A stretch of DNA of 64,000 nt from Nitrosopumilaceae archaeon (GTDB lineage: Archaea; Thermoproteota; Nitrososphaeria; Nitrososphaerales; Nitrosopumilaceae): assembly GCA_965207375.1 (NCBI GenBank), contig CBDBMG010000003.1, forward strand, positions 416,001-480,000. The letters run 5' to 3'. Both the position numbers and the translations under genes were made by a program. The stretch's first letter is position 1; each line of letters opens with the position of its first letter. The notes beneath the pieces were generated by a model that saw only the letters and a program-made list of their open reading frames with translations, was not told where the DNA came from and searched no databases. Below are positions 1 through 64,000 of the stretch, in pieces.

Positions 1-424
1 GATAACTACACTGTTAGAAATGGGTAGCTAGTTGTGATAACTACGAAGGAGTTATCCTTTGAGGAGAATTTTTGGTCTGAAAAACTCCTTTAGTACGTAG
101 CTAGCTACATATATTTAATAGTGTATGACATCAAGTTGAGCAGTTTGTGGCTACATAGCTACCAAAGTGCTAGGTATAATTTGAATAATAAAACTTTCAA
201 AGTGTAGATAGCTACGTATATTCAGTATCTATAATATTATTATAACGTAGCTAGCTAGTTATAGCTATAATAATAGGTAAAAGTTGATTTTTAATTTAAT
301 TAATTTAATCAAAACATGTACAACTAAACCACAAATACATATAGCTAGTTATTATAGCTATACATTATAGCTAGGTAACTAAATAACTAGGTCTAACAAA
401 TCAGTTATCAATGGGCGGTTATAC

Positions 425-1132
425 TTAGGCGGATTGACAAAAATTTTCTACCGCGACGGCAGGACGAGAGTAGCGTACGGAAGGTGAACAAGCATACTTC
501 TGATTTGGCTTAAACATTTCAACCAAAACTTTGTCAGCAATCTCCCATAATGGACGACTAACTTTAGCATGAAGACAAAAGGAATTGGTAAATAATCCTC
601 CGACAGCTCCCTCCCTCTTATCGTCCCAAGCAGGAATCTCGCTGTTAGCTCCACAGAAAAAGGCCACGGATTTTTCCAAGCGGGTATCCAACCTCCACGT
701 GTTTATCATTCCCCCAGAATGACAAGCGTCGATGATTACGTAAAGGGTTTTTCCCGATGGTAAATATTCGTCAATGTCTTCAGTAAGCTCCTCGTCTTTA
801 TACCACTCGTTGTAGTCTTCGACAATACACAAGCATTCGGTGTTGTTTCGCTTCATTCAGTTCCACTGATGACCCCCATGACCACAATTGAAATATATGA
901 GGAATTCCTCCTCGGTCTTGGTGAGAAAATCGATGAAGGTTTCACGATATTCTTTCTTTGTACTGTAAATCTTGCGGGAAGGATGTTTCGAAAGTTCCTC
1001 CGTGTTCACCAGCACATTTGAGATTCTAAATCCATTGCTATCACAGAGTTTAACCATGCTTTTAATGTCAGGACGGTTATCAATGAAGGGGTAGCATTTT
1101 GCACCAGTGATCAACGCAGCGGTTGCAGACAT
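425..1132 (-). CDS. Metacaspase (peptidase C14), prodomain-less, ~235 codons, interrupted by one in-frame TGA at 857-859 (pseudogene, readthrough or split gene)
   Basis: ORFs 857..1144 and 425..856 are in the same frame (...AAC TGA ATG AAG...). Motifs in order: AALITG (first strand), DIKSM (S1 Asp), STKKEY, YFNCGHGG (catalytic His), YVIIDACHSGG (catalytic Cys), GGLFTNSF and SPSV (p10 region). First true ATG at 1132; 1144 is TTG. Confidence 0.85.
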
Positions 1133-1429
1133 GACTAGATACAATATACGTATGGTAGCTTAATCTATAGTTCTATGACTACAGTGAAACAACTGTACTG
1201 TAGATATAGCTATTTATATAGCTTTATTAGCTCTACCGGCGAAAACCACAATTATAGCTACCTAGCTATATATAGCTATATAGCTACGCGTTTTTGTATA
1301 ATGAAATCGCATTTCCGCTTTTTATTGCAGCCCAAAAACTATAAAAAAGGCAGAAACTTATGTGCTGGTATATCAACATCCAGCGTGTTCAAAGCAGTTA
1401 TTTAGCTATACAGCTGAAATTCTTTCGAA
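1133..1429. promoter_or_regulatory. Putative bidirectional promoter between metacaspase and EF-hand ORF
   Basis: ~300 bp spacer between divergent ATGs, with TATAAAA (+, 1340-1346) and TATATAAA (-, 1213-1220) each ~80-90 nt upstream of an ATG. AT-rich context weakens the call. Confidence 0.4.
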
Positions 1430-1549
1430 ATGTCTACTACTCTCGCTAATGCAAAGAACCTTGCTATGTCCATATTGGACGTCGATGGTGACCACAGGAT
1501 ATCTCGCAGTGATTTTGAGAAGGCTATGAATAGAAATGATGCCAAATAG
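1430..1549 (+). CDS. 39-aa single EF-hand micro-protein (MSTTLANAKNLAMSILDVDGDHRISRSDFEKAMNRNDAK)
   Basis: Translated by hand. 12-residue loop D-V-D-G-D-H-R-I-S-R-S-D then F, flanked by predicted helices. A at -3, in-frame TGA 15 nt upstream, TATAAAA at 1340-1346. GTAAAG at 1549 could be a splice donor extending the protein. Confidence 0.7.
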   Translation: MSTTLANAKNLAMSILDVDGDHRISRSDFEKAMNRNDAK

Positions 1550-2064
1550 TAAAGCTAATAGTTGAATGTCCTATAAAAACAAAACATTAAGGTTTTTATC
1601 ATATTATAGTTTTTAAAGAATTAACTTACCAGGTGACGAAGGGCCCATTCGTGTGGCTTCAATTGTTATAACCAAACATCACTATATACATTCAATTAAT
1701 CCATCCTAGCTCTCCATGCATTTACCTATCTACAAACCTTACAATCGCTTACCACGATTCATAGTGGCTTCCTCGGGCGGGCTTCCTGGTTGACCAAAAA
1801 CAACATTTGGCTTTTTGATAGCCAACCACTTCCTTCCTTGAATAGAGCTGAGATGCGGAAGCCCAATCTACACGATTCAACATGCCGTGCCATTCAGCAC
1901 AGTGTATACACGCGATCGTTGTCCAACGTCACGGGCACGTGCTTGCACATTCCATACCGCCCCTTTACTGGATGTGCAAAACAATTGGCACTAATTAGAG
2001 TAGATTAATAATCGAGTGTAACTCGTGAATTATAGGGAGTTTTAAGAAATCCTACATTTAAAAT

Positions 2065-4061
2065 GAATCTCGTTATGTACAGATTTGATCACATCACGTG
2101 ATACGCATATTATCACGTACAAGTTAAACTTTGGTTGATTTTAGTGTACCGCAGGTGAACGTGGATTACCACACGTGTCGAAGGTTACTGCTACTTGAAG
2201 CCGATTTCGTTGTTGCGTAGGGGTGCATGGTTTTAACTGGCAGGAACAGTTGGTAGATTTATGACGTCCATTCCAGCACTGAGTTAAGTTATGCATCATT
2301 ATTATAATGTATGATTGATTTATCTATGTTCAGCTAAATATCATTTATTCTGTTCATAAGACTAAACCTAAGCCATATATAGCTTGGCCTGAGTGGTTCC
2401 CCCAGTCTTGTATTAGATTATGTATGCTAATTGAAGCCGATAATAATACTGTAGATGATTGCTATCCAATATTAATCTGTTATTTGTTATAGATGGTATC
2501 CAGTTGCAAGTCAGGTTTCTAACACTTATGGAGGCAATTATTAGACTCCAGTTGATATTGCGATTATGGAGTGATGCCGTGTGTATAATATTGAGCTATA
2601 TATGAATATAGTAGGCTTGTTGTTATGTATATGTTGTTCAACTTGCAGTCTATAACTGAGATAATCGTTCACATAATTACTGAGTCATCAACGTAGGTGT
2701 AGAATAATATACTATATGTAATGGACTCTTCAATGCCGGTATTGTCTTGCACTAATTTTTAGTCTGCCTCAGTGACACTTTCAACTTAGGCAAGTAAACT
2801 GTCATTGTTATTAAAAAATCCCTAGCATACTATTTATGCCCTAGCTTAAAAACTGCCTATTGATCAGCTGTAAACTGCGTTTACAGTTTCTACTGAAGAG
2901 AAATTAATGATAAATGACATAGGGTCCGGCATAATCACCAAGTTGTCTAGCAAGATAGTTTATACAAATGTAAGAGCCTTTTCCCACTATTGATGTTGCA
3001 ATTTATACTTCATTCTTCCGAGCAAAACATCCATGAGCAGTCAAAAGTTGATTGGTTGAACTGGACATTGGAAAAGAATAATATTACGTACATCTCCAGA
3101 AATCTGAAACCATGATTAGCCTCTCAATCATCACTCTTTTTATTATTATTATTGTAAAACCTCATAAATTTCTAGATAGCTACATATGTGATTGTAAGAG
3201 TCATTTAAATTGATAATGGTTGCAGTTTCAGGAGGTAACTTGTTCCAGAGGCTAATGGAGTTTGGGAAGAAACTATACTTGTATTGGTCAGTATGCATAG
3301 CGGGTTGTACAAATTTCATGGTATGTCCTCTTGTGATACGGGGAGCTGGGATGATATAGTCCAGTAAATTGAGTTCAACAAGACCATGGATGATCTTATA
3401 TAACATTATGAGGCATAGTTCTCTGTGTTGGGCTTTGACAGATCGCCACGTGCACTGTAGGAAAGTGAGCATAGCTGATACACTGCTAGTTCTGTGATGA
3501 TCTGACATTATAAACCGAGCTGCTCATTTTTGGATAGCTTCTAATTTATTGATATGATAGTTAGTGTGTGCACTCTATGTATAATAAATTATGTTATGCA
3601 TGCAAATATCAATCAGGCCATGTCATTCCAGTAATACAGGTAGTCCAAATGTGTGATGGTACATCAGCACTGGCATGCATCTTAACCTGCAAAAGAAATA
3701 AATATGATTATATTTACTTAATATACACACCCTGGTAATTCCTGCCAAGGCTGCCTAATACGAGACTGGAGTTACACATAGCTTAGTGTCATGTACAGAA
3801 TAAATATTTAGCTGAACATAAATCAATTACTCTGTTTAATGCATAACTTAACTGTTAAAGATGTTCTGGAATGGGCGTCATAAATCTACCAACTGTTCCT
3901 GCCAGTTAAAACCGCCCCTACGCAACAACGAAAGTAGCAGTACCTTCGACACGGGTGATAATCCACGTTCACCTGCGGTACACTAAATCAACCAAAGTTT
4001 AACTTGTACTTGATAATATGCGTATCACGTGATGTGATCAAGTCTGTACATAACGAGATTC
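2065..4061. mobile_element. Non-autonomous DNA transposon with ~215-bp TIRs and 8-bp TSD TTTAAAAT
   Basis: GAATCTCGTTATGTACAGA... at 2065 is the reverse complement of ...TCTGTACATAACGAGATTC ending at 4061. TTTAAAAT at 2057-2064 and 4062-4069. Superfamily unresolved (MULE/hAT-like). Confidence 0.85.
3137..3570 (-). mobile_element. 3' fragment of a non-LTR retrotransposon (CR1/L2-group ORF2 C-terminus) nested in the TIR element
   Basis: RTSSVSAML...LIMLYKIIHGLV...TRGH...YKYSFFPNSISLWNKLP, followed by a (TAA)n tail at ~3137-3153. Confidence 0.8.
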
Positions 4062-4152
4062 TTTAAAATGATCTTCATCGCACGGCGAGTCGACTGAAGG
4101 TTAGTATATTAATTAAGACTGCTTAGTTTTCGAGATAATTAATTACCTCATG

Positions 4153-4241
4153 CATTAATCATACTTTCGTCATACATTAATCACACTTTCGTCATACATT
4201 AATCATACTTTCGTCATACTTAACGCCCTTTCGTGACGAAA
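4153..4241. repeat. Three 22-bp tandem repeats (CATTAATCATACTTTCGTCATA) plus palindrome TTTCGTGACGAAA
   Basis: Direct reading; ~200-280 bp upstream of the MYND ORF. Confidence 0.8.
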
Positions 4242-4429
4242 TTCTAACCGCAATTTTTGTTTTTCTTAGTACTTGGTTTATAATATAATATATATCTTAG
4301 TACTAGATAAGATTAAACAACTAGCTAGCTAAATAGTGAAAGTGTAAAAACAACTTACGTAATTAAATAATTCGTTTCGCGGCACGTGACTATATTGTGA
4401 GGAAGACGTAATTTGTTTCTCTGAGAGAT

Positions 4430-6826
4430 ATGGCAATGGATTTGATGGAAGATGCGGTGAAGATTGGCCAAGAGGAGTTGCACAAGCGGCTCAGGCAGTT
4501 AATGAAGCTGGACAAAGACGAGAAATACTTCACATCACTTCTGTTCCGTCGAATGTTTGAAGAAGTAAAAAAGTGTAAGAACTGCGCCTTTCATGGCATA
4601 ATGAAAAAGCCTGCTCGCACTTATGAACGAAATTCTTACGGATCTGGCCTGGAACTTTATTTATCAAGCAAGGGAGTGGTTGGCAAACATATAATCCAGT
4701 GTCCCTTGTGCTCTGAAAAATTTGGTGCCTGGTCGTTTGAGAAACAAGACCTTCCGCCGGAGTCGCACAAGATATACGGACTAGAGGTACGCTATTATAC
4801 TCATAGGATGATGCAGAGTGCGTTAGTTTTTGATGTGATGGATCTCGTGAAAGTTGAAGAGATGGTGGACCCAGCGAAGAGGAAAGATAATTATGAGAAA
4901 GTAGGGGAGTTTATGTTAAAGAATGCGCGCAGGGTGAGTGAAGAATGGTGCTCCCCAGATAATGCTGAAGTGAGACAGAGTATGCTGTTTTGGTTATACG
5001 ACCAAACCATCTTCTCAGTGGAACAAAAGGCTGCCCACCATACTTTCTCAGACGAGAGCCGGGAACGTTACGACAGGACTGTGGAATCTTTTCTTCACAA
5101 TCTCGATAAGACAGAATCTCTACTGCGGCTGTTGAAAGAAACACTTTTTGATCATCCAACACATCCAGTATTTATGGTCTGGCTTTGTATTGCAATGACC
5201 CAAGTTGAGTTATTTTCAACCCTCATAAAGTTCTATGACCCAAAAATATTCATGAATTCGGATGACAAAGAATTTATAAATGTGCGACATCAATACAAAT
5301 CTCTTAATATGCCTAAAGAGATCAAGAAAATACCGATTGTATTAATGTTAATTGAGATGCCACGATTTTTTCATTATACTGATTTTGTTCACCTCAGGGC
5401 AGGGAAGAAGTCATATCCCACTAAAGAATTGGAGGTGGACAGGATTATGAGGAGTTGTTTGTCTAAAGAAGGTTTGAAAATGGCAATTGGTGGAGCGCAA
5501 GGAAAGAAAGTATTGAAGTCTGTTTTACAGCAAAGCCGTTTAGTCAAAAAGAGAATGTTTAACTACAGAATTTTTGACTGCTTGGATTATGTAGAATATT
5601 GTGAAGACTTTGAGAAAGAATTTGTTATAAAATTTCACAAGTTATCGATGGCAGATCAGTATAAACTGTGCCTGCGTGCCATCAAGATAGGTGAGAACTT
5701 TTCCAATGTGAAGTGTGCCACAGAACTGCCAAACCCTATTGTTCTTAAGGACTTATTTCAGGAGTCTTTCAATAATAATGAAGAAGTTATAGATGATGAC
5801 TTAGTCCCCTTCAAGGATCAACCAAAGAAGCATAGAGACATGAAAGAAACACTTGATATGCTTACTAAAAAGTCACAGTCAATTGTATTAGGACCTCCCT
5901 TGGAGGAAGAGTTGGAAATGCATTGTAATGGTAGTATGCATGTGGGTTATGATGCAGACTTGCCAAAACCAAAGGTGGAATCTAGTTCTGAAAGTAGCGA
6001 TAAAGATGAACCTATTCCAAAATTAGGTTCCACATTACCATTGGATGAGATTATGGATCGTGTAAGGGAGACACTAGCAGAACGTAACCTTTCCATTCCC
6101 GAGCAGTACATGCCGCATCCTATAACACTTCCTGCTGGATTAGTTCCGTCTGTCTCCAACGGTGGTAATGTCCAAGCCTTGATGCTGCCGGTACCACCTG
6201 CTGGATCCAAAGATGCTGAAGATTTAGCAGAGACAATGTCGAAATGTCTTCCTATGTACAGTCAGGAATCAACAGATTGGGCTAATTCTGTCATGAAGAG
6301 TCGTAATGTTTATACCATACACGTTCCGAGTACCGGTACAAGAAATCCTGATGGTACCTTACAAGTGACTTCCAAGATGTTTTATCATGGCAAGGAGACG
6401 CTCAGTACCACGCTGATGAACTTAGGCAACCACGCACACGTTGCTCAAATGGCCGCTGCTGCTACAAGCCAGCCCAGTGATGACACAAGCCATCCTAAAC
6501 AGGATAGCACAAATGATACGAAAACTCCAAAAGATGATACAAGTGATCTGAAAAAAGAGGCAAGCACTTCAAATAAAGATGTGACTAAAATTCCTACTGA
6601 AGATGACATTGCTACTGACACAGTGAAGGTAGCAGGGAAGGAGAACCATAAACAGGACATTGTGAAGAGAAAAGGGAAGATACCTCGCTCTTGTAGTCAC
6701 TGCAGTTCTACTCCAGAGAAGTTGCTCACATGTAAAGCATGTCGTTCAGTTGCATACTGCAGCAGTAATTGTCAGCGTGCTCATTGGAAACTCCACAAGA
6801 AAGATTGCCAACAACTTCAAGAATGA
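4430..6826 (+). CDS. Intronless 798-aa protein with C-terminal zf-MYND domain
   Basis: Uninterrupted 2.4-kb ORF. CSHC...CKACRSVAYCSSNCQRAHWKLHKKDC is a canonical MYND finger. N-terminal CKNC...CPLC pair; acidic low-complexity linker before MYND. Confidence 0.9.
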   Translation: MAMDLMEDAVKIGQEELHKRLRQLMKLDKDEKYFTSLLFRRMFEEVKKCKNCAFHGIMKKPARTYERNSYGSGLELYLSSKGVVGKHIIQCPLCSEKFGAWSFEKQDLPPESHKIYGLEVRYYTHRMMQSALVFDVMDLVKVEEMVDPAKRKDNYEKVGEFMLKNARRVSEEWCSPDNAEVRQSMLFWLYDQTIFSVEQKAAHHTFSDESRERYDRTVESFLHNLDKTESLLRLLKETLFDHPTHPVFMVWLCIAMTQVELFSTLIKFYDPKIFMNSDDKEFINVRHQYKSLNMPKEIKKIPIVLMLIEMPRFFHYTDFVHLRAGKKSYPTKELEVDRIMRSCLSKEGLKMAIGGAQGKKVLKSVLQQSRLVKKRMFNYRIFDCLDYVEYCEDFEKEFVIKFHKLSMADQYKLCLRAIKIGENFSNVKCATELPNPIVLKDLFQESFNNNEEVIDDDLVPFKDQPKKHRDMKETLDMLTKKSQSIVLGPPLEEELEMHCNGSMHVGYDADLPKPKVESSSESSDKDEPIPKLGSTLPLDEIMDRVRETLAERNLSIPEQYMPHPITLPAGLVPSVSNGGNVQALMLPVPPAGSKDAEDLAETMSKCLPMYSQESTDWANSVMKSRNVYTIHVPSTGTRNPDGTLQVTSKMFYHGKETLSTTLMNLGNHAHVAQMAAAATSQPSDDTSHPKQDSTNDTKTPKDDTSDLKKEASTSNKDVTKIPTEDDIATDTVKVAGKENHKQDIVKRKGKIPRSCSHCSSTPEKLLTCKACRSVAYCSSNCQRAHWKLHKKDCQQLQE

Positions 6827-6910
6827 ATTTATTATAATAGTTAATCTCATTTCTAACACACTAATAATATTTTACTACGTAATAATAATATAACACTGTA
6901 GCTTTAAAGT

Positions 6911-7371
6911 AACTTGTATCCCGGTGCGTGGGCGGATCAAAGAAACTACCAGGGTGGATAATTTAGTTATCCCCCAGTGCGCAGGGTGGATAACTAGTTA
7001 TCCACCCGTCGTCAGGGTGGATAACTAGTTATCCACCCGTCGTCAATGGTTACATGATACAAACGTTAAATACAAGGCTTTAAAGCTTGGAGATAACAGT
7101 GAAGCTACTTCAGGTATTGTATAACCTTGTTTGTAATTGATAGGGATAGTTGTAGCGATGTTGTAGGCTACTTTTGCAGTTGTTGTTTCCAAACGAATGT
7201 ATAAGAGTTGCCAATGAAAACTAGCTAAAAGATTGATGTATTCACCGGGATACAAGCTAGTTATATCCCAGTGCACTCGTGAGTTATCTTAGTTATTACC
7301 CTCGTCCTCGGCTTCGCCTCGGACTCGGGTAATAACTAAGATAACTCACTCGTACTGGGATATAACTAATA
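6911..7371 (+). mobile_element. Non-autonomous element: inverted-repeat-bounded body plus ~115-bp terminal hairpin, with internal 31-bp-period palindromic repeats
   Basis: AACTTGTATCCCGGTG (6912) pairs with CACCGGGATACAAGCT (7243). Hairpin ~7258-7371 with GC-rich loop. Perfect palindrome GGGTGGATAACTAGTTATCCACCC at 6984 and 7015. Confidence 0.65.
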
Positions 7372-7959
7372 CTTCAATTAACAAACTTTCACTGTTGCAG
7401 TTATAACCTGCCTAGCGCGGCCGTATGGAACGCCGTTTGTAACAAAAATAATTCAGTTATTTCGTGTCGAAACAAGAGTTTTATTTCGTGTCTAAATAAG
7501 AGCCTTATTTCGTGTCTAAATAAGATACCTTATTTCGTGTCTAAATAAGATACCTTATTTCGTGTCTAAATAAGACGTCTTATTATAAGCTTGCTTATTT
7601 CGTGTCGAAATAACAAATTTATTTTCATTCAGGCGCTATTTGCAAACTCGTTTAAGTTGACGCACAGTGATATGACCAGGCCTCAGCACGATGGGAGGCC
7701 TTTTTTGACAACCTTAGTCGTTTATTCTAGACATTTAGGGAATTGCACCCGGCGAGAGATATGCTTGTTATGTTGCAGAAAGCTCAGGAGTCTCAAACTA
7801 GGCACCAAGAATTCCATCTCGCTCAAATAATAATTCAAAAGGACAATGTTTGGTTGTGATGTTGAAGTCAAATGATCCTGAATATAGCTATGTTCTTTTA
7901 TTTGAGAAATAAACTGCACGCACATTCCCGCACATTTCCGGCCTTCTGCAGCATAACAG

Positions 7960-9333
7960 GGTGGGGTATATTTCACGGAACGGAAACGGAACACTTCCGC
8001 CGGAAGTAACAAACTTTTTTTCACTGATTATATCCGATTGTATCTCGGATTGTATTAATTCATGCATTCATTCATCCTTGCTAACAAACTCGCTTGAGCT
8101 AGCATACATTTTAACATAGATAGCTAGTATAATCTATGATTTTAGCCTCGATTTTAGCAAACTTTGCGTAGTCGCGTACATTATAAATGTAGTGGTAGCA
8201 GCACAACTCGAGGCACAACTAGCTAGCTAGCTACTAGCTATCAAATAGGAAATAGCTAGCTACGTAGCTAGACCAGCTACCCTCTGCCCTGTTGACTAGC
8301 TGCTATACGACCGGACTCTATAGCTATACACTTACGTAGTTATTTGACAATTCAATCGTCAGATCCTTATGCTCTGTCGTAGCCAGATCCGGAATACTGA
8401 GATAGTATAGCTATATGTATGTGCGTGTATACTCCAGGTGGGGAATTTGCACATTAGCTTATGCGGGCTATGGCATAGATATTTAACCAGACACGGGATT
8501 GGAAACTCTCACGTGATGTAAACGAATTTTCTTTTAAAAATACTCTTTTCAGAATCTTTAATGTAAGCCAGAGCACTTCTTAAGTTATTTATGCAACACT
8601 CGATATATATGGCTTATATTTTGCCGACGGCCTACCTTCAGAAGGAGGGATTATGTTTTTGTTCCCGTGCGCACTCCTCACCCACAGCATGCAAACAAAT
8701 CGTGGACCTGTTTTCAAGGATTTAACGTCACGCTCGAAGAATTTAAAGCCATATTCTACTAAATGAAGAATAATTCTATACCCCAATCGGTATTAAAACA
8801 TATAATTTACTTTCAATCGAAAGAAATAACCCAAAGCGGCAAAGTGCTGTAAACTTCAAACGAAACTTTTAGAATTTGTCAGGATTTGTGGACCCGATTA
8901 CGCGTACATTTTGAGTTGTATCCTCGTATAACTGGAGCTGCCAACAGCCTGTGTATTGCCATTTGCCCCAACGTAAATGTTTTGCACATTCAAACATTTA
9001 TATGGGGTTCTTTCGAGCCAAAGACTTGACATAAAAGAGGTGTAGGTGAGGAGTGTTTTCGTGACGTCACAGTTTCGGATCCCGTGTCTGGTTAAATATC
9101 TATGGCTATGGCCACTGAGACTATTAATTTGATAGCTAATATTTAACACTCCAGACGCGTTAAAGGGTCTGGCCATGCACTAAACAAGACTATGTTATTG
9201 TTAAAAGTACACAAAGGTCACTTAACTCGCAGCTACGTACATATGGCTATCCAAAATATTTCTGTTCCGTATATTATACTTCCGTTCCGCATTTTATACT
9301 ACTTCCGTTCCGTTCCGTGAAATATACCCCACC
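7960..9333. mobile_element. MULE-like non-autonomous element, 9-bp TSD GCATAACAG
   Basis: TIR GGTGGGGTATATTTCACGGAACGGA / TCCGTTCCGTGAAATATACCCCACC; TSD at 7951-7959 and 9334-9342. Confidence 0.8.
8474..9104. mobile_element. P-element-like MITE, 7-bp TSD GCTATGG
   Basis: TIR CATAGATATTTAACCAGACACGGGA / TCCCGTGTCTGGTTAAATATCTATG; TSD at 8467-8473 and 9105-9111. Confidence 0.8.
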
Positions 9334-9374
9334 GCATAACAGGCGTATCTCTCGCCGTGTGCAATTCCATAAAT

Positions 9375-9625
9375 GTGACCGGATTTGCAAAAACCTTCCT
9401 TATGGGCACATTTTACACACTGTCCTTCTTTTGAGCATAACTACTTGATAATTCATCCAATTTTTTATTTTTAAAGTTTTAATGAACTGAGTGATCATTT
9501 TGCAAGAGATCTGTATTATTATAACTCTGATAAAAATGAGAATTTAGAAGTTTGAAGGCATTCAATTTAAAATTTCCTGCCAAAATTCATGTGCCCTTAA
9601 GGATGGTTTTCGCAAATCCGGTCAC
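9375..9625. mobile_element. Sola-like MITE (GTGAC...GTCAC ends, 4-bp AWWT TSD AAAT)
   Basis: TIR GTGACCGGATTTGC. The empty site is visible in the left arm of the host foldback element. Confidence 0.8.
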
Positions 9626-10869
9626 AAATGTCTATTGGAGTCTTGAATAAACGACTAAGGTTGTCAAAAAGGCCTCCCATCGTGCTGAGGCCCGGTCATA
9701 TCACTGTGCATCAACTTTAAACGTATTTGCAAATAGCGCCTGAATGAAAATTAATTTCTTATTTCGACACGAAATAAGCAAGCTTATATCGAGACGTCTT
9801 ATTTAGACACGAAATAAGGTATCTTATTTAGACACAAAATAAGGCTCTTATTTAGACACGAAATAAAACTCTTATTTCGACACTAAATAAGCTTATTTCG
9901 ACACTAAATAAGCTTATTTCGACACTAAATAAGCTTATTTCGACACTAAATAAGCTTATTTCGACACGAAATAACTCAATTATTTTTGTTACAAACGGCG
10001 TTCCATACGGCCGTCTTTGTGGCATGCTATGAGTCAAAACTTGAGAAAAATTTTGGCGTGCCATACCCGACTACTCTATTGACAAATAACCATCCATAGT
10101 AAAACAAAACTTACTTGCTCCATAAGTTTAAATGGTTTGTTCGTCTTCTAACACGTGGTACATCCATTTCGTTGTATTTAAATGAAAAAGGCCATCACTC
10201 CCATAGACATTAAATTTTTTGTAAATGCCAAATTACAGGGAAAAACTATAGAGAATTCCGATCATATTTTGCTAATTGTATTGTAAATTTGTAAATGTGT
10301 TACATGTTTTCAATATGAGGAGCTCCATAATACATATGTACCCTAATAGCAAGAGTCCATAATATTATGGACTCTTGCTAATAGTAATAGTATGATTTAC
10401 CTGAGAAAATTTCTTTTATCATGTGCAATGGAGCAACAAGGACGAGTCAAGATTTTTGATGGATAAAATTTACCTTGATTGCTTGATTGCAATTTGGAAA
10501 GGTCCTTGATCACTTGACATTCACAAAAACCCTTACAAGTGCTTGTTTTACATAAAATTACCCTTCTAACATGCTTGGTCGTCACTTTGAAGCGTTCTTT
10601 GATTGCTTGAATTAATAACACCTTGATCCCTAGATTTAATTTTGATCCCGGTCGCGGATGGATCCACAGGCCTCACAGGAGTAATTACCCTTTGTATTAT
10701 AATCACGGCTATACTCAAGAGCGATATGATACATACCATAGATATAGCTACGGATTTCAGCTATACGGCTTTCACAGGACTGAGAGTCCGGCTGTTTGAG
10801 AACTGTGTAGACTTAAGCTTATGTGTAGGCCTTTTTCTGTCCATAGTAATCTACTGGCAAAGTCTCTAA

Positions 10870-11431
10870 ATTACAGTGCTTCATTGCCCGAGGACTGATG
10901 TATTTGTGAATGACAACTAGTGATAAGCGGAAGTCACCTGAAGCATTAGCAGTGGCAAGAAGAGTAACTCACTCTTTAGATACTTTGGAACCCCTTGTGG
11001 CCCATTTCTGTAAAAACCATAAATGAAGAGCCTTATCTAACTCGTCATACTTGGATCTTCTAATAATGCTTCTTTTTGGTCCTGAAGCATGTTGTATTTC
11101 CAGCACATATTCTGTCAATTGATCTTCACTCTGAACAATATCATGAACAGTTGATTTTCTGAGACCATATTCTTTTGATAAAGAAGTATATGACTGTCCC
11201 ATTTTCTGCCTACGACATATTTCCAGCTTCTTTTCGATAGACATAACTTTCCTTTTACGCTTCTTATACTGGGTACATCAGCATCAGAACTAAGTGATGA
11301 ACTAGAAACGTGACTAGACGCCATGTTTGAAATTATTACATGTGAATGCCGAAATAATTTTTTGACTGTCCAGGAGGTTCGGTAGATGGAGCGTTCGGTT
11401 AATTGGTGTCCAGATAAAAGAGGTTCCACTG
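10870..11431 (-). mobile_element. Tigger/pogo transposon relic (HTH-psq plus start of CENP-B HTH)
   Basis: SIEKKLEIC...SLSKEYGLRKSTVHDI...KYDELDKALHLWFLQ. Tigger-type terminus CAGTGGAACCTCT at 11431 next to TA. Left limit approximate. Confidence 0.8.
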
Positions 11432-12711
11432 TACGTACCTATATGTTTTCTTACAAGTCTGTCATTGTAATTATTATATCATGTGTCATAACTATGTATG
11501 TACATAATAGACTCATGGTAGTGAGTTGCATGCCCAAAGTAAAGTACGTAAAATGCACAACCACCGTGTGAATTATTTACACAAACCATGAATTCTAATA
11601 GAACACTCACTTGAAACATCTCATAAAAAGCAACTTTTAAAACTAGCTTGTGTAAGAAATAGGTCATACATAGGTAATTAGTTGATTGGATTAATTTGCA
11701 AATAGGCTATCACATGAGAATTAATAAGGTCGATGTCGTCATGTTCATACATGCATAGTGCTGTGAGCAGTGGAATAACCAGAGTATAGGTACGTAGGCA
11801 CTGAAACATCAGTAACCAACTACAGTAATAGAACATTATAATCCTGTGCATGGTTCTGTGGTGCTGATTAGAGGCATTCGTTAAGGAGCGTGCCAACCTT
11901 GCCAGTAATTACAGTGAGTCAGTGGCTGCTTTACACAATCCACACAAAAACATTACACCTCACCAGTTATGTGCTCTTGGTTGTGGAGCTAAACCACACC
12001 CAGGTAGTCAAATGCCATGCCTTGCCACAACTGCAAGAATATTGGCTAAAGTCTGCCAGAGCAGGTCAACCTCAACTTTAGAACCCAACAAGGCTATGGC
12101 TTCAGTCTCCGTAAATACAGCACCATTATATAGCAAGGATGAAGTTGTCCAATATTCACCATGTCACCTCAATGGATCCAGCTCCTACAACATCACTTCC
12201 CCCAATTACTCCGCGTCTATTCAACTCCTACTAGATTCACATGCAGATATTAATATTTCAGCAGCTGGCAGAGCCATCCTCACCCTCTAACATCATACTT
12301 AAGGCTGTAAATGGTATAAATTTAAATGCATCCACTCAGTAAATTGCCTGTCACATTCAAGCCCAAAAAACAGAGAATACACTGATAACTTACGTACATA
12401 TCTACCCCAGTGTACATGGTATCTTGAGGCTTGCAAAGGGCTCAGCATTTTACCACACTGTTATCCACACCCCTCTATCACAGATGTTGCACCCTTATCC
12501 AGTAATTTAAGCACCCATAGCTACATATATACTTAGTACGTACCACTACAACAAGCTTTCCAATCAACAGGGACGCTTATATGAAAGAATTCCCCTCAGT
12601 TTTTATGGAAATACGTATACGTAAGGAGTATGGATGGTGAAGAATTTCATATCCACCTAATGGACAATGCCAAACCATTTTGTATTAACATACCAAGATC
12701 CATCCCATTTT

Positions 12712-13222
12712 TATACTCTATATCACGTGTTTTAGCTGGGACATAAATCTCTTATACTCCACCTTGTTCCATGCCTTTAGGCACTAAGAAACACTTTTAT
12801 TCCTGCTTCAAAATACAAGCACCTTCCATGCATTTAATGCCTTTTATAGTTATATATAAAAGAACGACTAATACAGTATCTTTAAAGACAGTTTTACACA
12901 ATGCACTTCGTTAGCTAGGCCAAACTGAAGTCGTCATGACCAGATGAGATGCGCAGGGGCTTAAGTAATATGTGGCCTAGATTTTGTGCAACCTCTAATT
13001 TGTTAACAAAAAATTGTCAACCTTTTCTCAAGGCTATTGGTTGAAATGACATATAGTAAGACTATCTATCATGTATAGAGTATAAAATAGTTATACGCAT
13101 GCATCGTGGAGTCTACGAATTTTATAAACCCTCAGGCCCTTAGTAGTGCTCGTGTGCTACGGCCTCGGGCCTTTGTGTTTACGTATAAAATTCGTAGACT
13201 CTGCAGTAAATGCGTATAACTA
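12712..13222 (+). mobile_element. Inverted-repeat-bounded body plus terminal hairpin element inserted into Gypsy pol
   Basis: TATACTCTATA / TATAGAGTATA ends, then hairpin TAGTTATACGCAT...ATGCGTATAACTA (13088-13222). Splits RSIPF from YRDKL. Confidence 0.65.
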
Positions 13223-14509
13223 TATGTATACCGTGATAAACTGGTTGCTGACCTTGAACTGTTACAAACACAACACATAATAGCTCCTGTCACTTAAGTT
13301 AATGATGGATGATGCCATAATATTGTTCTTTTATTGTAGTAAATATTCCACTGCAATATCGCCGCAATAATCACATTGCATCTTGTTGCAATTATTGCAG
13401 AGAACATTTTCAGTATCGCCCAACCCTACACTCACCCTAGCTGAAGCTGTTGCTGATATTGCTGCATCCAGGTAACACAAAGTTCTTTACAGTACTTGAT
13501 ACAATGAAAAGGCTTAGCTATCTTCAATACTCACTGGAATGCTCTATTAGCCATTCATTTCACAGTAGTAGGCATTTTATCAGTTATACAATACTACAAA
13601 GATGAAGTGTTTTAGTTATAAAAGTGGGCATGCCATATGGATAGCAAAGCTTTTAAAAGACTGGCCTATAGTGTTGTAGTAAAATTTCAGCTTAAAACAG
13701 CTTCTTAAAAGTTTTACAACTAAATTAAAGTATAACGTACGGCAGTATAAAGACAGAAGAAATTATATATGCATGCATAGCTATGTGTTTCTTAGTGATG
13801 AGTCTTTGCTCACATGACTTACATATTTCTGGCATCATTGTATATACGTATTATTCTTAATAATAGCAGTAGATTAATAATAGTTTAACTTGTATAGCGT
13901 TCGGTTTTTAGATGGTAAAACATTAACTTGTTAATACTCAGTAAGGAGTGAAGAGGTGTGAGCAATGTAGAAATTGTTGGTGCTGATGGAAAGAAGCCAA
14001 AGAAAGAGCATAGCTCCATTTGGTTAGCTAGGGTGGGGAAATTGGAGATGGTATTTGTCATCAATATAACTCAATAGCCTTCCGTAGACAGTGAAAATCC
14101 AACAAAGGTGACCTGGTCTGACAAAATTAATTTCAAGTATACTTGTCCTACATAGTTGCTTCTCAGGACATATCTGAAAAAATTTCCTGACATGAGTGTC
14201 GTGTTGTGTGATGTCACTGTCATATACGACTATGTCATCAACAATACGGCGAAATCGTGTAAGGCCAGCAAAGGCTTCAGCCATATGGTAATCATAATGT
14301 TCTGATATTGATGAAATGCTATAGGATGCTCAAAGGTATTAAAGGTATTTAAACCTACCAAAATGTGTAATAAATATAGGTTAAACCTCAGGGGTCTACG
14401 GAATTTATAACCCGAAGGCCCTGGGCTGTGGTGCTCGAGCAAAGCGAGGGTGCTACTAAGGGCCTGAGGGTTATAAATTACGTAGACCCGTAGGTTTTGA
14501 GGTTTAACT

Positions 14510-16208
14510 AATGCTAAACAAAAACAGCCTGGCTGTAAAAAAAGTGCGAGGCCACAAATATAAGCAACCAAAAACTCTGATATCAAGTAAGGCCAAGAAA
14601 TTGAACATTTTATTAAGAATCTTTTTACTTGAATGACATACAATAGTTTACAGGGCATTTTCACAACTATGATTGGCTTTGTCACTTGGCCACCTTATAA
14701 AAGATGATAGTGCAAAAAGGTGGCCAAGTGACAAAGCCAATCATAGTTGTGAAAATGCCCTGTAAACTATTGTATGTCATTCAAGTAAAAAGATTCTTAA
14801 TAAAATGTTCAATTTCTTGGCCTTACTTGATATCAGAGTTTTTGGTCGCTTATATTTGTGGCTTCTGATTGGCCTCGCACTTTTTTTACAGCCAGGCTGT
14901 TTTTGTTTAGCATATCACTGCTTTTTGTAAATATTCAAAAACAGATTATATACTATAAACAAGTCCTGACAAGAAACCTTATATAAAGTATGTAGAGTAA
15001 TAAAATTTTAAAGGGGAGAGGAGGAAGTTAATATTTTGGGTATTTCCCTTGTATTCCCCCAAATAACTAATGAACACTATAAAGTATGTGTTATTATAAT
15101 ATAATTGTTAGCTATGTAGGTGGAGAACAGTTGAGAACTTCAATGAAGGTTACATCATTGCCATCCTCTACTGTTGATTGATCTACAGGAGAAGACAATT
15201 AATATTATAGTGCAAAATATTGTGTATGCTAATAGTGACAGTGGTCTCCTATTTATAATGTGTGGCCACTGTTCACCTCTTGTTGTTTGGTATAATTATC
15301 ATGGCACATTAACATGAATGAAATCGTTAAAGGCTAATTTTGACAAACTGAAGTGTCATAATTTCTTTAAACTTATCCTGAAGATTCATATATCAATATA
15401 GCTTGTGTATCTGAAATTTCATTCAAACGATTTAGAGGGGGTCCGAGTTATGGAAACTATCATCATACAGTGTAAAAGTATCTCTCAAATACATTGAGGT
15501 ATTTGCTTTATGCTGAAAGTTTTTTGTCTGGTAGAGCATACATAGGAGAAGTGTTGATACAAATTTGGTTGAAATCCATGCAGAAATGAGTGAGTTATTA
15601 GACAAACAAGTGTATGTACTAAATGAGTGTTTTAAATATACATTCCGGGATTCACGCCGGGGGTCACGCAAGCCCACGAAAAGTGTGCGATGAAAATAAA
15701 AGAAAGTAGAAAGAAAGAAAAACGACGGCCACGTAAATTTTTTTTAACTGAAAGGAGGACTTTATAAGGCTGTAACAGAAGACTGGCTGGTCCGATTTCG
15801 ATGAACTTTGGGTACTGATTCTACATTAAATGAAGGTACTAATTCTCTAATTAACAAGCGAAAAGGAGCGGGGCAGATGGTTCGTCGTGCGTTGTCGCAA
15901 AACGAGTGCCATAAAACTCGCAATGGCTGATACTCAGGAATGGAGGCAGCTATTTACTTCATTGTTGGTATATTGATTCTATATAGTAAGAACGTACTAG
16001 GTCTGTAATAACTAAGCGGTAGCTTTTATGGCGGCTTAGTTACAGCGTCTGCGAATTTTTGAGCGGTGCTACCTGTAAATAACTCACTCGTTCGTCGCGT
16101 ACGGCTGCTTCTTCTTGGCCTAGCGACTCACTATCGTGAGTCTGATCGCTCGTTCGTCGCGTACGGCTGCTTCTTGTTGGCCTCGCGACTCACTATCGTG
16201 AGTCTGAT
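14510..16208. mobile_element. Repeat family with ~190-bp-arm palindrome (14510-14913) at one end and a duplicated 62-bp hairpin terminus at the other
   Basis: Near-perfect palindrome centred ~14705; GACTCACTATCGTGAGTC hairpin twice (~16125, ~16187). Related copy in reverse orientation at ~62705-64000 and a partial copy at ~30930-30990. Confidence 0.65.
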
Positions 16209-16209
16209 T

Positions 16210-16514
16210 TAGACCCTTTGAGTTATTGTACCTTTGCAGCTGCTTATAACAACTAAACAACGGGAAAATGTAGCAGTAATTAGTAATAGTATCGCCTGGT
16301 AATTATTTCCTTTTTTAACACTCACCCGTAGCCAAAGTTATAGGCACGCTATTGTCACATTATTGCTTATTATTTAAACCAATCAAAACACCTGTAAATT
16401 TATAAACATAAAAAGGATCTAAGTAAACATGAAAGGGTCTAAGTAAACATGAAAAGGGTCTAAGTGATTTAGAACACTCCAAAATGTACAGATAATTTAT
16501 CACAAAAGGGTCTA
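16210..16514. mobile_element. MITE with TAGACCCTTT(T)G TIRs
   Basis: TAGACCCTTTGAG at 16210 and CAAAAGGGTCTA ending at 16514. Confidence 0.6.
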
Positions 16515-16544
16515 AATGTGGTTAGGAGCTGACTTTCTTGGTCA

Positions 16545-16895
<351 letters not shown>

Positions 16896-17936
16896 AATGA
16901 ATTTATATGATCACCCAATTACAATGATGCCTTCAAGAAAGCCAAAGAATCTTTCACCGTGACAGCAATATTATCATTCTTTGATACCAACAAATCCACA
17001 CAGTCACACACTGACGCAAGTCACCAACCATGGCCTTGGCTTTATCCTTCAGCAACAATCCACTGATCGAAGCTGGAAGTAGCTAGGGATGGGTGATACT
17101 GAAAATTAAAGCTACAATAATTGTCCACTAAAATATCACTGTTATTACAAATATTACAATATTGATTGAGTTGACAATAATAATACTACAAACATAATAG
17201 AAGAAATATTTATACAAATTATATTGTTTTTGAGCAATAAACCTTATGGTTTTACGGTATTGATGATAATGGAACATTCGTAAACACCTCACTGGACGAT
17301 GATCTTATTGTTAATGGTTGCAGGCTCTTCATCCCAACTAAGATGTGCCAGGCCAACAGGTGTTATCACAACTCCATGAATCACACCAGGGATCCGTCAG
17401 AACTAAACAAAGGGCTTGCCTTTCTATATATTGGCCAGCCATTGATAATGATATTGATAACTATATTCTTACATGTATGTTATTGTGAAGGTAATCTTGT
17501 TACACGTGTAAAAATTAAGCAACACCAAGGGGCCCATTATTCAAAAATCCATGCCATAACAGCCATCTCATTGATCTTTGCTCATGCATATGCTAATCAT
17601 ATAGCTAACGTTCGATGGTGGGATAGCCGACTTACTTGTCTTAAATCTCAACTTTGCTTGGCAGAACTTTTCACAGCCACAAGTTGGCAGTAATTTAAGC
17701 CAGAAAGCTTTTAGTTATGTACGTATATCATAATAGTAATGCCCTGGCTACACAGTAATTAAAAATGGGGCTAACATAACTAAAATGGGTGAAAATATCC
17801 CTTATATATATAGCTATGTATCTGAGTTTCTAGAAACTTGGGTTAATTTAACACATTTTTTTACTGTGTATAGTACTATAGGAATATTATTTATTAATAC
17901 TCTTATCATCATAAGGTGTTGTTTTATTACTTATAG

Positions 17937-18638
17937 CTATAATAGCTAATGCTTCTGATGACACAGAAGTGAAGATCTTCGAAATAAATTTCAGTGCATA
18001 TGATGATGTCTCAGATGCATTTGCTGAGTTATTTACTATATGTCAAAAAGCTGTAAAGGTTTCAAGCGAAGAATTTAGAGCTATCAGAAACTCATGTGTA
18101 GCTCGAGCTAGTGAGCCATTGCGTGGTTTGATAAAGCGTGCTATTGACACTCATTGTCTTTTTGAAATACTTGCTGATAATAACAAATACTGCAATTGGA
18201 TGAATGTCAGTTTTTTAAAAGTTATAGCAATTGCGTGTGGTAACAAACACCTTCAGTCCTTAATAGAGAATTACACAGATGTGATTTATTCCAAACCATT
18301 ACGTGAAGTTTGGGATTGTATTCCACATTATTCTGTGAGGAATAAATATTACAGTAAAATAAAGGCCACATTTGGTGACAAGGATCCAGACAACATGACA
18401 GTTAAAGAGCTAAAGAAGAGTAAACCACAGTTGGCTAAGAAAATAGCAATGCTTATTGCAGTAGTAGAAGAAGGAAGTTTATTGGTCACATGGCTCATTC
18501 CAACCGATGAATTATATCAAGCTTACTTGTCTTTTCTCACTATTCCTCAACAATCAAGAATGGATGACTTAGTTCAATTTGGTAATTGGATGGCTTATCT
18601 TCCAATGAACATCTTGCAAAAATATAAAGAGGAAATCA
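17937..18638 (+). CDS. Internal exon of a death-fold/filamin multidomain gene: DED-like helical domain plus beta-rich (TRADD-N-like) domain
   Basis: TTATAG acceptor, phase 1. Motifs YCNWMNVSFLKVIA and VVEEGSLLVTWLIP. Donor A|GTTAAG, phase 1. Domain names inferred from motif resemblance. Confidence 0.75.
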
Positions 18639-19485
18639 GTTAAGCTTGTGTCTTTTATGTTAGCTATGTATAACTACATACTACATTTTGTATAATTTAT
18701 GTATTTGTGTATATAGTGTAACTATGTACGTACGTATATACATATACGTATATCCATACATACGTATATCCATACGTAGCTTACTGCTGTATACCACAAC
18801 ATTAGTGCAGCTACGTACATATGTAGTGCATAATAAAAGTATTGTACTGTAGTATGTATGTATATTACACTTCCAAGAGGAAACATTAGACTCTTTGATA
18901 ATCAGAACACTTATGTACTTCTTGTATTTTTGCAAAACCTCAAAACAAAATGGATTACGTAAGTTACCAGCATCCATCAGTTTGCTTTTATTTTGGAATG
19001 CCTACGTATGTGTGCTCATGTGGAGTGTTTCTGGTATATAGCTCGTACAATTAGTTACTCAGCTGGAAGTATTCAAACAGTTACGTGTAGGTAGCTAGCT
19101 AGTGAGATTGCCTGTTGATTTACATAGCTACATTACCTTATGTACATATACGTAGTTGAGACCATTTGATTGTGTTCAGTTCTGTGCATAATACTAGAAA
19201 TGATAAAGGTATAAGTACGTATTGAAGGACCTTGAGTAATAACAAAATTAGCAGAGAAATGCATGCAAACAACTTCTTTCCTTATCAAGGTATGTACATG
19301 TACGTATGTATGTATGTAGCTAATACTATGTAATTAAAATTATTATACGTATTTGTAGTTACAGCATATACTTCTAAGAGGTCGGATTTTATCTAGTCAC
19401 ATATTCATTGTGGTACAATTAAATAGCTACGTATTTACATGTATTGATAACAGCATGTACATACATAGTCTTAAATTTACGATAG

Positions 19486-19752
19486 GAGCTGTGTCAATTC
19501 CTACTCTACTAATTGGCTATTATCATGGATTGTTATTGAGAGATATTGATGCTGATCAGTTAACCGATAAGATGTGTTCCACTGGATTATTGACTGATCA
19601 TCAACAAACTATCATCTCTTCTTGTTACACTGTTCATCACAGGAACTGGTTGTTGCTGGAGCATGTTCGACATATGGACCTGGAATCTCTGTCGAAGTTC
19701 TGTAAGCTATTACAAGAGGAATGGCCAGAAATTGGATCACAGTTGATTATGG
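19486..19752 (+). CDS. Exon encoding a CARD-like death-fold domain
   Basis: GATAG acceptor, G|GTATGT donor, phase 1-1. YYHGLLLRDIDADQLTDKMCSTGLLT...RNWLLLEHV...FCKLLQE matches the CARD helix pattern. Confidence 0.75.
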
Positions 19753-20782
19753 GTATGTTAGTGTGACACTATAGTAATACTAAGACTGTGTGACTCAGTG
19801 TGACCATGATTGTATACTGTGTAAATGATAATAGCTACACTGTACAAAGAAGCACAAAAGCTGCACTAAAATAACATGCAATAAGATATTGAGACATTCA
19901 CTATCACCTTTGGTTGAGTAATAGTTCTTTAAACCAGTTGCATGCCAACTGAAGGTCTGCTTTTGTCTGGAAAGTTGGTATACGTGTGTATGTTTGTTTG
20001 TCTGTCTGTCTGTGTGTCCACCCCAGGCTATTAAAAACATTCATGTGAAAGGAACCCTGAATAACCAATCAAACAAGTTCTACTGCTTTTCAATTATTAA
20101 ACTGCCAAAGAAGAGCAAGGTAATGCTGTGTCAGCCATTCAATTCACAGTTTAAAGTGTTTAACCAGCTGTCTTCTGTTTTAAAAGTGAGCATGTCATGC
20201 AGGTAGAGAAAGACTGCATGGCCTATAATATTACAGTAAGAATTTCAGCTTTATATATTGGTACAGTTTTATCACTAAAATACTGGAGTATGAAGCCATT
20301 GAATTAAATTTGTATGGGTTGCTACATATGCGTTCCTCAGTGATGAGTCCTTCCTCACGTGACTTACTCATGACATCATTAAATACTACTACAATACACT
20401 GAATAGTAGTAGATTTACTGTGGTTTAACATGGCAAAACATCGACTTGTTCATGCTGAATTAAAGCATTAGCAATAATGGATCACTAGTAACATCCTACT
20501 TCAGTAGCCACCTGTTACAGTTTATTAACTTTAATGGAGTAATATGTACGTACATTATTATAACTCTATACAAATAAAGTTACTGACTTGTTATTTACTT
20601 TATTCCTTACTAGCTACATATACTTATGTATTTATATATATAATAACTTTTCAAGAAGTAAATTATGTACGTATGTACGTAAATTGACTTGAGCTTATAA
20701 TATAGCTATGTATGTATGTACGTACGTACGTATGTATGTAGAGATAGCAATATTGTTACATTTGCATATTTGTTTGATACAG

Positions 20783-21561
20783 CACTAGATTCCAAAAGCA
20801 TATCATCTTCTCTGAGCAAGTCATCTGTGCTATCATGCTGTCAATGTGATAGCAGGAGTACAACTAATATATCCATTGTGCTTTTATTGTATTTTCATCT
20901 TATTGATCAACTGGAAGAATTATTAAAGTCTTTCGATTATGAAATGATGATGGGGCAATGCAGAAGCCTGATGGCTAGTGATCAGAGTGATATCAAGCTT
21001 TTCACTAGTGACCAGTTAAAGACATTCAGTCAATACAACAGTGTCATATTACTAAGAACACTTTGTTTATTTACTTGGAGCAATTTTTCTATACTCAGAA
21101 GTTTGATCTCTTATTGTAGTGAAGCTGTAAAACTGCTTCATAGGTTTGAATCTAATTTGGATCCTCTTCAGCCAATTGCATGTTATCCCATACCTTGCCT
21201 ATCCTCTGATATGATCCCTAGTGATACCAGTACATACACTATACTGGCTGTTAGGTGTAAGGTAGAACTATATGAATCCTCACTGCAGTATATTTATGAT
21301 GTACAGTCAGTGATGATAGAGAAATGTGACATCACACAACATTGCCTGCAGCTACTAGCAGTGAGAAGTGACCCCACCATACTCTACTGGACTATCCCCA
21401 AGTGTGTGGTGGATCTTATCAACACTAATGTTCCAATACACAGTGAGTACTTGTACTCAAGAGGAATACTGGAAGTTTCGGTGTATCCTGACCTACTGCT
21501 TACCACTGGTGATGATGTTTGCTATGGAGCACTAGCTTTCAAGTGTGTTTATACAGAAAGA
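20783..21561 (+). CDS. Exon encoding a second DED-like plus beta-rich module
   Basis: ATACAG acceptor (phase 1), AGA|GTATGT donor (phase 0). FTWSNFSILRSLI and LQLLAVRSDPTILYWTIP parallel the first module. Confidence 0.8.
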
Positions 21562-21639
21562 GTATGTTTGTATGTACGTATATGTAAAACCTAGCACAGT
21601 GCACTTGTTTTCTTGGAATTGTTGTTGTCTAGGAAGTTG

Positions 21640-21671
<32 letters not shown>

Positions 21672-22546
21672 CAGCCCCCAGACTATTAAAAACCATTCAC
21701 ACAAATAAAGCCTAAATTAAATAACTAGTCAAACAAGTTTTTATTTTCTGTACTATATGACATTTACGTACAAGGCTGCATTATGAATTCCTGCCAAAGA
21801 AGAACAAGACAATGCTCTATTTGCCATTCATCTCACATTGTAAGGCATTTAACCAGTTGTAGCTACGTTACTATAAACGATAAAGTGCTTCAGTTGTGTC
21901 AAGCCATAGCAAAGTATTCAAAAGGAGACTGGCTTACTGTAGTGTCACAGTAATAATTTCCCCTTAGAACAACTTTCTACTACATTTAAATAGTTTTATT
22001 ACTAAGGCACTGGATTGGAGTATAAAGCTGTTTTAAACATGAAGTAACAAAAGATATAAATTTAGGGGGTAAAGATTACAATTAAAAGTAAGGAAACAAG
22101 TAAGTAACCAGTTACGTATGCTTACCAGCAGCATTTGCTACTGCATGTGTTTGCTCAAAATGATTGCACCTGGGTAGCCAGCTACCTACATACGTACGTA
22201 GCTACACGACTAACCAAACACATTCTCTAGCAAATCTACAAGATTTAAATCTTACTACACTGTGTTACTTTTAATATCCCCACCAAAGAAACTAAAGCTC
22301 TTGTAGAACGTGTTTCATAAGTTATGTACGTATGTATTAGTAGCTAGCTACACAGCTGCAATCATTATCGAGCAAGCATAGCTACGTATGCAGTAGCAAA
22401 TTGCTGACTGGTACGTAAGTGATAGCTACATACGTATGTCGCTATTTTCTAGCTACTTATTACGTTACTTTTTATTGTGATCTGTATGCCCTTTAAATTT
22501 ATTTCTATAATTCTTATTTGTTTACTAATATTTATACATATTTTAG

Positions 22547-22666
22547 GATTTGCTGAAACAAACCTTAACAGAAGCTTTTGAAGAATTGTTAGATGAACGA
22601 TCTATGCTAAGATCAGAATTGGCTACAAAAGACACTCTTGTTGAAAAGCAGAGGAAAGAAATTGAA
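22547..22666 (+). CDS. Coiled-coil exon (DLLKQTLTEAFEELLDERSMLRSELATKDTLVEKQRKEIE)
   Basis: TTTTAG / GTAAGT, phase 0-0, 120 nt open. Confidence 0.8.
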
Positions 22667-23507
22667 GTAAGTGTTTAGAACTATGTACTACGTATGTATA
22701 GCACTATGTTTATCTCTAGTTGTTTATACGCATGTATGCATGCAAATATACATGCATAACTACCCAGCCTTTATCTACGTAGCTACAGTGTATATATAAC
22801 CAATATACATTATGTTAATGATACATATACTGGTACGTAGGTTTATAGTACTAAGGTTATATTAGCAATAATGAAGATACGTACGTATGTATGTATGTAT
22901 GTAGGCCATTTTCTGTTGTCATACTGTTTGACAGACAACCATACAGATATATTTAAAACGTTTGCTACAGTTATCATTACTATCATCACTATGTCAATAT
23001 ATTGTTGAGTATAGACAGCTACCATATATTTGGTTTTCTTGGATTTTCTGTTGTATCAGGCACTTATTAGCTCTATAAAAATTTGAGTAGAAAATTATTC
23101 TATAAAAGTATTCTATAAAATCTAAAATTTTTGAGATTATAAGCTAATCTGTGAAAACAGCTAAAAACTTTTACCTTGAAAAGTTTCCAATATACGTAGC
23201 TACTGTACAGTATTCTGATATGAGATGTGAAGGCTTGTAATTAAATTTACATTCCATGTCCTTACTGACTGTAATAATCAGCTTATGGTTATCATGTTGC
23301 TACTAATACTATCAATATCAAATAATGCATGTAAACTGTTCTTGTCACTGTCTTCTGTCTATATAACTAACCAGACTATGCAGATGGACCTACATATATA
23401 TATCCATATAGCTATTATTATGTAACAAAATGTATAGCTACAATATAAATTTTATCAGTAACTACGTAACTACTGGTCATATGGCTTTGAACTAAAATTT
23501 TATTTAG

Positions 23508-23615
23508 GATGTGATGAACAAGTCAACTGAACCTTTGAAGGATGAAATGAATAAAGCATCTATTTCTGTAAGCAGTCAAGCAGAGTATTTTGAAAAGTTG
23601 AGAAAAGAAAATGAG
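23508..23615 (+). CDS. Coiled-coil exon (DVMNKSTEPLKDEMNKASISVSSQAEYFEKLRKENE)
   Basis: ATTTAG / GTAACT, phase 0-0, 108 nt open. Confidence 0.8.
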
Positions 23616-24047
23616 GTAACTACGTATTTGAATTTTATCTGAATACCATACGTAAATCAAAAAAATTCTATAAAACAGTTTTGTTGGTTGCCTAAATAGC
23701 AAAAATTACGTAAGTACACAAACATTTTGTCATAATTCAAATGGGAATTGCAAGTTTTGATTCAAACATTTACCTAGCCTCATGCTTAGTAGCTACTAGT
23801 GATGGAAGGTACAGTGTATTTCAATTAATAAGGAATAAGGAATGAATTCATACTGATTTTTGATACCACAATATACATAATAATGTATGCAGTTATGTAA
23901 AATCATAGCTACATACATACTACTATGTAGTGTAGTTATTACTTATAATATGAGTACACATACAAAGACTTCAAAAGACACAGCTAATAAGAAATTTGAA
24001 TTTAAAACAGGAGACATAAAAGTAAGGTAAACAAAATACGTACGTAT

Positions 24048-24620
24048 GTGACCGGCTCAGTAAAAACCAGCCATGTTCACAGCAAAACTGAAATCCGTTT
24101 TATTGCACGAGATTATATGTAGAAGCATCTATGCACAGTTACTGGCCAATGTTAGTGGGTCTGCTTTTCTGGAGGGGATTTTGCCAACCCTCTGATGTCA
24201 TGGTTAAGAGAATGGCACCTACGTATGGAGGGCATCAATTGGGTGGCCATGCTAGACACCTCCTTGGTCTTGTGGTATCATTATAATGGTATGGGTCCCA
24301 TCCGGATACTTGGTGGCTTTTCCTACTCTAAGCAACTAGTTTAACTTTTGAGTTACCACCCACCCCTCCCTCCCCTCCCTACCACCCACCCACACCCGTG
24401 CTCTGCTGGCCTAAAGTGCACACCAGAAAAAGTATCTCAAAAGCCCTGAAATCTAACCATCTGCCATTCACAAGGTTACATAACTACGTATATAAAATCT
24501 GGTAGATTATTTACTGCTGGTAATACAAGACAGCGAGAAGGTTGCTGAATATGTGGGGGGTATTACTCGAAATACATATAATCAAGTGCAAACATGGCTG
24601 GTTTTCCCAGAGCCAGTCAC
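24048..24620. mobile_element. Sola-like MITE (GTGAC...GTCAC)
   Basis: GTGACCGGCTCAGTAAAAACCAGCCATGTT / AACATGGCTGGTTTTCCCAGAGCCAGTCAC. Confidence 0.65.
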
Positions 24621-26253
24621 ATAATAGCTATCATGATCACTCACCACCCATGCAGTATTGTATACTGCATGTATTTGCTCAAGTATAGAAATGCAGCTGG
24701 GTTGCTATATACGGCATACACAAATGAAACATATTCTCTAGCACCTCTACAAGATTTAATCCCAACAACATTCATAACTATACATCATAATGCCAAAGTA
24801 GGGATTAAATCTTGTAGATATGCTAGAGAATGTGTTTCATTTGTGCATGTATGTTCTTACTTTCATTGAATTCCCTACTTTTATAATTCTTATACGTATT
24901 TCAGCCGTTTAATTTTTTGTATACAAGTAATCAAAAACTTTTACAAACAATCAAAAATATTTTTAAGCCAAAATAGTCTCGTAGCAATTGGATTCTATGG
25001 TTTCTTTTAAATGCTTCGCTATGCATGTGCCTGTAACGTTTAGTGGCCGGATTGATCAATACTAGATTGATTATAAATCACTGAATGCAATCACGCAACA
25101 TACACTTACAAGCATGGAAGGAAAACTCTCTATACACATGCGTACAAGTCACGTTTTTAGTTAGACACGCGTACTACAATGTTACAACACATTAATTACA
25201 ATCCATTACAGTGCCATGCCCTCCTTTTTAACTGAAGTATTCTGTCATGGTATGTACTAGCCAAATCCTAGAAGGACTGATAACCATTCATGCATCAGGG
25301 AAAACACTTTTGTGAATGGGTTACAATTCTAAATTCACCAAACTTCTTTACCGCCAAACTTTTTTACTGTACGGTACATACCATATACCCACATACTTCG
25401 TACCTACGTAGGTACATCATTATTTGTATAATCATGTACATAGCTAGTGCTGGCTGTACTTGTGGTACATACATACATAACTAGATAGGTAAAGTTGCAA
25501 TTACATATAATTAAACTTTACAATTCGTAAATGTAATGTACGCATGTTTGTATCAAGGGGTCATCAACTGTTGCCAAATTCGACCACTCCTGAAATCTGA
25601 ATCAAGAATTTGTTATCAATCACCAGTAAAATCTTATAAAATTACGTTTCAACAAAATATGATGATGAGTATACGTAGGTGCTGGTAAGAATGTTCTAGC
25701 ATAAATAAATGTTTCAGATGGCATTTCATGGGTAATTAAAATCTCTAATTAATAAACACCTTGTGTATTACTTAGGTTTACATTAACTACTTAGTTAATT
25801 ATTGTGTAAGAAGTTGCACTGATAAGGCATAAATTTGTATTTCACACATGGTCTGTCATGCAATGTTGCATCATTTTTTATCAATGAAATCTCAGTGAAA
25901 TCACTGAAATCAATATATAATCCAAAATCCGTGCACATCGTTTTGGAGTTGGTGACCCCCTGAAACTGTAATTTTTCGACATATGTAGCATATGTACATG
26001 TATACGTAATTATGCATCTGCTACAAAATGTGCATATACATACGTATCATTATAAAAGATTTGTCAATGGTACGTTTGATGTGCATTCCTCACATGACGG
26101 ACACATTAAGGCTGTGTAAAAATGGAAAAACAGTTATTCCAATAAAACGAAGTTCACCTTAATATCAGTGAATAACTGCTTTTAAACTGTTTTACTATAA
26201 CATGATTATTCAAGTCCTGTCTAGCTACGTGCTGCATATATATACATTTTTAG

Positions 26254-26394
26254 AGAATGAAAATCAAAATACATCAACTAAATGAAGAAGTAATTGAGAA
26301 GAATGTTAAGATGCAACTTCATCATCAGCTTGTTAATAGACACCAGGAGTCACCAAGTGCAAACAAAATATCAGTTGGCTCTCAAACAATAAAG
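26254..26394 (+). CDS. Coiled-coil/linker exon (RMKIKIHQLNEEVIEKNVK...SQTIK)
   Basis: TTTTAG / GTAAGT, phase 0-0, 141 nt open. Confidence 0.8.
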
Positions 26395-26579
26395 GTAAGT
26401 ATTACTGGTTATGTACGTACGTATGTACTATTTGTCAAATTCATCAGCACTTTCATCCACCATTTTCTATGTATCTGTATGATCTTAATTACCGTTTTCC
26501 CTACATTGTACTTCCCCCTCAATGCTTTTACTGTTAACAGTAGTAACAGTATATACGTTTTGTAGAGAGAGGTGGGTAT

Positions 26580-27616
26580 TAGTGTTGTTTTAGTAAGAGC
26601 TTGTAATTTTAGTTTTAGTTTTAGTTTTAGTAACTTATGTAGCTCAATAATTTTAGTTTTAGATTACTGAATTATTTTTAGATTAGATTTCTGAAGTATT
26701 TTTAGTAGTTTTAGTTAGATTTCTGAAAGTTTCAGTTTTAGTTAGATTTCTAGGTATTTTTAGTTTTAGTTTTAGTTATAGTTATATTTCTAAATACTTT
26801 TAGTTTTAGTAATATTTCTGAATTAATTTTAGTTTTAGTTTAATTTTAGTTAACTAAAATAAATGTCTTACTAAAATTATTTTTAGTTTTAGTATTGATT
26901 AAAAACAGGCTTAAAACAGGCTTAAACTGCATTATGTTGCACCAAATACCGTATAGCGGGTTTTATCTGCGAGGCGCAATTTCTGCGAACATACAATTTT
27001 TCAGCCCAGCAGTAATGTCTGCGATTATAAAATCTGCGAAGTGCAAATCTTCCATTCACGAGCCCACAGCGTCAGCTTCATTAAATTCTGCAAGCCCACA
27101 GCGTCTCACATAATTCGCACAAATTAGGACCTCGCAGATAAAACCCGCTATACGGTATGCCATTTGAAGACATAATTACCCTTAGTTTTATTTATGGTTT
27201 TAGTAATATTTTAATTTTAGTTTTAGTAAAAATTTACATTCTATTTTAGTTTTAGTTTTAGTTTTAGTACTGACTAACATTTAATTTTAGTTTTAATCTT
27301 AGTTTTAGTACTGATTTGCATTTTAGTTTTAGTTTTACGTAGTTTTAGTACTGACTCACAATTACTTTTAGTTTTAGTATTAGTTTTAGTACTGACTCAC
27401 AATTAATTTTAGTTTTAGTTTTAGTTTTAGTACTGACTTGCAATTAATTTTAGTTTTAGTATTAGTTTTAGTACTGACTCACAATTAATTTTAGTTTTAG
27501 TTTTAGTTTTAGTACTGTCTTACAATTAATTTTAGTTTTAGTTTTAGTTAACTAAAATATAACTGCTTTACTAAAAATATTTTTAGTTTTAGTTTTGATT
27601 AACTAAAACAATACTA
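26580..27616. mobile_element. hAT-like non-autonomous element made largely of TTTTAG repeats, 8-bp TSD GTGGGTAT
   Basis: TIR TAGTGTTGTTTTAG / CTAAAACAATACTA; TSD at 26572-26579 and 27617-27624. Confidence 0.85.
26947..27157. mobile_element. TA-flanked MITE nested in the hAT element
   Basis: TACCGTATAGCGGGTTTTATCTGCGAGG / CCTCGCAGATAAAACCCGCTATACGGTA. Confidence 0.8.
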
Positions 27617-29773
27617 GTGGGTATTCACCTCAACTTCTCACTTTCTATAGCAAGTCATAATGTGTACATACACGTATTGTGGTACCACCATTGTTACATA
27701 GCTATATGGTACCATATGTGTGGAAATACATAGCTATAACTATATAGGTATACTGCATAGTAGGTTATTAATGTAGGGCAGTTTGGCAACCCTGTGAAGC
27801 CACAATTAAGAAAATGTTGCCTACGTATATACGTGGAGAGCACCAGCATGGTGGGTATGATCTGGAATTGCTCCACTGCTAGCTATGCAGTTGGACATCT
27901 CCTTGCATGACCTAGTAGTGTGGTATAGGTATGTACATTATGGCCTTAAGTATCTACTACCGTAAAGAGTATATAATAGAGAAGAGAGTATCATATGAAG
28001 ATTGAGCTCTCTTGTTACCATATAGCTACGTACGTACCTGGTAATATCAATAGCTTTAAAATTTGACAAATAACCAAAAAGTAGCAACTGACTGAATTTT
28101 TAGTTTGATGAAATGGTCCATTAGCTCAAGTACGTATTAATGTCACATGATCTTTATTGCTCATGTGAATGCTATTACAGAGATGTATGAAATGGTGTAC
28201 ATGAATTTGGCCTTGATGTATTCTTTGTCAAGTAATTTGCCCAACAGTAGCGGCCTGTTTCCTGGCTTCTTTGTTGCTAGCACTCTACTGATTGGCATTT
28301 ATACGTACCTAGCTATGGCTAACTATGTATCTTGTTTAGCACTCGTGGCCTGGGGCACTTTTAGATATTGGGTTCTCAGTATTCTTGCTGTTGCTTTATG
28401 AATGTGTTTACCCCAAAGTTTCAAAAAGTACCTAGAAGAATTAGTGGGTCTATTTTCAGCTGCATACGGTAGGTTGCGTATTATAATTGTTATTACGCTG
28501 TAGCACAATAAAATCGGCTGTCTCAGCATACTGTTCTCTCCATGGTTTTCTCAGTAATGATCTCAGGCTAGCACTGTTGCTATTTACTAGCAAAAGCCTG
28601 CTTGGACCGATCTTTATTACAATTATCCTACCAGCAATGCTGATTATAATGCACCATTCCATCAAAAATCACTAAGACTGGAGCTAAAGTGTATTTGAAA
28701 GCTCATTCGAGATTGCATTAAAATCCCAGTCGTCGATTCAGTCTCACAAACCTACCGTTTCACACCCCTTCAGTACTCATTTCGAATTAAACCCCTGTTA
28801 AATTGCAAGCTGTAAGTGTGATAATATGATCTGCAATGCTAAGGGCCCTTCACCAAGGTTGTTCGCTGGAAATCAGTTCGAGGACATGCATAACTCCATA
28901 CGTTTCAATACAAACGCGCTTGTCCTTATTCTCGGTATGAAGTTTTGGGATGTCATAAACCACAATGTTATAAAACTGCTGTAGTAGCTAAACTAAGCAG
29001 AATATCACCAAATTATACATACCATTCATCATTACTATCACTAAGCTACATTATAAGCATAAGTCAATTTTCCATTTCAGTTGACCTTTAAGATTGTCAT
29101 TAATAAAAAAAAACAAATATCCAAGGTATTCGATGTTCATCAGAAGGATCTGATTTCTGCAACACATATCCTAAAGGAAAAAACTGATACTGTTATAGCT
29201 GTCTGCTTTGGCCAATTGATGTTAGTAATGTGAGTAATGCATCGTCACTGCCAACAAAGACAGAAATTGAGCAAACTAACAGATAAGTAGTTAGCCATTA
29301 ACTAGAATTCCATACTGTACCAGATCTGTGTTGATAGGTTTCCATGTAAGCCGTCCCAAAATATAGGCATGTAGCTACTACATAAATTATAAGCACATAC
29401 TACCTATTTTACTAGGCAACTTACATATATGCTCACATGAAACCAGAGTGAACACTTATACTTTGGGTCAGTTCGTACGGAAACGAATCTACACAAAGTA
29501 ACATATGGAATTCTACTAACCACCAAACTTCTGGCGAAATCGATTATACATAAAGTAAGCATGATACGATGAGTTTTAAGGGCGCTGATAGCTACAGCAA
29601 ACAATTTTGATGGCTGTTCCAATAGTACAGATGGGTTTTGAGTAGTGTTTGTGATAGAAGTACTGTGAGAGGTAGAAGTACATACAGGTAATAATAGTTG
29701 CTAAGTCATGCAACACTTTTTGTATGCAATGCTTTAATCATTTTACTAGCTACAACTACCTATAGGAGTATAT

Positions 29774-30032
29774 GTGACCCAGCATGAGAAAATGGGTCTT
29801 ATGTACACATAAAATTTGACCACATTTTTGGATTTCAAAATTATATAACTTTCTATGTGAACACAGGAATCTAACACAGTTTTCACCACTTATGCAGCAG
29901 TTACTAAGTAGCTAATCTCATGCAGCTTACAGATTTTGAAAATCTTATACAATAAGGAAGATACGTACTTACTACAATATATTAACAGGTGTATTTTGTG
30001 TGCATAAGCCCAGTTTTCTCATGCCGGGTCAC
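29774..30032. mobile_element. Sola-like MITE, TSD ATAT
   Basis: GTGACCCAGCATGAGAAAA / TTTTCTCATGCCGGGTCAC. Same family in reverse orientation at 38378-38613. Confidence 0.75.
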
Positions 30033-31091
30033 ATATATCATGTGCTGAGGTGTGGATAGAATGAGCTGTCTCCACTGTATATATAGTATAGTATTATAAA
30101 GGTCACATGATCTCATAGAAACAAGAACACTGACTTGCATTAAAGGTCGATTGAGAAGCCGAATTTCAGATGGGTAAAACACAAGGTGCATAGAATTGTT
30201 ATGCAGAGGGCAAATAGGGGAGATCGAGGAGGTGATAGACCCTAGGCCTAGAACAGACCTACGGTAGGTTGCAAAAAGTTAACATTTTGTTGTGATTACG
30301 ATTGTACTACAAAGTAAAGTTGTAAGATTAGCCGTAATTACAATATTCTTGAAATCGTTATAACCAAGTGTCATGCGTAATTACGCGAAATGTAATTTTT
30401 GCAGTGAAGCATGGCCCTTAACACAATCATTGTGATGCCTTTCTTTCAGAACCGGAAATAATATATTCCTTGCTAACACCCAGGGACGTATATATTTATA
30501 AACATCTAATAATTAAAAGGTCTGTTCATGTGCAAGCAGCATTGTAATTGGGGCGAGCCTGAGCAAGCCCCACACTAGCAGATCACCCACGTAACTTTTG
30601 TGTCGTTGACCATGTGCAAACAACTACAAAAAAACCAGAAAACTCACCAGCACTTCCATATTTGTTCGTGTCGTCAACCATGCCACGGTGAAATATACAA
30701 CGTAGATTACAGCACTTCTATATTTGTTCGTGTCGTATGGTAAAATATACGGCATAGATTACAACACTGCCATATTTGTTCATGTACTTAGAATTGGTGG
30801 TGCCAGTTTCCTCCATTGCGGGGTTACTGATTCTATATAATTTGAACACAGTGACACAGTCCTTAATAACTAATCGATAGCTGTCATGGTGCCTTAGTTA
30901 GAGCATTTACAATTTTCAGAGCAGTGCTACACGTAAATAACTCACTCATTCGTTGCATACAGCTGCTGCTTCTTGGCCTTACGACTCTGGCTATACCACA
31001 ACATATTCTATGTTCTTTAAAATATATGCATATATGTAGTAATAAGCTATTCTTGTATTGATAGTAATTAATTATTATACAATGTTATTAG

Positions 31092-31382
31092 ATACCAGAT
31101 TCTAGCAAATGTGAAGTGACTATACCAACAGTGACAATAAACAAGGAAGCTACATTGGTGATAATACTTAGAGACAGTGATGATGATCCTGTGTTTGATA
31201 TAAGTGAAAAATTAACTATGACTATAGTATTTCATAAAACCATGGAATCTACATTTGTAAAACCAATCAAGGAAGTGGGTGATGGAAGATATGAAGCATC
31301 ATTCACTGCCAGTAGATGTGGATATTACATGATATCCATCATTGTTGATGGACACCACATTCCAGGCAGTCCATACAAGTAA
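31092..31382 (+). CDS. Filamin/ABP280 repeat exon (last identifiable exon of the death-fold gene)
   Basis: TATTAG acceptor, phase 0. IPDSSKCEV...LRDSDDDP...DGRYEASFTASRCGYYMISIIVDGHHIPGSPYK is the filamin signature. Ends at TAA or at a phase-2 donor AA|GTAAAG. Confidence 0.85.
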   Translation: MPDSSKCEVTIPTVTINKEATLVIILRDSDDDPVFDISEKLTMTIVFHKTMESTFVKPIKEVGDGRYEASFTASRCGYYMISIIVDGHHIPGSPYK

Positions 31383-31914
31383 AGAATTGTGTGTGATGTG
31401 TTGTATTATTTGAATGACTAATGTAGAAATACAGCTATTATTAAATTATCAATAAAGCCAATATGAAAATATAGTAGAGCAATAAATTGAACGTTTTCAA
31501 TCATTTGAGAAAGTAAAGCAGTGTTGCACACCTTAATGACTCTTTAGAGAAAATCCTAACTACGTATAAGCTTCATACTTTTATGCTATTGTACGTAGAT
31601 AATCATGTAATTGATCACTTTTACAATTTTGTGTGGATTACATAAGTTAGTACTTTTAGTTTCCCAACCCCTATGCACATTTTCATTTTAACAATGCATT
31701 TGAACCAAATACTGCAGATATTATGTACAAGTTTGCAGAACACATATGAAGTTGTTAAACTCAATGGTTAAAAACACTCTAATACCACACACATTATATT
31801 AAGCAATCTAATAGAACTATCAATTCAACTTTGTATACTGAAAAAGTTGATGTTTTACCATCAAAATCCAGCCGCTGTATAAGTTTGACTACTGTTAATC
31901 AATTGATATTGTTA

Positions 31915-33085
31915 ATTACGGGATGACATTAAACTCAAAATGTCCCTGCTGAGTTGAAAATGCTGTTTTCTCCTTGTCACTTTCCTCTACAGCTACGTAC
32001 CTGCCAATAACCAGACATTAAATTTAAGGTAGTAAAATACATACATAGGTGCCACCTGCAAGCAAGTCAAGGGTGGAGTCAATTCTTTCTAATAGATGTG
32101 CATCACAGTGAGTAATGGCATTTAATTTCTGAAGTATAGTCAACACAAAATTGCCATGTATTGTCTTTTTTTGCACCATGACGACAGGAGAGGACCACGG
32201 GCTGTTGCTAGGTCGTACTATGTTGTGATCAAGCATGTGTTGTACTGTGGTATTCTTCAAAGCTTCAGGTAATCTTCGGAGAGACTGGCAAATGGGAGCC
32301 CCCATTGTGGGTATGAAATGCTTAACAACAGAAGTTTGGCCAACTGGGCCTTGTATGAGCTCAGATTGTTCATTAGTGGTTAGATGGGAAAGATCCAGAG
32401 AATCTGTTAATGGATCATTGCGGTGGATTGATGAAGTATTCTGAGAAACTAGTACGTAATACACTTTGTTTAGGCGTGACTAAGGCCAGCTTCATTCCTT
32501 GTATATATAATGTGGTGGCTGTTGGGCTGACATCCATGACTTGTAATAATTATAACTTCATTGTCACCAATCAATGGGCTTAAAGAACATGCTACACAAA
32601 AATTAGTTGAACTATTGTTCAGGGGTTCTATTAGAAAGGACTTGACAACATGTTCTGAATTAATTTTCCCAGTGATGAGTGTACAGTCATCGCTGCAACA
32701 ATGTGGCAGACATCAACTCTTCCGCAGGGTAGGCCTCCTTAAATAACTCTTTTAGTTTAACCACAAAGTCTGCAACCTTTTCTTCTGGCCATTGAGAGTG
32801 CGACATGAAGATCTGGCTGGAAACTAAACAATCGCACACCAGCGCTAGCCCAGCTTTAGTCATCAGTGATGTCTTCAGCCTTTCCAAATCTCCTCGGGTT
32901 ACTTCATCAAATTCGGCATAATAGTCAACTAATTTCCCTCGTAAAAGTGTTGGTAGGATAACATTCTGTCTATCCACATTCCACTGTTTAGCACTTGTAA
33001 CCGACTGGAATCATGTCCAAGCTCTATGAAAATCGTCAACAGTTATATCGGGAAGAGGTAAATCCAGTTGTCCACTTCTGACACA
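31915..33085 (-). mobile_element. Ty3/Gypsy gag-pol relic
   Basis: gag-like ILPTLLRGKLVDYY; RT IVRPSNSPWSSPVVMVQKK, KLNAITHCDAH..RID, GYWQV, DKEKTAFST..GHFEFNV with frameshifts. Confidence 0.85.
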
Positions 33086-33218
33086 AATGTACCAAAGGTC
33101 TATATGATACATACTAATAAAGTAACAATGGCATACAACAACTACACATGTACAGCAACGAATGTTCTAGATTATAAATCACATGATACATATTAAATAA
33201 TAAATACAATGTTACATT

Positions 33219-33570
<352 letters not shown>

Positions 33571-33931
33571 TATTCTTTTTTGGCTTCTTTTATAGTAATA
33601 CTAACACTAATCTATGGTGTAACTAAATTAGCACTTAACAGCCTGACTTAACTCATAGACAATATACTATCTTCCTCATCCACTGAATTCCCGCTATATG
33701 GTACGGGTAGTCACCAGCACTACATGGTATGCCAAATACAATCTGCATGACTATACATACATACAACCAGGAAGCCTCACACAAAAGTATGAGGCTTTTC
33801 GTCCCTTATATTTTACATGGCAGGACTCCTCAGCTGGTGCCATGATACAGTAGCAGTGCTTATGATAAGGATTAAAAATTGTCCAGACATTGGTTTTTCT
33901 ATTAGAAATTTAATGACTTTCCCATTGATAA

Positions 33932-34142
33932 TACCGTATGAGATGAAAAATTGGCGAGAATTTAAGTTGGCGAATAGCCATTTGATAAGAGATTGGTGAA
34001 TTTAATATTGGCGAATTGTGGCGTTACCAATTCTTGCAAAAATAATGGTTGATCGATATTGGCGGCATTAAATTTGGCAGATTTTTGCAATTCGCCAAAC
34101 CGCCAAATTAAATTCCATGTCAAATTTTCATCTCATATGGTA
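33932..34142. mobile_element. TA-flanked MITE
   Basis: TACCGTATGAGATGAAAA / TTTTCATCTCATATGGTA. Confidence 0.7.
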
Positions 34143-34383
34143 TATAGAATATCTGACTGACCAAATTTGGTTTGACCGGTCAAATGCTTAAATTGGCCGG
34201 AAAATGTCTGATGACTGGCCATTATCATAAGCACTGTCTGATAGGTATGATAAACAAACAATATGGGTATTAGGGTATTAGTGGGCTCTATAGAACTGAG
34301 AGATTTACGTAATCACCACATAGTCGGCAAGTTTGGTGAGTCATACAAGATTCACTTTTTTGGTTGAATCTATCCACTTACTA

Positions 34384-35212
34384 CTGGGGCGGATCCAGGG
34401 ATTTCAAAGGGGGGGTGCACAATCAGACATATACATGTATACATCATACAGAGTGTCCTAGCCTAGAGGGAGGTTCTAAATCTGGTATGATCACACAAAT
34501 AAAGTGAAACTTGTAGTTATTGTGCGGAGCACAATCAGCATGCGTAGCATGCTAATACTAGGGGGTCTGGGGGCATGCCCCCCAGGAAAATTTTGAAAAA
34601 TAGATGCTCTGAGATGGCATTTGGGGGCATTTCTGAGTGTTTGCTAGCTAGAGCACTATGTACATTTAATTCAAGAGTGAAATAAAATTTTGACTAAACT
34701 ATATACGTAGCTATAGCTATATGTATATCTTTAAAAACTACATATGAATTAGTTAGCTAGCTACTCATCAGGCTCTAACAGATTAGAATGATCTGATGCA
34801 TCATCTTCTCTATCATTCTCAGGCTCTAACCTGTTGCACAAATATAATCAAACTGCCTGTTAACTAGTCTAGCTTCCTTTACAAGTTACATTACCTTTGG
34901 AAATAATCAAACAATTTCCTTTGCTTTGGGGCTGGAGGAGCAGATGCCATGCGCTAAACAAATTAACATGCGAGTGGGCACTAATTAGAGTAACGAACGA
35001 AACTATTAAGATGAAGCTTCCACCATTGATTAAAAGATATCCAAGGCTTTAACTGTTTATTCTATATGTATAAGGTATAATCTATAGAGATAGCTGGTTA
35101 AATAGTTAATTGGGATACTAGTTTGCTGTCAAGGTTGTAGCTTTGACATAGTGAATTAAGAAATGGGAGGGGGGGCACGTGCCCCATGTGCCCCCCTCTG
35201 GATCCGCCACTG
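34384..35212. mobile_element. Non-autonomous DNA transposon with 5-bp TSD TACTA (hAT5-like)
   Basis: CTGGGGCGGATCCAG / CTGGATCCGCCACTG; TACTA on both sides. Confidence 0.75.
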
Positions 35213-37649
35213 TACTATCACAAGCTTAAACAAAGGGTACACTCTATAAATCCAAGTAACAAGACAATGTTGGGATATTCAGAGCTAATGTATACCATTT
35301 GCACTGTATGGTAAATTCAATAAATGACACAAAAAATTGCCATGTTAGGTAACAAGCTTATGATCAACCTTGGTGTGCATTAAATAGAGTAATCAATAAG
35401 ATTGCTTTAACAACTATATTAAGGCATTTACCAGTGCCCTACTATTCCGCTGCTTATGTGTACACACATACACAATATATAGATGACACAACATTCATGA
35501 TATAGCGTAACAGTATCAAAAGTTGTTCATCAAATAGATTTTATGGAATTATGGAACGTACGCTATTAACTATTTTGTCTATTACATTACAATACTGTAG
35601 GCCTCGCAGCTGTTCTTGTATGGAATTATACCAGATCTACTGTAGTGCCTCAAATCCACTATAGAATCATCAATGAACAACCCAGCTGCGTACGTTTATC
35701 ACTCAAAGAATTTCCAGAACAGTTAACTGGTGCCCAATACAAGGCTGATACATACACAAAGAATTACAGCAGTTTACTGACACTTCACTATAATGGCAAC
35801 ATGTGACATATTAAAACAACTCTCAAGATTTAAATGCTCTTTTATACCTATACATACAAGATTTGATTATGGGTTTATTACACAACATTTCTTTAGCCAT
35901 TGTAAACCATTTGACTACTGATATCCAATAACTCAAAACTGAGATAGTTTCTACTTCATTGCACATACACACCTTATATGAGTTCTAAATATTGCAAAAC
36001 TTGTCATGATAAGTGCCAATTATTACGATATTGCGTATGTAAGCTCCCACTGCACAACCAACTAATTCTCATGATGAGCACGTCACACGACAGGTACTCT
36101 ATAAATGCATCGATCGAAATGTGCCATACCTACTTTCATAACCAACACCTCACACTTTTGTTAATAATATATAACCACTAAAAACAGTTAAATTAATACC
36201 CGATACAACATTACCTTAGTCTGTTTAAAAAGATCATTACGATTGGCTTTGTTTATAAAGACATGCCCACCATTAGTATCTATCCAGGACATCTTCAACT
36301 AAGTGTTGGAAAAATTAAAAACTTACTTAATGCACTATATATCATGCACTAATCAGTAAAATCACCCAAGGCACTTGTTACAAGACACTTGTAACTGTAC
36401 TCTTGCGTGTGCATGCAATAAACACGCAAGTCATACTGAGAGACACGGAGAAAAAATGTAAATTTCACCATACGAGTGTCAAGATTGAGTTGATCTGATA
36501 ACTAGACAAATAGATTTTGCAATTGTATTTTGCTATAATACAGCTACTTTTTTATTGCTAACAAGTGCCTGTAAACAAACATAATTAAGTGGGTGCCTTC
36601 AGTCATATTGTAGCATGTGATTCCATATTTGTGATCAGATTTGCGAAAACATTTATACGTAGTTCACACATTCAATTTTTCAAATTTGAAGATTCATAAA
36701 TCTGTTAGGGATGAACCCCATTTTAGGCATATGGCTAGTTTAAGATAATAAAGTAACTACACACATTACACAAACAAATCTAGAGGTAGAGCTACATTTA
36801 GTAAACTTATTAAGTATTAAGAGTGGGCAGAATTTCATTGTCCATATAAGAGATTTGATTGTGGGTTTAAGTTTTTTAAAATCTGTATATCATTTTTGTA
36901 GTAACAAGTAGTAGAGAAAATATTTTGTTCCCTCTAAATTTCAGTATAATCACCAGATCTAATAAAGTAGCGTAGGCTACCAAATATCGGCCAGTATCTA
37001 TTATCACCAATTTTCGTAATGCATTAAAGCTTGCACAAGATACGTACACAAAGGATTACTAGAATTGCAGTATATTAACAACAGAATTAATCAGAAACCA
37101 CTTCAATAATCAATAGTCCTACAGTATTCATGAGTACCAAGAAACCATGGGAAAGTTGTTAAAGAGTTTCTTAACATAAAAATACGTGTATCGTTATAAT
37201 GTGACAATGGAAACACATAGTAATGCCAAAACCACATGATTTACTTGACAAAATATCCTTCACATTCTGCAAAAAATATATCTACTAGAAGTTATGGCAC
37301 AAAGTTTAAGCACTGGTTGATAATTGATATTGCAAAAAGTACAGGTGGCCGATAATAGATCACAGTGGATGATAATTGAAAGATCACATGCGCAAGCGTT
37401 TTACGTCACAGACGCTGTGATGATGTCATTAACATAAAAATTGGTTTCCAATGTGATCAAAGAATGTGCTATTGAGTAGTGAAAACCGGAAGTCTGTAGG
37501 ATAATCGCTCGCTAAGGTAAGCCATTAGAAGGAAGTGTTGGTGATTTTATGCTAGAGCTCACATCAATCTTTTCCTTCTCTAATATCACCTCCAAGCCAA
37601 ACTTACTAATCTTTTACGTATGTCACAAACTTCCATTACTACAATAGCA

Positions 37650-37717
37650 TCAACCAAAGCCATGCTCCTTGAAGTTGAAGTACTCAAGAGTAACAGTGTA
37701 CAAACTCACATGATCAC
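37650..37717 (-). pseudogene. Exon-like segment (GDHVSLYTVTLEYFNFKEHGFG*) of an unidentified, duplicated gene
   Basis: AG acceptor and the same reading frame in four copies (~37650, 50762, 55954, 59337). Confidence 0.4.
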
Positions 37718-38742
37718 CTGCTAATTCATAATTGTGCTCACATGCATACAATTTATTAATTTCAGTCACAGCTAGACAGCAAGGTTTCCTCGTGTACATA
37801 TACTAAATTTGATTCATGCACGTACACAGCGCACAAATAAACCATCATATGCAGGCTAAATTTCATGACAGTCTTTCATCTTCTTGGCTCCTTCCGTAAG
37901 AAGTTCCTCCCTTTCATGTAGGGCCACCATGAATACAGAGGAATAATCCCTAAATGCATTCTTACTAGTTTAATAATTTACAAGTTAGCAAAGTATTGTA
38001 TAGTCTTTTGAATGTTTGACATGTAAAATGGTATTTGATGATATTCTGATATGCAACTGATAACCTTACTTTTCACAAAATGTGTGGAGGAATGCATGTG
38101 CAGTAATTTTGAAACAAATTTAAGTTTGTGTAAGTACAGTATGTCATGCCTTAATGAGTCATATACCTGCTTGTAAAGATTTTCATCACCTGACGTATGC
38201 ATTATGCATTCCTATCAAGAGATAAATTTATTAATCACATTTATCAACCTAGCACACATACCAAAAAACCAAATAATTCCCTATAAAATTTTGTGACAGT
38301 CAAACATATCCAACACTTTTATATGTGCACGTGTATGTGTATGTACACATTATTTCTATTACAGAGTGGTATTATATGTGACCCGGCATGAGAAAACTGG
38401 GCTTATGTACACAACACACACCTATTCACATTATGGTACCTATTTCCTTTATTATATAAGAGTTAAAAAATTTGTAAGCTGCAGGAAATTCCCTATTGAG
38501 TGCTGTATAAATGGTAAAAATTGTGTTAGATTCCTTTATTCACACAAAAAGTTGAAATCCACCTCAAATTTCATGTGCACATACGTAAGTCCTGTTTTCT
38601 CATGCCGTGTCACGTATTATGAACTCTTAACTGGATATAAAGTATTTTGCTGGGAGGATCAAAGACAAAAAGTGATATAAAGTTGCAAGGTGGAAAGTAT
38701 AGCATTCTTTGGAAAATAAAGGAAACTATTTGCATAATATTT

Positions 38743-39265
38743 GTGACTGAATTTGCAAAAAAGGGGTCTTATACATGCATCCAATTTTTCAACTTTAAAG
38801 GAGATGTAACTCAGTTTCTGGTTGAGCTACAGCTTTGAAATTTTGTGAGTAGGGTTGGGTGATAATGAAAATTTCATGTCACGATATATCACAAGAGTAA
38901 TTATCACGATAATCGATATTATCATGATATCAATAGTGGACTGTACTACATGCAGTCTACAGGTACTAAAACTATGAACATAGGACTGATGTTATAAAAT
39001 CTGAATGCTTTTGAGCAATAATTCTTACGATAATCATGGTATTCACGATAATATTGTGCTGCCCGATATTACGATACTGAAAATTTCTCTTCGATATCGA
39101 TTATCATGGCACTTTGATATCATGATATCGTAATATTGCCCAACTCTATTTGTGAGAAGATTTTCCTATCATTAAACTATTGTGTGTGAAAAGTTTAATG
39201 TAATGGCTTAATCACTAACAAAGTTTTTACTCATCAAAGTTGCAAAATCAGATGCGTGTGGTCAC
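38743..39265. mobile_element. Sola-like MITE (TSD ATTT) containing a nested hAT MITE at 38850-39148 (8-bp TSD TTTGTGAG)
   Basis: Empty site visible in the paralogous copy at ~59760. Inner TIR TAGGGTTGGG / CCCAACTCTA. Confidence 0.8.
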
Positions 39266-39677
39266 ATTTGTTGTTGTTGTAGGTGTGAAATTCCGTCAGA
39301 ATGGTGAACACAGTAACTAACTGATTTCAAACTAAATCCCATCTGTAAAATGAGTTCTTTTTGCACTAACAAGTCACATGGTGCAACAACTTATGCTTGT
39401 GTGTCGATAGCTAGCTTGCACTAATCATCATTCAGTAAGCCTACCAGTTGTGTTAGGTCATTTTCATTATCAGATTTTTAAAAAAATTCCATTTAAAAAT
39501 TAGAAAATCAGTGAAACGTTGAGTAAAAATAATTAAACATAATTTATAATGAAAGTTGGGTTGGAGTGATCCAGGCAGGGATGAGAAACAAGTAATCAAG
39601 TTTGCCTGGCCTTATCCATTATACGTACTTTATTCAAGGTGACATTTAATATTTACATACAAATACACTGTACACAC

Positions 39678-39870
39678 CTCATAAGCAGCTGATATTCTCT
39701 TGGTCTCTTCACTGAGTTTAGTGCTGCGCTGACAGTGTCGATGTGCAAGTCAGGAAGCTTGGCATACATCTCCTCTCCAGATGTCAGAGAAGTCCAGGAG
39801 TCGGAGCTGGCCTGATGTGATCTTGGGGATAAACATTCACTAAATTTATTTCGAGGAAGCTTAACCGAGG
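39678..39870 (-). pseudogene. Exon-like segment (SVKLPRNKFSECLSPRSHQASSDSWTSLTSGEEMYAKLPDLHIDTVSAALNSVKRPREYQLLMR) of an unidentified, duplicated gene
   Basis: TATAG acceptor, AG|GTGTGT donor, open frame. Further copies at ~51170-51240 (deleted), ~52740-52913, ~56345-56540, 60170-60362 (acceptor AG>GG). Confidence 0.5.
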
Positions 39871-41578
39871 CTATATTACACACAAAAAGTAGTAAATGAT
39901 AGCAGAGTTTTATAAAAACTACTTTAAAACAACTTGGCACTCATTATTAAGAGCAGTGTGAGTGATATTAGTCATCAATCAAATAAAACTATTTACCATT
40001 CCTTGTATTTATAGGAACATTTGTACTATTTTATTTGACAACTAAAATCTGTTAATTTTGCCAATAATTTTAACCCCTCCAATTAGTGATGGGAAGCATT
40101 TCAATTATTCAATATGGGTAAGGTATAAGCTCATACAGAACATCATTTTATATACGTAATGCATTCCATTATTGTAATGTAAAAATCATACTATTATGTA
40201 GTGTAGGAATTATAATAATATGGGTGTACAAATAATTAGTTATAAAAATGCATACAAAGACTTTAAGCAGACTACTAGCATAAAAACTGGTTGTGTGAAG
40301 TCAAGTAAATGTCATGATCTGATATAAAATTCATTACTGACTTTAAAACTGGTTAATCAGTTTCATAACGGGTTGACCAATTTTGAAATGGTATAACTAT
40401 ATTATTAGAGTATCCTTTTAAAGTGATAGCTATAGGTATTGTACAGTAGTAACTAGTCTTGCATGGCCACACCCTCTTCTTTGTATGTTGACTAACATTA
40501 AACACCCTGCCGGAAGATGTAAGGTAACAGTAAAGCTGACCAACTGACGGCTAGTGCTGGCTTGGGTGAACCATACAGTACTTTTCATCAGACAAATCAA
40601 ACACTGACTATCCTATTACATTGATTTCATCAGTTACAAAATCAATTCACCAATATTAAAAATGGACAATAGAAACAAGTTGACATATCACCATCTAAAA
40701 ACCAGGCACTACATATGTTCCACTACTGTAAATTAACTGCCATGGTAAATAATATTTGATAAGAAAATCACGTGAGCTAAGACTCATCACTAAGGAACAC
40801 ATAGCAACCCATACACTTTTAAATTTTACTTTATACAGCAGAACCTTGGTGATAACACTTTTCAAAAGTAGTATAAAGTAGTCTTAAGCCAAAATTCTTA
40901 CTATAACACTGTAAGCCTGTCTCTATTAAACACTTCATGACCCACATGGCATGCCCATTTTTATAACTGAGGTGCTCTGTCTTGTACGTAGGTGATGTAT
41001 AACTCATAAACTGCCATTTACTGCTAAATGAATGGCTAATACTGCATTACCTTAGTCTTCTTTGACTGGAATTCATGATGCATTTCGTTACTAAGACCAT
41101 ACCCATCAACAATATCGATAGCAGGTGTCACATAAAGAAACCGGAGGGCAGTATGGCTTACATGGCCGGTTATTCAGGCTTAATCTAACATGAATTGTTT
41201 TTAATGGCCGGGGGGGTGGGCGCATGCACGCACACGCATACCGACATCTGCATGGAGGCAATTTCGGGGGGCCGGGTGTGCGCCGGCCCACAGGCCAGCG
41301 CGTGCCTGGTTTAAAAACAAGATCAATAACTACTGACCTGGGTCACTTTAACACAAATACATAGCCAGTTTAAAACCAGTCAAATTTTAAATTGTGCTAT
41401 AACAAAAATATATTACAATGGTAAGTTTACTATACGTAACTACTGTAAAAGAACTGATTACCATACTAAACATTGTTTTGATCATTGTGGGCCTCTTTGA
41501 GGCCTTGCAAAAATTCTATATAGCATACCATTTTTTGTGTAATTCACTTTGTCAAGGTTTAGTCTCTTCTTTTATCAT

Positions 41579-42669
41579 TAAGTACGGTAGTACTTAATAG
41601 TAGGATTGGTAAAAAATTGTATGGCTTCGGGAAAATTTAGCGCTTTAAAAATCAACCTTGCAATAGACTTTACCCGAAAAAACCAGCTGGAATGCATTGG
41701 TAAGGCTGTAATGATGCTGTACCTTGGTTAAACGAAACGACAAGTCGAATATTTCGACCTACAGCCAACTTTGAAAATTTCGAAATCCACCTGTATTTCG
41801 TCTGACAGCCAGCCAGCCAGCCTGCCAGCCAGCCAGCCTGCCGTAAGACCGGGTTGCGCTAGGTGTAGGGCTCCAGAAATTTCACACAATAAAGGTAATG
41901 GCGGCGCATTTACGAAAATATTATTCCGAAGACGATTTACCCACTGCGCCATGGCGATTCCCTTTATCCTTCATTCCTTTCCTTGTTCTTCTTTATTCCT
42001 TAGCAAGGTGCGAATTTCACCGAAGGTGACGATAGCCTGTAACTGCTTCTGCTTATTGCGTCACACAAAAACCTGACTTGCACGTGATATAATTAGTTAC
42101 AGTGGCACGATGTTTTAGCGTGTACTTTATTACATCGTGAACTTCGAGATTATAGCCTTGGACAAATAGCTTTTGCTGTTTTTCGAGCGTTATATTTACT
42201 ATCACACAGCTGCTTTGCCATGTCAGCGCGTTGTTAACAAGCGCCTGTAAACAAGCATAATTATTACGTAAGCGCCTGTAACATTTTGTGCGCCTGCTAA
42301 AAGATTATTGAATGCTTAGCATGTATAAAAAGTAAACAAACTAGAATGATAAAAAATTAAAAAATTAAAAAGTAAGTAGGGATTGAACTTTGGATTCAAT
42401 AGTGCTACAAAAAGTAAGGAAACAAGGAATAAGATTTTGGGATGAGAGAACATTCTGGCATGAGATAATTTATAAAAGTTTAATCCCTACTTTTGGCAAA
42501 CCTACTGGAAGTGAGCCAAAAGTAGGGATTAAACTTTTATAAATTATCTCATGCCAGAATGTTCTCTCGTCCCAAAATCTTATTCCTTGTTTCCTTACTT
42601 TTTGTAGCACTATTGAATCCAAAGTTCAATCCCTACTTACTTTTTAAATTTTTAATTTTTTATCATTCT
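41579..42669 (+). mobile_element. Interspersed element with internal (CCAG)n and ~155-bp-arm terminal palindrome, copy 1
   Basis: Starts TTAAGTACGGTAGTACTTAA; palindrome 42343-42669; homologous to 53650-55320. Confidence 0.8.
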
Positions 42670-44093
42670 TATCTCTACATATTGTGGGTTTTCATTTTTA
42701 CAATGTTTTACTCACAGCTACATTTAGTAAACTTATTAATAGTGGGTAGAACTTCAAACATTGATAATGTAAGGTGATGGCCACTGTTGCCCATATAAGA
42801 GATTTGATTGTGGGTTTAAGTTTTACATAATTTTTGTACTACCAAGTGATGAACTTTGGAAAAGTAATGTTTTGTTCCCTCCAAATTGCCTCTCAAATTT
42901 CAGTAAAAGTTTATAATCACCAGATCTAATAAAGTACAGCTCACATCAACCTTTTCCTTCTCTGATATCACCATCAAGCCAAACTTCGCTTTGCAAGACT
43001 TGACTCAAGGTTATTATTTCAAAATTATAAAACCCAGTAGCTAACCTGATGATTAATCAAGCACTACTCTCAGCATTTCCACTTATGTTGAGTAATCGGG
43101 TGCCTGGCAGGTGTTAGCCAATCCCGTGGCTAATCCACAGTAGCTGACATCACATATCACGCAAATTACTAATGGCTCAGATATTGCTAATGGATGATGA
43201 AATCGACTACCGTACTTTTAGTAGTGATTTCAAGTGTAAGCATCTTAGTACTAAGAAACTTGTCTCTTCGTAACACCGGCATACCATTTTCTAATTGCAG
43301 TAACAAGTCACATAGTGCACCACCTTATGTTTGTGTGTTGATAGCTAGCTGGCACTAATTGTTATTCAGTGAGCCTATCAGTTGTGTTGTTGATTTATGT
43401 GTTGATCACGACACCGACATCCCTACCATTAGAAATTTACAGCTACATACTCCGGATTTGCGCCTAGTGCAGGATTGCCGGTTTGGGGGGTCTAGAGACA
43501 AATTCTGTACTTGGCTTAGCCCCGTGCTATATTGTCTCTTGTACTGTATTTACCATACACACTTGCAGTGGTGCTTTAACTAATACAGATGGCATAGTTA
43601 TAGGCCCCTTGAGGTCTTCCAAAAATTTTAATTTAGCATGTTAACCAATGATACTTGTTAAGATCAAGGTTGCTCCAGCTTTTCTTTTATAAACACATGT
43701 TATATTTGATTATGGGTTTGAATATTTTAATTCACTTCACAATATAGCTAGCCATTGTAAACCATTCATCCATAACTTTCAGATAGCGCTATTGAGAGTT
43801 TCTAATTAACACATTATACATACACATTATACATACACCTCCACTTTAAACATATCAGTGTTGCTCATATGTATTTGATTGTGACTTCAAGTATTTAAAT
43901 TGTGGTACAGGGTGGCCTACTGTATTTTTGCGGACTGGACTCAAACAGGTGCAGAATATGGAATAACGACACTTTTCAGGATTTTTCATTTATTCTCTAA
44001 AAATTTTAGTTTCCAAGCAGTCTTCCATACTAGTAACCAAACTTACACACATGCACATAGCTGTTAAACACAAACCGAATTTAATTGTGACAT

Positions 44094-44370
<277 letters not shown>

Positions 44371-44754
44371 CCCAGACTCCCTGCCTAAGAGGTCTACTGT
44401 TTAGTATCCCTCCCCTATCAATATCTGCCATGCATACACTATTATATATAAAATGATTACATTACACATCAGCTGCTATATTGTACAATTCTAATTAAAC
44501 TTGTTACAAGATTTCCTCCCCAAAGCAATGAAAAACTCCGATCTTTACTACAAAACCAAGTGGTTTCTCTCCCATGCTTACACATAAGGACCGTATTCTT
44601 AACTATACAAAAAACTCACCTCTCACAACAAGGCCCACTGTTCATCCATCTGGGCAATAAGCAATTTACCACGTTTTAATCTTTCTTATTCACACAATCC
44701 CACGTGACTCTTGTATCAGATATGCGCACGCGCATACATTAGTCACATTTTACG

Positions 44755-44833
44755 TAGCCTCGCGCGCCAGACACTTAAAAAATAAAGCCACCACAAATAA
44801 AAACGGAAAAAAGGGGTCTGGCTCGCGAGACTA
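44755..44833. mobile_element. ~80-bp MITE
   Basis: TAGCCTCGCGCGCCAGAC / GTCTGGCTCGCGAGACTA inverted ends. Confidence 0.6.
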
Positions 44834-47800
44834 GTCTTACGCGCGATAATAAATCTTGCTTAGCCCCACCTCCACCCCACCTCCAACAAGTAAACTTTGC
44901 CTTACCAAGTTTCACTGCTAAACTTTCGAGACCCGTGAACTTTTCAACGCTTATGCTTATTTACACGTATTCACAGATAGCTACTGCAATATTCTGGCAG
45001 CCGAATATCTATGGTTGTGAGAGGTGGCGGACCCCTCGTTCATCCCCGCGTATGTATATAGGGTCTTACTCATGACCACTACAGCTAGTATTATAAATAT
45101 AGCTAATAACAGGCTGGAGATGAAATTTCTTCCTGCAGGGATCCTATCATAGATCTTATCATGATTACAACGGTAGCTATAATTTTGGCATCAAAACCTT
45201 TCTCTAACATTGCAGACTGAGAGGCAGCATATTCTAATTTGCTAGCTCTGATCAAGGTACATGTAGTGAGCTCTTCCCACTAACTAGTTCAAGTTAGCTA
45301 GCTACAAATGAATTATTGAGTTTCTTTTGATAGGCTTGAGTCGATTATGCCCCAGAGTTTAGGTGATAGCAAAAGTTGGGAATAAAAATTAAAGCATAGT
45401 ATCTCATGCCTTTTACCAAAACGTTCTAGTGCTTTCAAAAATACCAGCATGGTAACATTCCTTTCAGTAGCTACTCAAATGGCTATACTGTATGTTACAA
45501 TACCTGCAATATTGACGCACATATATAAAAGCTGTTCATTTAGCAGGGAAGACTGCAAAGGAAACCCCTTTTAAAAATATATATTCTTTTGCAGGGATGA
45601 GTCAGCAAAGTAACAAAATAACTTCTTTTGCAGATATGACTGCAAAGTAAAAACCTTTTAACAAAATATATTCTTTTGCAGGGATGACTGCAAATAGCTG
45701 TAGCAATTATAGCAATACATGATTGAAACAATCATTGCGATTTGGAGATCTGTATTTCTGGTTAACATTGATCTCAAGCAGTGATACACACAGCTGGTAG
45801 TCTAATAGACTCAATACTAGTCATGAGTGTCACAGAAAATGAAATACTCTAATAAAACAGTCACTATTATATATACTCTATTAAAACAGTCTTTATAGCT
45901 CCATGTGCATGCATATTACTGAGAGACAAAACAAATTTTGACGGGGGGAAATATTGATAAATTTCCAGCAATTTGTCAATATTTTCCCTATCAAAATTTT
46001 CCGTTTAGTTAGCTACTTATATGAAATGAATGAATAAAATGAATACATTGACATTCATCAATTTTTTACTCGTCAAACTTTTCCCAACCCCGATTCGTCA
46101 AAATTTTCCACCGTCAAAAATTTGCGCCATACGGTATAGCATTGTGGTTTATTATTGCATCATAGTACATGTAGAGATGAAATATCTTCCTGATGAACTC
46201 ATTGATCATCTCCAGGGATTCCTACTATTATCATGGCATAAAAGTTGTGTAATTATTTTAGTGCATATACATTATATCTGGCTGTATTTGGCATTGAAAT
46301 CTGGATCTCTGCCTACAAGACCAAGCAGAGGCATCATGTCATCACCTTTTGTTTACTGCACTAATATCCACCTGTATATATCTGACTGCTCTATTAGAAT
46401 GGCAAACAGTGTAGCTTTAATGTAATGCATACCGTATGGCATTAGTATAATTGATCTACTTTCTGTTATTTTCAAAATGCAAGCATAATGCTAGAATTGC
46501 TTTGTATGATTATATGATATCGATTATGCTAAAAATTATTCCAGCAATTACCGTAGCCTTAGTTACAGTAAGATCTTCCCTAACTTGCTCACACGTTGCA
46601 TGTTGTTTCAAAATATTTATGAGAACAGGCAGAGTAAACTTACTCAAGAGTGTGCATGGGGACACAATAAACTAGTAAGACACATTTCTGATGGCTCCAG
46701 TGTACCTGCCTGCTGTGAATTAGAGTTTGGTTTGCTCTATATGCATACAATTTGATATATTGGATGGATACTCCTAAGTACTTTTAATGATCTAGTTGAT
46801 AAGTTTTGAACATGAAGTTGGCAGTTACAGTAGTTTTACTTCTGATCACCTGGGATGTATGCATGACATTTGGATACATTCAGCTTCATCATGCAGGGGT
46901 TCTCCCATGACATGTAATGACTTAAAGTTACAACAGGACTCAATGGAGGAATGGCTAAAGGTGACTCAGGGATCTGATTCCTTTGCTCCCATTCTTTGTA
47001 TCCCTAGAGTGTACATATGTCAATTAGTTAATAATAATAATAATGAGTGCACAGGCGGGCTGGACAGTTGCTGTTCCTAAGTACTTGTTATGTTCTACAG
47101 TTGATAAGATATCATGAAGTTGGTAATTAAAAGTACTTTTAGGATGTATGCACATAACATTCAGCTTCATCATCCAGAGGTCCTCTTACGATAAAGTTAC
47201 AAACATATGGTGTAGCATAGAAATTCTATTCTTGATATTAGCCAAGTTTCAATGATTAAACAGTTCCAACAATCATTTGTGGATGAATCACAAGTAAAGC
47301 AACTGAAATACCATAAATGATAAAATTTTTGTGGTTTATTGGGTTCACTCATAATGTAGAGAAAACTTTTCCAAATAAGGACAAAAACAACATTCATGTA
47401 TTGAAATTAGTAGGGAAATCTTTTCACGATTTATTGAAAATTTGCGAAAACCACAAAAGTTTTGTCTTTTGTAGTACACAAACAGCAAATCAAGGTAAAC
47501 AGAATCAACACACGAATTTAATAAAATACAAGACTGCACTATCTGAAAGATAGCCGGTAATCCAACAACCAAAAAGGTCACAAGGAGATGGCAAGAAGAT
47601 GGTAGAGGAACACAATGTATCAATTTATAACACTCTGCCCCTACAATGAATTTTTATTATAGCATAGAAAATTAATGTTTAGTGTATTTTCATTGCAGCT
47701 ATTGTACAACATTAATATAGGACATTTTAATAAGCTTTTTGTTGAATGTTCAATCGTGACTCAGGAGGTTTGAAGTATTTCTGGAATGAACTGGTCGACA

Positions 47801-48397
47801 CTTGATCAAACAGTGGTCCACACGGCTGGTAGTCATGAGTGTTGCCGATCAATGACTGGATCATTAACTGTCCAGTCAAAATATTTGTAGTTGCTATCAC
47901 ATAATCTATATTGGCTACAATAGAACATACACTCATTGTATAAATACACACACAGCTACATGTATTTAGACTATGGTATGCACAATATCAAGAATCCATA
48001 ACAATAGATGGTCATTTAACTGCTCACTACCATAAATGTCACGACCTGATTTAAAACTCATGACCGACTTTAAACTGGTTAATCAGTTTTATAACGGGTT
48101 GACCAATTTTGAAATGATATAACTATATTATTAGAGTATCCTTTTAAAGGGATAGCTATACGTATTGTACAGTAGTAACTAGTCTTGCATGGCCACACCC
48201 TCTTCTTTGCATGTTGACTAGCATTAAACGCCCTGCCGGAAGATGTAAGGTAACAGGAAAGCTGACCAACTGACTGCTAGTACTGGCTTGGCTGAACCAT
48301 ACAGTACTTTTCATCAGACAAATCAAATGGTGACTATCCAATCACATCAATTTTATCAGTACAAAATAAATTCACCAATATTAAAATGGATCAATAG

Positions 48398-48927
48398 CAA
48401 GGCCGTAGTCGGTGGTCTGGCCGGTCCGGCCATGGCCGGACTGGTTTTTGGCAATGGTATTAAACTTACATCAAGTATCAAATCAATTAACTTTCAAATC
48501 TATTCCTTCTGTTCATTCGTCGACTTCGAGATTAATAGTGCGCACCTAGAATTTATTTTAAGTCTTAGTTCTTTGATTGTGGGATAGCTGTTTAATCAGT
48601 CTTTCCTTATTATCTGGTGATAAACATTAAAAACAGGACGCTAAAATGCCAGAAATGGTTTGTAAGTAGACGAAAAATAAAACGGGAGTGTATTCTAATA
48701 TTTTCATGCTCTTGTTTTTTAGAAAATGCTGTGTTGGGTGGATTTAGATAAAAATCAGTGAATCTTGCTCCCAACATACTTCCAGCCTCTGGAAATGAAA
48801 TAGCCCTGTAGCTATCCCACTGGGAACTTTAAAGCACTCCCAGTTCCCCTCAGTAGCTGCATTTTGTTCCTACCATTTCAGGGATCAGGATGGCCGGACT
48901 GGTTATTTTTTGGCGGCTACGGCCCTG
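48398..48927. mobile_element. hAT5-like element, 5-bp TSD AATAG
   Basis: CAAGGCCGTAG / CTACGGCCCTG. Empty site GGATCAATAGAAATAACC is present in the inverted paralog at ~61150-61170. Confidence 0.8.
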
Positions 48928-49798
48928 AATAGAAATAACCAGGCCAATAACTACTGACTCACTTTAAAACAAATACGTAGGTGGCCAGTTTTAAAACCAG
49001 TTAAATTTTAAACAAAATATTACAATGATGAGTTTTCTATATTATACAATGAATTGATTACCATAGTAATCATTGTTTTGATCATTGTGTATCCTCAGTC
49101 CTTGCAAAAATTTTACACATATTTATTCGGTATTTTATTATCATTTCTCAAGGTTTAGCCTCTTCTTTTATATTTTAACATGTGACATTTAATTGTGGGT
49201 TTTGATTTTTACAATGTTTTACTCACAGCTACATTTAGTAAGCTTAACAAACACATGAAGTGAATTCAATGTGTATTTCTCATGGTACCACATGTTTACA
49301 CACATGTAGAAATGAAGTCATAATTGAGCGGTACCGTATGTGTAACTACTGTGCAATTAACTGATTACCATAGTAAACATTGTTTTGATCATTGTGGGCT
49401 TCATTGAAGCCTTGCAAAAATACTATACCCTATTGTGTTGTGGTGCTCTTTCCCTTAGTCAAGGTTTAGCCTCTTCTTTTATATCTCAACATGTGACATT
49501 TAATCGTGGGTTTTGATTTTTACAATGTTTTACTCACAGCTACATTTAGTAAACTTATTAATAGTGAGTAGAATTTCAAATGTTGATAATGTTGGGTGAT
49601 GGTCAGTGTTGTTCATATAAGAGATTTGATTGTGGGTTTAAGTTTTACATCATTTTTGTAGTACCAAATGATGAACTTTGGAAATTCATATTTTGTTCCC
49701 TCCAAATTGCCTCTCAAATTTCACTAAAAGCTTATAATCACCAGATCTAATAAAGTACAGCTCACATCAACCTTTTCCTTCTCTAATATCACAGTCTA

Positions 49799-50695
49799 CA
49801 GGGCCGGAGCAATTGGTCAGGCCAGTCAGGCAAATGCCTGACCACTTTTCAGAATCTATCCCACAATCAAAAAGTTTAAGTTAATATTCTAACTCTAATC
49901 ACCTCTGTGAAACTTCTTGTAATCTCAACCAGTAACTAAAGAAAGTTTTCATGTCTTCACGCAAACGAACCAAATCACGTGATCTCCATTGATCATAATA
50001 ATACTTTTGTGCGCTTAAGCAATAGGGATGCGCCGATTTTGCCAGCATACCGGGGTAATACCAAAAGGATAATAAGGTTAATAATGCACTAAAACAATAG
50101 CCTAGTTTCTTAGGGTGAAATAATAGTAGTTCACTTTAGTAATGGAGTTTAATTAGAATATATTAAACCCACAATCAAAACTTCACGTATCCTCGACGAT
50201 GTTTGTTATGCCGGTAAGAATGGCGTTTTTTAGAACGATCGATTTGAGTCGTTTACCTACCTTGGGATAGCAGCCTAACCAGCCTAAGAGCCGAAAAGGA
50301 GCTTTGGGATAGATGTGTAAATGAGTTTATTTCCTGACAAAATTGCTAAGTTTCAGTTACTGTGACTGTGCATGCTCGTGTGCATGTGTGTAATTATACA
50401 ATTATAGCTATAGCTAATAATGTACCCTACTACCCTTTCTTATGTATTTTGCTTGTATGCATTATAACTTGTGTAATTTAATATAAAAATTAGACAGTAA
50501 TATGTAGGCATGTTTAGAAGGTGAAAATGCCCTCAGATTCAATCTCAGGGAGTGCACATTTTCAAAATTTTCTGGGGGGGCATGCCCCCAGACCCCCTAG
50601 TTTTGGCATGCTTCACATGCATGTGTTCGCACACAATCAGCATATTTCTCCATTGAAAATGCCTGACCACTTATGTAAAGGCTGCTCCAGCCCTG
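49799..50695. mobile_element. hAT5-like element, 5-bp TSD GTCTA
   Basis: CAGGGCCGGAGCA / TGCTCCAGCCCTG; GTCTA at 49794-49798 and 50696-50700. Confidence 0.8.
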
Positions 50696-50699
50696 GTCT

Positions 50700-52040
<1,341 letters not shown>

Positions 52041-53649
52041 TATAAATTATTAATATGGAATCGCATACTACAATATGACTGAAGACACCTACGTAATTAA
52101 TTATGCTTGTTTACAGGCACTTGTAAATAATGGAAAAGTACCTGTATTATAGCAAAATACGGTACAGTCCACATGCAACGTCCAACTTGTGAGTTCGAGT
52201 TTGAGGCCTTGCTAGTGTATTTAAACATGAGCATTCGACTTTGTGGATGCACTCGCTCGATAGTTTTCAGGTGAGCACTCGCAATGCCTCTCGAGTACAT
52301 GCACTCGAGCACTTGCTTGCGAGCAACTGTATTCTTCTGTTACACTGACAGATCTATCGAATTTATTTTGTACCATTATGATTTAAGTAGATGTACCAAA
52401 ACTTTTCTCTATTGTGTATTCTTGTTATTAGTGATAATTAATTTTAGTCAACCGCTAAATAATCTTCTAATTGCTAAATCCACCATGCTCTAAACTTTAT
52501 TTGCTTACAGTGATCACTAACATGAATGATACTAAAATGATTATAATGATTAGCTTATATTAAAACAGTCATTTGTATCTTGTGATGTCATTATAATATT
52601 GGGGTATAAGGCATTTCAGATAATAAACATCCCACACAAACATACGCATTGCGAACAAGCAAAATAATAAACATATTAAAATTTTTGGTCAATGAGGGAC
52701 CCTGTCATGCATAATGACATACTCTACACAGTACACACCTCATAAGCAGCTGGTCTCTTCACTGAGTTTAGTGCCGACAATGTTGATGTGCGCTTAGCAT
52801 ACGTACGTACATCTCCTCTCCAGATATCAGAGAAGTCCAGGAGTCGGGGCTGGCCTGATGTGATCTTGGGGATAAACATTCACTAAATATATTTTGAGGA
52901 AGCTTAACCGAGGCTATATTACACACAAAAAGTAGTAAATGATAGTAGAGTTTTATAAAAAATACTTTAAAACAACTTGGCTCATTATTAAGAGCAGAGT
53001 GAGTGATATTAGTCATCAATCAAATAAAACTATTGCTATTTACCACTCCTTGTATTCATACAAATATTTGTACTATTTCATTTGATAACTAAAATAACAT
53101 TCAAATATCAAAAATACTATTCAGTATATAATCTCTTCTCTTACAATTCTTAAATGTTGTACATAAATTTCATCAATGAGACATAGCTAGGTCAGTAGAG
53201 TGCTGAGCAATGTCATATTGTAATACATTATTTCTATTACGGAGTACATGAAGTACATTTATACTGCAGAGATGGTATGGCATATTTTAGCTATTTTACC
53301 AAGTGTCCATAATTGAGAGGAGAGTATCTAAATGAGCCCGTAGGTAGACTGTTTTTTCTTGTTTATCAGGGAGGGCTGTTTATGGTGCCATGTCACGTGT
53401 GGGCCCCAGGTCATTTGCATTGCACGTACTCTTTCTAGATTGCGGTGTGCCTCTTTGTCCTGGCAGCAGGGGTTGTTCTGGCTGTGAGACGGTCGGTGGG
53501 ATTTCACTGGGCTGGTCTGGTTTGTTGCCGCCTCGTGGGGCTTGGTGGCGCTCGCTCCCATGCGTGGGTGTGTGCATGGTCGATGCAGCATGGGCTCACA
53601 ATGCGGTTACCTTTGAGGATTATCTTATTAACACATTTATGAATATCAT

Positions 53650-55320
<1,671 letters not shown>

Positions 55321-57017
55321 ACTATTATATGTGGAGGTACTGGACGGGCTTATTTTTGATTGCGCATACGGAAGTTAAATGCTCTCCTCTCTCTCTATGT
55401 AACAAAAATATTACAATGGTGATAGTTTACTATACCGTGGAATGAAATAATTACCATGGTAATAATTGTTTTGATCATTGTGGGCCTTTTCAGGCCTTGC
55501 AAAAATTCTATACATATTTTAGTGGTATTTATTCACCATTTGTCAAGGTTTAGCCTCTTCTTTTATATCTCAACATGTGACATTTAATTGTGGGTTTTGA
55601 TTTTTACAATGTTTTACTCACAGCTACATTTAGTCAACTTATTAATAGTGAGTAGAACTTCAAATGTTGATAATGTAGGGTGATGGCCACTGTTGCCCAT
55701 ATAAGAGATTTGATTGTGGGTTTAAGTTTTACATCATTTTGTAGTAACAAATGATGAACTTTAGAAATTTATATTTTGTTCCCTCCAAACTGCCTCTCTA
55801 ATTTCACTAAAAGCTTATAATCACCAGATCTAATAAAGTACAGCTTAGATCTAATAAATTACAGCTTACATCAACCTTTCCTTCTTTAATTATCACTGTC
55901 AAGTAAAACTTACTAATCTTTTATGTCACAAAACTTCCATTACTACAATAGCATCAACTAAAGCCATGCTCCTTGAAGTTGAAGTACTCAAGAGTAATAG
56001 TGTACAAACTCACATGATCACCTGATAATTCATAATTGTACTCACATGTACACAATTTCTTAATTACAGTCACAGATAGACAGCAACTTAATCTTTTCCT
56101 CGACAATATAATATTGTATAATTTCCTACAAAGTTTGACCATACTAGAATATTGTATTCATGCGTGTACACATGCACACAAACATACTGTCAAACACACC
56201 CCCGTTATGGCATACACATGCAAATAAAAATACATAATTGTCAAATATTTTGGCAGTGTTTTTGATTATCAGATGTTCAAATTCTATCATTTGGTCAATA
56301 AGGGACCCTGTCATGCATAATGACATACTCTACACAGTACACACTTCATAAGCAGCTGGTATTCTCTTGGTCTCTTCACTGAGTTTAGCACCGATAGCAT
56401 TGAATGATGTGCAGGTCAAGAAGCTCGGCATACATCTCCTCTCCAGATGTCAGAGAAGTCCAGGAGTCGGGGCTGGCCTGATGTGACCTTTGGGATAAAC
56501 ATTATCACTAAATTTATTTCAAGGCAGCTTAACCAATGCTATATTATACACAAACATTAGCAAATGATAGCAGAGTATTAAGAAAAGCAAATATTAGAAC
56601 TGTACATATGTATAAAATACTTTAAAATAATTTGGCACTCATTATCAAGAGCAGTGTGAGTGATATCATTCATCAATGAACTACGTAATACTATTGCTAT
56701 TTTACCACTCCTTGCATTTATAGCAATATTTATACTATTTCATTTGATAACTAAAATAACATTCAAATATCAAATATACTATTCATTTGAGTCTTAGTAT
56801 ATAATCTCTTCATTGTACAATTCTTAATGTTGTAGATGTCATCAATGACACCTTCAGTTGAGTGCTGAGTGGTGTCATGAGGTCAATATTACGATCGATC
56901 AATATCACCGTGCTGATCTATGGCAAGATTTCTGGCTGGTTGTGACCTTCTTCTTACCCATGATCATGTTTATAAGAAGTTGTGAACAAGACATTTGTGT
57001 TTACTGTGATTCATGGT

Positions 57018-57765
57018 ATAGTTACGAGGGTGATATCGTTTATATTACCCGAAGCCAAGGCTGAGGGTAATATAAACGATATCACCCGAGTGAACGGGAT
57101 TTAACTGGATTCTATCCCAGTGTACAATACGTAATCAACTTCTTGTAATCAAGCAAGCGGTTTCCGCAACAATAGAAGATTTGATTGGCTATTTTCCTGA
57201 AAACAGTTAAATTGTTTGCTCGGAACGACACTTTAGATGGCAACAAGTTAGCTCGCCTTTTGCTTGGGATGGTATATTTGGAAGCAGCAAAGGCACTTAG
57301 CTAGGCGAAAACATATGCATCGGCTGGAGCAGAGTCGAAAACGTACGCATCGGCCGGAGCGGGGTTGAACAAGTACGTCGTTCAAACGATAGCAAAGCGC
57401 CATTGTCTCCAACAAGTCAGCCGCCGTTTCAGTAATAAAACATGTAAGAGAAATTGTCTATAAAGAGCCATTCCCCAGAGGGACAATCAACATAACGCGC
57501 TTTGCTTTCGCCTGAGGGACGTAACTATCCTTTGGTCGCCTTTTTCAGCTCTTGCATGGAGCTTTGGTGCATTTTCAATTGATGTTATTCTTGTCTATAC
57601 TGTAGCTTACGCGCGGCTTAAAATATAAAAACCTTTGATGCATGCTAATTGTCTGACACCAAAACCACTGGGTGCTATTTTTTATAACACCTGGTATTAT
57701 TTTCTTTAATACCCAGTGGCATCCTTTGATCCGCCTGCGCACTGGAGTAGAAGTATTTTTTCTTC
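57018..57765 (-). mobile_element. Hairpin-ended element related to 6911-7371
   Basis: Hairpin GGGTGATATCGTTTATATTACCC...GGGTAATATAAACGATATCACCC; shared end motif CTTTGATCCGCC..CGCAC. Absent from the paralogous site at ~51705. Confidence 0.7.
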
Positions 57766-57863
57766 TAGAATACGTAGCTATACGTATAACAAATCCCAAC
57801 ACTTGTACAGACACAGACACAGACACAGGCACACACAGACACACACAGACACACACACACACA

Positions 57864-57910
<47 letters not shown>

Positions 57911-60859
57911 ACAGAGTGGTACGTATATGCTGAATACATTATAGGCCTCTCGAGACCTTCCCAAAAAATTTAATTCATAGAATGTTTTATAACATTTAGG
58001 TTTTCCTTTTTATAAAAGTGACCATATTTGGGAAAATGTGCATATGTAGTTCACACATCTGATTTTTCTCATTCAAAGATTCAGAAAATCTGGTAGGAAC
58101 AGTACACAGATCTGAAACTTGCAGGAATGATAGAGGAATGGTAGCTCTATAAACCCTGCAAGTGTCAAGTCTATCCACGTATGCCAATATATAACTTAGA
58201 CAAATAGATGTTGCAATTGTATTTTGCTATAATACAGCTACTTTTCTATTGTTAACAAGCGCCTGTAAACAAGCATTATTAAGTAGGTGCCTTCAGTCGT
58301 ATTGAGCATGTGATTCCATATTTGTGACCAGATTTGTGAAAAACGAGCATAGTTCACAAATCTAATTTTTCAAATTAGAAGATTCATAGGGATGAACCCT
58401 TAAGATGATAAAGTAACTATACACATTACACAAACATATTAAGAGGTAGAGCTACATTTAGTAAACTTATTAAGTATTAAGAGTGGGTAGAACTTAAGTG
58501 TTGATAATGTAAGGTGATGACCAGTGTTGCCCATATAAGGGATTTGATTGTGAGTTTAAGTTTTTAAAATCTGTTCATCATTTTTGTAGTAACAAGTAGT
58601 AGTGGAAATATTTTGTTCCCTCTAAATTTCAGTATAATCACCAGATCTAATAAAGTAGCGTAGGCTACCAAATATCGGCCAGTATCTATTATCACCAATT
58701 TTTGTAATGCATTAAAGCTTGCACAAGATACGTACACAAAGGATTACTAGAATTGCAGTATATTAACAACAGAATTAACCAGAAACCACTTCAATAATCA
58801 ATAGTCCTACAGTATTCATGAGTACCAAGAAGTCATGGGAAAGTTGTTAAAGAGTTTCTTAACATAAAAATACCTGTATCGTTATAACGTGACAATGGAA
58901 ACACATAGTAATGCCAAAACCACATGATTTACTTGACAAAATATCCTTCATATTCTGCAAAAAATATATCTACTAGAAGTTATGGCACAAAGTTTAAACA
59001 CTGGTCGATATATTGATACTGCAAAAAGTACAGGTGGCCGATAATAGATCACAATGGATGATAATTGAAAGATCACATGCGCAAGCGTTTTACATGTCAC
59101 AGACGCTGTGATGATGTCATTAACATAAAAACTGTTTTCTGAAGTGATGAAAGAATGTGCTATTGATTAGTGAAAACCGGAAGTCTGTAGGATAATCGCT
59201 CGCTAAGGTAAGCCATTAGAAGGAAATGTTGGTGATTTTATGCTAGAGCTCACATCAATCTTTTCCTTCTCTAATATCACCTCCAAGCCAAACTTTAAAA
59301 TCTTTTAAGTCACAAAACTTCCATTACTACAATAGCATCAACCAAAGCCATGCTCCTTGAAGTTGAAGTACTCAAGAGTAACAGTGTACAAACTCACATG
59401 ATCACCTGCTAATTCATAATTGTCCTCACATGCATACAATTTATTAATTTCGGTCATAGCTAGACAGCAAGATTTCCTCGTCTATACTAATTTTGATTCA
59501 TGCACGTACACATGCGCACAAACAAACCATCAAGCATACATACCAAAAACCAAATAATTCCCTATAAAATTTTGTGACAGTCAAACATATCCAACACTTT
59601 TATATGTGCACGTGTATGTGTATGTACACATTATTTCTATTACAGAGTGGTATTATATGTGACCCGGCATAATGGATATAAAGTATTTTGCTGGGAGGAT
59701 CAAAAGCAAAAGGTGATTGCAAGGTAGCATTCTTTGGAAATAAAGGAAACTATTTGCATAATTTTTGCTGTTGTTGTAGGTGTGAAATTCCGCCGGAATG
59801 GTGAACACAGTAACTAACTGATTTCAAACTAAATCCTATCTGTAAAACCAGTTCTTTTTGCACTAACAAGTCACATGGTGCAACATCTTATGCTTGTGTG
59901 TCGATAGATAGCTGGCACTAATCATCATTCAGTGACTACTAGTTGTGTTAGGTCATTTTCATTATAAGATTTTTAAAACAAATTCCATTTGAAAATCAGT
60001 AAAACGTTGATTTAGAAGTAAAAAATTAATTAAACATATAATGAAAGTTGGGTTGAAGTGATCCAGGCAGGGGTAAGAAACAAGCAATCAAGTCTGCCTG
60101 ACCTTATCCATTATATTTTATTCAAGGTGACATGCAAACAAAATTGTTAATATTCTACAAAGTACAAACCTCATAAGTAGCTGATATTCTATTGGTTTCT
60201 TCACTGAGTTTAGTCCTGCGTTGACAATGTTGAAGCATAAGTCATGAAGCTCTGCATACATCTCCTCTCCAGATGTAAGAGAAGTCCAAGAGTCGGGGCT
60301 GGCCTGATGTGACCTTGGAGATAAACATTCATTAAATTTATGTCGAGGAAGCTTAACCGAGGCCATATTACACACAAAAAGTAGTAAATGATAGTAGAGT
60401 TTTATAAAAAATACTATAAAACAAAAATGGCACTCATTATTAGAGCAGTGTGAGTGATAATAGTCATCAATCAAATAACTATTGCTATTTACCACTCCTT
60501 GTATTTATAGGAATATTTGTACTACTTCATTTGACAACTAAAATAACATTCAAATATCAACAAGTTGATGTTTTACCATCTAACAACCAGGCGCTGTGTG
60601 TAAATTAAACGCACTGTTATCTACTGCTATTCAATGTATTGTAATAGTCCTTAATGACATCACCAGTAAGTCACATGAGCAGAGATTCATCACTAAGGAA
60701 CACATAGCAACGCGTACAAATTTAATTCTTCTGTTTAAACCCGCTTTAGGCTCCAGTACTTGAGTGATAAAACTTTTTAAAAGCAATATAAAGAAATATA
60801 AAGTTAGCCATTTTACCAAGAGTCCATTATAGAGAGGAGAAGGTAGACTACTTTGTAAA

Positions 60860-61415
60860 AATCAAAACCCACAATTAAATGTCACATGTAGAGATATAAA
60901 AGAAGAGGCTAAACATTTACAAACTTTGAAGATTTGCTGAAGTGCACAATGTGTATCAAATTTTTGCAAGGCCTCAAAGAGGCCCACAATGATCAAAACA
61001 ATGTTTACTATGGTGATCAGTTCATTCCACAGTAGTTACGTATAGTAAACTCACCATTGTAATATTTTTGTTATATCCCAATTGAAAACTTCACTGGTTT
61101 TAAAACTGACCACCTATTTGTTTTAAATTTGGGTCAGTAGTTATTGACCTGGTTATTTCTATTGATCCATTTTAATATTGGTGAATTAATGAAATCAATG
61201 TGATAGGATAGTCAGTGTTTGATTTGTCTGATGAAAAGTACTGTATGGTTCACCCAAGCCAGCACTAGCCGTCAGTTGGTCAGCTTTCCTGTTACCTTAC
61301 ATCTTCCGGCAGGGCGTTTAATGTTAGTCAACATGCAAAGAAGAGTGTGTGGCCACACAAGACTAGTTACTACTGTACAATACCTATAGCTATCCCTTTA
61401 AAAGGATACTCTAAT
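60860..61415 (-). repeat. Inverted copy of the block at ~40400-41580 / 48130-49200
   Basis: Reverse-complement match, lacking the insertions present in the direct copies. Confidence 0.8.
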
Positions 61416-63672
61416 TTTGAATAATTTTTATTGCAACTAGTTGACGAATTACCATCGAAAAACCAGGCGCTGTGTGCATTTTGTATAACTTGTATTGTTT
61501 TGGTGTGTGTTGTTTTGTTTTAATTTGTTGTATTCTTTGTGTAAGTTAAACCACTGTTAATCTACTGTTATTCAATGTACTGTAATAATTCTTAATGACG
61601 TCATCAGCAAGTCACGTGAGCAAAGACTCATCACTAAGGAACACATAGCAACGGATGCGAATTTAGTTCTTCTGTTTAAACCCGCTTTGTACTCCAGTAC
61701 TTTAGAGATAGAATTTTTTGAAAGCAGTATAAAGTTGTTTTATGCCGAAATTCTTACTGCAACACTGTAGGCCAGTCTTCTTTTATAAGCTCCGCAACCC
61801 GCACGGCATGCCCACTTATAAAACTAATGCACTCTGTCTTGTTAGTAATGTACAACTGGTTAAACGGCTTTTACCGTGTAATGAACGGCAAATACAGCGT
61901 TACCTTGCTCTTCTTTGGCAGTAACTCACGACGCGCTTCGTTACTAAGGCCCCGCCCATCAACAGTATCGATAGCAAGTGCCGTATAAAGAAGTGGAAAG
62001 GCAGCAGAACTTGTTTAACCAATCACACAGGGTCCATATCACGCCACTAGTTATTCATGGCCTCGGGGGCGGACACACACACACACACAAACACACATAT
62101 ACATCCGCACTAAAGTGATTTTAAGAAATCAGGCGCGCGCTGCGGCCGGCGCACCCCTGGTTTAAAAACAGTAGTTTTGCTGTTAGCTAGTGCTGACATA
62201 CGTATGGTTGTAATATTTATCGATTTTTTGTATATGTATTAGTTAAATTGGCAATCTTCATGTGTACATTTGTACAATTGTATAATGTATACAGCCGGCA
62301 CAGAGAATAAATTACTGGTATCTATGATACGGTTATAATAGTATATTCATAAATGTGTTAACAAAGATAATTGTCAACTTTTGAACAAGCCGCTTCGTAG
62401 CCGCATTGTGAGCTCCTGCTGCCCCAACCACGTGCACATCCATGCATGGAAGCCAGTGCTACAAAGCTCCACGTAGCGACAACAAACTGAACCTGCCCCA
62501 GCCCTGTCGTGGAATCTGGCGACGATATTATAAATCAAACGAGCAGTAAAACTCCACCGACTGTTTCACCGCTAGAATAACCTTTGCTGCCATGACAAAG
62601 ATGCACACTGTAATCTAGAAAGTGCACGTGCAGTGCAAATGACTTGGGGCCTACGCATGACATACGACACTATAAACACTTTTCTGCGATAAACAAGAAA
62701 ATATCAAGACTCACGATAGTGAGTCGCGAGGCCAAGAAGAAGCAGGCCGTACGCGACGAACAAGTGAGTTATTTACACGTAGCACCGCTCTGAAATTTGT
62801 AAACGCTCTAAATAAGCCGCCATGAAAGCTATCGCTTAGTTATCAAGGACTCAGCACGTTATAACTATATAGAATCAGTAAACCGACAATGGAGGAAATC
62901 GGCCCCACCAATCCTAAGTAGCAGCCATTGCAAGTTTTATGGCACCCGTTCATGCGCCCACGCTCGAAAAACCATCTCCTTGGCACCTATTCACTCGTTT
63001 ACTAAACAAATATTACATTCAATGTATGAAGAATCGTTGACCTGAAGTCGTTTGATATCCATGACATGAGTTTTCCGCATGCGCCTTATAAATTTCTTCC
63101 TTCCATCAAAAATATTTTAGGCGCCCTTCTTTTTTTTCTTTCTTTCTTTGTTTCTTTCATTTTCATCGCACACTTTTTCGTGGACTTGCGGGAGTTTTGC
63201 GTAAACCACGGAAGTTTTTTCAAAATCTCTTTTTGTACATTCAATTGTTTGTCTACTAACTCACTCATTTCTTCATGGACTTCAGCCAAATTTGTATCAG
63301 CATTTCTCCAATGTATGCTCTACCTGTCATACTACTTTCAGCCTGAAGTAAACACTTCAATGTATTTGAGAAGGGCTATTACACTGCAAGTTGAAAGTTG
63401 CCATAACTTGGACCCCCTTGAAATGATTTGCATAAACTTTCAGATACACAATCTATATTGATGTACCACTCTGTAGTAAAAGTTAAAAAAATATTGTAGG
63501 CGTGAGTTTATCAAAATTAAGCTTCAAAGTTAAATTTACAATACCGATTGTGTGCAGCATTGTAAATAGGTATGTGTGAATCAGCTGAGGTACTGAAAGC
63601 TTCATCTTTCTAACTATTTGAATGACATATGCCATTTTCTGAATGATCTATGGCGAAAGTCAATTGGCAAGT

Positions 63673-63825
<153 letters not shown>

Positions 63826-64000
63826 AGGATGAAGTAAAGCTGAGTACTATCATGTTGTAGTAAGAATGCTAATTTTTAGCAAATTCTCCAACAACTTCTT
63901 CATAACATTTTCTTAGAATCTCTATTTACAAAAAGTAGTGATATGCTAAATAAAAACACCTTGGGTATAAAAAAGTGTGAGGCCAATCAGAAGCCACAAT

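Follow-up and report, generated by a model that had tools for sequence, protein, structure and literature searches.

A probably decayed head-to-head gene pair in animal-like DNA points to a link between a caspase-fold protease and an EF-hand protein

The two divergent genes at positions 425-1549 of the analyzed stretch of DNA (the window, 64,000 nucleotides) very probably represent a conserved unit of two genes from an animal-like genome, in a decayed copy in which nothing works any more. One gene would originally have encoded a compact, prodomain-less protease of peptidase family C14 with a caspase/metacaspase fold and a length of 235 aa. The other gene, intronless and diverging from the same 297-bp spacer, would have encoded an EF-hand protein of the sarcoplasmic-calcium-binding/coelenterazine-binding type, about 190 aa long, with four EF-hand units and a Cys-rich tail. 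A TGG-to-TGA-type change appears to end the protease frame at codon 92, after the catalytic His and before the catalytic Cys, and the EF-hand gene appears to be severed after codon 38, where high-copy repeats start, with about 150 codons gone. The locus itself is an ordinary recent pseudogene pair of little consequence. At the level of the family, fusions and shared contigs repeatedly connect a caspase-fold protease with a calcium-binding protein in a small group of proteins. Comparison of the sequences gives strong indirect support for the view that the protease and the EF-hand protein belong together, and a real link between a protease and a calcium sensor in an animal-like lineage is probable. 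This caspase-fold/EF-hand protein family is probably undescribed.

The window comprises positions 416001-480000 of contig C4 in a four-contig, 4.3-Mb assembly. Contig C1 (2.16 Mb) harbors archaeal SSU and LSU rRNA genes and is covered to 69-84% by long ORFs, while the ORF cover of C2-C4 (0.43, 0.78, and 0.93 Mb) is just 7-25%. Contigs C2-C4 carry transposon ORFs of the THAP+DDE (Harbinger-type), Helitron, Ty3-type, hAT, and MULE kinds. The hexamer TAGCTA is 7-8-fold enriched in C2-C4 and three-fold depleted in C1. The protease gene was present in none of the 40 related prokaryote genomes that were searched. We infer that the window is animal-like, transposon-rich eukaryotic DNA that was co-assembled with an archaeal chromosome, and we call it animal-like because of the THAP-bearing transposons and the invertebrate-type EF-hand protein. 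A MYND-finger ORF of 798 aa also lies within the window. An alternative genetic code on C2-C4 was considered and rejected, as dropping any single stop codon leaves the coding density low.

A sequence-only reading of this DNA had described two divergent ORFs, an EF-hand loop, and a spacer with two TATA-like boxes, and all of these were found again. The spacer (1133-1429, 297 bp) contains several palindromes of the TAGCTA type and one TATA-like box per strand. The box on the plus strand, TATAAAAA (1340-1347), is located 90 bp before the ATG of the EF-hand ORF. The box on the minus strand (1211-1220), which reads TATATAAA/TATAAATA at 1220/1218, is located about 86 bp before the ATG of the protease.

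The two minus-strand ORFs at 425-856 (143 aa) and 857-1132 form one single caspase-like frame (425-1132), which consists of 235 codons (428-1132) and a TAA stop (425-427) and is a probable pseudogene of peptidase family C14. Translation placed an in-frame TGA at codon 92 (857-859, minus strand), and the match from the genome search also contained one TGA. The sequence-only reading had taken 'HQWN*MKRNNTE' for a loop of the protease, but the asterisk stands for this real stop codon, and the frame is broken. An ATG (854-856) directly follows the TGA and leaves the ORF of 143 aa. The stop is positioned between the codons for the catalytic His of the GHG motif (residue 85; 878-880, minus strand) and the catalytic Cys of the DACHSGG motif (residue 137; 722-724, minus strand), and the uninterrupted chain of family C14, with His followed by Cys, is not encoded. 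In the 21-row alignment A3, H85 and C137 are nearly invariant and D135 is invariant. The two protease halves of 91 aa and 143 aa would each be one catalytic residue short and hence non-working; they are recorded as separate proteins on a contig exactly as long as C4 (932,339 bp). When the window frame was read through with X at the stop, it scored 27.2 bits against Pfam PF00656 (cut-off 21.4). The 143-aa piece alone scored 16.6 bits and remained under this cut-off.

The window's two pieces belong to a cluster of 14 members at 90% identity or more, and the remaining 12 members are intact proteins of 234-265 aa. All 12 have Trp at codon 92. The closest intact relative, P0028 (235 aa), is 94.9% identical to the protease frame of the window and is the sister of the window copy in the tree with weak support (88/60); the branch lengths are 0.029 for the window copy and 0.026 for P0028. 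The window copy shows three changes at sites that are invariant in the other 12 members, namely Y82N beside the GHG motif, a change of G to S, and a change of R to C, compared to a range of 0-9 private changes in the intact members. A recent nonsense mutation of the TGG-to-TGA type is the simplest reading of the protease stop. Since the divergence is small and private changes are few, the decay is recent or is confined to one individual.

Of 171 candidates from a word-based search with the protease, 15 proved to be relatives, with identities of up to 93%, and a full scan of 1.84 billion representative proteins resulted in 10 representative clusters at E below 1e-30. A search for related loci by pattern returned 23 stretches in genome contigs and 198 in metagenome contigs, none of which was confirmed by tblastn. 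The label of the protease in the protein atlas is 'caspase domain' and nothing more, and P0028 scores 36.7 bits against PF00656. Among solved structures, the family profile matched metacaspases only: metacaspase-4 (E 5e-7, residues 22-144) was followed by metacaspase-9, T. brucei MCA2, and metacaspase-1, and MALT1 was not among these matches. The fold was assessed on the intact relative P0028 and not on the broken copy of the window. The P0028 model (pLDDT 83.5, pTM 0.86) showed a single compact domain of the caspase/haemoglobinase fold, with the first strand starting from residue 4. Foldseek with this model ranked metacaspases and the paracaspase domain of MALT1 at the top. VIA-align aligned P0028 to metacaspase-4 over 213 residues (Z 18.5, rmsd 3.2) and to metacaspase-9 over 208 residues (Z 18.2), with legumains, caspases, and Geobacter GSU0716 within about 1.5 Z of the top matches. 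For the p10 region, which holds the Ca2+-binding '280-loop' in metacaspases, residues 150-235 of the model align to the C-terminal parts of metacaspases, and pLDDT is <50 for residues 146-151 and 215-225.

Metacaspase types I, II, and III are defined in the available text of a review (PMC5756287) by a prodomain, a long p20-p10 linker, and the order p10 before p20, respectively, and the 235-aa protease shows none of these features. The split (stand-alone) proteases of the family, with 233-238 aa, consist of the caspase-like domain only. Among named categories, the family comes closest by domain architecture to the domain-only 'type 2 paracaspase' or 'metacaspase-like protease'.

The sequence-only reading had also noticed that the acidic cluster after the catalytic His is missing, and the alignment to metacaspase-4 extended this observation to the whole family. 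In solved structures of metacaspases, acidic residues downstream of the catalytic His and of the Cys motif are the Ca2+ ligands. In the alignment, 'ETGEDDDTGFDE' of metacaspase-4 stands opposite 'NWVKRNNTE-C' of the protease, with W-V-K-R-N-N-T opposite E-D-D-D-T-G and 'MIN' opposite 'LID'. Throughout the family, W-N-W-x-K/R-N-N takes the place of the acidic post-His stretch of metacaspase-4, and Asn takes that of the Asp behind the Cys motif; the D/E pair in 'KDEEL' is retained. The acidic Ca2+ site of metacaspase types I-III was present neither after the His nor after the Cys motif. The Asp residues D22 and D135, which are aligned with the metacaspase specificity pocket, are invariant in 21 sequences, and because of this match the protease family is expected to have Arg/Lys specificity.

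The 39-codon ORF on the plus strand (1430-1549) contains a first EF loop, DVDGDHRISRSD, of the canonical 12-residue type at 1478-1513. It reached E 2.1e-4 and 21.1 bits against Pfam EF-hand_1, which is below the cut-off of 25.4. When proteins of 75-2000 aa were searched, seven of 10 candidates turned out to be relatives of this ORF (189, 191, 140, 192, 197, 197, and 78 aa). It aligns to residues 5-37 of EF-hand proteins of 189-197 aa with 78-94% identity (94% for P0017 with 189 aa and 78-82% for three other relatives), and because of this match we counted it as a real EF-hand. Since the match covers residues 5-37 of much longer proteins, we concluded that the ORF is very probably a truncated gene start and not a stand-alone small ORF. 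Judged from these alignments, what had been proposed as a micro-protein of 39 aa is very probably the stump of a gene for about 190 aa, comprising its first 37-38 codons and cut at a repeat block.

The tblastn alignments stop at window base 1543 (genome position 417543), which sets the breakpoint at 1542/1543 on the plus strand. Past 1542, one unrelated codon is followed by TAG. Residues 38-189 of P0017 had no tblastn match anywhere in the 4.3-Mb assembly. The high-copy repeat block extends from 1600 to 4400, and the summed contig depth, which rises from about 1600, is 10-300 times that of the flanks. Inside this block is an element of about 2 kb with inverted ends at 2055-2365 and 3783-4070 that are 82% identical. 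A deleted form of the element, with a joint from 2056 to 4062, was seen in all four sequencing runs compared (X1, X4, X8, and X9). An intron at 1542 was considered and dismissed, as the relatives are single ORFs across this point and no GT is present at the break in the window.

The long EF-hand proteins are encoded by single ORFs and have four EF-hand units in two pairs, as is characteristic of this type of protein with its length of about 175-190 aa. Loops 1, 3, and 4 are canonical, whereas the second site is degenerate. The intact relatives are complete in this respect, and the window has the first unit only. Three EF loops of the P0017-type proteins exceed the Pfam cut-off. Among solved structures, they match 2hps (E 3.7e-14, residues 11-159) and 1q80 (E 2.7e-13) best, the Renilla coelenterazine-binding protein and the Nereis sarcoplasmic calcium-binding protein (SCP), and the matches extend over nearly the full length. 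Runs of Cys are found at the C-terminus of the long stand-alone proteins. EF-hands act in pairs, and a lone EF-hand of 39 aa without a pairing partner would hence be non-working.

Fusions of both families in one single ORF were found in seven full-length clusters (419-447 aa, 44 member sequences). In P0064 (430 aa), the first 234 residues correspond to the protease, and a short linker is followed by the EF-hand protein; the fusion clusters are 68-80% identical to P0064, and P0016 is an additional partial fusion. In the tree, all fusions but one of the seven group together in a single clade (support 88/88) that is nested among the stand-alone forms. This is compatible with one fusion event in a tree that is midpoint-rooted only. 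The C-terminus C-x-I-M/L was present in six of the seven fusions and in P0016, and a C-terminus of the CaaX type is a prenylation signal. In the AlphaFold2 model of P0064 (pTM 0.52), the linker (residues 210-249) has pLDDT below 50, and the placement of the two domains relative to each other is therefore without confidence. A prediction of the complex between P0028-type protease and P0017-type EF-hand protein from the alignments A3 and A4 gave a score of 0.00, or 'no answer'.

Linkage of the separate genes was judged for the split pairs solely by identical contig sizes in bp, and by this measure EF-hand relatives occurred on five of nine distinct contigs with cluster-1 proteases, the window's own contig being excluded. 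The five contigs with both genes measure 138,128, 1,743,586, 319,918, 1,236,206, and 133,258 bp, and the four protease contigs without an EF-hand relative measure 138,094, 3,685, 1,259, and 939 bp. A contig of 4,231 bp with the protease piece P0010 and the EF-hand piece P0041 is a sixth shared case. The other combinations include P0028 with P0017, P0002 with P0019/P0037, P0024/P0035 with P0018/P0020, and P0027/P0033 with P0021/P0022. No EF-hand relative, among 10 candidates, was located on the contigs of the distant stand-alone proteases (clusters of P0003, P0004, and P0007). The arrangement differs between the forms: the parts are co-linear in the fusions, whereas the genes are head to head in the window.

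With a stop in the protease and a truncated EF-hand gene, we concluded that there is very probably no micro-protein and no working module at the locus. The two-part module of the sequence-only reading was thus not borne out in the window itself, but the association of protease and EF-hand protein on which it was built is found in the relatives, in seven fusion clusters and six shared contigs. It is highly improbable that a 39-aa single-EF-hand micro-protein senses Ca2+ here for a neighboring prodomain-less metacaspase. Divergent genes with a TATA-like box on each strand, a canonical-looking EF loop, a protease family without the acidic stretch of the Ca2+-dependent metacaspase-4, and relatives that connect both protein families would all fit such a module, but a stop at codon 92 interrupts the protease frame, and the small ORF amounts to the first 37-38 residues of proteins of about 190 aa plus one unrelated residue and holds one EF-hand instead of a pair. 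In the relatives, the protease is partnered not by a single-EF-hand peptide but by a complete SCP-like protein that has four EF-hand units. The assembly contained no paralogue of either gene. The sequence-only reading was to count as refuted if the EF-hand segment were a relic of an unrelated gene; this applies in part, as the segment is a relic, but of a gene that is linked to the protease. Decoding of the TGA as selenocysteine or Trp, or a restart at the next ATG, so that a whole or two-piece protease would still be made, is more improbable still. The codon is Trp in the relatives, TGA to Trp is the commonest reassignment of a stop codon, and an ATG follows immediately, but the ORF cover of C4 increases from 0.148 to 0.229 with TGA as sense and to 0.225 with TAG as sense, and TGA therefore brings no extra gain. 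Selenocysteine normally replaces Cys and not Trp, and an Rfam scan of the window yielded zero families at gathering score, selenocysteine-insertion elements included. To our knowledge there is no precedent for a working caspase fold that is split between the strands of the His and the Cys.

We also regard it as unlikely that the split pair is functional in the population, with the stop and the truncation private to one individual or haplotype, or with the truncation resulting from a mis-join at the repeat. This would agree with the very small extra divergence of the window copy and with short-read contigs, for which reads were accepted from 85% likeness. The X9 contig tracks the window to 1542 and continues intact with ADQTGRKPAD in frame (read by eye), exactly as in P0017, and it may stem from an allele; contigs of X9, and probably of X4, leave the window at 1539-1542. 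The 1542/1543 junction is not bridged in the contig rows listed, where X1 record 5 reaches no further than 1516 and the match of X4 record 12 breaks off at 1539, and an assembly mis-join at the repeat is a possible source of the truncation. Against this, the departing X9 contig may instead stem from a paralogue at the threshold of 85% likeness, and the missing 150 codons do not turn up on the 932-kb contig, although it extends for another 500 kb past the site. The stop itself was recovered in exact short-read contigs of two runs, X1 (824-1021) and X8 (838-988), with 0 other letters in each; both runs are labeled with one and the same organism, and the source sample may be among them, so they are perhaps not independent of the assembly. 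No listed piece of X4 covers position 857, and the covering contig of X9 has 11 other letters, the places of which are partly shown.

The intact relatives of the locus may represent a lipid-anchored, Ca2+-switched caspase-fold protease of an invertebrate-like animal, which has lost its own acidic site and has an SCP-like domain with four EF-hands instead. This domain would be either fused (with a CaaX tail) or encoded by the adjacent gene (with a poly-Cys tail), which in the window is transcribed divergently. We put this forward tentatively. The EF-hand module of the intact relatives would bind Ca2+ at loops 1, 3, and 4, and it would be fused behind the protease through a flexible linker of about 40 residues or be encoded next door. 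A CaaX or poly-Cys lipid anchor (prenyl or palmitoyl) may hold the module at the membrane. The module would then switch or position an Arg/Lys-directed protease, acting in cis where the two are fused and in trans where they are split. If this proposal is true, the split form would indeed be a Ca2+-gated protease made of two parts, as the sequence-only reading had imagined, and nature would provide fused and split versions of one system that can be directly compared.

Ca2+-dependent metacaspases, domain-only C14 proteins of early animals, and EF-hand archaeal orthocaspases are already in print, and the family described here shares features with each of them. Domain-only C14 proteins are reported from porifera, placozoa, ctenophora, and cnidaria in the available text of PMC5978004 and PMC5756287. 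Like these type 2 paracaspases or metacaspase-like proteases, the split proteases of the family consist of the caspase-like domain only and have no prodomain, death domain, or Ig domain. As a difference, the sequence profiles of the family match metacaspases and not MALT1, and an EF-hand partner or fusion is not mentioned for type 2 paracaspases in the available parts of PMC5978004 and PMC5756287. The p20-only proteases are the most neglected members of family C14 according to the accessible sections of the review PMC5756287. If the EF-hand module gates the protease, this would reveal the mode of regulation of domain-only relatives of caspases in early animals.

The Ca2+-dependent metacaspases, with Arabidopsis metacaspase-4, T. 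brucei MCA2, and yeast Yca1, are the best matches by sequence and by fold and share the GHG and D-x-C-H-S-G motifs as well as the pocket-aligned residues D22 and D135, which are invariant here. In contrast to them, the family of the window is without a prodomain, a long linker, and the acidic stretch after the His. The EF-hand module would have to provide the sensing of calcium. Seven archaeal orthocaspases with an EF-hand motif are mentioned, without further characterization, in the available text of PMC6426788. These also combine a C14 protease domain with one or more EF-hands in one protein, but they are prokaryotic, while the family of the window is animal-like and has a whole SCP-like domain, a lipid-anchor motif, and an EF-hand protein that is also encoded by a separate gene nearby.

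The intact EF-hand protein has its best solved relatives in the sarcoplasmic calcium-binding protein and the Renilla coelenterazine-binding protein. Proteins of these two kinds are stand-alone buffers or ligand carriers, and we know of none with a poly-Cys or CaaX tail or with a link to a protease. Full-text searches of the accessible literature brought up no animal protease of the caspase fold for which a pairing with, or fusion to, an SCP-like EF-hand protein is described. Calpains are cysteine proteases that are joined to an EF-hand domain, have a separately encoded EF-hand subunit, and are switched by Ca2+. They combine a papain fold with penta-EF-hand domains, whereas the family described here combines a caspase fold with an SCP-like domain, and the likeness is one of analogy and not of homology. 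If the EF-hand module does gate the protease, the family would represent a second, independent route to a calpain-style Ca2+-switched cysteine protease, built on the caspase fold.

The assembly (GCA_965207375.1), which is labelled as a Nitrosopumilaceae archaeon, is a composite of archaeal DNA on contig C1 and animal-like DNA on contigs C2-C4. C1 is an archaeal chromosome of 2.16 Mb with archaeal SSU and LSU rRNA and an ORF cover of about 80%. C2-C4, which together comprise 2.14 Mb, are rich in transposons and poor in genes, resemble animal DNA and differ from C1 in their oligonucleotide signature. The composite nature of the assembly was not visible in the marker-gene completeness and contamination figures. 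The window covers C4:416001-480000. Elsewhere on C4, ARAGORN identified a cluster of five tRNA-Arg genes within 16 kb (C4:791282-807196), two with the anticodon TCG and three with CCT.

Across C2-C4 the palindrome TAGCTA occurred 7-8 times above the expectation from base composition, and TAGCTAGCTA was 225-394 times above it. The TAGCTA clusters lie in intergenic DNA, as at window positions 1-420 and 1200-1290, and the spacer (1133-1429) separating the broken caspase-like protease gene from the truncated EF-hand ORF is among the cluster sites.

The stand-alone EF-hand relatives (P0017, P0018, P0020-P0022, P0037-P0040, and P0063) showed extraordinary cysteine runs at the C-terminal end, the longest with nine consecutive residues and some followed by ten prolines and then C-W-C-W. 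The forms with protease and EF-hand fused in a single ORF end in a CaaX box instead of a cysteine run. From their sequence, both kinds of tail suggest lipid anchoring or metal binding. Two remoter members of the protease family, P0069 (528 aa) and P0071 (419 aa), lack the EF-hand domain and have long N-terminal extensions, one of them with a weak match to DUF5648. Since these extensions take the place of the EF-hand domain, the protease domain has been combined with different partners across the family.

Elsewhere in the window, an intronless plus-strand ORF of 798 aa (4430-6826), single-copy by contig depth, has a MYND zinc finger at its C-terminal end, which scored 41.5 bits, and had no family match apart from this finger. 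At 53842-54618, an ORF of 226 aa and one of 255 aa overlap on opposite strands. Pfam PT matched the plus-strand ORF, a Pro-Thr repeat, with 84.7 bits, so this region is probably a simple-sequence tract rather than two genes.

An element of about 2 kb (2055-4070) is bounded by inverted repeats (2055-2365 and 3783-4070) with 82% identity. A joint from 2056 to 4062 was present in contigs of all four sequencing runs compared with the window. These joints follow the pattern expected of deletion derivatives or empty forms of DNA transposons.
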